In this document: positions 1-13,075 of the stretch, one piece after another
Layout of the letters: every line of letters begins with the position of its first letter
Numbering within the stretch: the first letter of the stretch is position 1
Assembly (NCBI GenBank): GCA_052168235.1
Contig: JBQLZK010000113.1
Location: 1-13,075 of the forward strand
Length of the DNA stretch: 13,075 nucleotides
Direction of reading: 5' to 3'
From: Thainema sp.
Lineage (GTDB): Bacteria > Cyanobacteriota > Cyanobacteriia > Phormidesmidales > Phormidesmidaceae
The notes under the pieces: model-generated
What the model saw: only the letters and a program-made list of their open reading frames with translations
Database searches by the model: none
Told to the model about the DNA's origin: nothing
Translations under genes and position numbers: made by a program

Positions 1-81
1 GCAAACGTTTCACAAAAAATAAATTGGTTTTCAACTAGGCTGGATATCACATAACAAACGTTGAATTCAATCAGTTTAAGC

Positions 82-870
82 ATGAGTCATTACATGACTG
101 CTCACGATAATGCGATCGCAACTCTCGCACCGTGGTTTCACAATTTGCATTTGCCGGATGGTCGGCAGACGGCTCCGGATCATGTTCTGGGCGATTTTCC
201 TCGGTTTAAGTGGCAGCAGTTAGCTCCCCATTTGCCAGAGGATTTAACAGATTGGCGAGTGCTAGATATTGGCTGCAATGCCGGATTCTACAGCTTTGAG
301 CTGGCGCGACGGGGCGCAACAGTGCTGGGCATTGATGTGGACGAGCATTATTTGGCTCAGGCCAACTGGGCAGTGCAGCAGTTTCAGCTCCAGAAGCAGG
401 TGGAGTTTCGCCAGATGCAGGTGTATGATCTGGCGCGGCTGGATGAAACCTTTGATTTGGTGCTGTTTATGGGAGTGTTTTATCATCTCCGCTATCCGCT
501 GCTGGGGCTAGATATTGTGGCGCAAAAGACCGATCATCTGTTGGTGTTTCAAACGCTGACGATGACGGATAATGCGGTGCATCCCCAGGCAAATGGTTTA
601 GGCTTCCACAATCGAGAAGTGATGAGTCAGCCAGGTTGGCCGAAGATGGCGTTTATTGAGCGAGAGTTTGCAGGTGATCCAACCAACTGGTGGGCACCCA
701 ATCATACCGGGGTGGAAGCGATGCTCCGCTCAGCGGGACTGCATATTGTGGCTTATCCGGGACATGAGATGTACCTCTGCTCACCGGATGGAGCGCAACC
801 ATCAGCAATGACTACCTGGAACCGCAATGAGTTTCTGGCCGCGTCCGGGACAAATAATAGTGCTTGTTAG
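82..870 (+). CDS. Class I SAM-dependent methyltransferase, probably TIGR04290-like (CmoB-related)
   Basis: Motif I VLDIGCNAGFY, GIDVD, FDLVLFMGVFYHLRYP, N-terminal PWFHNLHL and C-terminal DPTNWWAPN. The ORF opens at TTG 61; ATG 82 or ATG 94 is the more likely start. Confidence 0.85.
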   Translation: MSHYMTAHDNAIATLAPWFHNLHLPDGRQTAPDHVLGDFPRFKWQQLAPHLPEDLTDWRVLDIGCNAGFYSFELARRGATVLGIDVDEHYLAQANWAVQQFQLQKQVEFRQMQVYDLARLDETFDLVLFMGVFYHLRYPLLGLDIVAQKTDHLLVFQTLTMTDNAVHPQANGLGFHNREVMSQPGWPKMAFIEREFAGDPTNWWAPNHTGVEAMLRSAGLHIVAYPGHEMYLCSPDGAQPSAMTTWNRNEFLAASGTNNSAC

Positions 871-1639
871 AGCTAACCTAGCCACTCATGCCAACCCACC
901 GCACCTTTCATCTTTTACAGGAAAATTTCATAAACATCATTGAGGTGTAGAAACATCACTCGGACTACCTCAGCCCAAGCAGTTGGGTAGATGTCAGAAT
1001 GGCTTAACCAACTGCCACCCCCAGCAATTTTGCAGTGCGATCGCATATCTTACTCACCCCATATTTTTTATAAAGATGATATTTTTTGTTTACTTTATCT
1101 CTTGAACTCAAACCTAAAAAGGTCATGTTACTGCGGTAATACAGCAGCCAAATAGCCCTACCGGAGTTTCGATTTATACTGCGTAAGAGAAAAATTCATA
1201 GATGCAATGTATTACCAAAAGAGAGTCTGATACTGTCTTAAAACATCAGACTCTCTTTTTATATCTTCCTTATATTCCTCTTAGAGTATTGCTATTTCGC
1301 CTTTCTATACTTAGAGGCTGGATAGAGAAGATGTTCGTTTTTGCTGGTCATGACTGGCTGCTTGAGACGCAAAATATTAATGCTTCTGTGAAGGAGATTC
1401 ATGAGCATAATTCTACTCTAAAAGAAATAGCTTGCATACTCTTCATTAATCTTTGAAGCAAGGAATTAGCTGGCCTCAAGGCTTGATCCCTGAGGAGTCG
1501 CAAGGTTGATGAAATTCAGCAGCAGTATGGGGATACGAGAGGTGCAGTTCCGTTTTTAACGGCATAGATTTTGGGGTTAGAGATAATTAGGAGTAAATCA
1601 ATGGCGAATTAGCTGAAAATAAATTGCCAAGTTGTCACA

Positions 1640-1731
1640 TCAGTCTCAATATGAAAGAATGCCTACATTCAGCGCCGCAAGATACGCCAAGTATGCTGAT
1701 AAATCTGTAGATTCAGTCTCATATTGAAAGA
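1640..1731. promoter_or_regulatory. Pair of imperfect-palindromic boxes (TCAGTCTCA-N3-TGAAAGA) upstream of the ALDH-like gene; candidate operator
   Basis: TCAGTCTCAATATGAAAGA at 1640-1658 and TCAGTCTCATATTGAAAGA at 1713-1731 are 16/19 identical and 73 bp apart. Confidence 0.45.
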
Positions 1732-1768
1732 CGATATTTTCTACCAGAATTAATTTATAGGTCTCACC

Positions 1769-3205
1769 ATGCATACTGATTTGAATATGTTGCATACTAA
1801 CTTAGCTACTTCACCACTGCGTGTAATCAATCCTGCGACTGAAGAATTACTGCAAGAAATTCCTACCGCTGACGATTTAGCCATTAATCAGTATTATCAG
1901 CAGGCCCGCAGTGCCCAACCTGAATGGGCTGCTCGTTCGCTCAATGATCGCATTCGGATTCTGCGGACGTTCCAGGAGCTGCTGATGCAGGAGGTGGGTT
2001 TTCTAGCTCGTCTATTAACCTCAGAGACGGGAAAACCCATCACCCAGGCGAAAAATGAAGTTCGATTAGCGGCTCAGTGCATCGATTTTTTTCTAGCTAA
2101 TGTGCATCAGCTAATGGAGCCCAAGCTACTGCGCCAAGCTCCCGATCCGCTAGCGTTTCCGGGTTTGGCCGATTTGGAAGAAGTGCTAACTTACGATCCA
2201 TTGGGCGTGGTCGCCAATATTTCGACCTGGAGCCATCCCTACTTAGCTGGTGCGAACGTGTTTGTGCCTGCCTTGCTGACGGGTAATGCGGTACTATACA
2301 AACCGTCTGAATCAGCCACATTAACCGGGCTTGCGATCGCAGATTTACTGTATGAAGCCGGGGTTCCCAAAGCTGTGTTTATTCCTGTCATCGGCGCAGA
2401 TGAAGCCGGTACAGCTCTGGTACAGCAGCCACTAGACGGCATTTTCTTTGCAGGTTCCTACGCAACGGGCAAAAAGGTGGCTACTACGGCAGCGGAGCGG
2501 TTAATCAAGGTGCAGCTCCAGCTCGGCGGCAAAGATCCAGCCTACGTTTGCGAAGATGTCGATCTGACCAAAGTGGCAACTAGCTTAGCCGAGGGTGTTT
2601 TCTGCAACAGTGGTCAACGCTGCTCAATTGAGCGCATTTATGTGCATACCTTGATTTATGACCAGTTTGTCGATGAGTTCTTGCAAACGGTTGAAGCGTT
2701 CAAATTTGGCAATCCTGCTGAACCCGATACCTACCTTGGCCCCGTCAGCCGTCAATCCCATTTGGTCGCACTCGAACAACAGGTCGAAGACGCTCTGATG
2801 AAAGGCGCGTTTCCCCTCTGCGGTGGCTATCGGGCTGAGAAGACGGGCTGGTACTTTGAACCTACGGTGCTGGTAAATGTAGATCACCGCATGGCTGTGA
2901 TGCGGGATGAAACCTTCGGTCCAGTCATTGGCATTCAAGAAGTTAAAGATGATGCCGATGCGATCGCAAAAATGAACGATAGTGACTATGGCCTCACAGC
3001 AGCGGTTTATACCCAGAGCCGTGAGCGGGCTGTTCAGCTACTGCGCCAGATCAATAGCGGAACGGTGTACTGGAACTGTTGCGATCGCGTGAGCCCCTAT
3101 TTACCTTCGACGGGACGCAAGCAGTCCGGGCTCGGAGCGACCCTATCGCATATTGGCCTAGAAGCATTTGTACAACCGCGAGCTTGGCACTTGTGCAAAC
3201 CCTAA
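1769..3205 (+). CDS. Aldehyde dehydrogenase family protein with non-canonical catalytic residues
   Basis: ALDH motifs INPAT, ETGKP, PLGVV, GNAVLYKPSE, LGGKDP, GQRC (Cys285), ETFGPV and YGLTAAVYT are present. WNYP is replaced by WSHP and LELGG by LQLGG. Alternative start ATG 1787. Confidence 0.9.
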   Translation: MHTDLNMLHTNLATSPLRVINPATEELLQEIPTADDLAINQYYQQARSAQPEWAARSLNDRIRILRTFQELLMQEVGFLARLLTSETGKPITQAKNEVRLAAQCIDFFLANVHQLMEPKLLRQAPDPLAFPGLADLEEVLTYDPLGVVANISTWSHPYLAGANVFVPALLTGNAVLYKPSESATLTGLAIADLLYEAGVPKAVFIPVIGADEAGTALVQQPLDGIFFAGSYATGKKVATTAAERLIKVQLQLGGKDPAYVCEDVDLTKVATSLAEGVFCNSGQRCSIERIYVHTLIYDQFVDEFLQTVEAFKFGNPAEPDTYLGPVSRQSHLVALEQQVEDALMKGAFPLCGGYRAEKTGWYFEPTVLVNVDHRMAVMRDETFGPVIGIQEVKDDADAIAKMNDSDYGLTAAVYTQSRERAVQLLRQINSGTVYWNCCDRVSPYLPSTGRKQSGLGATLSHIGLEAFVQPRAWHLCKP

Positions 3206-3210
3206 ACGTG

Positions 3211-3576
3211 ATGATTCAGCGCACTTTATATGTTCTAGCCGTGCCCGATTTAGCTACCTCTGCTAAATTCTATCGAGATGTTTTAGGATTTACAGTGCAT
3301 GAAATGGGGGATCCGGGCTGGCTCATGTTTGTGCGGGATAGCTGTCGGATTATGGCTGGACATTGTCCCGATGCAATTCCTGCTAGAGATCTAGGCGATC
3401 ACTCTTACTTTGCCTACTTTGTGGTTGACGATATCGATGCCTATTATCAGTACGTCGTGGCCAATGGGGCAGAGTTGATCAAATCGTTACGAGATGAGCC
3501 TTGGGGTATGCGAGAATTCGGTCTACGTACAGCAGACGGTCATCGAATTATGATCGGTCAAGATCTGAATGTCTGA
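3211..3576 (+). CDS. VOC family protein (glyoxalase/bleomycin resistance-like), 121 aa
   Basis: LAVPDL..SAKFYRDVLGF, VDDIDAYY and PWGMREFGLRTADGHRIMIG motifs. ATG 3211 lies 5 nt after the ALDH stop, suggesting co-transcription. Confidence 0.88.
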   Translation: MIQRTLYVLAVPDLATSAKFYRDVLGFTVHEMGDPGWLMFVRDSCRIMAGHCPDAIPARDLGDHSYFAYFVVDDIDAYYQYVVANGAELIKSLRDEPWGMREFGLRTADGHRIMIGQDLNV

Positions 3577-3623
3577 ATGGATAAATAGCGCTATCATCTT
3601 TGAGCTGAGATGATCAATGCCCT

Positions 3624-4730
3624 ATGCAACAACGACGCCTCAAGGCTTATCTTGAGCTTATTCAAGAGCTACTGAGCTGTCCCAGTGGGGAAGAGTGGAT
3701 TCGATTGCGGCAGCATGAAGATTTAGTTGACGCTGGTTTTGTGCAAACAATGGAGCAGGTAGCCACGTCCCTCGCCCAAGAAGGTGACATGCAGCGCGCC
3801 ACGTTTCTGCACAACTGGGCCGGACAGCTGCATCATATTCTGACTCAAACGACTGCTCCGCCACGGGAGGAAAAGTCAAAGGCTTATCTAGACTTTATTC
3901 AATTGCTCCTGGGCGCTTCGCCGAAAGAACAGCAGCAGTTGATTGCGGCCAATCAAGACCTGATTGGGCCAGGATTGTTCAACATGATGCGGCAGATTGG
4001 GGCCCAGCTAGCCGCGCAGGGCAATCGTGATGCAGGGATTTACCTGACTAATCTATCTGAAGAAATGCGCAAGCTGTGGCTGCAGCAGCACGGCTTTCAG
4101 TCACCGCCGCTCAGTGCCGAGGTGACCGAGCCACGCGCTAAAGGAGAACCGGCAAGCTACAAACAATCTAAGCCATCCTCTACCCGGCAACCCACCAGCA
4201 AAGCGCCAACCACCCCGCAGGACGCTCAGAAATCACCAACTGCGGCTCAATCAGCTCCACCGGTTGTTGATCCGACAATTCCTGATCCGTGGGCAGAATC
4301 AGACTCGTCTTCAGAAGGAACTCCAAGTGAGACCGCTGCCAGTGCGGCTGTTGCGGCCCCAGCGACGTTGGCAAACTCTACGGCTGTATCATCGACGCCA
4401 GAACTGGCTGAGCGAGTTCTACAAGAATTGAATCAGCATCTAGCTGCGATCGCAACTGCTCTGACGGAGCTGACTGAGCGATTGGCCACTCATCCACCGT
4501 CACCACCACCGCCACCACGACCACTCTGGCATTTAGAAGCATTAGAACAGGCCTGCCAAGCGGGCTGGGTGTTAACGACAGAGGAAGTCGAGCAGCTGAT
4601 TCAGGTAAAACCGAAGTGTTCGGCCAAGGAAGATCACTTCGACCGAGGGAACTGGCGGTTTATCAAGGTCGGTAAAATTGGCATTCAAGTGGCATGGCGG
4701 ATTGAGAAACTGGAGCTAGAGCAGACCTAA
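3624..4730 (+). CDS. Hypothetical protein: two N-terminal helical repeats, a Pro/Ser/Thr/Ala-rich linker and a small C-terminal domain
   Basis: 368-aa ORF. Repeats start [11 protein letters not shown] (3642) and [11 protein letters not shown] (3879). Low-complexity middle region. C-terminal domain [12 protein letters not shown]...[17 protein letters not shown]. Confidence 0.8.
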
Positions 4731-5440
4731 CGCTTTTGGGCAGGTGCGATCGCAGTTGTGATCACTCCCGCCGCCACACCTGCGATCGCAGCTACGATGA
4801 GCCCTAACTGATGGGGCAAACCGTAACTGAGTAGCGAAACGACTCCTGCTGTCACCACTGTTGCCGCCATTGGTCGCGTGCGCACATAAGGTACAACCAT
4901 ACCAATAAACGTAGCAACCATCGCGAAATCCAGTCCCAAATTGGCCAAATTGGGCACCAACCGTCCGGCAGTCAGTCCAATCCAGGTGCAAAGCTGCCAG
5001 CTACTATACATGGTTAACGCCGCCCCAATGTAGTACCAGTGCTTATAGGGACTCTGATCCGGCTGCTCATAGCGACGAATCGTCACCATAAAGGCTTCAT
5101 CGGTTAGCCAAAAGCCAATCGGCACCTTCCAGTGCTGCGGCAGATGGCGCACGTGGGGCACTAGACTGGCGGCATACAGCAAATGACGCAAGTTGACGAC
5201 AAAGGTTGTTAGCACAATCAACGGCAGGCTGCTACCTGCTGCTAACAACCCCAATGCGATAAACTGAGCCGATCCAGCAAACACAAAGGCCGACATGCCA
5301 ACTGTCGCACTAAACGGTAATCCACCGCTCTGCGCCAGTGTACCAAAAATGATACCAAACGGAATCGCACCAACCACCAGCGGCACAATTCCGCGCGCAC
5401 CAGCAAAAAATTCAGTTCTAGGCGTAGATACGTGGGGCAT
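4727..5440 (-). CDS. azlC: AzlC family branched-chain amino acid exporter permease
   Basis: [37 protein letters not shown] and [11 protein letters not shown] motifs; highly hydrophobic. Start is ATG 5440 or TTG 5467. The stop codon overlaps the stop of the convergent gene (4727-4730). Confidence 0.9.
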
Positions 5441-5512
5441 TGTGGGATGTGAATATTCCTCGCTCAAACCTAAGAATTTTTAGCAGATTTTTAAGATTTG
5501 CAGCCGCAATCC

Positions 5513-5529
5513 GCTATGACTGTCATAGC
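5513..5529. promoter_or_regulatory. Perfect palindrome GCTATGAC-T-GTCATAGC in the divergent azlC / response regulator intergenic region; candidate operator
   Basis: 8-bp arms around a 1-nt centre, read directly from the sequence. Confidence 0.5.
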
Positions 5530-5555
5530 CTAGCAGTTGGAGACAGAGTCAGCCC

Positions 5556-5996
5556 ATGCAGACTGGTGGAACAAAACGCTTCATTTTGGTACTAGATCAT
5601 AATCCTGAGCATGTTGATACTATCCAGCGATCCCTGTGCAGCAGCGGCAAACCTTACCATCTAGAAACGATTGGCGATGGCGATCGTGCTTTAGATTTCT
5701 TACATCGTCGTGACCCATACAGTGAAGCCGCTCATCCTGATTTAATCCTGCTGGATCTCAATCTGCCGGGACGGAATGGTAGAGAAATTTTGGCTGACAT
5801 TAAGACCGACAGCAGCCTAAAGCGAATTCCCACGATTGTATTCACGGTATCCGACAGCGATGCTGACATTTTGTACAGTTACACCCACCAAGGTAACTGC
5901 TACGTGGTGAAGTCGTCTGACTTGGAGCAGCTATCTCAAATTGTCAAACGGATTGAGGATTTTTGGCTGGAAATTGTGACATTGCCAGTGGAGTGA
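5556..5996 (+). CDS. Single-domain response regulator, Rcp1-like paralog with atypical acidic pocket
   Basis: PDLILLDLNLPG, NCYVVK and C-terminal FWLE as in the Rcp1/RcpA family. LVLDHN replaces the usual LVEDN. Confidence 0.88.
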   Translation: MQTGGTKRFILVLDHNPEHVDTIQRSLCSSGKPYHLETIGDGDRALDFLHRRDPYSEAAHPDLILLDLNLPGRNGREILADIKTDSSLKRIPTIVFTVSDSDADILYSYTHQGNCYVVKSSDLEQLSQIVKRIEDFWLEIVTLPVE

Positions 5997-6513
5997 AGGA
6001 AGTGCTGCTCTCGTTAGGTATAACTTTTGTGTTGTTGTTTAAACTTTGCGCTCGAAACTAAAATTTACGCAGCTTTTTCTAGGGATTTACTGCTAAGAAA
6101 ATGACCAAAATTCGTGGCTAATCAAAACTTAGAATTGATTTAAGATTTCCCTTGGTGGTTTAAAAATCATCCACGCTATGCTGCAAGTGTGTGGCCTGTG
6201 GTGATAGCCCAAGTCGCTATTGGTATAAGTTTCTTTGGCATCAGTAGGCGAACGTAATTCAAAGCACAACAGTTCCCATGACAGAAGTTCACACGACAGA
6301 TCTAAGCTTGGTTGAATTAGTTGAATTAAAAGTAAGCAACCCAGCGTGAATATCTTAATGCTGGATTTGCGATCGCATCATCCATTCCCAAACATCCTCA
6401 AAAAAGCTGCCTACTGATCAAGTATTTCTACTCATCTGTCGGACTCACCAGCCTCATAAAAACCGAACACTAGAAGCAAACATTCACAATCTTAATGATT
6501 GGGAGATCTCCCT

Positions 6514-8835
6514 ATGACCGCAGTGAATTTAAATCAAGAAATTAGTCTTGCGGGACTTAACCTAACCAACCTAAAGCAGCCGGATATTAATACGTTGACT
6601 CAAGTGCAGCCTCACGGTGTGCTGTTGGTATTGCAGGAGTCAGATCTAACCGTGCTACAAGTGAGCCGAAATACCCGCACAGCACTGGGATTGCCGCCAG
6701 AAGAGGTACTCGGCAAAACTCTAGATGACTTACTCGATCCCTATCAGGTTGATCAATTCCGGACTGGACTGTATTACGAAAACTTGGACATTATTAACCC
6801 GACTAAAGTTTGGGTGAAGCGCCAGGGAGATGACTACGGCGTTTACGATGCCATTTTTCACCGCAGCGCAGATGGGTTCTTGATTGTGGAGTTGGAACCC
6901 GCTCTGACGCAGGAAACTATTCCCTTCCTGAGCTTTTATCACCTCGCTAGAGCTTCGATCAGCCAGCTTGAGGCAACGCCGAATCTAGTGGATTTCTGTC
7001 GCATCATTGTCCATGAGGTACGTCGCGTCACTGGTTTTGACCGGGTGATGCTCTACAAATTCGACGATGACGGTCATGGTGAGGTGCTAGCTGAAGAGTT
7101 AGTTGAGGGTATGGAATCCTATCTGGGTCTATATTTCCCAGAATCAGATGTACCACAGCCTGCCCGCAAGATGTTCCTCTCCAATTGGATTCGGGTGATC
7201 CCCGATGCCAAGGCGGAACCTGTCGATTTGTATCCGGCCAATAATCCCGTGACGGGCCAGCCAACGGATTTAATCATGTCCGTTCTGCGTCAGCCCTACC
7301 GCTGCCATATTGAATACCTCAGCCACATGCAGGTGGGATCGTCGCTGACCATTTCGCTGATGAAGGATCAGAAGCTCTGGGGTCTAATTGCCTGCCACCA
7401 CCGTACACCCAAGCAGGTGCCTTACGAACTGCGGAAAGCCTGTGAATTTCTGGGTCGGGTGATTTTCTCTGAAATCTCCACCCGCGAAGAGGAAGCCGAC
7501 CATAACTACCGGATGAAGCTGGCTCAGGTGCAGTCCCGGTTAGTTGACCGGATGGCGCAGGAAGACTACTTCGTGCATGGTCTGGTGCAGCAGGAGCCGA
7601 GTCTGCTGGACTTGGTTGACGCCAAAGGGGCCGCGATTTGCTTCAACGGTCACTGGACAACGATTGGCCGCACGCCGTCTGAGGAAGAGTTGAACTATCT
7701 GGTGCAGTGGCTGAATAAGACCGTCGATGGCGAGATTTTTGAAACTAGTGCGCTGCCATTGGTTTACTCCGATGCCCAGCGATTCAAAGACGTAGCCAGT
7801 GGTTTGCTCGCAATCCCGATCTCGAAGCGCAGCTACGTGCTGTGGTTCCGACCGGAAGTCATTCAAACCGTCAACTGGGGCGGCGATCCGAATAATGCTT
7901 ACACATTAGAAGGTGAAGCTGACAATCAGTGGCTCTGTCCCCGTAAGTCTTTCCATCTCTGGAAAGAAACAGTAAAGCTGCAGTCGCTGCCCTGGAAATC
8001 GGTGGAGATTCGGGCGGCACTAGAACTGCGTAAAGCAATCGTCAACATTGTTCTGCGACAGGCGGAAGAGTTGGCCTTACTGGCTCAGGATCTGGAGCGT
8101 TCGAATGCCGAGCTGAAGCGGTTTGCCTACGTTGCGTCCCATGATTTGCAGGAACCGCTAAATCAGGTGGCTAACTTTGTGCAGCTTCTGGAAATGCGCT
8201 ACGATGCCGAGCTGGGTCAAGACGGTAAAGAGTTTATTGGCTTTGCCGTTGAGGGCGTCAGCCTGATGCAGACCCTGATCGACGATGTATTGGCCTATTC
8301 CAAGGTTGATCTGAAGGGGATTGATCGGGAGCTGATCGACGTGCAGGATTCGCTGGATCAAGCGATGAATAATCTGCGCGGACGGATTGCGGACGCCAAC
8401 GCTGCGATTACCGTGGATTTATTGCCGACCATCGTGGCCGACGGCACGCAGCTCATGCAGCTCTTCCAGAACCTGATTGGCAACGCGATTAAGTTCCGCA
8501 AGCCGTCAGAGCTACCGCGCATCCACATTGGCGTGCAGCGTCAGGAAGATGCTTGGCTGTTCTCAGTCAAGGACAACGGCATTGGCCTTGACCCACAGTT
8601 TGCCGAGCGCATTTTCATCATCTTCCAGCGGCTTCATACTCGGGATGAGTATCCCGGTTCCGGTATGGGACTGGCGATCTGTAAGAAGATTGTCGAATGT
8701 CATCGGGGCCGCATTTGGGTTGAATCCCAAGTGGGAGAAGGCGCAACGTTTTATTTCACCATTCCGGTTGAAGGACGCGATCGCAATCATGGTAATGGAC
8801 GAAAAGCCCAAACGTATCTTTTTGATCGAGGATAA
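6514..8835 (+). CDS. cph1: Cyanobacterial phytochrome (Cph1/CphA type): PAS-GAF-PHY-HisKA-HATPase
   Basis: QPHG PAS start, GFDRVMLY, PESDVP, bilin-binding Cys in the GAF domain (YRCHIEY, codon 7303-7305), LWGLIACHH, WGG and PRKSF tongue, H-box ASHDLQEPL, N/G1/F/G2 boxes. ATG 6514 follows GGAG at 6502-6505. Confidence 0.95.
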   Translation: MTAVNLNQEISLAGLNLTNLKQPDINTLTQVQPHGVLLVLQESDLTVLQVSRNTRTALGLPPEEVLGKTLDDLLDPYQVDQFRTGLYYENLDIINPTKVWVKRQGDDYGVYDAIFHRSADGFLIVELEPALTQETIPFLSFYHLARASISQLEATPNLVDFCRIIVHEVRRVTGFDRVMLYKFDDDGHGEVLAEELVEGMESYLGLYFPESDVPQPARKMFLSNWIRVIPDAKAEPVDLYPANNPVTGQPTDLIMSVLRQPYRCHIEYLSHMQVGSSLTISLMKDQKLWGLIACHHRTPKQVPYELRKACEFLGRVIFSEISTREEEADHNYRMKLAQVQSRLVDRMAQEDYFVHGLVQQEPSLLDLVDAKGAAICFNGHWTTIGRTPSEEELNYLVQWLNKTVDGEIFETSALPLVYSDAQRFKDVASGLLAIPISKRSYVLWFRPEVIQTVNWGGDPNNAYTLEGEADNQWLCPRKSFHLWKETVKLQSLPWKSVEIRAALELRKAIVNIVLRQAEELALLAQDLERSNAELKRFAYVASHDLQEPLNQVANFVQLLEMRYDAELGQDGKEFIGFAVEGVSLMQTLIDDVLAYSKVDLKGIDRELIDVQDSLDQAMNNLRGRIADANAAITVDLLPTIVADGTQLMQLFQNLIGNAIKFRKPSELPRIHIGVQRQEDAWLFSVKDNGIGLDPQFAERIFIIFQRLHTRDEYPGSGMGLAICKKIVECHRGRIWVESQVGEGATFYFTIPVEGRDRNHGNGRKAQTYLFDRG

Positions 8836-9235
8836 TCGGGGCGATATTCGACTGATTCAAGAAGCCCTCAAGAGCAGTAATGTACCTTGCGAGGTCGAGA
8901 TTGCTCGCGATGGCATGGAGGCAATGGCCTACCTGCAGCAGGATGGGGAAGATGCGATCGCACATCGTCCCGACCTCATCCTGCTGGACTTGAACCTGCC
9001 GAAGAAAGATGGTCGGGAGGTGCTAGCTGAAATCAAGGCTGACGAAGCGCTCAAGCACATCCCGATTATCGTGCTGACGACATCCCGCAATGAGGAGGAC
9101 ATTAGCAAGAGCTATGATCTATACGTGAACTGCTATATCTCCAAATCGCGGAATCTAGCGCAACTGTTCAAAATCGTTCGAGGGATTGAGGCATTTTGGT
9201 TAGAGACAGCCAAACTACCGTCCAACGGCCCTTAG
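8789..9235 (+). CDS. rcp1: Phytochrome cognate response regulator Rcp1/RcpA
   Basis: IFLIEDNRGD, PDLILLDLNLPKKDGREVL, VLTTS, NCYISK and FWLE motifs; directly follows cph1. Start is ATG 8789 or 8795, overlapping the cph1 3' end. Confidence 0.93.
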   Translation: MVMDEKPKRIFLIEDNRGDIRLIQEALKSSNVPCEVEIARDGMEAMAYLQQDGEDAIAHRPDLILLDLNLPKKDGREVLAEIKADEALKHIPIIVLTTSRNEEDISKSYDLYVNCYISKSRNLAQLFKIVRGIEAFWLETAKLPSNGP

Positions 9236-11271
9236 GCAAACCGCTCGTCAACGTCCTGCTGATTGAGGACAATGTGGCAGAAGCTCGTCTGATCCAAGAA
9301 GTCCTCAAAGGAACGCCACGCAGCCGCTTTGTCCTGTCCCACGCCAAGCGCTTGGGAGAAGCGATTGAGCGGCTCGGTGCTGATTCGTTTGACGTGGCAC
9401 TGCTGGATCTGACGCTGCCGGACAGTAGCGGCTTGGAGTCCCTGGATCGGCTGATTCGGGATGCGCCAACTCTGCCGATTGTGGTGTTAACGAACACCAA
9501 CGATGATGACTTAGCCGTGGAAGCGGTGCGGCACGGAGCGCAGGACTATCTGATGAAGCGGCAGATGAACCAAGAGCTACTGGTGCGATCGCTGCGCTAC
9601 GCGATTGAGCGCAAGCAAACCGCTGTAGCGCTGCGGCAGGCGAATGAGGCGCTGGAAGAGCGGGTGCAGGAGCGCACAGCCGAGTTAGAAACGGCCAACG
9701 AGCAACTGCGCCAAGAAGTCGTGCAGCGCCAGCGGGTTCAGGAACGGCTGACGTTGGCTCAAAAAGCAGCCAAAATGGGCGCGTTTGAGTGGGATATCCC
9801 CTCGGATCAAATTAGATGGGGCGTGGAATTAGAGAAGAGCGCAGCACAGACTACTGCTGATTCACTCGCATCCTTGAAATCCTCTGTATCAGGCAGCTTT
9901 GGCAACTATCAGAGCAAATGGATCTGGACACTGGATCCCAATGACTTAGAGCGAGTTGAACAGGAATTGCACCAAGCTGTCCAGTCCGGACAGGGGTTGA
10001 ATACAGAGTTTCGTATTTCTGATGATGCAGGCAAGGTGCGGTGGATTGCGATTCAAAGCAGCTTATTTACTAATGTAGCGGGCCATCCTCTACGGCTGCT
10101 GGGCATCTACATGGACATTACCGAGAAGAAGCACCTAGAAGAACAGTTCCTGCGGGCGCAACGGCTGGAAAGTTTAGGGACGCTTGCTAGCGGCATCGCT
10201 CATGATTTAAACAATATCCTAACCCCCATTCTACTAGCAGTCCAACTGCTACCTCGTATGATGCCCCATCTCAATGAACCAACTCGTCAACGGCTAGAAA
10301 TTCTAGAAAATAGCGCTCACCGAGGCGTTGATTTAGTGAAGCAAATTCTTGCGTTTGCCCGAGGAGTAGAGGGTAAGCGCTTCAGCCTGCAAGTTAGCCC
10401 GCTGCTGAAGGAAATTAACAAGTTAGTGCGGCAAACGCTGCCCAAGTCGATTGAAATTCAAGCTGACATTGATCCTAATCTGTGGACGGTGTCCGGCGAT
10501 GCGACTCAACTGCATCAGGTGTTTATGAATCTCTGCGTCAATGCCCGCGATGCGATGTCGAACGGTGGCACGTTGCAAATTACGGCAGAGAACAAGCTGG
10601 TGGATGAGCAGTTGGCTCAACTGCATTTAGAGGCACAGGTTGGACGCTACGTCCTAATCACCATCAGTGATACGGGCTCCGGCATTCCACCCGATATTCT
10701 GCATCGAATTTTCGACCCCTTTTTCACGACTAAAGAGGTTGGTAAGGGTACGGGACTAGGTCTATCAGCGGTTTTGGGAATTGTTAACAGCCACGGTGGC
10801 TTTATTGATGTCGTGAGCGAAGTAGGTAGTGGCAGCCAATTTAAGGTTTATTTACCAGCAACGGAGGAGGCTGTGCCCAAACCGATCGATTCCCTGGATC
10901 TACTGGCTGGACATGGCGAGTTAGTTTTAGTCGTAGATGATGAACCTGCTATCTGCGAGATTACCCAGACGACGCTCGAAGCCTACAATTATCGAGTAAT
11001 AACAGCTCAAGATGGCGCAGATGCGATCGCACTTTTAGCGGAGCATAAAGACGACGTTTACAGCGTCCTGATGGATTTAATGATGCCCAATATGGATGGC
11101 CTGTCAGCTATTCCAGTTATGCGCCGCATTAGTCCTAATCTACGAATCATTGCCACTAGTGGCTTAAACTCTACCGATGCTGCTGCCCAGGCCGAAAAGC
11201 TTGGCTTTCAAGGCTTTTTACCAAAACCTTTTGCGGCACAAGAATTACTACAAATTTTGAGATCAGAGTAG
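9196..11271 (+). CDS. Hybrid sensor histidine kinase (REC - coiled coil - PAS/PAC - HisKA - HATPase - REC)
   Basis: N-terminal REC (LLIEDN, LLDLTLPD), PAC motif (RWI...MDITEKK), H-box GIAHDLNNIL, N-box NLCVNARDAM, FDPFFTTK..GKGTGLGL, C-terminal REC (VVDDE, LMDLMMP, KP). The TTG 9196 start is uncertain. Confidence 0.93.
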   Translation: MVRDSQTTVQRPLGKPLVNVLLIEDNVAEARLIQEVLKGTPRSRFVLSHAKRLGEAIERLGADSFDVALLDLTLPDSSGLESLDRLIRDAPTLPIVVLTNTNDDDLAVEAVRHGAQDYLMKRQMNQELLVRSLRYAIERKQTAVALRQANEALEERVQERTAELETANEQLRQEVVQRQRVQERLTLAQKAAKMGAFEWDIPSDQIRWGVELEKSAAQTTADSLASLKSSVSGSFGNYQSKWIWTLDPNDLERVEQELHQAVQSGQGLNTEFRISDDAGKVRWIAIQSSLFTNVAGHPLRLLGIYMDITEKKHLEEQFLRAQRLESLGTLASGIAHDLNNILTPILLAVQLLPRMMPHLNEPTRQRLEILENSAHRGVDLVKQILAFARGVEGKRFSLQVSPLLKEINKLVRQTLPKSIEIQADIDPNLWTVSGDATQLHQVFMNLCVNARDAMSNGGTLQITAENKLVDEQLAQLHLEAQVGRYVLITISDTGSGIPPDILHRIFDPFFTTKEVGKGTGLGLSAVLGIVNSHGGFIDVVSEVGSGSQFKVYLPATEEAVPKPIDSLDLLAGHGELVLVVDDEPAICEITQTTLEAYNYRVITAQDGADAIALLAEHKDDVYSVLMDLMMPNMDGLSAIPVMRRISPNLRIIATSGLNSTDAAAQAEKLGFQGFLPKPFAAQELLQILRSE

Positions 11272-11289
11272 GGCAAATGGCATTCGTCT

Positions 11290-11649
11290 CTACGCAGGTC
11301 TTCTTTGAATCTGTTGGGTAGTGTCATCAAAACTGCGATCGCATCTTCGGTTTGCACGGTCTGATTGGCCTAAGCCGTAATTTCGGTAACAGTGCCAGAT
11401 GTGGGAGCCTGAATCATACGCAGGTCGCCAACTGGCCGAATGATGGCCGGAGCCTTGGCCGTGACGCTGTATTTGAATAAGCTCGCAAACGTCAACTCCC
11501 CCCCAAAGAGGCCGAGCAAGGCGATGCCGCCCAGTTTCGACCAGCGAGAAATGGGCGGCAAAAACGCGTCGGGGGTGACGGCTCGGAGTAGTATGGGCGG
11601 CTTAACGGTCACATCTGGAGAATCAAAAATTGATGAATGATCAGAACAT
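11290..11649 (-). pseudogene. Truncated HlyD-family membrane fusion protein of the cyanobacterial peptide-export (type I secretion) type
   Basis: FLPPISRW, a transmembrane segment, KYSVTAKAPAIIRPVGDLRMIQAPTSGTV. In-frame TAG at 11370-11372, after which similarity continues (ANQTVQTEDAIAV). A 1-nt frameshift at about 11329-11332 then gives DDTTQQIQ. The rest of the gene is missing. The start region is probably also frameshifted (ATG 11649 is out of frame with GTG 11612). Confidence 0.85.
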
Positions 11650-11838
11650 GAGGCTCATCGCCCAGGTTAAATGATCATAGGATTTCAGCTTAACTCGAAT
11701 ACGCTCATTGTTACCTCCCTGAAGATCGGCCTGAGTCTCTTCAGGAATTTCACACCATAAATTATTACTGGTGAGGCTGTTGCTGGCGCAGGATATTTGA
11801 TGATCTTTTATCTAACTATGTTGTGAATCTAATGTCAT
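11641..11838 (-). pseudogene. Double-glycine leader peptide gene 5 (core resembles ribosomal protein uS10 N-terminus), interrupted by an in-frame TAG
   Basis: Manual translation: MTLDSQHS*IKDHQISCASNSLTSNNLWCEIPEETQADLQGG|NNERIRVKLKSYDHLTWAMSLMF*. GGAG lies 8 nt before ATG 11838. TAG at 11812-11814. Confidence 0.75.
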
Positions 11839-11862
11839 TGATTTCACTCCCAAATATCGCGA

Positions 11863-12027
11863 TTAGATACCACTTTGTTGAGCAACGTGAGTTAGTTCAT
11901 GGGCTAGAAGACTGGATCCTCCAGAGAAAACTTGTGTCTCACAATCAGACAATTCAGTAAAATGCTTAGTCAGGTTTTCAAGATTAGAGCATTTATTTTG
12001 CTTATTTTGCTTATTTTGCTTATTCAT
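11863..12027 (-). CDS. Double-glycine leader peptide gene 4, 54 aa (core resembles the DUF4157 HExxH motif)
   Basis: Manual translation: MNKQNKQNKQNKCSNLENLTKHFTELSDCETQVFSGG|SSLLAHELTHVAQQSGI*. Intact ORF below the ORF-track size cutoff. Confidence 0.85.
   Translation of the reverse strand: MNKQNKQNKQNKCSNLENLTKHFTELSDCETQVFSGGSSLLAHELTHVAQQSGI
11993..12024. repeat. 9-bp tandem repeat (TTATTTTGC) x3.5 encoding NKQ repeats in the leader of peptide 4
   Basis: Copies at 11993, 12002 and 12011, plus a partial copy at 12020. Confidence 0.9.
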
Positions 12028-12163
12028 TGTTCTCAATTTAATTCGAGATCACCCAATCTGCGATCGCAGCCCCATCTCTAAACGATTCTGGAAGTGCGAT
12101 CGCAAACTCTAATTCAGGTTAAGACAGCCAGATCAAAAAACTGAATTTCAAACCTGGAGCTTA

Positions 12164-12318
12164 TCAAGTACCACCTTGTCCTGAACCATCACAAGGAAAC
12201 GAGTAGCCGAAATCTTTGCCTCCGCTAAGAGTTGATTGCGTATCGTTCGACAGCTCTTGCCAAAGTGATGGTTTAGTTAACAAGTGTTGGGGGAAGGCTT
12301 TGCAATATTACGTTTCAT
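12164..12318 (-). pseudogene. Double-glycine leader peptide gene 3 (core resembles the PsaB FX-binding loop), 1-nt frameshift in the leader
   Basis: Adding one base to the G5 run at 12289-12293 gives MKRNIAKPSPQHLLTKPSLWQELSNDTQSTLSGG|KDFGYSFPCDGSGQGGT*. As written, the ATG 12318 frame stops after 13 codons. An in-frame TTG could give a shorter leader. Confidence 0.8.
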
Positions 12319-12378
12319 AGGATTTTCCAGTTACAGCAAAGTGTCTGACGATAAAGGATACAGCTAGAGCTGCTAGTC

Positions 12379-12600
12379 TTACGCATCCACACGTCCGCGC
12401 AAAGTTGCAAGTTCCGCTGAAAACTCTTCTTGGAGCCGTTGGGTGTTACTGGTTGCTGCCGCAAAGAGGAAAATTACGCTGCCGCCTGAGATTGCTTCCG
12501 TTTCGTTTTCTGAAAGCTCTATTGCATCAAGGACAGGCAAAAGCTCGAGTTGATTTTGGTGTTTACCAGGTAAACCGTTTCTAAATTTTTTATTCTTCAT
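12379..12600 (-). CDS. Double-glycine leader peptide gene 2, 73 aa (core ends in an SLH-porin coiled-coil motif)
   Basis: MKNKKFRNGLPGKHQNQLELLPVLDAIELSENETEAISGG|SVIFLFAAATSNTQRLQEEFSAELATLRGRVDA*. AAGGAG (12607-12612) lies 6 nt before ATG 12600. Confidence 0.85.
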   Translation of the reverse strand: MKNKKFRNGLPGKHQNQLELLPVLDAIELSENETEAISGGSVIFLFAAATSNTQRLQEEFSAELATLRGRVDA

Positions 12601-12686
12601 GAGCATCTCCTTTCCCTCAAAAGGGAAACAGGCTGGAATAGAATTTATTCGACTAAATTGCAATTTTATGATCGCAAATTTATATA

Positions 12687-12863
12687 CTAAAACTCTCCTC
12701 TCGCATCTGCTTGGACAACAACCTTCGTGAAGGCATCAAACATTCCGCCTTGAATTCTGCTCTGAGTCGTTTCAGGAATATCTTGAAGGAATAATATTTT
12801 CTGAATTTGTAGATATTTAGAAGAAAGCTGTCTCATGTTTGGTTTGGTTTGAGTACAGGCCAT
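12687..12863 (-). CDS. Double-glycine leader peptide gene 1, 58 aa (core resembles the phycocyanin beta N-terminus)
   Basis: Manual translation: MACTQTKPNMRQLSSKYLQIQKILFLQDIPETTQSRIQGG|MFDAFTKVVVQADARGEF*. AAGAGG lies 7 nt before ATG 12863. Confidence 0.85.
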   Translation of the reverse strand: MACTQTKPNMRQLSSKYLQIQKILFLQDIPETTQSRIQGGMFDAFTKVVVQADARGEF

Positions 12864-12965
12864 TGATAAACCTCTTTATAGATGTACAAATGTAGTTGAT
12901 CTATGCAGGCTGGGTGAAACAGCAGATGACTAATAGACTTTATTGGAAGTAAAGTTTTTGGGGTT

Positions 12966-13012
12966 GGAAATTGTTTTGTAGCGCGGCGGAGCCGCGCTAC
13001 AAAACAATTTCC
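12966..13012. repeat. Perfect 22-bp inverted repeat with a 3-nt loop (REP-like / small dispersed repeat, or terminator-like hairpin)
   Basis: GGAAATTGTTTTGTAGCGCGGC-GGA-GCCGCGCTACAAAACAATTTCC. Confidence 0.85.
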
Positions 13013-13075
13013 GATAAGGTCTATAGCGGTTCTCATTCGAATGAGGTACAGTAGCAGTCGTTTATGAACCAGTTG

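Follow-up and report, generated by a model that had tools for sequence, protein, structure and literature searches.

Arrays of double-glycine peptides in cyanobacteria that carry copies of conserved protein motifs and look like an undescribed kind of molecular mimicry

ABC exporters with a C39 peptidase domain and an HlyD adaptor cleave precursor peptides after a double glycine (GG) and export them, which is established GG/PCAT biology. To our knowledge, no function has been assigned to hundreds of GG precursors from cyanobacteria. Cyanobacterial GG "bacteriocin" clusters share tandem GG precursors, PCAT, HlyD and sometimes an S8 peptidase with the arrays studied here; in the accessible part of that report their cores are diverse and little conserved, with no mention of protein likeness, whereas the cores described here combine conserved motifs into mosaics (Wang et al. 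2011, PMC3140520). The leader of the present arrays is similar to the CTB leader (NF038167). The EbfG1–4 proteins of Synechococcus elongatus are also small GG proteins exported through a C39 transporter, PteB, and their secretion has been proven experimentally; compared by description only, they differ in their biofilm role, and no motif copying is reported in the accessible text (PMC4997328).

RaxX of Xanthomonas and the decoy idea for Bodo saltans virus are functional analogues. RaxX has a single target, the plant PSY hormone, and requires sulfation (PMC6637879, accessible text), unlike the present arrays, whose bacterial targets are many and unrelated and which have no apparent modifying enzyme. 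Ankyrin ORFs of Bodo saltans virus likewise reuse fragments of conserved essential proteins in accessory genes and were proposed to be decoys, but as portrayed in the available sections they are viral, intracellular, ankyrin-fused and self-derived only, not free exported peptides (PMC5871332). Bacterial STAND (Avs) receptors show that receptor repertoires for conserved core proteins, the type of reader needed here, exist; however, according to the accessible part of the source, what they detect is the fold of intracellular phage proteins and not a short linear peptide, and none is reported there for these motifs (PMC13581612). Modified RiPPs such as prochlorosins and cyanobactins have a linked modifying enzyme; among the long ORFs of these arrays none was seen apart from a PatG-type S8 protease. 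The main texts of openly accessible papers yielded no account of motif libraries with multiple targets. The machinery for export is known, while the cargo, whose design is real and selected, is new and apparently undescribed.

The array in Thainema and its probable continuation

The window (the whole stretch of 13,075 nucleotides that was analysed) is the entire contig C113 of the Thainema sp. host genome (G000). The following features were identified:

12687..12863, minus strand: g1, a precursor of 58 aa with a GG leader and a core (12690-12743) that is a copy of the CpcB N-terminus (MFDAFTKVVVQADARGEF)
12379..12600, minus strand: g2, a precursor of 73 aa with GGAG upstream; the C-terminal part of its core (12382-12480) is a SomB porin coiled-coil segment
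12164..12318, minus strand: g3, with a core (12167-12217) that is a copy of a PsaB loop (KDFGYSFPCDGSGQGGT)
11863..12027, minus strand: g4, a precursor of 54 aa with a core (11866-11916) that is a copy of the HELTH segment of eCIS_core (DUF4157)
11641..11838, minus strand: g5, with a core (11644-11712) that joins a piece of the uS10 N-terminus to one resembling PsaA; broken by a TAG at 11812-11814
11304..11612, minus strand: hlyD remnant with a stop at 11370-11372, a 1-base gap and the remainder deleted (DNA alignment)
12932-13021, no strand assigned: palindromic dispersed repeat of ~90 bases with 95 BLAST matches in the host genome (palindromes counted twice)
13022-13075, no strand assigned: 54-base end repeat at the contig break, probably an IS end; 19 copies, all but one at contig ends

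The five co-oriented GG leaders with cores that the original prediction had placed here were confirmed, all on the minus strand. It had given the cores a size of roughly 17–20 aa, which fits g1, g3 and g4 (18, 17 and 17 residues) but not g2 and g5 (33 and 23), so that the range is 17–33. The GC content of the array was 41%, compared to 50% in the remaining window. HIP1 sites were located inside the array at 12060 and 12096, and the g4 leader contained an NKQ tandem repeat. Rfam gave no match over 11200-13075. Sequence features at 6499-11271 indicated a phytochrome-like histidine kinase, a response regulator and a hybrid kinase, which are unrelated to the array.

The host copy of the array is partly pseudogenised: g3 is frameshifted, g5 carries a stop and hlyD is truncated. 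The likely ATG of g3 (12318) is out of frame with the leader, and the sole in-frame start is a TTG at 12283 without a clear RBS. A contig of run X7 has four extra bases at 12291-12292, which bring the likely ATG of g3 into frame, and its hlyD is free of the stop. Gene g5 is intact in genome G001, and its TAG, which recurs in X6, is missing from the X3 and X7 contigs. Over 97 aa, the hlyD remnant shared 81% identity with the intact HlyD of G001; the hlyD adjacent to the array is thus a broken gene, and an intact hlyD paralogue lies on host contig C41. Since g5 and hlyD are intact in G001, the g5 stop is missing from the X3 and X7 contigs, and the hlyD stop and the g3 frameshift are missing from that of X7, we regard the lesions as strain-level decay. 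An assembly artefact was ruled out by homologous DNA in G001 and in runs X1, X3, X6 and X7 (four of the seven listed runs were covered, and X1 may be the source sample) and by the HIP1 sites.

A second host contig, C46, ends in a GG ORF that points toward the contig end and whose entire core is the AtpE C-terminus. Divergent from this ORF are two AraC genes, two further GG ORFs, one of which terminates in an 11/11 PsaB piece, and a C39 exporter with PF03412, ABC_membrane and ABC_tran domains and visible Cys, His and Asp motifs. C46 and C113 are probably one locus; we infer the join from gene order and not from overlap, because exporter, AraC, array and hlyD are grouped in G001, G062, G084 and G384 (in G001 also split over two contigs). 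The host additionally has a solitary GG-leader ORF (L156, C12:101030-101287), whose 13-residue core had no Pfam match.

Sources of the cores and related arrays

In a profile library, the g1 core matched positions 1-17 of CpcB (TIGR01339, E 1.3e-3), and g2 matched both the SomB porin (NF033921, E 5.7e-5) and the CTB-bacteriocin leader (NF038167, E 4.9e-4). The g3 and g4 cores matched PsaB (TIGR01336, E 3.2e-5) and eCIS_core (PF13699, E 1.3e-5), respectively. The g5 core was the weakest of the five, with uS10 at E 0.066 in the library; a PDB search reached E 0.044, and each of its 18 matches was uS10. The best PDB match, 7jil, is presumably a Flavobacterium ribosome. Its relative in G062 reached uS10 at E 7.4e-4, and the g5 motif drifts in G001 and run X7. 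Among the sources named in advance, CpcB, the SomB porin coil, PsaB and DUF4157 were thus recovered, and uS10 only weakly. The assumption that each gene imitates one protein proved too simple, because many cores combine two or three motifs of a shared pool, as g5 does with its uS10 and PsaA-like pieces.

The copies were often closer to the family consensus or to another organism than to the host allele (g1, g2, g5). The g1 core was identical to host CpcB at 14/18 residues and to G084 CpcB at 16/18, and the g2 core segment matched the consensus of 14 porins at 17/18 residues versus 15/18 for the best host porin. Copies of uS10 were identical to host uS10 at only 5/12 and 10/14 residues. The g2 core has an orthologous core in G062; a protein search with g2 found, among 7 candidates, g2 itself and porin fragments only, and the ESM Atlas gave nothing usable with g2 and P0022.

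Our survey started from HlyD homologues in 94 of 401 cyanobacterial genomes and examined the best 80 of ~150 HlyD places listed outside G000 and G001, plus 20 leader-profile matches. Of ~400 cyanobacterial genomes, at least 10 had motif arrays; most of these arrays adjoin HlyD or a C39 exporter, and AraC often accompanies them. Homologous arrays show the same mimicry, as had been expected: the motif pool is recombined in arrays of G001, G062, G095, G407, G084, G384, G368, G262 and G266, with motifs recurring at new positions and in new joins. Supported sources were CpcB, SomB (coil and N-terminal box), PsaA/B (four segments), AtpE (two), uS10 and PilA, together with EF-Tu (E 0.0093) and, as a further member of the pool, the DUF1559 pilin helix; an H-X9-DG match was weak (E 0.054). 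We take the EF-Tu piece to overlap the plant elicitor elf18, and the porin C-terminal piece to be the beta-signal.

G087 and G350 are candidate motif arrays that share motifs without an assigned source with G368. Many cores of G368, G262, G087 and G350 had no library match. For some of them we had presumed the labels Hcp, tail-tube, RHS and kinase, which found no support in Pfam, NCBIfam, PHROGs or PDB, and a trypsin-like end in a G262 core reached E 0.33 only. Most other HlyD-linked arrays had ordinary cores of the CTB-like, Arg-rich or Cys-rich type. At L059, L064, L068, L070, L083 and L099, the GG precursors beside other HlyD genes had cores that were extremely rich in Arg, and a collagen-repeat/Peptidase_S74 gene lies inside the G001 array (L025:10732-12126).

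The motif arrays are patchily distributed over at least five families. In a quick HlyD tree the motif loci clustered (6 changes versus 10.6 in shuffles) but did not form one clade, which, together with near-identical arrays in different families (G095/G407), suggests that the arrays spread laterally.

Of 72 motif-array leaders, 70 had G at -2, 71 had G at -1, 71 had L/I at -12 and 64 had I/L/V at -4. The classical GG leader has a hydrophobic residue at -7, whereas Q, S or A stood there in 69/72 motif-array leaders; Q at -7 is also frequent in ordinary CTB leaders. Compared to the CTB family cut-off of 32 bits (NF038167), g2 scored 20.2 and g3 13.3, and g1 and g4 had no match; these genes cannot be filed as bacteriocins. 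The predicted tie of the GG-leader peptides to a C39 exporter and HlyD held up, with PCAT at 10/13 motif loci; in the host the link would run across the contig break.

AraC was located beside 6/13 motif loci versus 1/89 other loci. Beside AraC and upstream of six arrays (L037, L038, L039, L151, L155 and L026), tandem GCAAGA boxes ~21-22 bases apart were recognized by eye, and we consider them a candidate AraC operator. Among long ORFs at motif loci no modifying enzyme was seen apart from a PatG-type S8 protease at 2/13. In these two genomes, G095 and G407, the protease lies between array and hlyD (L038:3279-5219, L039:9433-11373) with no C39 exporter in the stretch examined, and may provide an alternative processing route. 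The arrays had no ORF of at least 250 aa except the exporter, AraC, S8, STAND and a few inserts, and no immunity gene was apparent in the listed arrays, including that of G062, with small ORFs covered unsystematically. STAND genes of the NB-ARC (WD40) type are neighbours of the G368 and G262 arrays, which have no AraC, and of a candidate array in G376 (L042, L148, L154); close NB-ARC relatives were also found beside non-motif arrays (L158, L159).

The pilin motif was also found outside the arrays. A 2,643-aa RTX-repeat protein of the host (L206, C25:62779-70719) carries two DUF1559-like pilin motifs in a low-complexity linker, a pair that is kept in G001 (L215) and G291 (L210), and the motif recurs in the signal-peptide protein P0105. 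The last 19 residues of P0006, which is apparently secreted, are identical to those of a G368 core. GG peptides with the pilin motif, several of them mosaic, occur outside cyanobacteria in Alphaproteobacteria (a cluster member labelled Rhodobiaceae and a protein from a Pseudomonadota MAG). In the five genomes checked, LLPA[VI]QxARE was confined to arrays or the RTX protein. However, a membrane protein of 197 aa with a pilin-like look (L211-L214, 4/400 genomes, genus g18) has LLPAIQAARE after a hydrophobic helix, so that the motif is not strictly foreign. The non-self bias of the sources may merely reflect horizontal array transfer. In the cyanobacterial assembly G091, a DUF1559 prepilin gene at the edge of contig C122 (L209) has GC-rich codons and is probably contamination.

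A 401-genome sample of one proteobacterial phylum (that of G420) yielded one weak match without the motif, which was rejected. A representative search with the G095 CpcB-porin precursor gave three matches, and P0008 from this search was dropped as a chance repeat match. In metagenomes, the GG+CpcB pattern had 0 matches, and the one match of the pattern GHGYIKIKKL, antisense to an HTH-like gene, was judged to be chance. In viral contigs, the GG+pilin pattern had 0 matches, while the plain pilin motif was in frame in 79 of the 80 listed of 98 matches, all ordinary prepilins. The plasmid search gave no match.

Chance and selection

To compare the cores with chance expectation, 178 distinct cores and 3,560 shuffled cores were searched against 9,637 ORFs of the host genome, with the 99th percentile of the shuffles at 32.6 bits. 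Four of the five window cores exceeded this value and g5 did not. Overall, 27/178 cores exceeded it, and after one self-hit was dropped 26 remained versus ~2 expected, so the cores beat shuffled controls as predicted. All 26 were in motif arrays of nine genomes (26/77 cores; four match the RTX-borne pilin motif only), and 0/100 cores from other loci passed; because the leader profile was derived from motif arrays and cores were grouped by their matches, such comparisons of arrays with other loci are not independent tests, whereas the excess of 26 over ~2 is independent of the grouping. A panel of 11 proteins was matched by 38/77 array cores versus 8/154 shuffles.

Residue identity to cyanobacterial source proteins was mostly 70-100% (lower for uS10). 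Among identical residues, about one codon in three was identical in all six genomes compared (chance ~0.35), for example 5/13 for g1, 7/15 for g3 and 1/12 for the G062 AtpE copy versus host genes, and 7/18 for the G095 PsaB copy, which is identical at 18/18 aa. Recent copying from host genes was ruled out by these near-chance codons. Copies in distant arrays shared 193/470 codons (0.41; chance 0.35), compared to 84/110 in close pairs; the motifs may have arisen through ancient capture or through convergence. Across 17 orthologous pairs, the cores had pS 0.325 and pN 0.145. In 11 pairs, motif codons had pS 0.416, pN 0.126 and pN/pS 0.30, versus pS 0.279, pN 0.173 and pN/pS 0.62 in the linkers, a modest pN difference between pairs that are not independent. 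The copied segments were usually, but not always, conservation peaks of their source proteins (percentiles 39-99, with small homologue sets).

The kept residues, the near-chance codons and the motif pN/pS of 0.30 argue for selection at the peptide level. Judging from the sequences, we consider it very probable that selection acts on the peptide sequence and that the anatomy of the arrays is as described. The arrays look like an undescribed kind of molecular mimicry in which both own proteins and those of other bacteria are copied.

What the exported motifs may do

We propose that the host locus is a decaying exported motif library whose segments could well engage, as decoys or ligands, receptors by which other organisms read sequences, a reading that we prefer without holding it firmly. 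An AraC regulator would switch on the array of GG-leader precursors, and the C39-peptidase ABC exporter with HlyD would, by analogy with described GG systems, cut after GG and secrete unmodified peptides of 10-60 aa. Each core holds one to three segments of 8-20 aa copied from conserved protein parts, with abundant cyanobacterial CpcB, PsaA/B, AtpE, SomB, PilA and EF-Tu plus eCIS_core as sources, joined by putative non-self ones, namely other bacteria's DUF1559 pilin helix and a heterotroph-type uS10; selection preserves their amino-acid sequence. In a biofilm, the segments would act as context-free linear epitopes that bind foreign sequence-reading receptors or attack proteins. Grazers, predatory bacteria and competitors are candidate readers, for which the peptides would be decoys or false signals.

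The linear-epitope reading is favoured over its rivals because the motifs apparently have their functional place at either peptide end, in an RTX linker and at the ends of signal-peptide proteins, because a cysteine is dropped from some copies, and because no immunity or modifying gene is apparent. The PsaB copies of g3 and G407 end before the second cysteine, which is an iron-sulphur ligand in the native loop. Conflict-like dynamics (patchy spread, near-identical arrays across families and decay in the host) were also counted in favour of decoys.

It is unlikely that the peptides are microcin-like poisons that block assembly in competitors, each motif binding whatever the copied protein natively pairs with, such as CpcA, the porin trimer, the c-ring, the pilus or Omp85 (through the porin C-terminal strand). 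GG export is a microcin route according to the accessible text of PMC10233263, native termini are often kept (CpcB, uS10 and EF-Tu copies at core N-termini, AtpE and porin C-terminal copies mostly at core C-termini), and the near-complete conservation of residues would fit a native interface. However, self-type motifs would harm the producer, no immunity gene was apparent among array ORFs of at least 250 aa or in G062, the truncated PsaB copies lack the second cysteine, and entry into a cell would be difficult for a motif held in an RTX linker. Some of the PsaA/B and AtpE segments that were copied, moreover, are presumably buried in the membrane, which also speaks against a blocked assembly.

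An alarm in which the peptides imitate fragments of lysing kin or attackers, read by the producer's own AraC or NB-ARC/WD40 sensors, would account for the AraC linkage and for the NB-ARC-WD40 genes beside the G368 and G262 arrays, and kin lysis is a danger signal in Pseudomonas aeruginosa (cited in the accessible part of PMC13398385). We consider it improbable, since a signal would not require a library of 15+ motifs, close NB-ARC relatives stand beside the non-motif arrays L158 and L159, and, in the account available from the same source, the flocculation of Synechocystis was not obviously affected by broken kin cells (PMC13398385). Matrix or adhesion peptides like EbfG1–4, which according to the accessible text are GG proteins exported by PteB and required for biofilm (PMC4997328), might pair like with like on exposed porin, pilin or debris, and the pilin motif in the surface RTX-repeat protein agrees with such a role; it does not account for motifs from the cytoplasm and the thylakoid (EF-Tu, uS10, PsaB) being copied exactly, and we judge it highly improbable. 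Neutral capture of fragments from highly expressed or environmental genes behind GG leaders, followed by decay, would fit the broken g3, g5 and hlyD of the host and the abundant or multi-copy genes that make up most sources. It is largely refuted, and we give it hardly any weight: residues are 80-100% kept with codons near chance, pN is below pS, all five cores of the window are in the sense orientation and in frame, and the motifs reappear in different families and in a second phylum.

If the decoy or ligand reading is extended, several phyla might, and we say so only tentatively, export a shared vocabulary of core-proteome epitopes, which would imply an undiscovered receptor repertoire, with the arrays as anti-recognition decoys. 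This vocabulary would possibly comprise segments of the photosystem, ATP synthase, EF-Tu, ribosome, porin, pilins and injection machines, and receptors in microbes or micro-eukaryotes could perhaps read them as signals of prey, kin damage or attackers. The cores of motif arrays are readable, in that each would name a protein segment that something extracellular must recognise residue by residue, so that recognition of prey, kin and foe among microbes becomes testable with cheap synthetic peptides. If the peptides are inhibitors instead, they would be natural peptide leads against porin insertion or the assembly of pilus, c-ring or photosystem; if the epitope vocabulary is real, the motif list would be a ready-made ligand map for finding the receptors.

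Follow-up and report, generated by a model that had tools for sequence, protein, structure and literature searches.

The window, i.e., the whole stretch of DNA that was analysed, comprises 13,075 bp and represents an entire contig. At the end of this contig lies an array of five small reading frames (P1 to P5), all co-oriented and each with a double-glycine (GG) leader, as a sequence-only reading of the same DNA had proposed; all five are on the minus strand. The start of P1 is 212 bp away from the contig end, and the array is followed by what is left of an HlyD-family adaptor gene. The features are as follows:

11641-12863, minus strand: array of five co-oriented small reading frames, leaders ending in a double-glycine motif
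12687..12863, minus strand: P1 precursor gene, ATG start, 58 aa, AAGAGG 8 nt upstream
12690..12743, minus strand: P1 core, MFDAFTKVVVQADARGEF, corresponding to CpcB residues 1-18 including the initiator Met
12379..12600, minus strand: P2 precursor gene, ATG start, 73 aa, AAGGAG 6 nt upstream
12382..12480, minus strand: P2 core, coiled-coil fragment of an SLH/OprB iron-uptake porin
12164..12283, minus strand: P3 precursor frame, TTG as the sole start, no Shine-Dalgarno sequence, 39 aa
12167..12217, minus strand: P3 core, KDFGYSFPCDGSGQGGT, corresponding to the PsaB FX-cluster loop
11863..12036, minus strand: P4 precursor gene, TTG at 12036, or ATG at 12027 giving 54 aa
11866..11916, minus strand: P4 core, SSLLAHELTHVAQQSGI, corresponding to the HExxH end of the DUF4157/eCIS_core domain
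11641..11811, minus strand: P5 frame, stop to stop, no ATG, GTG or TTG before the GG
11644..11712, minus strand: P5 core, NNERIRVKLKSYDH plus 9 unrelated residues, matching the uS10 N-terminus (residues ~2-19)
11290..11612, minus strand: HlyD-family adaptor remnant, ~110 N-terminal codons, remainder of the gene deleted

The array is AT-rich, with a GC content of 0.38-0.45 compared with 0.50 in the remaining contig; by part, the cores have 0.47, the leaders 0.39 and the spacers 0.38, and GC3 was erratic and gave no verdict on origin. A dispersed hairpin repeat is located at the edge of the array region. The promoter/terminator scan of the array returned fewer sites than shuffled sequence and was uninformative, and the Rfam scan yielded sub-threshold chance matches only.

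The leader ends quoted in the sequence-only reading are exact and can be aligned without gaps. It had also spoken of five small genes; five frames do exist on the minus strand, but P5 lacks a start codon and the start of P3 is doubtful, and the intact-looking precursors are P1, P2 and P4 only. P1 and P2 have good ribosome-binding sites: P1 consists of a 40-aa leader ending in DIPETTQSRIQGG, an 18-aa core and then the stop, P2 of a 40-aa leader ending in ELSENETEAISGG and a 33-aa core (with the alternative TTG start at 12663, the product has 94 aa), and the latter has been predicted as the 73-aa peptide P0002. P3 combines a 22-aa leader ending in ELSNDTQSTLSGG with a 17-aa core. The leader of P4 contains an (NKQ)n repeat and ends in ELSDCETQVFSGG, its core has 17 aa, and the 54-aa form has been predicted as P0017. 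P5, with the leader end EIPEETQADLQGG and a 23-aa core, is probably a dead copy; a 38-nt stretch of its leader DNA shows 71% identity with the leader of P1. GG is present in all five frames, preceded by I, I, L, F and L at position -4 and by I, L, L, L and I at position -12, while position -7 is occupied by T or Q; the Acaryochloris CTB peptides have Q at this position and the classical residue is Leu.

Each leader continues, in frame and within 0-4 residues of the GG, into a piece of a different protein, 12-30 residues long, with a stop 0-9 codons after it. The parents are the 5' end of cpcB, a porin coiled coil, the psaB FX loop, the DUF4157 HExxH motif and the 5' end of rpsJ, and hmmscan, phmmer against the PDB and tblastn bear out the five parents originally named (CpcB, SLH porin, PsaB, DUF4157 and uS10). 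For P1, hmmscan aligned positions 1-17 of the 171 positions of the CpcB profile TIGR01339 (E = 1.3e-3), all 34 phmmer matches in the PDB are phycocyanin beta chains with 16 of 17 residues identical, and tblastn with the core against plasmids and phages found three cyanobacterial cpcB genes. P2 matched positions 79-100 of 485 in the iron-uptake porin profile NF033921 (E = 6e-5) and Pfam OprB (E = 0.013) in hmmscan; within its core QRLQEEFSAELATLRGRVDA is identical to the porin in 20 of 20 residues, eight plasmid porin genes are 100% identical to P2 residues 54-73, and the core DNA shares 78-81% nucleotide identity with porin genes. Further upstream in P2, beyond an in-frame gap of 8-9 residues, LFAAATS corresponds to LIAAATS of the porin, and the first four core residues as well as the gap-bridging NT are without a porin counterpart. 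The P3 core was placed by hmmscan at positions 547-567 of 734 in the PsaB profile TIGR01336 (E = 4.1e-5; Pfam PsaA_PsaB E = 2.4e-4), the best 60 of 171 phmmer matches in the PDB are all PsaB with 15 of 17 residues identical, and the core DNA is 79% identical to Fischerella psaB_2 and 83% identical to psaB of phage P-TIM68; the P3 stop stands at the position of the second Cys of PsaB. P4 scored above the gathering cut-off of PF13699 (eCIS_core/DUF4157) with 25.6 bits against 22, covering positions 60-77 of 79 (hmmscan, E = 1.4e-5), and 8 of its 11 tblastn matches are annotated as DUF4157 genes. The uS10 match of P5 is the weakest among the five: hmmscan gave no match for P5, its core covers ~16 of ~100 uS10 residues, and the four tblastn matches all belong to the uS10 gene family (one annotated as rpsJ; E = 10), but when the core alone was compared with the PDB by phmmer, 18 of 18 matches were to uS10 residues 2-21 (best E = 0.044), and the whole frame as query gave uS10 in three of four matches. 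The parent segments are intracellular or periplasmic, so an extracellular role of the copies is not obvious.

We used as a control nine double-glycine peptides encoded beside homologous HlyD genes on cyanobacterial plasmids; none of the nine control cores matched, at E<=0.01, any family other than bacteriocins and RiPPs. The five cores had been interpreted as independent mimics of conserved proteins; judged from the alignments, they are instead homologous fragments of real genes and not convergent, because the P1 core includes Met1 of CpcB, the porin identity of 20/20 residues is accompanied by the upstream stretch across an in-frame deletion, and the nucleotide identity to the porin and psaB genes amounts to 78-83%. 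Their membership in the parent families is limited to fragments, with no full-length foldable domain in any of the five. Parent homology was not found beyond the core boundaries of P1 or P2, and tblastn and blastn against plasmids and phages recovered the parent gene families again.

Relatives of the precursors are scarce. Searches of two protein sets (5.8 billion and 1.84 billion sequences), in which small ORFs are under-called, found one relative of P1, one of P4 and none of P2. The sole match of P1 was P0001, a 58-aa peptide, 98% identical, on another contig of 551 bp; P4 retrieved itself and P0015, a diverged peptide (82% identical) on a separate contig of 6,516 bp, and P2 retrieved only itself and 12 porin fragments but no GG peptide. 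The leader profile gave four matches at E<=1e-3 among the 1.84 billion representatives, namely P2 of the window, P0001, P0015 and one junk repeat. Among plasmids and phages, tblastn and blastn revealed no leader relatives of P1, P2, P4, P5 or the whole array, parent genes only, and an Acaryochloris CTB peptide used as query found its own record only. The ESM Atlas gave nothing usable for P4, and its matches to P2 (<=0.86) are leads only. As the array lies at a contig end, an artefact might be suspected, i.e., a chimeric contig or chance open frames; this is hardly credible, however, since P1-like and P4-like peptides occur on independent contigs of other origin, in-frame joins of fifty bases behind five different leaders do not resemble misassembly, and chance is ruled out by the E-values and the control set.

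The HlyD remnant behind the array, also noted in the sequence-only reading, was recovered by tblastn: all 12 matches fell on N-termini of HlyD-type adaptor genes from cyanobacteria, 10 of which are annotated as HlyD. It aligns to residues ~10-123 of adaptors with 448-504 aa, is interrupted by an in-frame stop at 11370-11372, and adjoins the 3' end of a convergent histidine-kinase gene (9196-11271, plus strand). Homologous HlyD genes elsewhere are found in LanM and MvdC/D clusters. No gene for a peptidase-ABC transporter (PCAT) is present on the 13,075-bp contig, the DNA downstream of HlyD being deleted, and no modifying enzyme was found among the ORFs of this contig, which is truncated, so that the lack of such an enzyme here is not proof of its absence. 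The broken HlyD, the missing PCAT on the contig, the startless P5 and the poor, TTG-only start of P3 show that the locus is decaying in this genome. Export from the present locus cannot work, and the earlier suggestion that the cell secretes a library of such peptides is, in view of the HlyD stump, the missing PCAT and the two defective frames, unlikely to apply to this genome.

The main rival to a function of the peptides is that a dying bacteriocin locus, situated in a variable region flanked by repeats, acquired bits of genes by illegitimate recombination or gene conversion, the frames being unselected and yielding no functional peptide, which we consider rather unlikely overall. Such neutral debris would be consistent with the HlyD stump and its nonsense codon, the startless P5 and the weak start of P3, the lack of the region in the nearest relatives, the hairpin repeat at its edge, the AT-richness of the array, the internal deletion in the porin fragment together with its residues without porin counterpart, and the nine unrelated residues into which the P5 core runs. 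There is also a weak hint of psaB-like DNA beyond the P3 stop (3/500 shuffles with one reference), but it fails with a second reference (58/500). However, each of the five fragments reads in the sense direction and in frame, begins 0-4 residues behind the GG and is followed shortly by a stop, and no leader is followed by unrecognisable junk; by hand computation, five of five sense and in-frame fragments have a chance of (1/6)^5 = 1.3e-4, or of (1/3)^5 = 4e-3 if the orientation is fixed, and such a placement would hardly arise unless selection or a directed mechanism were involved. Furthermore, pairwise identity among the leaders is only 18-37%, implying that the gene copies are old paralogues, yet the cores still show 88-100% likeness to their parents. 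The relative of P4 has also retained the copied motif: between P4 and P0015, 4 of 30 leader positions and 6 of 17 core positions have changed, none of these six lying within SLLAHELTHV (hand-computed chance 7/12376 = 6e-4 for this spared stretch and 49/12376 = 4e-3 for any run of 10). The differences in the tail could be due to one single frameshift, which would weaken the argument from motif retention.

As to a directed mechanism, a recombinase or reverse transcriptase might insert pieces of highly expressed genes behind GG leaders, so that the array would continually sample proteins of the cell itself. Very high expression is typical of four of the five parents (cpcB, psaB, rpsJ and the major porin gene), every core in the array is a captured fragment and a canonical CTB core is missing throughout, and two fragments begin at the extreme 5' end of their parent genes. 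We nevertheless regard directed capture as very improbable, because the 13,075-bp contig contains no integrase, reverse transcriptase or repeat-bounded cassette, the five leader-core junctions, read by eye, have no DNA motif in common, and the leaders are too diverged for a recently active array. To our knowledge, moreover, DUF4157 proteins, the fifth parent, are not known as abundant.

The surroundings of the array were compared by a genome scan anchored on the neighbouring kinase, which returned 80 loci, two of them close (86% and 69% identity); in both of these nearest genomes the orthologous kinase gene is not followed by the array. A link of the array to the adjacent kinases and the phytochrome was ruled out because the synteny persists in a relative lacking the array. 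Similarly, a pheromone with a cognate sensor was rejected: the hybrid kinase gene beside the array is convergent to it, and no array lies downstream of the orthologue with 86% identity in the closer of the two genomes. A related possibility is that the fragments served as raw material for pheromone-like or antimicrobial peptides whose activity is unrelated to the parent. Three of the cores have 17-18 aa, the size of ComC-type signals, PCAT systems export highly varied cargo behind the GG leader (PMC10231218), and the cores of cyanobacterial GG precursors are described as enormously diverse (PMC3140520). This kind of cargo innovation is improbable in our view, as the residues common to P4 and P0015 are exactly the conserved motif of the parent, all five pieces stem from the regions in which their parents are most conserved, an unexpected pattern for a function independent of likeness, and the neighbouring kinase, whose 86% identical orthologue stands without an array, is not linked to the array.

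We are highly confident that what is left here is a former export locus for double-glycine peptides of the CTB type (class II bacteriocin-like), with gene fragments as cores. Its original layout would have been a precursor array followed by the HlyD adaptor and a peptidase-ABC transporter, with the usual bacteriocin core of 50 aa replaced, directly behind the GG, by an in-frame copied piece. The C39 domain of a PCAT cleaves after the GG, and the PCAT/HlyD/TolC channel exports the peptide; following this established biology, the precursors would be cut behind their leaders and linear peptides of 17-33 aa set free, each of them identical or near-identical to a conserved segment of an abundant cell protein. 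That the fragments have been kept by selection on the peptide product can only be proposed tentatively; five of five sense, in-frame fragments and the retention of the copied motif in P0015 favour such a function at the peptide level, in which the peptides might be present or past cargo acting through their likeness to the parents, as extracellular signal, decoy or competitor. The roles put forward in the sequence-only reading (decoys, danger-signal mimics, dominant-negative inhibitors) are likewise speculative. Overall, we consider exported or once-exported fragment peptides under peptide-level selection to be the best reading of the locus, with a probability of roughly 45%. A more far-reaching version, namely that selection maintains, in a lineage of filamentous cyanobacteria, PCAT/HlyD-exported literal copies of the most conserved segments of phycocyanin, photosystem I, the major porin, uS10 and a metalloprotease-like DUF4157 motif which act outside the producer by likeness, appears doubtful; in that case the peptides might function as false 'lysed-kin' danger signals, as decoys for proteins recognising these segments, or as competitors of assembly after uptake, and the capture of fragments behind a GG leader would be a way for export systems to gain cargo.

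Known cargo of GG export systems includes bacteriocins, pheromones, RiPPs and biofilm proteins, and cargo made of housekeeping-protein fragments appears to be new: no description of it was found in full-text literature searches, although similar cases may be among the 290 cyanobacterial precursors tabulated with PMC3140520; the sequence-only reading, too, knew of no described system of this kind. Should the fragments be under selection, the array would be an instance of self-protein mimics secreted by a bacterium, with RaxX as the sole partial precedent, and peptide danger signals or decoys in cyanobacterial communities could be tested with five synthetic peptides. If they are not, the locus still shows that gene fragments were captured in frame where leader and core meet, which bears on the origin of the diversity of precursor cores. 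The case is based on one decaying locus and two distant sightings.

Among known systems, the CTB arrays (NF038167) come closest. On the Acaryochloris marina S15 plasmid NZ_CP064927, five small genes are followed by HlyD and then by PCAT; here, too, five co-oriented small genes lie directly upstream of an HlyD gene of the same family, gene order and orientation are the same as far as the HlyD stump, and this stump is 46% identical to the Acaryochloris HlyD. The leaders end in the ELSxxxQ/TxxI/VSGG type, and when 1.58 Mb of retrieved DNA was searched with the leader HMM, the Acaryochloris CTB peptides were the best matches apart from the array's own. In hmmscan, however, the P2 leader reaches only 20.1 bits (E = 5e-4) with NF038167, below the cut-off of 32 and compared with 32.5 for a genuine member, and this match covers profile positions 8-41 of 72, extending across the porin-derived core; P1, P3, P4 and P5 have no match to the profile, and no CTB core (profile positions ~24-72) is present. 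P2 likewise stays below the cut-off of TIGR01847 (bacteriocin_sig; 13.5 bits against 15.7), for which P1, P3, P4 and P5 are unlisted. CTB cores are ~50 aa long, mutually related and covered by the profile, whereas here they are 17-33-aa pieces of unrelated proteins, and the transporter genes are broken or absent.

Streptococcal pheromones of the ComC/CSP type likewise have a GG leader and are exported by a PCAT as linear, unmodified peptides of ~17 aa. They are sensed by a dedicated neighbouring kinase and their cores are not copies of other proteins, whereas the kinase adjoining the present array is conserved without it in a relative; Pfam PF03047 (ComC) appeared in the control matches only. 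The only described case of mimicry by PCAT cargo known to us is RaxX of Xanthomonas oryzae. RaxX is a double-glycine leader peptide exported by the PCAT RaxB and the HlyD-type RaxA, and its mature part resembles the plant PSY hormones (PMC6637879). It is, however, a single peptide, tyrosine-sulfated by RaxST, that mimics a host hormone with a known receptor, while here there are five peptides with no modifying enzyme in view, and the parents are housekeeping proteins of the bacterium's own kind. EbfG1-4 of Synechococcus elongatus PCC 7942 are encoded in an operon of four small GG-motif proteins and are secreted via the C39-peptidase transporter PteB, with no known modification and with a role in biofilms rather than as antibiotics (PMC4997328); their secretion has been demonstrated by mass spectrometry, unlike that of the putative cargo here, and the accessible text of PMC4997328 does not state that their mature parts are fragments of other proteins.

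A comparison can finally be drawn with precursors in which unlike parts have been joined. Prochlorosin-type arrays combine conserved leaders with unrelated cores. In the NHLP and Nif11 leaders, ordinary protein pieces (nitrile hydratase, Nif11) have been recruited into GG-type precursors, as described in PMC3140520. The cores of all three groups are Cys/Ser/Thr-rich substrates of modifying enzymes, in contrast to the present array, in which none are seen; and whereas in NHLP and Nif11 precursors the recruited piece became the leader, here the leader is an ordinary one and the recruited piece is the cargo.

The window makes up an entire contig of 13,075 bp, as the longest contig recorded for its predicted peptides P0002 and P0017 has this length. 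Five small frames (P1-P5), each coding for a double-glycine (GG) leader followed by a core, lie in the same direction on the minus strand of the window and span 12863-11641:

P1, 12687-12863, minus strand, ATG start
P2, 12379-12600, minus strand, ATG start, with TTG at 12663 as an alternative
P3, 12164-12283, minus strand, TTG as sole start
P4, 11863-12036, minus strand, ATG at 12027
P5, 11644-11811, minus strand, stop-to-stop frame with no ATG, GTG or TTG 5' of the GG

The Shine-Dalgarno sequence is good for P1 and P2 and weak for P4; P3 and P5 have none. Because of their start codons and Shine-Dalgarno status, P1, P2 and P4 look intact, and P3 and P5 look doubtful or dead. The five leader ends quoted in the sequence-only reading proved exact, and no gap is needed to align them at the GG; over their length the leaders are mutually only 18-37% identical in pairwise alignment, and are old paralogues. 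The array is AT-rich (GC 0.39 in leaders, 0.38 in spacers and 0.47 in cores vs 0.50 in the rest of the contig). HIP1-type palindromes (GCGATCGC), which are typical of cyanobacterial genomes, occur in or beside it at 11334-11341, 12059-12066 and 12095-12102, none of them at a leader-core junction.

In P1-P4 hmmscan assigned the core portion alone to one of the following families, a different one for each core, and P5 had no family match by this method:

P1 core, TIGR01339 CpcB, positions 1-17, E=1.3e-3
P2 core, NF033921 iron-uptake porin, positions 79-100, E=6e-5 (Pfam OprB, 0.013)
P3 core, TIGR01336 PsaB, positions 547-567, E=4.1e-5
P4 core, PF13699 eCIS_core/DUF4157, positions 60-77 of 79, E=1.4e-5, 25.6 bits (exceeding the gathering score, 22)

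Searches of the PDB and tblastn gave a concordant picture. All 34 PDB matches of P1 were phycocyanin beta chains (16/17 residues identical), and the 60 matches listed for P3, of 171, were all PsaB (15/17 identical). The P5 core alone matched residues 2-21 of uS10 in 18/18 cases (best E=0.044), and three of the four matches of the whole frame were uS10. Among plasmids, P1 matched five records, with cpcB in three cyanobacteria; P2 matched eight porin genes at 100% identity over 20 residues, DUF4157 was annotated in 8 of the 11 records matched by P4, and all four records matched by P5 stood at E=10, the sole annotated one being rpsJ. The resemblance of the cores to CpcB, porin, PsaB, DUF4157 and uS10, proposed in the sequence-only reading, is thus borne out, the uS10 match being the weakest. 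In a control set of nine double-glycine peptides adjoining homologous HlyD genes on cyanobacterial plasmids, no core (0/9) had a match at E<=0.01 outside bacteriocin/RiPP families; the pattern is real, and is no general property of GG peptides beside such HlyD genes.

The cores are fragments of the parent genes and not mimics arisen by convergence, as indicated by the parental methionine in P1 (the first Met of the core aligns with CpcB Met1 in the PDB search), by the gapped porin alignment and by DNA identity. The P2 core spans about 38 porin residues (LFAAATS, an in-frame gap of 8-9 residues, then 20 identical residues), and its DNA is 78-81% identical to porin genes; for the P3 core DNA, identity is 79-83% to the psaB genes found on a Fischerella plasmid and in phage P-TIM68. 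Parent homology begins 0-4 residues past the GG in all five and stops 0-9 residues ahead of the stop codon. It was not found beyond the core borders of P1 and P2; for P3 two references disagreed (3/500 vs 58/500 shuffles).

Relatives of two peptides were found on other contigs, which rules out an artefact. The P1 relative, a 58-aa protein, is 98% identical, with a single change, in the leader. The P4 relative (P0015; 48 aa, 82% identical) differs at 4/30 leader and 6/17 core positions, and all six core changes leave SLLAHELTHV untouched; calculated by hand, the odds of this are 7/12376, or 49/12376 for any run of ten. One frameshift could be the source of the altered P0015 tail. The (NKQ)n run of the P4 leader is encoded by a 9-nt tandem repeat of at least three copies (11993-12024), and P0015 has a shorter run (MNKQNK), a length difference that points to slippage variation in the leader.

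Directly downstream of P5 lies, as had been noted, an HlyD remnant: of an HlyD-family adaptor, the N-terminal fourth is left. Its tblastn matches were N-termini of cyanobacterial adaptor genes in 12/12 cases, and it aligns to residues ~10-123 of proteins of 448-504 aa, with an in-frame stop at 11370-11372, beyond which the gene is absent; next to the stump comes the 3' end of the gene for a hybrid histidine kinase, which is convergent with it. No C39-peptidase ABC transporter (PCAT) is encoded on the 13,075-bp contig. Elsewhere, microviridin, lanthipeptide and other clusters use adaptors of this family. With a broken export route and two degraded genes in this genome, the locus is probably a relic. 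The secreted-library interpretation has partial support: the GG leaders, core matches and HlyD remnant stand, but the cores are no independent mimics, and secretion by this genome is unlikely. In the closest genome available (locus L001, kinase 86% identical) synteny reaches as far as the stop codon of the kinase gene, and no array follows.

The main rival is that the cores are neutral debris within a dying locus, as the broken export route might suggest. All five fragments, however, are in sense, in frame and at the cleavage site, with no leader (0/5) followed by junk; the chance of such placement, by hand calculation, is 1.3e-4, or 4e-3 with orientation given. The leaders have diverged, yet the cores still show 88-100% agreement with their parents; hence selection has maintained the cores, or else fragment capture has been repeated and precise. 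Further, less likely rivals are new cargo with an activity independent of parent likeness and a directed capture mechanism. We favour peptide-level selection on the cores, as exported linear peptides that would act by resembling the parent segment. From established PCAT/HlyD biology, a PCAT would cleave after the GG and, with HlyD, export these peptides.

A two-component run at 5556-11271 comprises a response regulator, a phytochrome-type histidine kinase (PAS_2-GAF-PHY-HisKA-HATPase), a second response regulator and a hybrid kinase that bears two receiver domains. It shares synteny with L001, at ~85% nucleotide identity, and has no link to the array. L001 carries ~4.1 kb of extra DNA (window 4724-4743 vs L001 1388-5522) between homologues of ORF 3624-4730, which is without Pfam match, and the AzlC gene. 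At the end of the contig, a 93-bp element (12931-13023) contains a perfect inverted repeat of 22 bp, whose hairpin arms occupy 12966-12987 and 12991-13012. The element recurs inverted, at 92% identity, at L001 1443-1535; it is therefore a dispersed small MITE-like repeat of this lineage, and may be why assembly stopped there. Elsewhere, a plasmid of Microcoleus vaginatus PCC 9802 (21.9 kb, without annotation) encodes at 9217-9396, just downstream of an HlyD gene, a GG-leader peptide consisting of ELSELELETVSGG and then a 21-aa core rich in Gly and Arg, and three Nostoc and Calothrix plasmids carry PCAT-HlyD pairs of the same HlyD family as the stump, repeatedly adjoining filamentous-haemagglutinin-like and CHASE2 genes.

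No account of cores built of housekeeping-gene fragments turned up in full-text literature searches, and the locus, a single decaying one, is odd and apparently undescribed. In layout it resembles a CTB (NF038167)/class II bacteriocin-type GG export locus: in Acaryochloris marina S15 an adaptor of the same family stands after an array of five genes for CTB-family bacteriocins and ahead of a PCAT, and Acaryochloris CTB peptides were the best foreign matches of a five-leader profile in 1.58 Mb of DNA scanned. It falls outside CTB, however, on score (P2 leader 20.1 bits, cut-off 32) and on core. For mimicry by PCAT cargo, the nearest functional precedent is RaxX with RaxAB (PMC6637879), and the nearest cyanobacterial one for GG cargo that stays unmodified and serves a role other than antibiosis is EbfG1-4 with PteB (PMC4997328). 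Ordinary protein pieces have also been recruited into GG precursors in the NHLP and Nif11 families (PMC3140520); in those families recruitment supplied the leader, whereas here it supplied the cargo.

Follow-up and report, generated by a model that had tools for sequence, protein, structure and literature searches.

A decayed double-glycine peptide gene of Thainema sp. belongs to a family whose cores appear to join a uS10-like head to exchangeable tails

The window, by which we mean the whole stretch of DNA analysed here, is an entire contig of 13,075 bases (G000:C113, G000 being the host genome). Five small genes stand in a row on the minus strand, from 12863 down to 11641, and the leader of each ends in Gly-Gly. 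The last of the five, peptide 5, is followed by the remnant of a HlyD-family gene. The features are listed below.

12687 to 12863, minus strand: peptide 1, double-glycine leader and core MFDAFTKVVVQADARGEF, like the N-terminus of phycocyanin beta (14/18 against the host protein; TIGR01339, E 0.0013)
12379 to 12663, minus strand: peptide 2, double-glycine leader and a core ending in LQEEFSAELATLRGRVDA, like the coiled coil of the SLH-OprB porin (15/18; NF033921, E 6e-5)
12164 to 12283, minus strand: peptide 3, double-glycine leader and core KDFGYSFPCDGSGQGGT, like the iron-sulfur loop of PsaB (15/17 against host PsaB; TIGR01336, E 3.2e-5)
11863 to 12036, minus strand: peptide 4, double-glycine leader and core SSLLAHELTHVAQQSGI, like the HExxH motif of eCIS_core/DUF4157 (PF13699, E 1.4e-5)
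11641 to 11838, minus strand: peptide 5 precursor gene, 65 codons and a stop, with an in-frame TAG at codon 9
11812 to 11814, minus strand: the premature TAG, CAG (Gln) in the orthologue of genome G001
11713 to 11811, minus strand: remaining double-glycine leader of peptide 5 (…NNLWCEIPEETQADLQGG), with no in-frame ATG, GTG or TTG after the TAG
11671 to 11712, minus strand: core head NNERIRVKLKSYDH, look-alike of the first strand of uS10, about residues 2-16 of that protein (PDB and profile searches)
11644 to 11673, minus strand: core tail HLTWAMSLMF, look-alike of a PsaA/PsaB transmembrane helix (ungapped ten-residue window scoring)
11303 to 11633, minus strand: what is left, some 110 codons out of 446, of a membrane-fusion gene of the HlyD family (alignment to G001)

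Three consecutive sensor/response-regulator open reading frames of 778, 252 and 691 amino acids (6499-11271, plus strand) converge on the peptide row; the 691-residue frame encodes a hybrid kinase with receiver domains, and its 3' end abuts the point at which the HlyD gene is truncated. At the contig end (12930-13025) lies a repeat roughly 94 bases long that contains an inverted repeat; it has many near-identical copies on at least nine contigs of the host genome, occurs in the same-genus genome G001 as well, and probably broke the assembly here. The last 58 bases (13018-13075) have matches of 91-93% in other genera (G009, G006, G005), and in G031 a stretch of some 30 bases recurs many times at 97%. 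They are not a tRNA, and a tRNA scan of the whole window returned none.

The peptide 5 frame begins with an ATG at 11836-11838, with GGAG upstream, and ends with a TGA at 11641-11643. It reads MTLDSQHS, a stop, IKDHQISCASNSLTSNNLWCEIPEETQADLQGG, and then the core NNERIRVKLKSYDHLTWAMSLMF up to the terminal stop, and it is co-linear, without insertions or deletions, with an intact 65-residue orthologue in G001 (L003 1582-1779). Positions 11644-11712 of the minus strand encode exactly the 23 residues after Gly-Gly, the leader before them ending in ADLQGG. With L at -4, I at -12 and W at -15, the leader (…NNLWCEIPEETQADLQGG, then NNER…) has the double-glycine form of cargo for PCATs, the ABC exporters with a C39 peptidase domain. 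Its positions L, W, I, P, E, Q, A, G and G are invariant in four members of the family described below, and also in the homologue from genome G050. Peptide 5 has no match to the curated leader models TIGR01847 and NF038167 at E<=10, and none in Pfam or NCBIfam. An exporter gene is adjacent in the form of the HlyD remnant, 7 bases downstream; PCAT genes are absent from this contig, and two are present elsewhere in the host genome.

Judging from its reading frame, peptide 5 of this genome is a dead gene, a pseudogene: the TAG at 11812-11814 interrupts the frame, no canonical in-frame start follows, and the profile search flags one TAG within its match to the gene. Contigs of two sequencing runs from one study (X2 and X4) have the same letters, including the TAG at codon 9. 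In run X3, from another study, position 11814 is a G, which restores CAG, but there is a one-base deletion at 11793, and a second one-base deletion falls in the HlyD remnant; these X3 readings are provisional, as each comes from one contig at a depth below 5. The HlyD partner has lost its start (the codon aligned to the TTG start of G001 is TCA, 11631-11633), contains a TAG at codon 88 (11370-11372; CAG in G001) and is shorter than the intact gene by about three quarters. Below about 11310 the likeness to the 446-codon gene of G001 is lost, shortly ahead of the 3' end of the histidine kinase gene that converges on it. A contig of run X3 (depth below 5) spans 11200-11596, so the truncation cannot be put down to faulty assembly of the present contig. 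The 80-residue HlyD remnant matches no family in Pfam or NCBIfam. The differing disabling lesions in the two strains would fit neutral decay following the loss of the exporter partner. The disabling stops in peptide 5 and in HlyD are both CAG to TAG changes relative to G001, and two of two is too few for an inference.

A word search with the same-genus orthologue of peptide 5 returned three 65-residue proteins, and an exhaustive search of 1.84 billion representatives with a profile returned four at E<=0.001. When 401 cyanobacterial genomes were searched in this way, strong matches came from G000, G001 and G050 only, G050 belonging to another family (E 2.6e-11). The leaders are homologous across all eight members. 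Their cores after Gly-Gly are as follows.

Peptide 5 of the window: NNERIRVKLKSYDHLTWAMSLMF
P0001 (the protein of G001): NNERIRIRLKPYDHLTWAMSLMF
P0002: NNERIRIRLKSYDHLTWAMSLMF
P0003: NNERIRVRLEPYDHLTWAMSLMF
P0005: NSQRIRIKLKAYDHAVWAMSLMF
P0004: ANEKIRIRLKSFDHRLENDTSYGAIRATFRF
G050: ANEKIRIKLKSFDHRLENDTSYGAIRATFRF
P0006: MNGRIRIKLKSYDHRALDESSLVIFSETISSQPFMRWRDRFLR

The uS10-like head is retained across the family and the tail is swapped, being like PsaA, like the porin C-terminus or like RbcL. Head and tail meet at one common residue, a His in peptide 5 and a Leu in P0004 and G050. The intact relatives occur in two settings, directly preceding a gene of the HlyD family or within an array that is followed by a PCAT gene. 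In G001 an intact HlyD gene of 446 amino acids, matching Pfam HlyD_3, lies 7 bases downstream of the orthologue; in G050 the order is an AraC regulator, at least nine double-glycine peptides and a PCAT. On the upstream side of its intact peptide 5 gene, G001 has a gene (L013 434-1588, G001:C117) for a collagen-repeat protein that contains a Peptidase_S74 (tail-fibre chaperone) domain.

The first-pass annotation, which was made from the letters of the window, had proposed that the core of peptide 5 resembles ribosomal protein uS10, and this proposal was borne out. When the 23-mer was searched with phmmer against 177,635 distinct PDB sequences, all 18 matches at E<=10 were to uS10/NusE, aligned at uS10 residues 2-19, the best being 7jil_o (QKIRIKLKSYDHML, E 0.044). 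A profile of 14 positions, built on the eight heads of the family and searched against all 140,716 six-frame open reading frames of the host of at least 30 residues, found peptide 5 itself (4.2e-9), then the rpsJ frame (E 0.0021, 20.8 bits), with the next match at E 2.5. The host rpsJ gene is thus the sole significant match of the eight-head profile in the genome apart from peptide 5, and uS10 is the sole matching family both there and in the PDB. The head contains the N-terminal strand motif [RK]-I-R-I-[RK]-L-K-x-[FY]-D, and core residues 3-16 line up with the same-numbered residues of uS10/NusE (PF00338). Unlike a true uS10, the peptide holds the first strand only, 14 aligned residues; against the whole domain of about 100 residues there is no PF00338 match at E<=10, and the true rpsJ lies elsewhere, at C2:225139-225423. 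The relatives extend the likeness: the heads of P0004 and G050 prolong the match to DHRL and that of P0006 to DHRALDES, the P0006 likeness spanning 17 residues with 10/17 identical to host RpsJ. Host rpsJ ranks best in the genome-wide search with P0004 and second best with P0006. The 23-mer of peptide 5 taken alone reaches 21.6 bits with its best non-self match in the host genome, below the 22.3 bits of the reversed control. The alignments therefore indicate a real uS10 likeness of the peptide 5 core, one that exceeds chance and whose confirmation comes chiefly from the family taken together.

The kind of uS10 that is imitated requires more caution. The first-pass annotation had read the head as a non-cyanobacterial variant and had given KIRIKLKSYDH as typical of Bacteroidota and some other heterotrophs. 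The host rpsJ is single copy, its protein starts MATVQQQKIRIRLKAFDRRLLD, and the segment in question is KIRIRLKAFDRR, with QQKIRIRLKAFDRRLLD where KLKSYDH was sought. As a DNA pattern, the K-type motif I-R-[IV]-K-L-K-x-[FY]-D-H occurs in 2 of 401 cyanobacterial genomes, both times in double-glycine peptides (peptide 5 and one in G050); none of the rpsJ genes of these 401 sampled genomes matches it. The stricter pattern I-R-[IV]-K-L-K-S-Y-D-H was scanned in named species genomes and gave at least 116 stretches. Among the matches listed, which carry 80 titles, 77 are Bacteroidota, Ignavibacteria/Chlorobi or Balneolales, judged by names, the other three are a Clostridium sp., a Hyphomicrobiales MAG and an unnamed metagenome, and no title is cyanobacterial. 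The statement about Bacteroidota is therefore borne out. Its counterpart, that cyanobacterial RpsJ reads KAFDRR, does not hold in general: the rpsJ genes retrieved from other cyanobacterial families have IRIRLK[AG][YF]DH[RK]L in 10/10 loci, a biased sample, chosen for matching the peptide profile. The notion of a non-cyanobacterial variant stands in part, in that the K-type motif is absent from cyanobacterial rpsJ in the 401 genomes, and fails in part, since four of the eight family heads are R-type (IRIRLK or IRVRLE), the other four being K-type. At the K and S positions the window and G001 differ by AAG/AGG and TCC/CCC, two single transitions. The "Bacteroidota type" look of peptide 5 thus amounts to two conservative single-base steps from the sister species, in a pseudogene, and it should not be over-read.

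The tail resembles photosystem I. We scored HLTWAMSLMF without gaps against 9,231,444 ten-residue windows of the six-frame open reading frames of the host. The best non-self matches were PsaA (HFVWAFSLMF, 42) and PsaB (HLVWATGFMF, 37), followed by 36, with a maximum of 35 for the reversed control; the PsaA and PsaB matches fall at homologous places. The tail of P0005, HAVWAMSLMF, scored 44 and 36, with a reversed maximum of 36. PsaA and the peptide 5 tail share 7 of 10 residues, although the BLAST E-value alone is weak (3.7). Peptide 5 has no Pfam match to the PsaA/PsaB family (PF00223, about 740 residues), the likeness being to a ten-residue helix segment, which we take to be that of the helix whose His ligates P700. 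In other relatives the tail has different models: that of P0004 and G050 matches the last 16 residues of the host SLH-OprB porin at 10/16, and that of P0006 matches RbcL (host ENINSQPFQRWRDRFL) at 13/16 (E 4e-4). The suggestions that the tail overlaps the HlyD start and that it is a read-through extension must both be abandoned. The stop of peptide 5 at 11641-11643 precedes the start-aligned HlyD codon at 11631-11633, no stop stands ahead of the tail, and YDHLTWAMSLMF is invariant in four members while their leaders diverge. In this comparison the tail is the most conserved part of peptide 5.

The sister peptides and arrays elsewhere follow the same plan. The leaders of peptides 2 and 3 align with NF038167 at 20.1 and 13.3 bits, under its cut-off of 32, and that of peptide 2 with TIGR01847 at 13.5 bits, under its cut-off of 15.7. 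The porin-like DNA of peptide 2 (window 12376-12436) is 76-87% identical over 50-65 bases to porin genes of other cyanobacterial families. A word search with the 47-residue stop-to-stop frame of peptide 3 returned no short relatives, which is a weak negative as small open reading frames often remain uncalled. A second host locus (G000:C46:58100-59400; L014 2055-3267) has an AraC-type regulator, two leader peptides, one with a cut site of G-S rather than G-G, and a 721-residue PCAT with the catalytic motif DCGAAC; one of its cores ends with a PsaB segment (11/11) and the other resembles a gp19-like tail-tube protein. Two host cores thus copy proteins of contractile injection systems (eCIS_core and gp19-like). 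The array of G050 has cores like pilin, ATP synthase c (13/14), two PsaB segments and a segment of an RTX protein. In the arrays of G083 and G399 (L019, G083:C52; L020, G399:C12) the cores are double or triple mosaics: one joins the AtpE C-terminus to the PsaB loop (21 residues, 90%, E 6e-10), another the CpcB N-terminus to the porin coiled coil and the IRGTLL segment of AtpE, and the leader of this CpcB-type peptide resembles that of window peptide 1. Against the host genome, 11 of 16 cores scored above the highest reversed control (24.3 bits) and five, peptide 5 among them, did not; the candidates were selected by a regular expression built for this analysis, and cores from other genomes were compared with the host genome only, which favours conserved proteins.

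Codon usage bears on the age of these likenesses. C46a agrees with psaB in 11/11 residues and in 4/11 codons, and peptide 3 in 15/17 residues with seven identical codons; identical codons among identical residues numbered 4/11, 7/15, 6/14 and 5/15. Because identical residues mostly use different codons and synonymous sites are saturated, the likeness is old and selected at the protein level rather than recently copied. Between the window and G001 the leader has 13 non-synonymous and 2 synonymous changes and the core 3 and 2. Recent copying of host genes was considered for peptides 1 to 4, C46a and the tail of peptide 5, and was rejected as most identical residues differ in codon. For the core of peptide 5, a frameshift or direct DNA copy of psaA/psaB was likewise set aside, the best local DNA match being 22 bases, and the other frames of psaA/psaB contain nothing like the head.

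The gene class itself is already known from a survey of cyanobacterial "bacteriocin" clusters (Wang, Fewer and Sivonen 2011, PMC3140520), and the mosaic pattern at the level of the family is the interesting result. As in the clusters described there, the precursors are short, their leaders end in GG, they form dense arrays beside HlyD and C39-ABC exporter genes, and modification enzymes are not nearby. Unlike those precursors, the cores here are mosaics of recognisable conserved segments, and peptide 5 is a pseudogene. In its text the survey describes the cores as little conserved, and the terms photosystem, phycocyanin, ribosomal protein, fragment and mimic are absent from that text. Among curated models, the "CTB family bacteriocin" (NF038167) and "bacteriocin_sig" (TIGR01847) are the ones with which the leaders of peptides 2 and 3 align below cut-off, and peptide 5 with neither at E<=10. 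Within open-access text, passages of PMC10986499 included, we found no description of cores resembling housekeeping proteins or of such mosaics. The EbfG proteins of Synechococcus elongatus are cyanobacterial GG-motif peptides that depend on the secretion motif and have a non-antibiotic role; their abstract (PMC4997328) differs from the present case in stating no likeness to housekeeping proteins. The closest parallel in layout is synthetic. Pept-ins and other amyloidogenic antimicrobials, as outlined in PMC8447941 and PMC9140876, contain a segment of the target's own sequence, in many cases two tandem segments accompanied by basic residues, and deplete the target through co-aggregation. This layout is shared by the mosaics, a likeness of possible working and not of descent: Pept-ins are man-made, whereas the mosaics are encoded in genomes. 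We found no natural, genetically encoded and exported counterpart of Pept-ins in the open-access literature.

The explanation that we favour, with moderate confidence, is that peptide 5 is a decayed double-glycine precursor whose core is a selected mosaic of a uS10 head and a PsaA/PsaB tail, in a family that may act by imitation. By comparison with the family, an intact copy would be a precursor of 65 residues, cut after Q-G-G by the C39 domain of the exporter, and its core of 23 residues would leave the cell through PCAT/HlyD. The head copies the N-terminal strand of uS10 and the tail the helix HFVWAFSLMF/HLVWATGFMF. The exported peptides may then act on other cells by imitating segments that their targets cannot change, and the imitation may interfere with the folding or assembly of the parent proteins. 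We infer that such mimicry, disturbing folding or assembly in other cells, is the most likely mode of action, and we put it forward tentatively. How a 23-mer would reach targets in the cytoplasm or the thylakoid is a point against this explanation.

Several alternatives have to be weighed against action by imitation. One could assume that an ordinary, hypervariable bacteriocin core with alternating basic and hydrophobic residues came to resemble a uS10 strand by chance. The head is indeed a simple amphipathic pattern (R-I-R-V-K-L-K), and the 23-mer of the window is not significant on its own against the host genome. Nevertheless, the unanimity of the PDB matches (18/18), the position of rpsJ as the only significant profile match in the genome (E 0.002 against 2.5 for the next) and the continuation of the match in relatives past the amphipathic part, to DHRL and DHRALDES, make this origin very improbable, and chance is already disfavoured. 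If, on the other hand, the cores were functionless scraps of host genes, joined to a leader cassette by illegitimate recombination, then the junction of head and tail at one residue (His in peptide 5, Leu in P0004 and G050), the swapping of tails between relatives and the decay of the window copy would all be expected. However, we consider this unlikely, as there is no copy at the DNA level (22 bases at best between the peptide 5 core and psaA/psaB, with codons mostly different), the same segments are recombined differently in at least five genomes of four families, and head and tail are conserved while the leaders drift.

The suggestion that the foreign pattern points to an inter-species role leads to a further alternative, in which the core is modelled on a Bacteroidota-type uS10 and acts on heterotrophs, for example on ribosome assembly or on functions of NusE. 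The K-type motif, found in two double-glycine peptides and in no rpsJ of the 401 cyanobacterial genomes, the best PDB match (7jil_o, QKIRIKLKSYDHML), the 77 of 80 Bacteroidota-group titles among the matches listed and the four K-type heads of eight are consistent with it. Yet the other four heads are R-type like cyanobacterial uS10, genuine cyanobacterial uS10 with IRIRLKAYDHRL is found in 10/10 retrieved loci, and each of the two residues K and S in peptide 5 is one transition away from the sister species, in a pseudogene. Drift between R and K is moreover not specific to uS10, a PsaB-like core having WAHEK where the host has WAHER, and the tails and sister cores copy cyanobacteria-specific proteins (PsaA/B, CpcB and the SLH porin). 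The reading of peptide 5 as a foreign variant with an inter-species role is therefore weak, and a foreign model for the core seems improbable. A different role for the mosaics deserves somewhat more credence, doubtful as it is: they may be exported building blocks, such as aggregation-prone pieces of matrix in the manner of EbfG, or mimics of lysis products that are sensed as a danger or kin signal. The source proteins, RbcL, PsaA/B, CpcB, porin, AtpE, pilin and uS10, are among the most abundant of the cyanobacterial cell. An AraC-type regulator stands at the start of arrays, and small GG-motif proteins enable biofilm formation in S. elongatus, according to the abstract of PMC4997328. A matrix, however, needs no faithful copies of specific motifs such as the iron-sulfur loop of PsaB. 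The present evidence does not separate matrix or signal roles from interference.

Returning to imitation, a wider and more speculative version of it can be proposed from the sequences: cyanobacteria may export, through PCAT/HlyD, libraries of peptides that copy the least changeable segments of the proteins most abundant in their phylum, uS10, PsaA/B, RbcL, CpcB, AtpE, porin and pilin, either as natural, resistance-proof interfering peptides that co-assemble or co-aggregate with these proteins in competitors, or as danger-signal mimics of lysis debris. As four of the eight uS10 heads have a form unseen in cyanobacterial rpsJ, some of them could perhaps be aimed at associates from the Bacteroidota group.

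Hundreds of cyanobacterial double-glycine precursor genes have been catalogued since 2011, and the products of nearly all of them are unknown. That the cores of one subfamily are selected mosaics offers a concrete and testable mode of action, in which every peptide points to a candidate target of its own. Should the family indeed act by imitation, nature would have an equivalent of the aggregation-inducing antimicrobials that have been designed, and microbial antagonism or signalling would gain a new principle.

Follow-up and report, generated by a model that had tools for sequence, protein, structure and literature searches.

A short cut-out of the eCIS_core (DUF4157) HExxH helix behind a double-glycine leader in a cyanobacterial peptide cassette

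In peptide 4, one of five small genes arrayed head to tail in Thainema sp., a double-glycine (GG) leader is joined to the HExxH helix of eCIS_core (DUF4157), cut out of its domain, and the gene stands among sister peptides in which short segments of other conserved proteins are copied behind leaders of the same pattern. The window analysed here comprises 13,075 nucleotides and takes in contig C113 of the host genome (G000) from end to end; photosystem genes and repeated GCGATCGC sites are present.

Results

The peptide 4 gene and its leader

The gene (P0001; 11863..12027, minus strand) is intact, running from an ATG at 12027 to a stop codon at 11863-11865. It encodes 54 residues, is present as called in a public protein collection, and has an orthologue, P0005. 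Its predicted mature core of 17 residues (11866..11916, minus strand), SSLLAHELTHVAQQSGI, is the minus-strand translation of this interval and lies between the GG-type leader and the stop codon, with the eCIS motif at 11875-11910 and the HExxH signature at 11887-11901. Contigs of three public runs, one of which may be the source sample, cover the core, and no differences are listed inside it.

Leaders of the GG type have hydrophobic residues at positions -12 and -4 and the two glycines at -2/-1, and this pattern is found in all five window peptides. Over the 13 residues ahead of its GG, peptide 4 conforms to the leader pattern seen in its four neighbours and not to the domain, and the last Gly of the conserved part of the leader (11917..11955, minus strand) falls exactly where eCIS_core has its invariant Gly. 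A 9-nt tandem repeat in the leader (11993..12024, unstranded) yields three NKQ units, where P0005 has one. Between the P0001 and P0005 proteins, ten consecutive motif residues are identical, and six changes are spread across the other seven core positions.

The core is the eCIS_core motif, without the domain

When a 20-residue piece of peptide 4 was compared with Pfam, PF13699 eCIS_core (DUF4157) was the only family matched (28.3 bits; family cut-off 22), and the alignment covered model positions 60-77 of 79, HExxH included. The sequence-only reading, which had taken the core for a DUF4157 HExxH motif, is thus borne out. The host itself does encode the corresponding systems, namely five eCIS_core proteins and four eCIS tube genes, the latter on contig C29, which is not the contig of the window. 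Among 91 HExxH sites in host open reading frames of at least 150 residues, scored without gaps using BLOSUM62, the five eCIS_core proteins rank 1-5 with scores of 50-58, against a best score of 45 and a median of 13 for the 86 other sites; generic HExxH proteins hence match the core less well than DUF4157 does, by a modest margin of 5 points over the best generic zincin-type site. The best 12-mer score of peptide 4 against the host open reading frames was 54, and 12 shuffles gave 32-38.

In real eCIS_core domains the HExxH is preceded by an invariant Gly six residues upstream (106/106 fragments), and the exact register of the leader GG with this glycine suggests that the eCIS motif may have been captured through recombination at glycine codons. 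A recent copy of a host gene was ruled out as the origin of peptide 4: nucleotide identity is 23-29/51, and the same codon is used at 1 to 6 of the 10-11 residues in common. A search for a solved structure matching the host eCIS_core domain returned none.

Peptide 4 resembles the eCIS_core proteins in its HExxH and in scoring above the family cut-off. However, some 60 upstream residues, about three quarters of the ~79-residue domain, are missing from it. The eCIS_core proteins come with a toxin domain or an eCIS locus, whereas peptide 4 is a 54-residue open reading frame in a peptide array, without an eCIS operon, and its eCIS segment, unlike theirs, stands behind an export leader. Judged by this architecture, peptide 4 is not a DUF4157 protein.

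A partly decayed cassette in the host

The five GG-leader genes occupy 11641-12863 on the minus strand and are followed by a truncated HlyD membrane-fusion gene. In peptide 1 (12687..12863, minus strand; core 12690-12743) the leader precedes a copy of the N-terminus of phycocyanin beta (CpcB). Peptide 2 (12379..12606, minus strand, the start being at 12606 or 12600; core 12382-12480) carries a copy of a porin coiled coil; it matches NF033921 with an E value of 8.9e-5, and the leader model NF038167 at 19.3 bits, below the cut-off of 32. Peptide 3 (12164..12318, minus strand; core 12167-12217) carries a copy of the PsaB iron-sulphur loop, and is probably broken, since the ATG ahead of it, at 12318, is in another frame. 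The core of peptide 5 (11641..11838, minus strand; core 11644-11712) resembles the S10 N-terminus and a PsaA helix; the S10 likeness is weak (E 0.044-0.066), yet all 18 of its 18 PDB matches are S10. This gene has an in-frame stop at 11812-11814, which is replaced by a sense codon in one public run. The HlyD gene (11328..11654, minus strand) ends at a stop at 11370 with the rest missing, whereas the copy in genome G007 is full length; contigs of other public runs bridge the truncation, and a full-length paralogue, 82% identical, lies on host contig C41. The cassette of this strain is therefore partly broken or decaying in peptide 5, peptide 3 and HlyD, with peptide 4 intact, and so selection on the peptide 4 copy may be relaxed.

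A C39-peptidase ABC exporter, two AraC-type genes and more GG peptides lie at the end of another host contig, C46. Because the ends of C46 and of the window contig both touch one small transposase contig, which we take to be IS630-like, we infer that the array and this exporter form one cassette split by insertion. A promoter and terminator scan gave results at chance level.

Several other features of the host were noted. A multi-copy element of about 92 bp (12932-13023), with a perfect 22-bp inverted repeat (12966-13012), has near-identical copies on at least eight other host contigs and also in G007. The region 5556-11271 encodes a phytochrome-type histidine kinase (6499-8835), response regulators and a hybrid kinase, which we take to be ordinary. 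A solitary GG-leader open reading frame at C12:101030-101287 (plus strand) has a 13-residue core without a recognised source.

Related cassettes in other genomes

In genomes G060 and G231, as in loci L097 and L098, exporter, AraC gene, peptide array and HlyD follow one another contiguously; in G007 this layout is spread over two contigs. The C39-peptidase ABC transporter and HlyD are thus linked contiguously in G060 and G231; in the host, with the exporter on C46, the join is the inferred one. Motif-copy cores were found in nine genomes of at least four families (duplicates counted once), of which G014 and G071 showed the LLLPAVQ type alone. They occur in 4 of the 80 closest exporter loci, and a leader-plus-PsaA/B peptide outscores the photosystem genes themselves in 6 genomes of a 401-genome class sample. 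On these counts the motif-copy system is rare and patchy.

Some of these cassettes have features of their own. In G007 a protein with collagen repeats and a Peptidase_S74 domain is inserted within the peptide array (L034:10732-12126, minus strand). In G060 (L069:3433-5373) and G231 (L210:10779-12716) a PatA/PatG-type protease lies between the array and HlyD, and could cut multi-motif cores into single motifs; the PatA-like protease is above the TIGR03895 cut-off in G231, and none was seen in the other cassettes read. A core of the TIALSLIF...GLGLGIGGG type (L034:12750-12953, L069:6341-6634, L210:9271-9483) is conserved, under purifying selection and without a family match. In the same cassette, at 5900-8700, L097 and L098 carry further GG peptides, a second group, whose cores are rich in Trp, Arg and Cys and have no host protein match.

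Copied motifs are shuffled between cores

The sources of the cassette cores include PsaA/B, CpcB, porin, ATP synthase c, PilA, thioredoxin, EF-Tu and S10. Beyond the segments in the window, ATP synthase subunit c is copied in its loop and its C-terminus, PilA in its N-terminal helix and EF-Tu in its N-terminus (one core, E 0.009 against the host gene), and there are copies of thioredoxin and of a second porin segment; for PilA and EF-Tu, the source is our own assignment from reading the host open reading frame sequence. The CpcB and S10 copies are closer to the proteins of other organisms than to those of the host. A G[KE]IRGTLL motif at first assigned to CHRD domains proved to come from ATP synthase subunit c. 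At E<=0.01, host proteins were matched by 19/62 cassette cores, 0/70 cores of other exporter loci and 3/620 shuffles, a contrast that is inflated because the cassettes were chosen for having matches, and in which the cassette relatives are not independent; more than half of the cassette cores are without any match.

The copied segments recur in different combinations, namely AtpH+PsaA+eCIS, porin+PilA, CpcB+porin and eCIS+VgrG. In the first of these, the AtpH loop, the PsaA loop and the eCIS motif are joined within one 49-residue core, and in two of three close copies of this peptide the eCIS motif has been lost by frameshift, in one or two events. The last is peptide P0262, a leader-plus-eCIS-motif peptide with an added VgrG stretch (E 0.03). 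The copied set, as had been proposed from the window alone, thus spans conflict-system as well as photosynthetic proteins; it is also wider than that proposal, in that housekeeping proteins belong to it. P0156 has, in our reading, a possible likeness to Hcp.

The host also encodes, at C25:62779-70719 (plus strand), a 2646-residue RTX-repeat protein whose linker contains two LLLPA[VI]Q motifs. The GG-peptide cores of G014 and G071 are made of this motif, which is presumably of Planctomycete pilin-like origin. Motif display may reach as far as giant secreted proteins.

Selection on the copied segments

We have compared nine orthologue pairs of sister peptides. The copied segments gave pN 0.066 and pS 0.204 (pN/pS 0.32), against pN 0.210 and pS 0.296 (0.71) for the rest of the cores and pN 0.108 and pS 0.246 (0.44) for the leaders, a contrast inflated by the drawing of motif limits by likeness to the source proteins and obtained from pairs that are not independent. 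For the HlyD fragment, pN/pS was 0.24. The copied segments of the sister peptides are under purifying selection and, with the same reservations as to boundaries and kinship, their lower pN/pS means that capture from a foreign donor alone does not explain the diverged synonymous sites. Since peptide 4 itself is without a DNA-level orthologue pair, selection on its eCIS motif is deduced from the sister peptides and from the P0001/P0005 protein pair.

Leader-plus-eCIS-motif peptides beyond the cassette

A profile search of short proteins gave 907 matches. Among the best 120, 14 (query included, assigned by reading of the sequences) consist of a GG leader and the eCIS motif, and the rest are mostly domain fragments; the eCIS copy behind a leader is therefore not a lone accident. 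Among the 14, the leaders are clearly different, the spacer from GG to motif varies from 0 to about 22 residues, and one peptide passes the TIGR01847 bacteriocin-leader cut-off. It is the same short eCIS segment, not the remaining domain, that stands behind these leaders, in a search that had targeted that segment. Some of the peptides, known here from protein sequence, look non-cyanobacterial. A different arrangement is seen in P0155/P0017, where a signal-peptide-like N-terminus is followed by four tandem isolated eCIS motifs, together with a weak match, below the cut-off, to TGase_elicitor, the Pep-13 elicitor family (E 6e-5).

Wider searches added little. With the peptide 4 query, the other matches in 151 family genomes were long eCIS_core open reading frames, and the leader-plus-motif profile gave no further short open reading frame among the 150 matches listed for 401 class genomes. 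Against 1.84 billion representatives, the same profile was dominated by multi-domain eCIS proteins and yielded one new leader peptide, P0099. A DNA pattern of fixed spacing had 0 matches in metagenomes, a metagenome scan with P0262 gave 7 loci with 0 leader peptides, a viral scan gave one match, within an unrelated-looking 198-residue open reading frame, and a plasmid search gave 9 partial motif matches.

Discussion

Relation to known peptide systems

By its leader and gene context, peptide 4 is of the GG-leader/peptidase-exporter kind. The GG-leader peptides of C39-peptidase ABC transporters, among them bacteriocins, pheromones, CTB and EbfG1-4/PteB (PMC4997328), are alike in the GG leader, the C39/ABC exporter and HlyD; the cores of the motif-copy cassettes differ from those of the known systems in being module-shuffled cut-outs of unrelated conserved proteins. 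Peptide 4 gave no match to the CTB family NF038167 at its cut-off of 32, and by that cut-off it is not a member; for the window peptides as a group, the CTB and bacteriocin leader models stay below cut-off. For a dedicated immunity gene, as expected of class II bacteriocins and microcins, no conserved candidate was seen in the motif-copy cassettes read by eye. The likeness to cyanobactin clusters (PatA/PatG, TIGR03895) consists in the PatA-like protease of the G060 and G231 cassettes, with none in the window; those clusters carry a PatE-type precursor and tailoring enzymes, whereas neither a PatE-type precursor nor a heterocyclase was seen in the cassette stretches read. In listings of the open-access literature on motif strings, mimicry and cyanobacterial GG precursors, we found no account of motif-copy cargo.

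Decoys or false signals

The reading that we favour, although tentatively and at somewhat less than an even chance, is that the cassette peptides are secreted as epitopes and work as decoys or false signals. The leader would be cut after GG by the peptidase-containing ABC transporter and the core exported to the medium, as expected from GG-leader biology (PMC4997328), and the AraC regulator would control the cassette. Once exported, the core and its sister peptides would serve as linear epitopes that decoy or trigger receptors for abundant, conserved microbial proteins, the candidate receivers being a competitor, predator, host or kin sensor.

Abundance and extreme conservation are common to the motif sources, eCIS_core excepted. 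Our preference comes from the fit of these sources to the profile of recognised epitopes, from the EF-Tu segment, presumably the region of the plant-recognised elf18 epitope, and from the known antagonism of csp22. Such epitope antagonism is documented for csp22 in passages of PMC10543004. Microbe-associated molecular patterns such as elf18, csp22 and Pep-13 are likewise short linear epitopes from abundant conserved proteins, as is the EF-Tu N-terminus of one cassette core; the known epitopes are, however, released from full proteins and read by plant receptors, whereas the cassette motifs are separate export-tagged genes. The epitope receptors known to us are from plants, and we know of none for PsaB, AtpH or eCIS motifs. 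Counted in favour of decoys or signals are also eCIS_core as the sole Pfam match, the recurrence of leader plus motif in 14 of the best 120 short proteins, the excess of host-protein matches among cassette cores, the free combination of motifs, the lower pN/pS of the copied segments, the dispensable cofactor ligands, the closeness of the CpcB and S10 copies to proteins of other organisms, the fact that no conserved immunity-like gene was seen in the cassettes read, and the tandem motifs of P0155; counted against are the loss of the eCIS motif in two relatives, the decaying cassette, the bias in the pN/pS and host-match contrasts and the unmatched cores. A bolder form, which we hold more guardedly still, is that bacteria of several lineages might keep genetically encoded, combinatorial 'universal epitope' libraries, taken from the most conserved proteins of ribosome, ATP synthase, photosystem, pili and injection machines and secreted to blind or fool the pattern-sensing receptors of competitors, predators or hosts.

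Alternative explanations

Behind decoys or signals we place, in this order, inhibitors of assembly, captured gene scraps, a chelator and a gene remnant. In the first of these, possible but rather unlikely, the exported cores would enter or contact competitors and jam the parent complexes as dominant-negative inhibitors, the eCIS helix acting against DUF4157-dependent cargo handling. Many of the copied segments (c-ring loop, pilin helix, PsaA/B loop, CpcB N-helix) are subunit-contact regions, and microcins and bacteriocins leave the cell by the same route. In a small, non-independent sample, eCIS tube genes are present in 4/5 cassette genomes, the fifth being without an eCIS motif among its cassette peptides read; DUF4157 has moreover been proposed as a loading or chaperone element (passages of PMC11297309). 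Yet the producer carries the same targets, with no conserved immunity-like gene seen in the cassettes read, and, being located in the cytoplasm and thylakoids, these targets are not easily accessible to an exported peptide. The eCIS motif is also found in tandem in P0155, and another cassette motif in the RTX-repeat protein, carriers unlikely to enter cells.

It is also doubtful that the peptides are captured gene scraps kept for bulk properties, such as a role in matrix, adhesion or kin-specific signalling, and not for likeness to their sources. GG-leader proteins do act in biofilm formation of Synechococcus elongatus (PMC4997328), and in peptide 4 and several relatives the last Gly of the leader coincides with the invariant Gly of the domain, which suggests capture by microhomology. 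Motif losses and cassette decay agree with such an origin, and capture from foreign donors would likewise yield diverged synonymous sites. However, amino-acid changes are less frequent in the copied motifs than elsewhere in these cores, and different leaders precede the same short eCIS segment, in the search aimed at it.

The sequence-only reading had left two roles for the helix, a motif mimic or a minimal metal-binding helix; as a proposal for function the mimic fits, and the metal helix is not supported. An exported chelator of zinc or another metal appears improbable. Both histidines are kept in 17/17 aligned peptides, and a Zn-type HExxH motif is ascribed to DUF4157 in passages of PMC8213781. 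But conservation of L, T and Q is about equal to that of the histidines, in a set biased by how the matches were found, HQLTH replaces HELTH (Glu to Gln) in two relatives, P0273 and P0274, most sister motifs are without metal ligands, and of the sister PsaA/B copies 4/7 have another residue for the first iron-sulphur cysteine and 1/7 keeps the second. With ligands dispensable in relatives, a metal-binding helix is unlikely; sequence or shape, not chemistry, seems to matter, and the metal chemistry looks incidental. HExxH zinc metallopeptidases have a folded catalytic domain and a third zinc ligand, whereas the peptide 4 core ends 7 residues past the second His and has no peptidase family match in Pfam, so that on sequence grounds peptide 4 is not a metallopeptidase.

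Finally, a chance match or the remnant of a broken eCIS_core gene, with the GG stemming from the domain, is largely refuted and the least probable of all: a GG ahead of the motif in the same register does occur in 3/5 host eCIS_core proteins and 36/106 domain fragments, but the residues before the GG follow the leader pattern of the neighbours, the relatives have other spacer lengths, and the gene is located in an exporter cassette.

Significance

The GG-leader export system is already known, a textbook route, and the motif-copy cargo is very unusual: short genes that re-encode stretches of 10-20 residues, the most conserved ones in unrelated proteins, shuffle them and are kept under selection. 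Since the leader-plus-motif peptides pass the Pfam cut-off, they will be mis-annotated as DUF4157 proteins. The function of DUF4157 is called unresolved in passages of PMC8213781 and PMC11297309, and the eCIS copy would offer a direct probe for it. Should the cores jam assembly, they would amount to naturally occurring peptides that inhibit photosystem I, ATP synthase and injection systems. If they are decoys or false signals, the list of motifs would reveal the epitopes that microbes watch for in one another, and the peptides could serve as bait for the receptors. If the universal-epitope reading is true, the cassettes would represent a new class of microbial decoys, pointing to receptors for those epitopes.

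What the first reader, a model, noticed from the sequence alone, without database searches (positions are those of the whole stretch)
12382..12480. Peptide 2 core ends in the conserved coiled-coil motif of cyanobacterial SLH-domain porins
QRLQEEFSAELATLRGRVDA (12382-12441) matches the remembered motif LQRLQEEF(A/S)AELATLRGRVDALEARTAELE, which links the SLH domain and beta-barrel of SomA-like porins. It is preceded by 13 residues I do not recognise (SVIFLFAAATSNT), which could be a spacer or a second borrowed fragment. A periplasmic coiled coil would be a reachable target for an exported mimic (inference).
Basis: partly seen in the sequence, partly recalled or inferred. Interest (0 to 1): 0.82.

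Follow-up and report, generated by a model that had tools for sequence, protein, structure and literature searches.

The report
Secreted peptide copying a porin stalk
A small cyanobacterial gene joins an export leader to a letter-perfect copy of the stalk segment of outer-membrane porins, and its neighbours copy other core proteins in the same way; why is unknown.

Summary
Window 12382-12441 (-) encodes QRLQEEFSAELATLRGRVDA. That 20-mer is exact in 109 of 130 proteins held, and all 120 listed long hits carry SLH and/or OprB porin domains. It is the start of the trimeric coiled-coil stalk of OmpM-type porins.

It forms the C-terminus of a 73-aa precursor (12382-12600, -): a 40-aa double-glycine leader, a 13-aa hydrophobic spacer, then the motif. 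A 73-aa relative (P0125) has the same layout.

The gene is the second of five leader peptides upstream of a HlyD remnant. Four of the five cores match conserved proteins: phycocyanin beta N-terminus, porin stalk, PsaB iron-sulfur loop and the DUF4157 HExxH helix. None of 8 control peptides from two other cyanobacterial arrays does. A related contig puts a PsaA loop on the peptide-2 scaffold.

The 13-mer is a family spacer. It may be a diverged piece of the porin helix upstream of the motif (73/20000 shuffles).

In this window HlyD and the fifth peptide carry stop codons, and no peptidase exporter is visible. Stalk mimicry is plausible but untested. I found no description in print.

The parts
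12607..12612 (-). Ribosome-binding site AAGGAG, ending six bases before the ATG of peptide 2
   Evidence: Read from the sequence.
12481..12600 (-). 40-residue double-glycine leader of peptide 2 (MKNKK...ELSENETEAISGG). The predicted cleavage is after G40.
   Evidence: ORF and translation. GG is the only invariant pair across the six aligned leaders. Sub-threshold hits to CTB family bacteriocin NF038167 (20.2 bits, cut-off 32) and bacteriocin_sig TIGR01847 (13.5 bits, cut-off 15.7). The relative P0125 has a leader of the same length.
12442..12480 (-). 13-residue hydrophobic spacer SVIFLFAAATSNT, possibly a diverged remnant of the porin helix (RVNELIATATAD) upstream of the stalk
   Evidence: Translation. 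It aligns with the spacers of P0125 and L001 457-678. PSSM test: 73/20000 shuffles do as well. DNA local alignment: 31/2000.
12382..12441 (-). 20-residue copy of the first three heptads of the SLH/OprB (OmpM-type) porin coiled-coil stalk
12379..12381 (-). TAA stop directly after ...RVDA. Porins continue here with LEARTAELE.
   Evidence: Residual porin similarity downstream of the stop is not significant (144/2000 shuffles).
12360..12373 (-). Weak terminator-like hairpin after the stop
   Evidence: 1 site found, 1.7 expected by chance, so this is not evidence on its own.
12687..12863 (-). Array member A. A leader ending IQGG, then MFDAFTKVVVQADARGEF, which matches residues 1-18 of phycocyanin beta including its first Met.
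   Evidence: PDB phmmer E 0.0046. NCBIfam TIGR01339 E 0.0013. A near-identical copy, P0133, lies on another contig.
12164..12283 (-). Array member C. A short leader (TTG start, no clear ribosome-binding site), then KDFGYSFPCDGSGQGGT, which matches the PsaB iron-sulfur (Fx) loop.
   Evidence: Pfam PsaA_PsaB E 2.1e-4. PDB PsaB E 9.3e-5. NCBIfam psaB E 3.2e-5.
11863..12036 (-). Array member D. A leader with NKQ repeats, then SSLLAHELTHVAQQSGI, which matches the HExxH end of the DUF4157/eCIS_core domain.
   Evidence: Pfam PF13699 E 1.4e-5, 25.6 bits against a cut-off of 22. The relative P0135 is 82% identical and also hits PF13699.
11641..11838 (-). Array member E, a pseudogene here. ATG at 11838 and TAG at codon 9 (11812-11814), where L001 has CAG. 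The core is NNERIRVKLKSYDHLTWAMSLMF.
   Evidence: The resemblance to ribosomal protein S10 is not significant (E about 1; no NCBIfam hit for the relative P0137 at E<=1).
11300..11612 (-). Remnant of the HlyD adaptor gene. TAG at 11370-11372 where L001 has CAG, then a 1-base deletion. Homology to the intact 446-aa L001 gene ends near 11300.

Best explanation
SHOWN. Peptide 2 is a real, conserved small gene (73 aa). It consists of a 40-residue double-glycine export leader of the class II / cyanobacterial CTB-bacteriocin type, a 13-residue hydrophobic spacer, and a verbatim 20-residue copy of the start of the coiled-coil stalk that links the SLH domain to the beta-barrel in OmpM-type porins. It is one member of a tandem array of leader peptides that lies upstream of a HlyD gene. 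Four of the five array members carry a short motif copied from a conserved protein.

INFERRED. A C39-peptidase ABC exporter encoded elsewhere cuts after G40 and exports a 33-residue, largely helical peptide. That peptide acts as a stalk mimic. Its three heptads, extended N-terminally by the hydrophobic spacer, pair with porin stalk helices while trimers are being assembled. This would disturb porin trimerisation or outer-membrane tethering in cells that take it up. Its sisters would similarly compete with the phycocyanin, photosystem I and DUF4157 segments they copy.

In the organism of this window the locus is partly decayed, so peptide 2 could only be exported by machinery encoded elsewhere.
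For: Architecture.

Porin identity of the 20-mer. Its place in the trimeric stalk: PDB OmpM alignment and passages of PMC10628300.

It is a real gene and not an accident:
- The relative P0125 has the same total length (73), leader length (40) and core length (33), with 53% identity.
- In that pair the motif region is the best conserved part: 15/20, against 17/40 in the leader and 3/13 in the spacer, counted from the invariant columns.
- In the E family, 19/23 core columns are invariant against 17 of the 33 leader columns that all four rows share.
- The ribosome-binding site is well spaced.

Array context in other assemblies:
- B-, D- and E-like proteins share one contig length (6516 b) and source label in the search table, so I take them to lie on one contig.
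- L001 has three leader peptides, an E-like gene and an intact 446-aa HlyD.

Motif copying is specific to this family. Four of 5 window peptides hit conserved-protein models inside the core. None of 8 small peptides from two other cyanobacterial HlyD-linked arrays does; they hit only bacteriocin-type models or nothing.

Modularity: the L001 peptide at 457-678 shares leader and spacer start with P0125 (48% over 48 residues), but it ends in the PsaA Fx loop with both cysteines replaced.

AlphaFold2 on the single sequence predicts one helix over residues 39-72 (mean pLDDT 60, so a weak model).

The mature peptide has net charge -1 by my count from the sequence, which is unlike typical cationic membrane-active bacteriocins.
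Against: - No binding, export or phenotype has been shown; the mechanism is inference.
- No C39-peptidase ABC transporter lies in the 13-kb window or in the 8.6 kb downstream of HlyD in L001. Both arrays abut contig ends.
- In the window, HlyD and peptide E each carry a TAG where L001 has CAG, and HlyD is also frameshifted and truncated. Peptide C has only a TTG start.
- HlyD-type export is thought to bypass the periplasm (my own knowledge), so a porin stalk would be reachable only after uptake by a target cell.
- The OmpM stalk is very stable (about 87 C) and is thought to commit during biogenesis. Three heptads is a short interface.
- In P0125 the first part of the motif has drifted (QLFTEFE against QRLQEEFS), so exact mimicry is not strictly kept.
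- The family is rare. Apart from self-hit P0122, only one other representative of leader-plus-stalk-motif design (P0125) had E<=0.001 among 1.84 billion representatives.
Confidence: 0.4

Rival explanations
1. Decaying relic. The array is a dying bacteriocin-type locus, and peptide 2 is a leftover chimera of a leader and a porin gene fragment that is no longer made or exported in this organism.
For: - E and HlyD carry premature stops, and HlyD is also frameshifted and truncated.
- C lacks a good start.
- No exporter is visible.
- The array has lower G+C (0.40-0.43) than its neighbours (0.47-0.59).
- The family is rare.
Against: - Peptide 2 is intact, has a good ribosome-binding site, and has exactly the length and layout of P0125.
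- Cores are better conserved than leaders.
- Related arrays exist in at least two other assemblies, and L001 keeps an intact HlyD.
- Cyanobacteria commonly have several such exporter loci (abstract and passages of PMC3140520).
Confidence: 0.25
2. Ordinary unmodified bacteriocin or EbfG-like matrix/biofilm peptide. The porin-derived helix serves only as a convenient amphipathic or self-associating segment, and the activity has nothing to do with porins.
For: - Sub-threshold similarity to CTB bacteriocins and the double-glycine signal.
- HlyD linkage.
- A hydrophobic stretch directly after GG occurs in several family members.
- Small secreted GG-motif proteins enable biofilm formation in Synechococcus elongatus (PMC4997328; search listing and abstract start only).
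Against: - 20/20 identity to the porin consensus, and the motif is the best-kept part of the peptide.
- Four of 5 array members copy motifs of unrelated conserved proteins, against 0 of 8 in control arrays. That is hard to explain by helix propensity alone.
- The net charge is -1.
Confidence: 0.2
3. Signal or false alarm. The exported peptides imitate fragments that are released when cyanobacterial cells lyse (phycocyanin, photosystem I, porin), and neighbouring cells sense them.
For: - The recognised sources include very abundant cyanobacterial proteins (my own knowledge).
- The peptides are not cationic.
- Sensor kinases (a phytochrome kinase and a hybrid kinase) lie next to the array, which is weak evidence.
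Against: No receptor is known and no test was done. Adjacency of kinases may be accidental: in L001 the array has different neighbours.
Confidence: 0.1
4. By-product of DNA exchange. The cores are patches written into leader cassettes by recombination or gene conversion with resident genes, with no selected function for the copied motif itself.
For: - The same scaffold carries a porin motif (B, P0125) or a PsaA motif (L001).
- The spacer of B resembles the porin sequence upstream of the motif at DNA level (TTGCGGCAGCAACC against TTGCGACAGCAACC; 31/2000 shuffles).
- Peptide A starts exactly at the Met1 codon of cpcB.
Against: - Orthologous cores are conserved.
- Third-codon-position identity of the 60 nt to four plasmid porin genes (7-9/20) is no higher than among those porins (9-12/20). 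This is uninformative, because the host's own porin gene was not available.
- There are no flanking repeats or recombinase genes in the array.
Confidence: 0.1

Closest known systems
Cyanobacterial double-glycine leader peptides / 'CTB family bacteriocin' (NCBIfam NF038167) in HlyD plus C39-peptidase ABC transporter clusters (Wang et al. 2011, PMC3140520)
   Same: A short precursor with a leader ending in GG, tandem arrays of precursors, and a position next to HlyD.
   Different: - The score is below the family cut-off (20.2 against 32 bits).
- No peptidase transporter is visible.
- The cores are copies of motifs of conserved proteins. By contrast, none of 8 peptides from two ordinary arrays matches one.
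- The 2011 survey does not contain the words porin, photosystem, phycocyanin or fragment.
SLH/OprB 'iron uptake porins' of cyanobacteria (NF033921; SomA/SomB type) and OmpM of diderm Firmicutes (PDB 8BYM, PMC10628300)
   Same: The last 20 residues are identical to the start of the stalk helix.
   Different: There is no signal peptide, no SLH domain and no barrel. Only 22 of 485 model positions are covered, and the peptide stops after three heptads.
EbfG1-4 / PteB of Synechococcus elongatus (small secreted GG-motif proteins that enable biofilms; PMC4997328, listing and abstract start only)
   Same: Several small GG-motif genes in a row in a cyanobacterium, with a non-antibiotic role shown.
   Different: No sequence comparison was made here. 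I know of no copied motifs in EbfG (recalled).
RaxX of Xanthomonas (a leader peptide that mimics plant PSY hormones; PMC6637879, listing and abstract start only; export by a peptidase ABC transporter is recalled)
   Same: A precedent for a secreted bacterial peptide that works by molecular mimicry.
   Different: RaxX mimics a host hormone and is tyrosine-sulfated. Here the copied sequences are structural or catalytic motifs of the producer's own kind of proteins.

Membership tests
Double-glycine leader peptides (PCAT substrates; TIGR01847 bacteriocin_sig) | Leader ending in GG with the conserved L-S-x-x-E-L-x-x-I-x-G-G pattern (consensus recalled) | tested here: inconclusive
   ELSENETEAISGG has L-12, S-11, E-8, I-4 and GG but T at -7 (read). 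TIGR01847 scores 13.5 bits against a cut-off of 15.7, E 0.088. GG is invariant in all six aligned leaders.
Double-glycine leader peptides (PCAT substrates) | A C39-peptidase ABC transporter encoded nearby | tested here: not met
   None among the window ORFs or in the 8.6 kb after HlyD in L001. Both arrays abut contig ends, so an upstream transporter cannot be excluded.
Double-glycine leader peptides (PCAT substrates) | HlyD-family adaptor gene adjacent | tested here: met
   A remnant lies in the window at 11300-11612. The intact 446-aa gene in L001 hits HlyD_3 at E 2e-18.
Double-glycine leader peptides (PCAT substrates) | Cleavage after GG and export of the core | not testable with these tools
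   Needs peptidomics or an in vitro C39 protease assay.
CTB family bacteriocin (NF038167) | Score at or above the curated cut-off of the family model | tested here: not met
   20.2 bits against a cut-off of 32 for peptide 2, and 17.4 for P0125. An Acaryochloris array member reaches 32.5.
SLH/OprB porin (NF033921, PF00395 + PF04966) | SLH domain, stalk and OprB beta-barrel in one protein | tested here: not met
   Pfam finds no domain in peptide 2. NF033921 scores 21.9 bits against a cut-off of 100 and covers model positions 79-100 only.
RiPP precursor (modified peptide) | Modifying enzyme genes in the cluster | tested here: not met
   No lanthionine synthetase, ATP-grasp, cyclodehydratase or radical-SAM gene appears in the window or in L001. 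The methyltransferase at 61-870 is 11 kb away.
EbfG-like biofilm GG-motif proteins | Sequence similarity to EbfG1-4 and dependence on PteB | not tested

The most novel reading that the evidence does not exclude
Some cyanobacteria encode arrays of exported 'self-motif' peptides. Each is a secretion leader fused to a short, highly conserved piece of a core cyanobacterial protein: porin stalk, PsaA/PsaB iron-sulfur loop, phycocyanin beta N-terminus, or a HExxH helix. The pieces can be exchanged on a common scaffold. The peptides would act as dominant-negative assembly competitors, or as counterfeit lysis signals, against other cyanobacteria. That would be a class of weapon or signal built by copying the target itself.
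Probability: 0.25. Interest if true: 0.9.

Novelty: new variant of a known kind. Interest (0 to 1): 0.72.

Why it matters
Double-glycine leader peptides are common in cyanobacteria, but almost none has a known function, and their cores are described as unrelated to anything (PMC3140520). In this family, the cores that can be recognised are copies of the most conserved segments of the outer-membrane tether/porin, photosystem I, phycocyanin and a metalloprotease-like domain.

If these peptides work through the proteins they copy, three things would follow:
- They would be a new logic for inter-cyanobacterial antagonism or signalling.
- They would be natural probes for porin-stalk and photosystem assembly.
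- They would give a simple rule for predicting targets from sequence.

If they are only recombination by-products, they still show an unreported route by which leader cassettes pick up pieces of resident genes.

Tried and rejected
- **Searching the 13-mer on its own.** I tested it instead against the porin upstream profile and porin DNA.
- **WD40 hits in the representative search.** P0124, P0126 and P0127 scored E 1e-8 to 1e-4. P0124 proved to be a summed weak match to many WD40 repeats. I rejected P0124 on that basis, and the two others, which I did not inspect, by analogy.
- **First genome scan.** The scan with peptide 2 plus P0125 found no relative (103 pattern matches, 0 confirmed). Neither gene is therefore in the species-representative genomes.
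- **Second genome scan.** It gave L001 and a 12-residue match in L002, which I ignored.
- **Rfam on 11200-13075.** Only chance-level miRNA/snoRNA matches below gathering scores.
- **Promoter and terminator scan.** Nothing above the shuffle expectation.
- **ESM Atlas.** Best scores were 0.86, below the 0.9 lead threshold.
- **S10 origin of core E.** Not significant (E about 1-2; no NCBIfam hit).
- **Residual porin homology after the stop codon.** Not significant (144/2000).
- **The listing of cluster members for P0125, P0122 and P0123.** The database was switched off, so the sources and contigs of the relatives are known only from the tables.
- **Literature.** Searches found no paper describing leader peptides with cores copied from conserved proteins. 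Subscription journals are not covered.

Full report
**1. The observation**

On the minus strand, window 12382-12441 encodes QRLQEEFSAELATLRGRVDA and 12442-12480 encodes SVIFLFAAATSNT. A TAA stop follows at 12379-12381. Both belong to one ORF. Its most likely start is the ATG at 12600, six bases after GGAG. The product is 73 aa: MKNKK...ELSENETEAISGG, then a 33-residue core.

**2. The 20-mer is the porin motif**

- A word-indexed search restricted to longer proteins scored 1799 of 2077 candidates at E<=10.
- All 120 listed hits carry porin domains: 116 have PF00395 SLH plus PF04966 OprB, 3 have SLH only and 1 has OprB only. Where named, they are mostly called 'iron uptake porin' or OprB porin (a few rows carry other or no-function labels).
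- The best database-wide E-value is only 1.8e-3, because the match is 20 residues long. The pairwise match is 20/20 (E 8e-11).
- The exact string occurs in 109 of the 130 other proteins then held.
- In porins it comes right after the SLH domain (...NELIATATADLVTKEDLATL) and runs on as LEARTAELEANQFSTTTKL. The peptide stops after ...RVDA.
- NCBIfam maps residues 52-73 to positions 79-100 of the 485-position porin model NF033921 (21.9 bits, cut-off 100).
- tblastn against plasmids found the same 20-mer in annotated porin genes of Trichormus, Anabaena, Gloeocapsa and Chroococcidiopsis, and in unnamed (hypothetical-protein) genes of Scytonema and Brasilonema. There were 31 records in all, six of them chance-level Haloarcula matches.

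**3. What the motif does in porins**

A cyanobacterial porin (P0005) aligns over residues 147-250 with the solved OmpM proteins 8BYM, 8BYS and 8BZ2. The motif lies on OmpM's INRLADEFSNELNNLGVRVSRLEDR.

Passages of PMC10628300 say three things about OmpM:
- It is a trimeric porin whose SLH domain is joined to the barrels by a triple coiled-coil 'stalk'.
- The stalk melts near 87 C.
- It probably commits to its conformation during biogenesis.

Reading the heptads from the sequence (my inference), L/F/L/L/L occupy one core position every seven residues. Peptide 2 carries the first three heptads.

**4. Peptide 2 is a conserved gene**

An exhaustive phmmer search of 1.84 billion representatives gave seven hits at E<=0.001:
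- the peptide itself (P0122);
- a 73-aa relative, P0125;
- a 127-aa protein made of repeated stalk motifs (P0123);
- a 695-aa SLH protein (P0128);
- three long proteins (1331-1736 aa); P0124, the one I checked, is a WD40-repeat protein whose score comes from summed weak repeats, and I treat all three as spurious.

P0125 has the same 40-residue leader and a 33-residue core ending AELATLRGRVD (53% identity, E 2e-18 pairwise). Counting the invariant columns, the motif region is the best kept part: 15/20, against 17/40 in the leader and 3/13 in the spacer.

The leader is of the double-glycine type but below family thresholds:
- CTB family bacteriocin NF038167: 20.2 bits against 32.
- TIGR01847: 13.5 bits against 15.7.

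**5. The array**

The minus strand carries five such genes in a row, followed by an 80-codon ORF that matches the N-terminus of HlyD.

| Member | Window (-) | Core | Matches | Evidence |
|---|---|---|---|---|
| A | 12687-12863 | MFDAFTKVVVQADARGEF | phycocyanin beta residues 1-18, starting at its own Met | PDB E 0.0046; TIGR01339 E 0.0013, |
| B | 12379-12600 | SVIFLFAAATSNT + QRLQEEFSAELATLRGRVDA | porin stalk | section 2 |
| C | 12164-12283 | KDFGYSFPCDGSGQGGT | PsaB loop that ligates the Fx iron-sulfur cluster; ends just before the second cysteine | |
| D | 11863-12036 | SSLLAHELTHVAQQSGI | HExxH end of the DUF4157/eCIS_core domain | PF13699, 25.6 bits, above cut-off, |
| E | 11641-11838 | NNERIRVKLKSYDHLTWAMSLMF | looks like the S10 N-terminus, but not significantly | |

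As a control, I took 8 small peptides from two other cyanobacterial HlyD-linked arrays (7 from an Acaryochloris plasmid, 1 from a Microcoleus plasmid). None hit a conserved-protein model at E<=0.01: six hit bacteriocin-type models only and two hit no model.

**6. Relatives of the array**

A profile of the six leaders recovered 8 proteins from 209 candidates. They include:
- a near-identical A (P0133);
- D-like P0135 (82% identity);
- three E-like peptides.

P0125, P0135 and P0138 all come from a 6516-b contig with the same source label, which I take to be one contig.

The second genome scan gave locus L001. It is about 88% identical to the window in DNA over E and the start of HlyD. L001 holds:
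- three leader peptides;
- a 464-aa collagen-repeat / Peptidase_S74 protein;
- the E-like gene;
- an intact 446-aa HlyD.

No peptidase transporter lies in the following 8.6 kb. The array touches the contig end, as it nearly does in the window.

The L001 peptide at 457-678 shares leader and spacer start with P0125 (48% over 48 residues). It ends in SDLGFGFPSDGPGRGGTV, which is the PsaA Fx loop with both cysteines replaced. The scaffold is therefore kept while the copied motif differs.

**7. The 13-mer**

It occupies the place of the hydrophobic spacers of P0125 (NIRGILLLSMSVVST) and L001 (KIRGTILLFSTSSKVS).

- Scored against a profile of 59 distinct porin upstream 60-mers, its best ungapped placement is on RVNELIATATADM, colinear with the motif. 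The absolute score is 0.0 bits, and 73 of 20000 shuffles do as well.
- The spacers of P0125 and L001 show nothing in this test (16301 and 10528 of 20000).
- At DNA level, TTGCGGCAGCAACC matches TTGCGACAGCAACC of a Trichormus porin gene (31/2000 shuffles).

I read this as a possible longer porin fragment with about nine residues deleted. The two tests are not independent, so this remains suggestive.

AlphaFold2 without an alignment predicts one helix over residues 39-72 (mean pLDDT 60).

**8. State of the locus here**

Compared with L001, the window has two changes:
- TAG instead of CAG at codon 9 of E.
- TAG instead of CAG in HlyD, followed by a 1-base deletion and loss of the rest of the gene next to the convergent kinase gene.

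C has only a TTG start. The export genes of this copy of the locus are therefore broken. A, B and D remain intact.

**9. Organism**

The octamer GCGATCGC occurs 16 times against 0.26 expected. I recall this as the HIP1 signature of cyanobacteria. The neighbouring genes (phytochrome kinase and others) fit that assignment.

**10. Mechanism**

Shown: the architecture, the origin of the motif, conservation, array membership and modular exchange.

Inferred: cleavage after GG, export, and action as a stalk mimic.

Points against the mimic idea are listed in the Against line. The main ones are the export route, the stalk's stability, the short interface, the missing exporter and the drift in P0125.

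**11. Novelty**

- The 2011 survey of cyanobacterial bacteriocin clusters describes cores as showing very little conservation. It does not contain the words porin, photosystem, phycocyanin or fragment (passages and term counts).
- Six full-text searches found no description of leader peptides whose cores copy conserved proteins.
- Known comparators are EbfG (PMC4997328) and HetC (PMC10986499), both seen as search listing and abstract start only, and RaxX as a mimicry precedent (PMC6637879, listing only; its export route is recalled).
- Supplements were not consulted.

Noticed in passing
window 12687-12863, 12164-12283, 11863-12036 (all -): The sister peptides carry copies of the phycocyanin beta N-terminus (starting at its Met1), the PsaB Fx-cluster loop (ending before the second cysteine) and the DUF4157/eCIS_core HExxH helix.
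   Followed up: yes
window 11812-11814 and 11370-11372 (-): Both in-frame stops that break peptide E and HlyD are TAG where the related locus L001 has CAG. HlyD also has a 1-base deletion and lacks the rest of the gene.
   Followed up: yes
L001 457-678 (+): A peptide on the peptide-2 scaffold ends in the PsaA Fx loop with both cluster-ligating cysteines replaced (C to S, C to V).
   Followed up: partly
L001 1025-2419 (+): A 464-aa protein with collagen-like GDK/GPQ repeats and a Peptidase_S74 (endosialidase chaperone, tail-fibre-like) domain sits inside the related peptide array. There is no counterpart in the window.
   Followed up: no
window 12966-13012: A perfect 22-bp inverted repeat with a 3-nt loop (GGAAATTGTTTTGTAGCGCGGC / GCCGCGCTACAAAACAATTTCC) lies near the contig end, upstream of the array. 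Rfam gives only chance-level miRNA matches.
   Followed up: partly
window 11993-12024: A 9-bp unit is repeated three times inside the leader of peptide D (NKQ repeats). The relative P0135 has fewer copies, so the repeat number varies.
   Followed up: partly
window 11600-13000: The peptide array has lower G+C (0.40-0.43) than the kinase genes next to it (0.47-0.59).
   Followed up: no
P0123 (127 aa) and P0128 (695 aa), proteins: The stalk motif also occurs as tandem repeats in a small signal-peptide-like protein, and twice in a large SLH protein without an OprB barrel. The motif is therefore reused in other architectures.
   Followed up: no
window 6499-8835 and 9196-11271 (+): A bacteriophytochrome-type histidine kinase (PAS_2-GAF-PHY-HisKA-HATPase) and a hybrid kinase with two receiver domains lie directly beside the array. 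L001 has different neighbours.
   Followed up: no
L009 4056-5965 (Acaryochloris marina S15 plasmid): An ordinary array of five CTB-type leader peptides sits directly upstream of HlyD and a peptidase ABC transporter. I used it as a contrast; its cores match no conserved protein.
   Followed up: partly

Follow-up and report, generated by a model that had tools for sequence, protein, structure and literature searches.

An 18-residue copy of the N terminus of the phycocyanin beta subunit, CpcB, lies directly behind a double-glycine (GG) leader in a small gene of Thainema sp. The gene lies near one end of the window, by which we mean the whole 13,075-nucleotide stretch of contig JBQLZK010000113.1 (assembly GCA_052168235.1) that was analyzed and that appears to be the contig in full. 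Its product, P0001 or peptide 1, is very probably a GG precursor whose core is CpcB(1-18), rather than a remnant of cpcB. Peptide 1 heads a tandem row of five GG-leader units (11641-12863, minus strand; Table 1), and four of the five cores match a conserved family at E≤0.0013 in Pfam, PDB or NCBIfam searches, with the fifth pointing weakly to uS10. Such a row of genes with copied cores is unusual. What looked like a lone coincidence thereby becomes a systematic pattern, more striking than the single finding from which the analysis started.

Table 1. The GG-leader array and the adjoining HlyD-type remnant in window coordinates, with the basis of each assignment
Feature	Coordinates	Strand	Basis
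HlyD-type membrane-fusion-protein remnant	11290..11612 (left limit approximate)	-	Pfam read-through
Peptide 5 unit	11641..11811	-	frames, PDB
Peptide 4 precursor, 54 aa from ATG	11863..12027	-	Pfam PF13699
Peptide 3 unit, TTG start	12164..12283	-	PDB, NCBIfam, Pfam PsaA_PsaB
Peptide 2 precursor P0003, 73 aa	12379..12600	-	NCBIfam, porin identity
Peptide 1 precursor gene P0001, 58 aa	12863..12687	-	ORF translation
Peptide 1 leader, 40 residues, ends in GG	12863..12744	-	ORF translation
Peptide 1 core, copy of CpcB residues 1-18	12743..12690	-	phmmer, NCBIfam, cpcB comparison

Peptide 1 and the limits of its likeness to CpcB

The peptide 1 precursor reads MACTQTKPNMRQLSSKYLQIQKILFLQDIPETTQSRIQGG followed by MFDAFTKVVVQADARGEF and a TAG stop codon (12689..12687, minus strand), and AGAGG stands 7-8 nt 5' of its ATG. 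Its 40-residue leader terminates in DIPETTQSRIQGG (...SRIQGG, with the glycine codons at 12749..12744, minus strand), and thus has the features that define a GG leader, namely a length of about 15-40 residues and a Gly-Gly end preceded by the usual pattern of acidic and hydrophobic residues. On re-translation, the 54 nt of the core encode exactly MFDAFTKVVVQADARGEF, so the location first given for it, 12690..12743, is exact and lies on the minus strand. The ORF translation and a phmmer search against the PDB agree with the original prediction in placing the residue that corresponds to CpcB Met1 immediately after the GG, and the end of the core at TAG. All 34 distinct PDB sequences matched at E≤10 are phycocyanin chains, and all 34 align from their own residue 1-3 to residue 17-19. 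The best of them, 4h0m_B, reads FDAFTKVVAQADARGEF and agrees at 16 of 17 aligned residues (E 0.0046), which bears out the near-exact likeness to CpcB that had been claimed; the second best also reads FDAFTKVVAQADARGEF (E 0.0055). The core further matches positions 1-17 of the C-phycocyanin beta model TIGR01339 in NCBIfam (E 0.0013). With 17 of 171 model positions covered, and 18.7 bits against a cut-off of 279.3, peptide 1 does not qualify as a full-length CpcB, and it has no Pfam match. The window has 58 further ORFs of 40-110 aa, none of which matches any NCBIfam model at E≤0.01, and the CpcB likeness is therefore more than chance.

A single residue of the core deviates from the best PDB sequences of CpcB. 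This is Val10, which is Ala in those sequences; its codon, GTC, is one T/C transition from GCC, as had been noted from the DNA. Asp13 is kept, and the core has no Cys and one Thr.

One alternative is that peptide 1 is a plain cpcB pseudogene or remnant, or a chimera of the assembly. It was weighed by comparison with three plasmid-borne copies of cpcB, from Acaryochloris, Kovacikia and Pseudanabaena, to which the core DNA is identical at 40, 39 and 37 of 54 nt, respectively. The three genes are identical to one another at 36-37 of 54 nt over the same region, so the core is about as close to them as they are to each other. Outside the core this likeness ends: the 60 nt upstream are identical to the three genes at 14-19 positions and the 60 nt downstream at 10-13, both at chance level, whereas true cpcB genes keep 36-39 of 60 nt among themselves downstream of the first 18 codons. 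Gapped local alignments of the flanks gave unremarkable scores in five of six tests (500 shuffles each). The sixth returned a 22-nt match between the DNA downstream of the peptide 1 stop and Kovacikia cpcB, a score that none of the 500 shuffles reached and that is the one local sign of a remnant. We rejected it as homology, since it is built on the over-represented HIP1-like TTGCGATC, has no counterpart in the cpcB of Acaryochloris or Pseudanabaena and shows an offset of 19 nt. Flanks at chance level indicate that the homology is bounded by the GG and the stop, which is not what a cpcB remnant would look like. A remnant or chimera is further opposed by the canonical GG leader that precedes the core, by the four neighboring units of the same architecture, and by a nearly identical 58-aa protein, P0002, on an independent 551-base contig. 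This alternative is largely refuted, and we leave it scarcely any probability. Alignment with cpcB from other taxa, at protein and nucleotide level, confines the similarity to the 54-nt core, and the original prediction's interpretation is supported: cpcB homology was found neither past the stop nor upstream of the GG.

Peptide 1 is very rare. Among 5.8 billion clusters its one relative is P0002, which is 98% identical and differs by one change, in the leader, leaving the core the same. The pattern G-[GA]-M[LF]DAF.[KR]VV.QAD occurs in none of 185,579 species-representative genomes, a collection from which the window's own sequence is absent. With codon 10 left free and a Leu- or Phe-type codon added, the exact core DNA likewise has no counterpart as the start of a cpcB in the species-representative genomes, a collection outside which the cpcB of the host falls. 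There is no near match of the window among plasmids. A search with P0001 for longer proteins yielded none from seven candidates, a weak result as true CpcB proteins were also not returned, and an ESM Atlas search gave no usable lead (best score 0.85, to Mito_carr clusters). A predicted complex of PHCA_SYNY3 with residues 29-58 of P0001 scored 0.01 in a run made without controls, and is counted neither way.

Five leaders and five copied segments

The five leaders align on the motif ...ELSExTQxxxSGG, in which the GG is invariant. When the window is translated in six frames, a strict form of ELSExTQxxxSGG is seen at five places, each within the array and on one strand. Peptide 1 matches neither TIGR01847 (bacteriocin signal) nor NF038167 (CTB family bacteriocin) at E≤1, and peptide 2 reaches 13.5 bits against TIGR01847 and 20.1 bits against NF038167, below the respective cut-offs of 15.7 and 32. 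The contig ORFs contain no modification enzyme domain, so peptide 1 does not qualify as a modified RiPP precursor of the lanthipeptide, cyanobactin or NHLP/Nif11 proteusin type, and NHLP or Nif11 models gave no match in Pfam or NCBIfam. A match of the peptide 1 leader to a TQQ RiPP model (E 0.033) was treated as chance. All five copied segments are in sense orientation and in frame, start 0-5 residues after the GG, and end at or near the stop.

The ATG of peptide 2 is preceded by AAGGAG, and its leader terminates in ELSENETEAISGG. The core (12480..12382, minus strand) copies the stalk of SLH/OprB 'iron uptake' porins, the segment that separates their SLH domain from the barrel (NCBIfam NF033921, E 6e-5), and the peptide has a hydrophobic head, SVIFLFAAA. 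Its last 20 residues are 100% identical to the porin fragments P0010-P0012 and, equally, to annotated iron-uptake porins in eight plasmid records from diverse cyanobacteria. Over its full length the core can be aligned to the porin, as protein and as DNA, with a single clean in-frame gap of 9 codons (27 nt). A GG peptide of different origin, P0006, whose leader aligns on the motif given above, is 54% identical to P0003 overall and has the tail AELATLRGRVD unchanged; no other part of the pair is conserved as well as this porin-like tail. A weak match of peptide 2 to TLR9 was treated as chance. As a side observation, an SLH/OprB porin gene across the record start of the Calothrix sp. PCC 7716 plasmid AP025019.1 (1108-2142) is unannotated in the PLSDB table.

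Peptide 3 has a 22-residue leader that terminates in ELSNDTQSTLSGG, and its core (12217..12167, minus strand) reads KDFGYSFPCDGSGQGGT, a copy of the Fx-loop segment of PsaB. The core agrees with PsaB KDFGYSFPCDGPGRGGT at 15 of 17 residues (E 9e-5, with 171 PDB sequences at E≤10), peptide 3 matches positions 547-567 of the psaB model TIGR01336 (E 4e-5), and its DNA is 79% identical to Fischerella psaB_2. An ATG-started frame just upstream, MKRNIAKPSPNTC followed by a stop, suggests a longer leader that has been frameshifted, so the leader of peptide 3 may be frameshifted. The TGA stop (12164-12166) falls at a psaB Cys codon, TGT, from which it is one base change away; no parental codon could be traced among the sequences compared for the stops of the other units (for example peptide 2, 12379-12381). 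In a MAFFT alignment, psaB homology seemed to run on past the stop of peptide 3; this was rejected as not significant, since 70 of 500 shuffles reached the score.

The leader of peptide 4 contains an NKQ repeat and terminates in ELSDCETQVFSGG. The core (11916..11866, minus strand) reads SSLLAHELTHVAQQSGI and copies the HExxH helix of the eCIS core/DUF4157 domain: it matches profile positions 60-77 of 79 in Pfam PF13699 (E 1.4e-5; 25.6 bits, above the 22-bit cut-off) and is 71-79% identical to annotated DUF4157 proteins. Weak matches to PRDM9 zinc fingers were treated as chance. At least three copies of the 9-nt unit AAGCAAAAT (coding strand) lie in the leader at 11993-12024 (minus strand), giving NKQNKQNKQNK, and this slippage-prone tract could make the leader variable in length.

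Peptide 5 is probably a dead copy. Its leader remnant, ...EIPEETQADLQGG, has no ATG, GTG or TTG in frame upstream, and the 3' end of this leader is 71% identical to that of peptide 1 over 38 nt. The core (11712..11644, minus strand) reads NNERIRVKLKSYDHLTWAMSLMF, with its first 14 residues resembling the N terminus of uS10. The stretch NNERIRVKLKSYDH resembles uS10 residues 2-19, and three of the four PDB matches of peptide 5 are to S10, at E values (1.1-2) that are not significant alone; a Pfam search gave no match. The likeness of this core to uS10 is suggestive only.

Origin, decay and possible action of the array

Next to the array lies what is left of an HlyD-type gene, comprising a TM-like segment at the N terminus and the first part of a lipoyl-like domain, with an in-frame TAG at 11372..11370 (minus strand). 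When it is read through the stop (as X), matches to Biotin_lipoyl_2 (E 0.0048) and HlyD_D23 (E 0.13) span the stop, both below their cut-offs. The remnant is cut off where a convergent hybrid kinase gene ends (11271), which suggests that a deletion or rearrangement took the rest of an export operon. No ABC or C39 exporter domain was found in any large ORF of the 13-kb contig, and a C39 exporter may be encoded elsewhere in the genome. The array has a GC content of 40.7%, against 50% for the rest of the contig, as would be seen in decaying or foreign DNA. No convincing promoter or terminator was found at the array, and the window contains no Rfam family and no tRNA. Overall, the locus looks partly decayed, with one or two units degraded.

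Upstream genes on the other strand encode a methyltransferase, an aldehyde dehydrogenase, a glyoxalase, AzlC, a phytochrome kinase, response regulators and the hybrid kinase. The phytochrome histidine kinase is of Cph1 type (PAS_2-GAF-PHY-HisKA-HATPase) and is followed by a response regulator (6499-9235, plus strand), whose ORF overlaps the 3' end of the kinase and probably has a later true start. A 368-aa ORF at 3624-4730 (plus strand) has no Pfam family, and its NCBIfam matches are at chance level. About 100 nt upstream of peptide 1 there is a perfect 22-bp inverted repeat with a 3-nt loop (12966-13012); as no T-run follows it 3' on either strand, it is not a classical terminator, and it may be a small repeat element. 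The HIP1 palindrome GCGATCGC has 16 sites in the window (for example at 112, 1037, 12060 and 12096), where 0.18 would be expected from base composition, a density that we take to mark the contig as cyanobacterial.

The cores would descend from short fragments of conserved genes that became joined in frame to a leader and then acquired a stop, and we consider it likely that they do derive from gene fragments. The in-frame deletion in peptide 2, with matches on both of its sides, and the deviant residues that single transitions explain point to such descent and not to convergence; peptides 1 and 3 have three deviant residues, each one transition from a codon of the parental residue. That five of five fragments are in sense, in frame and between GG and stop argues that translated copies were selected, and the decay of neighboring genes indicates that this selection may have lapsed.

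For peptide 1, an ABC exporter whose gene lies elsewhere in the genome would cut off the leader after Gly40 with its C39 peptidase domain and release an unmodified 18-mer, a free copy of phycocyanin beta helix X. The free helix could compete with the native N terminus of CpcB for CpcA during monomer assembly, or for the proteolysis adaptor NblA, either in cells that take up the peptide or, ahead of export, in the producer itself. What the sequence shows is the identity to CpcB, the sharp limits of that identity, the leader motif and the recurrence of the pattern in five units; that the peptide is expressed, cleaved, exported and taken up, and what it would bind, we infer. The chances that peptide 1 is still expressed and exported appear evenly balanced. 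The broken HlyD remnant is the only export-related gene on the contig and peptide 5 lacks a start, both of which count against a working peptide 1. Action by competitive mimicry, though the mode that we rank first, is itself doubtful. We know of no uptake route by which an 18-mer would reach CpcA or NblA in a target cell, which counts against it, as does the fact that the parental segments are not all interfaces (they include an HExxH active-site helix and an Fe-S loop). On the other side, the N-terminal helices X and Y of phycocyanin form the association domain of the alpha/beta monomer, as the original prediction had stated for the N-terminal helix, with Asp13 a key residue (PMC11610994). 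The CpcB N terminus has been reported as an NblA binding site (Nguyen et al. 2017, PMC5576716, cited in PMC11477984), and fragments of a protein can inhibit their parent in vivo (PMC9245647). Together, these three points favor competitive mimicry with modest confidence. As a whole, the best explanation is that peptide 1 is a genuine GG precursor whose CpcB-fragment core serves mimicry, a reading that we hold tentatively and would stop short of calling probable.

Much of the same evidence can be read as a neutral mosaic within a dying bacteriocin locus, where illegitimate recombination or gene conversion patched pieces of genes behind leaders and the products have no present function. The truncated HlyD-like gene with its in-frame stop, the missing start codon of peptide 5 and the perhaps frameshifted leader of peptide 3, the low GC of the array and the lack of an exporter on the contig all fit this account, as do the rarity of peptide 1, with one relative and no occurrence in 185,579 genomes, and deviant residues that look like simple transitions. 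It is less easily squared with five fragments that are all in sense and in frame with their leaders, for each of which we estimate the chance at about 1 in 6, or with similarities that begin at the GG and stop at the stop codon. The ORFs of peptides 1 and 2 are moreover unbroken and have Shine-Dalgarno-like sequences, peptide 2 has kept its frame across the deletion, and the porin-like tail is what P0003 and P0006 conserve best. We regard a purely neutral origin as credible but unlikely.

Two further accounts keep a function for the peptides and replace competition by another mode of action. In one, the exported peptides would imitate lysis products of cyanobacteria, as a danger or kin cue or as a false alarm for neighbors. 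A cyanobacterium that lyses would set free pieces of phycocyanin, PSI, porin and ribosomal protein, and four of the parental proteins are among the most abundant or conserved in the cyanobacterial cell. GG-leader peptides act as pheromones in other bacteria, and signaling genes also adjoin the array. Those neighbors, however, are phytochrome and PAS hybrid kinases that have no evident peptide-sensing domains and whose genes converge on the array; abundance is not a known trait of DUF4157 proteins, and there is no known receptor. We consider imitation of lysis products improbable. In the other account, which strikes us as similarly improbable, each core would seed aggregates of the matching native segment, as a natural counterpart of designed aggregating peptides. 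Against this, the CpcB and porin segments are helical in the native proteins. The deviant residues would favor it, in that they tend to be beta-prone or uncharged (in peptide 1, Val for Ala/Ser; in peptide 3, Ser for Pro and Gln for Arg), but this trend is judged from three substitutions only. The hydrophobic head of peptide 2 would fit, and the concept has been shown with designed peptides (PMC5830399).

Returning to mimicry as the preferred reading, its widest form would be that cyanobacteria encode an unrecognized class of exported 'protein-segment mimics'. These would be GG peptides with cores that copy, in frame, the best-conserved segments of essential or abundant proteins, in this locus phycocyanin helix X, the porin stalk, the PSI Fx loop, uS10 and an eCIS cargo domain. 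They would arise when a gene fragment is captured behind a leader. Aimed at other cyanobacteria, or at the phages or predators of cyanobacteria, they would serve as decoys, as dominant-negative peptides or as false signals of lysis. We put this forward as a speculation that is decidedly unlikely to hold in full.

Relation to known peptide systems

To our knowledge, double-glycine peptides are abundant in cyanobacterial genomes and a function is known for almost none. Here each core is a recognizable copy of a segment of a major protein, which gives it an obvious candidate target and makes its function testable with synthetic peptides. Recruitment of existing protein sequence into a GG precursor is said to have been described in 2010, by Haft et al., for NHLP and Nif11-type precursors. 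In those precursors the likeness to a whole protein lies in the leader, behind which stands a novel core that is modified; in the array, an ordinary GG leader precedes a core that is itself the copy. Bioactive peptides that are pieces of ordinary cellular proteins include the enterococcal pheromones and EDF from Zwf, and in Enterococcus separate small plasmid-encoded genes specify inhibitor peptides, look-alikes that compete with the pheromones. These systems belong to other organisms, use other export and processing, and include no GG-leader array with copies of several proteins.

The closest frame is that of the cyanobacterial GG precursor arrays (Wang, Fewer and Sivonen 2011, PMC3140520), which the row resembles in its short GG-leader precursors and their dense arrangement. 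Those arrays hold 1-16 copies, occur with C39 ABC exporters and HlyD proteins, and have highly diverse core sequences; NHLP and Nif11-type precursors are counted as families in the same paper. Their cores are described as rich in Gly, Cys, Ser and Thr and little conserved, and copies of housekeeping segments are not mentioned in the available part of that text, whereas the cores here are copies, and neither an exporter nor a modifying enzyme is found on the contig. The EbfG1-4/PteB system of Synechococcus elongatus (PMC4997328) is comparable in that it involves small unmodified cyanobacterial GG-motif proteins, which are secreted through a C39 exporter and have a non-antibiotic role, in biofilms. 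We found no sequence relation between the EbfG proteins and the array, and the accessible portion of that source does not describe them as copies of other proteins.

In their possible action, the peptides are like engineered dominant-negative fragments (PMC9245647) and aggregation-seeding peptides (PMC5830399), in which a peptide identical to a segment of its target interferes specifically with it. Those peptides, as far as the available texts go, are laboratory constructs that were artificially expressed or added, whereas the array encodes natural peptides behind GG leaders. The searchable literature describes no natural, gene-encoded and leader-exported dominant-negative or seeding peptide, and our search returned no published precedent for GG-leader cores that copy other proteins; the supplementary precursor tables of PMC3140520 might contain similar cases.

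The locus points to a concrete route to new peptide cores, in which pieces of genes are captured in frame. Should the copies act on the proteins from which they come, or on the partners of these, they would be a natural counterpart of engineered dominant-negative fragments and would represent a new logic for allelopathy or signaling among phototrophs. Should they not, the locus still illustrates clearly how small mosaic ORFs arise and break down. The frame, then, is a known one, the cyanobacterial GG precursor array, and what is new is that its cores copy conserved segments of other proteins.
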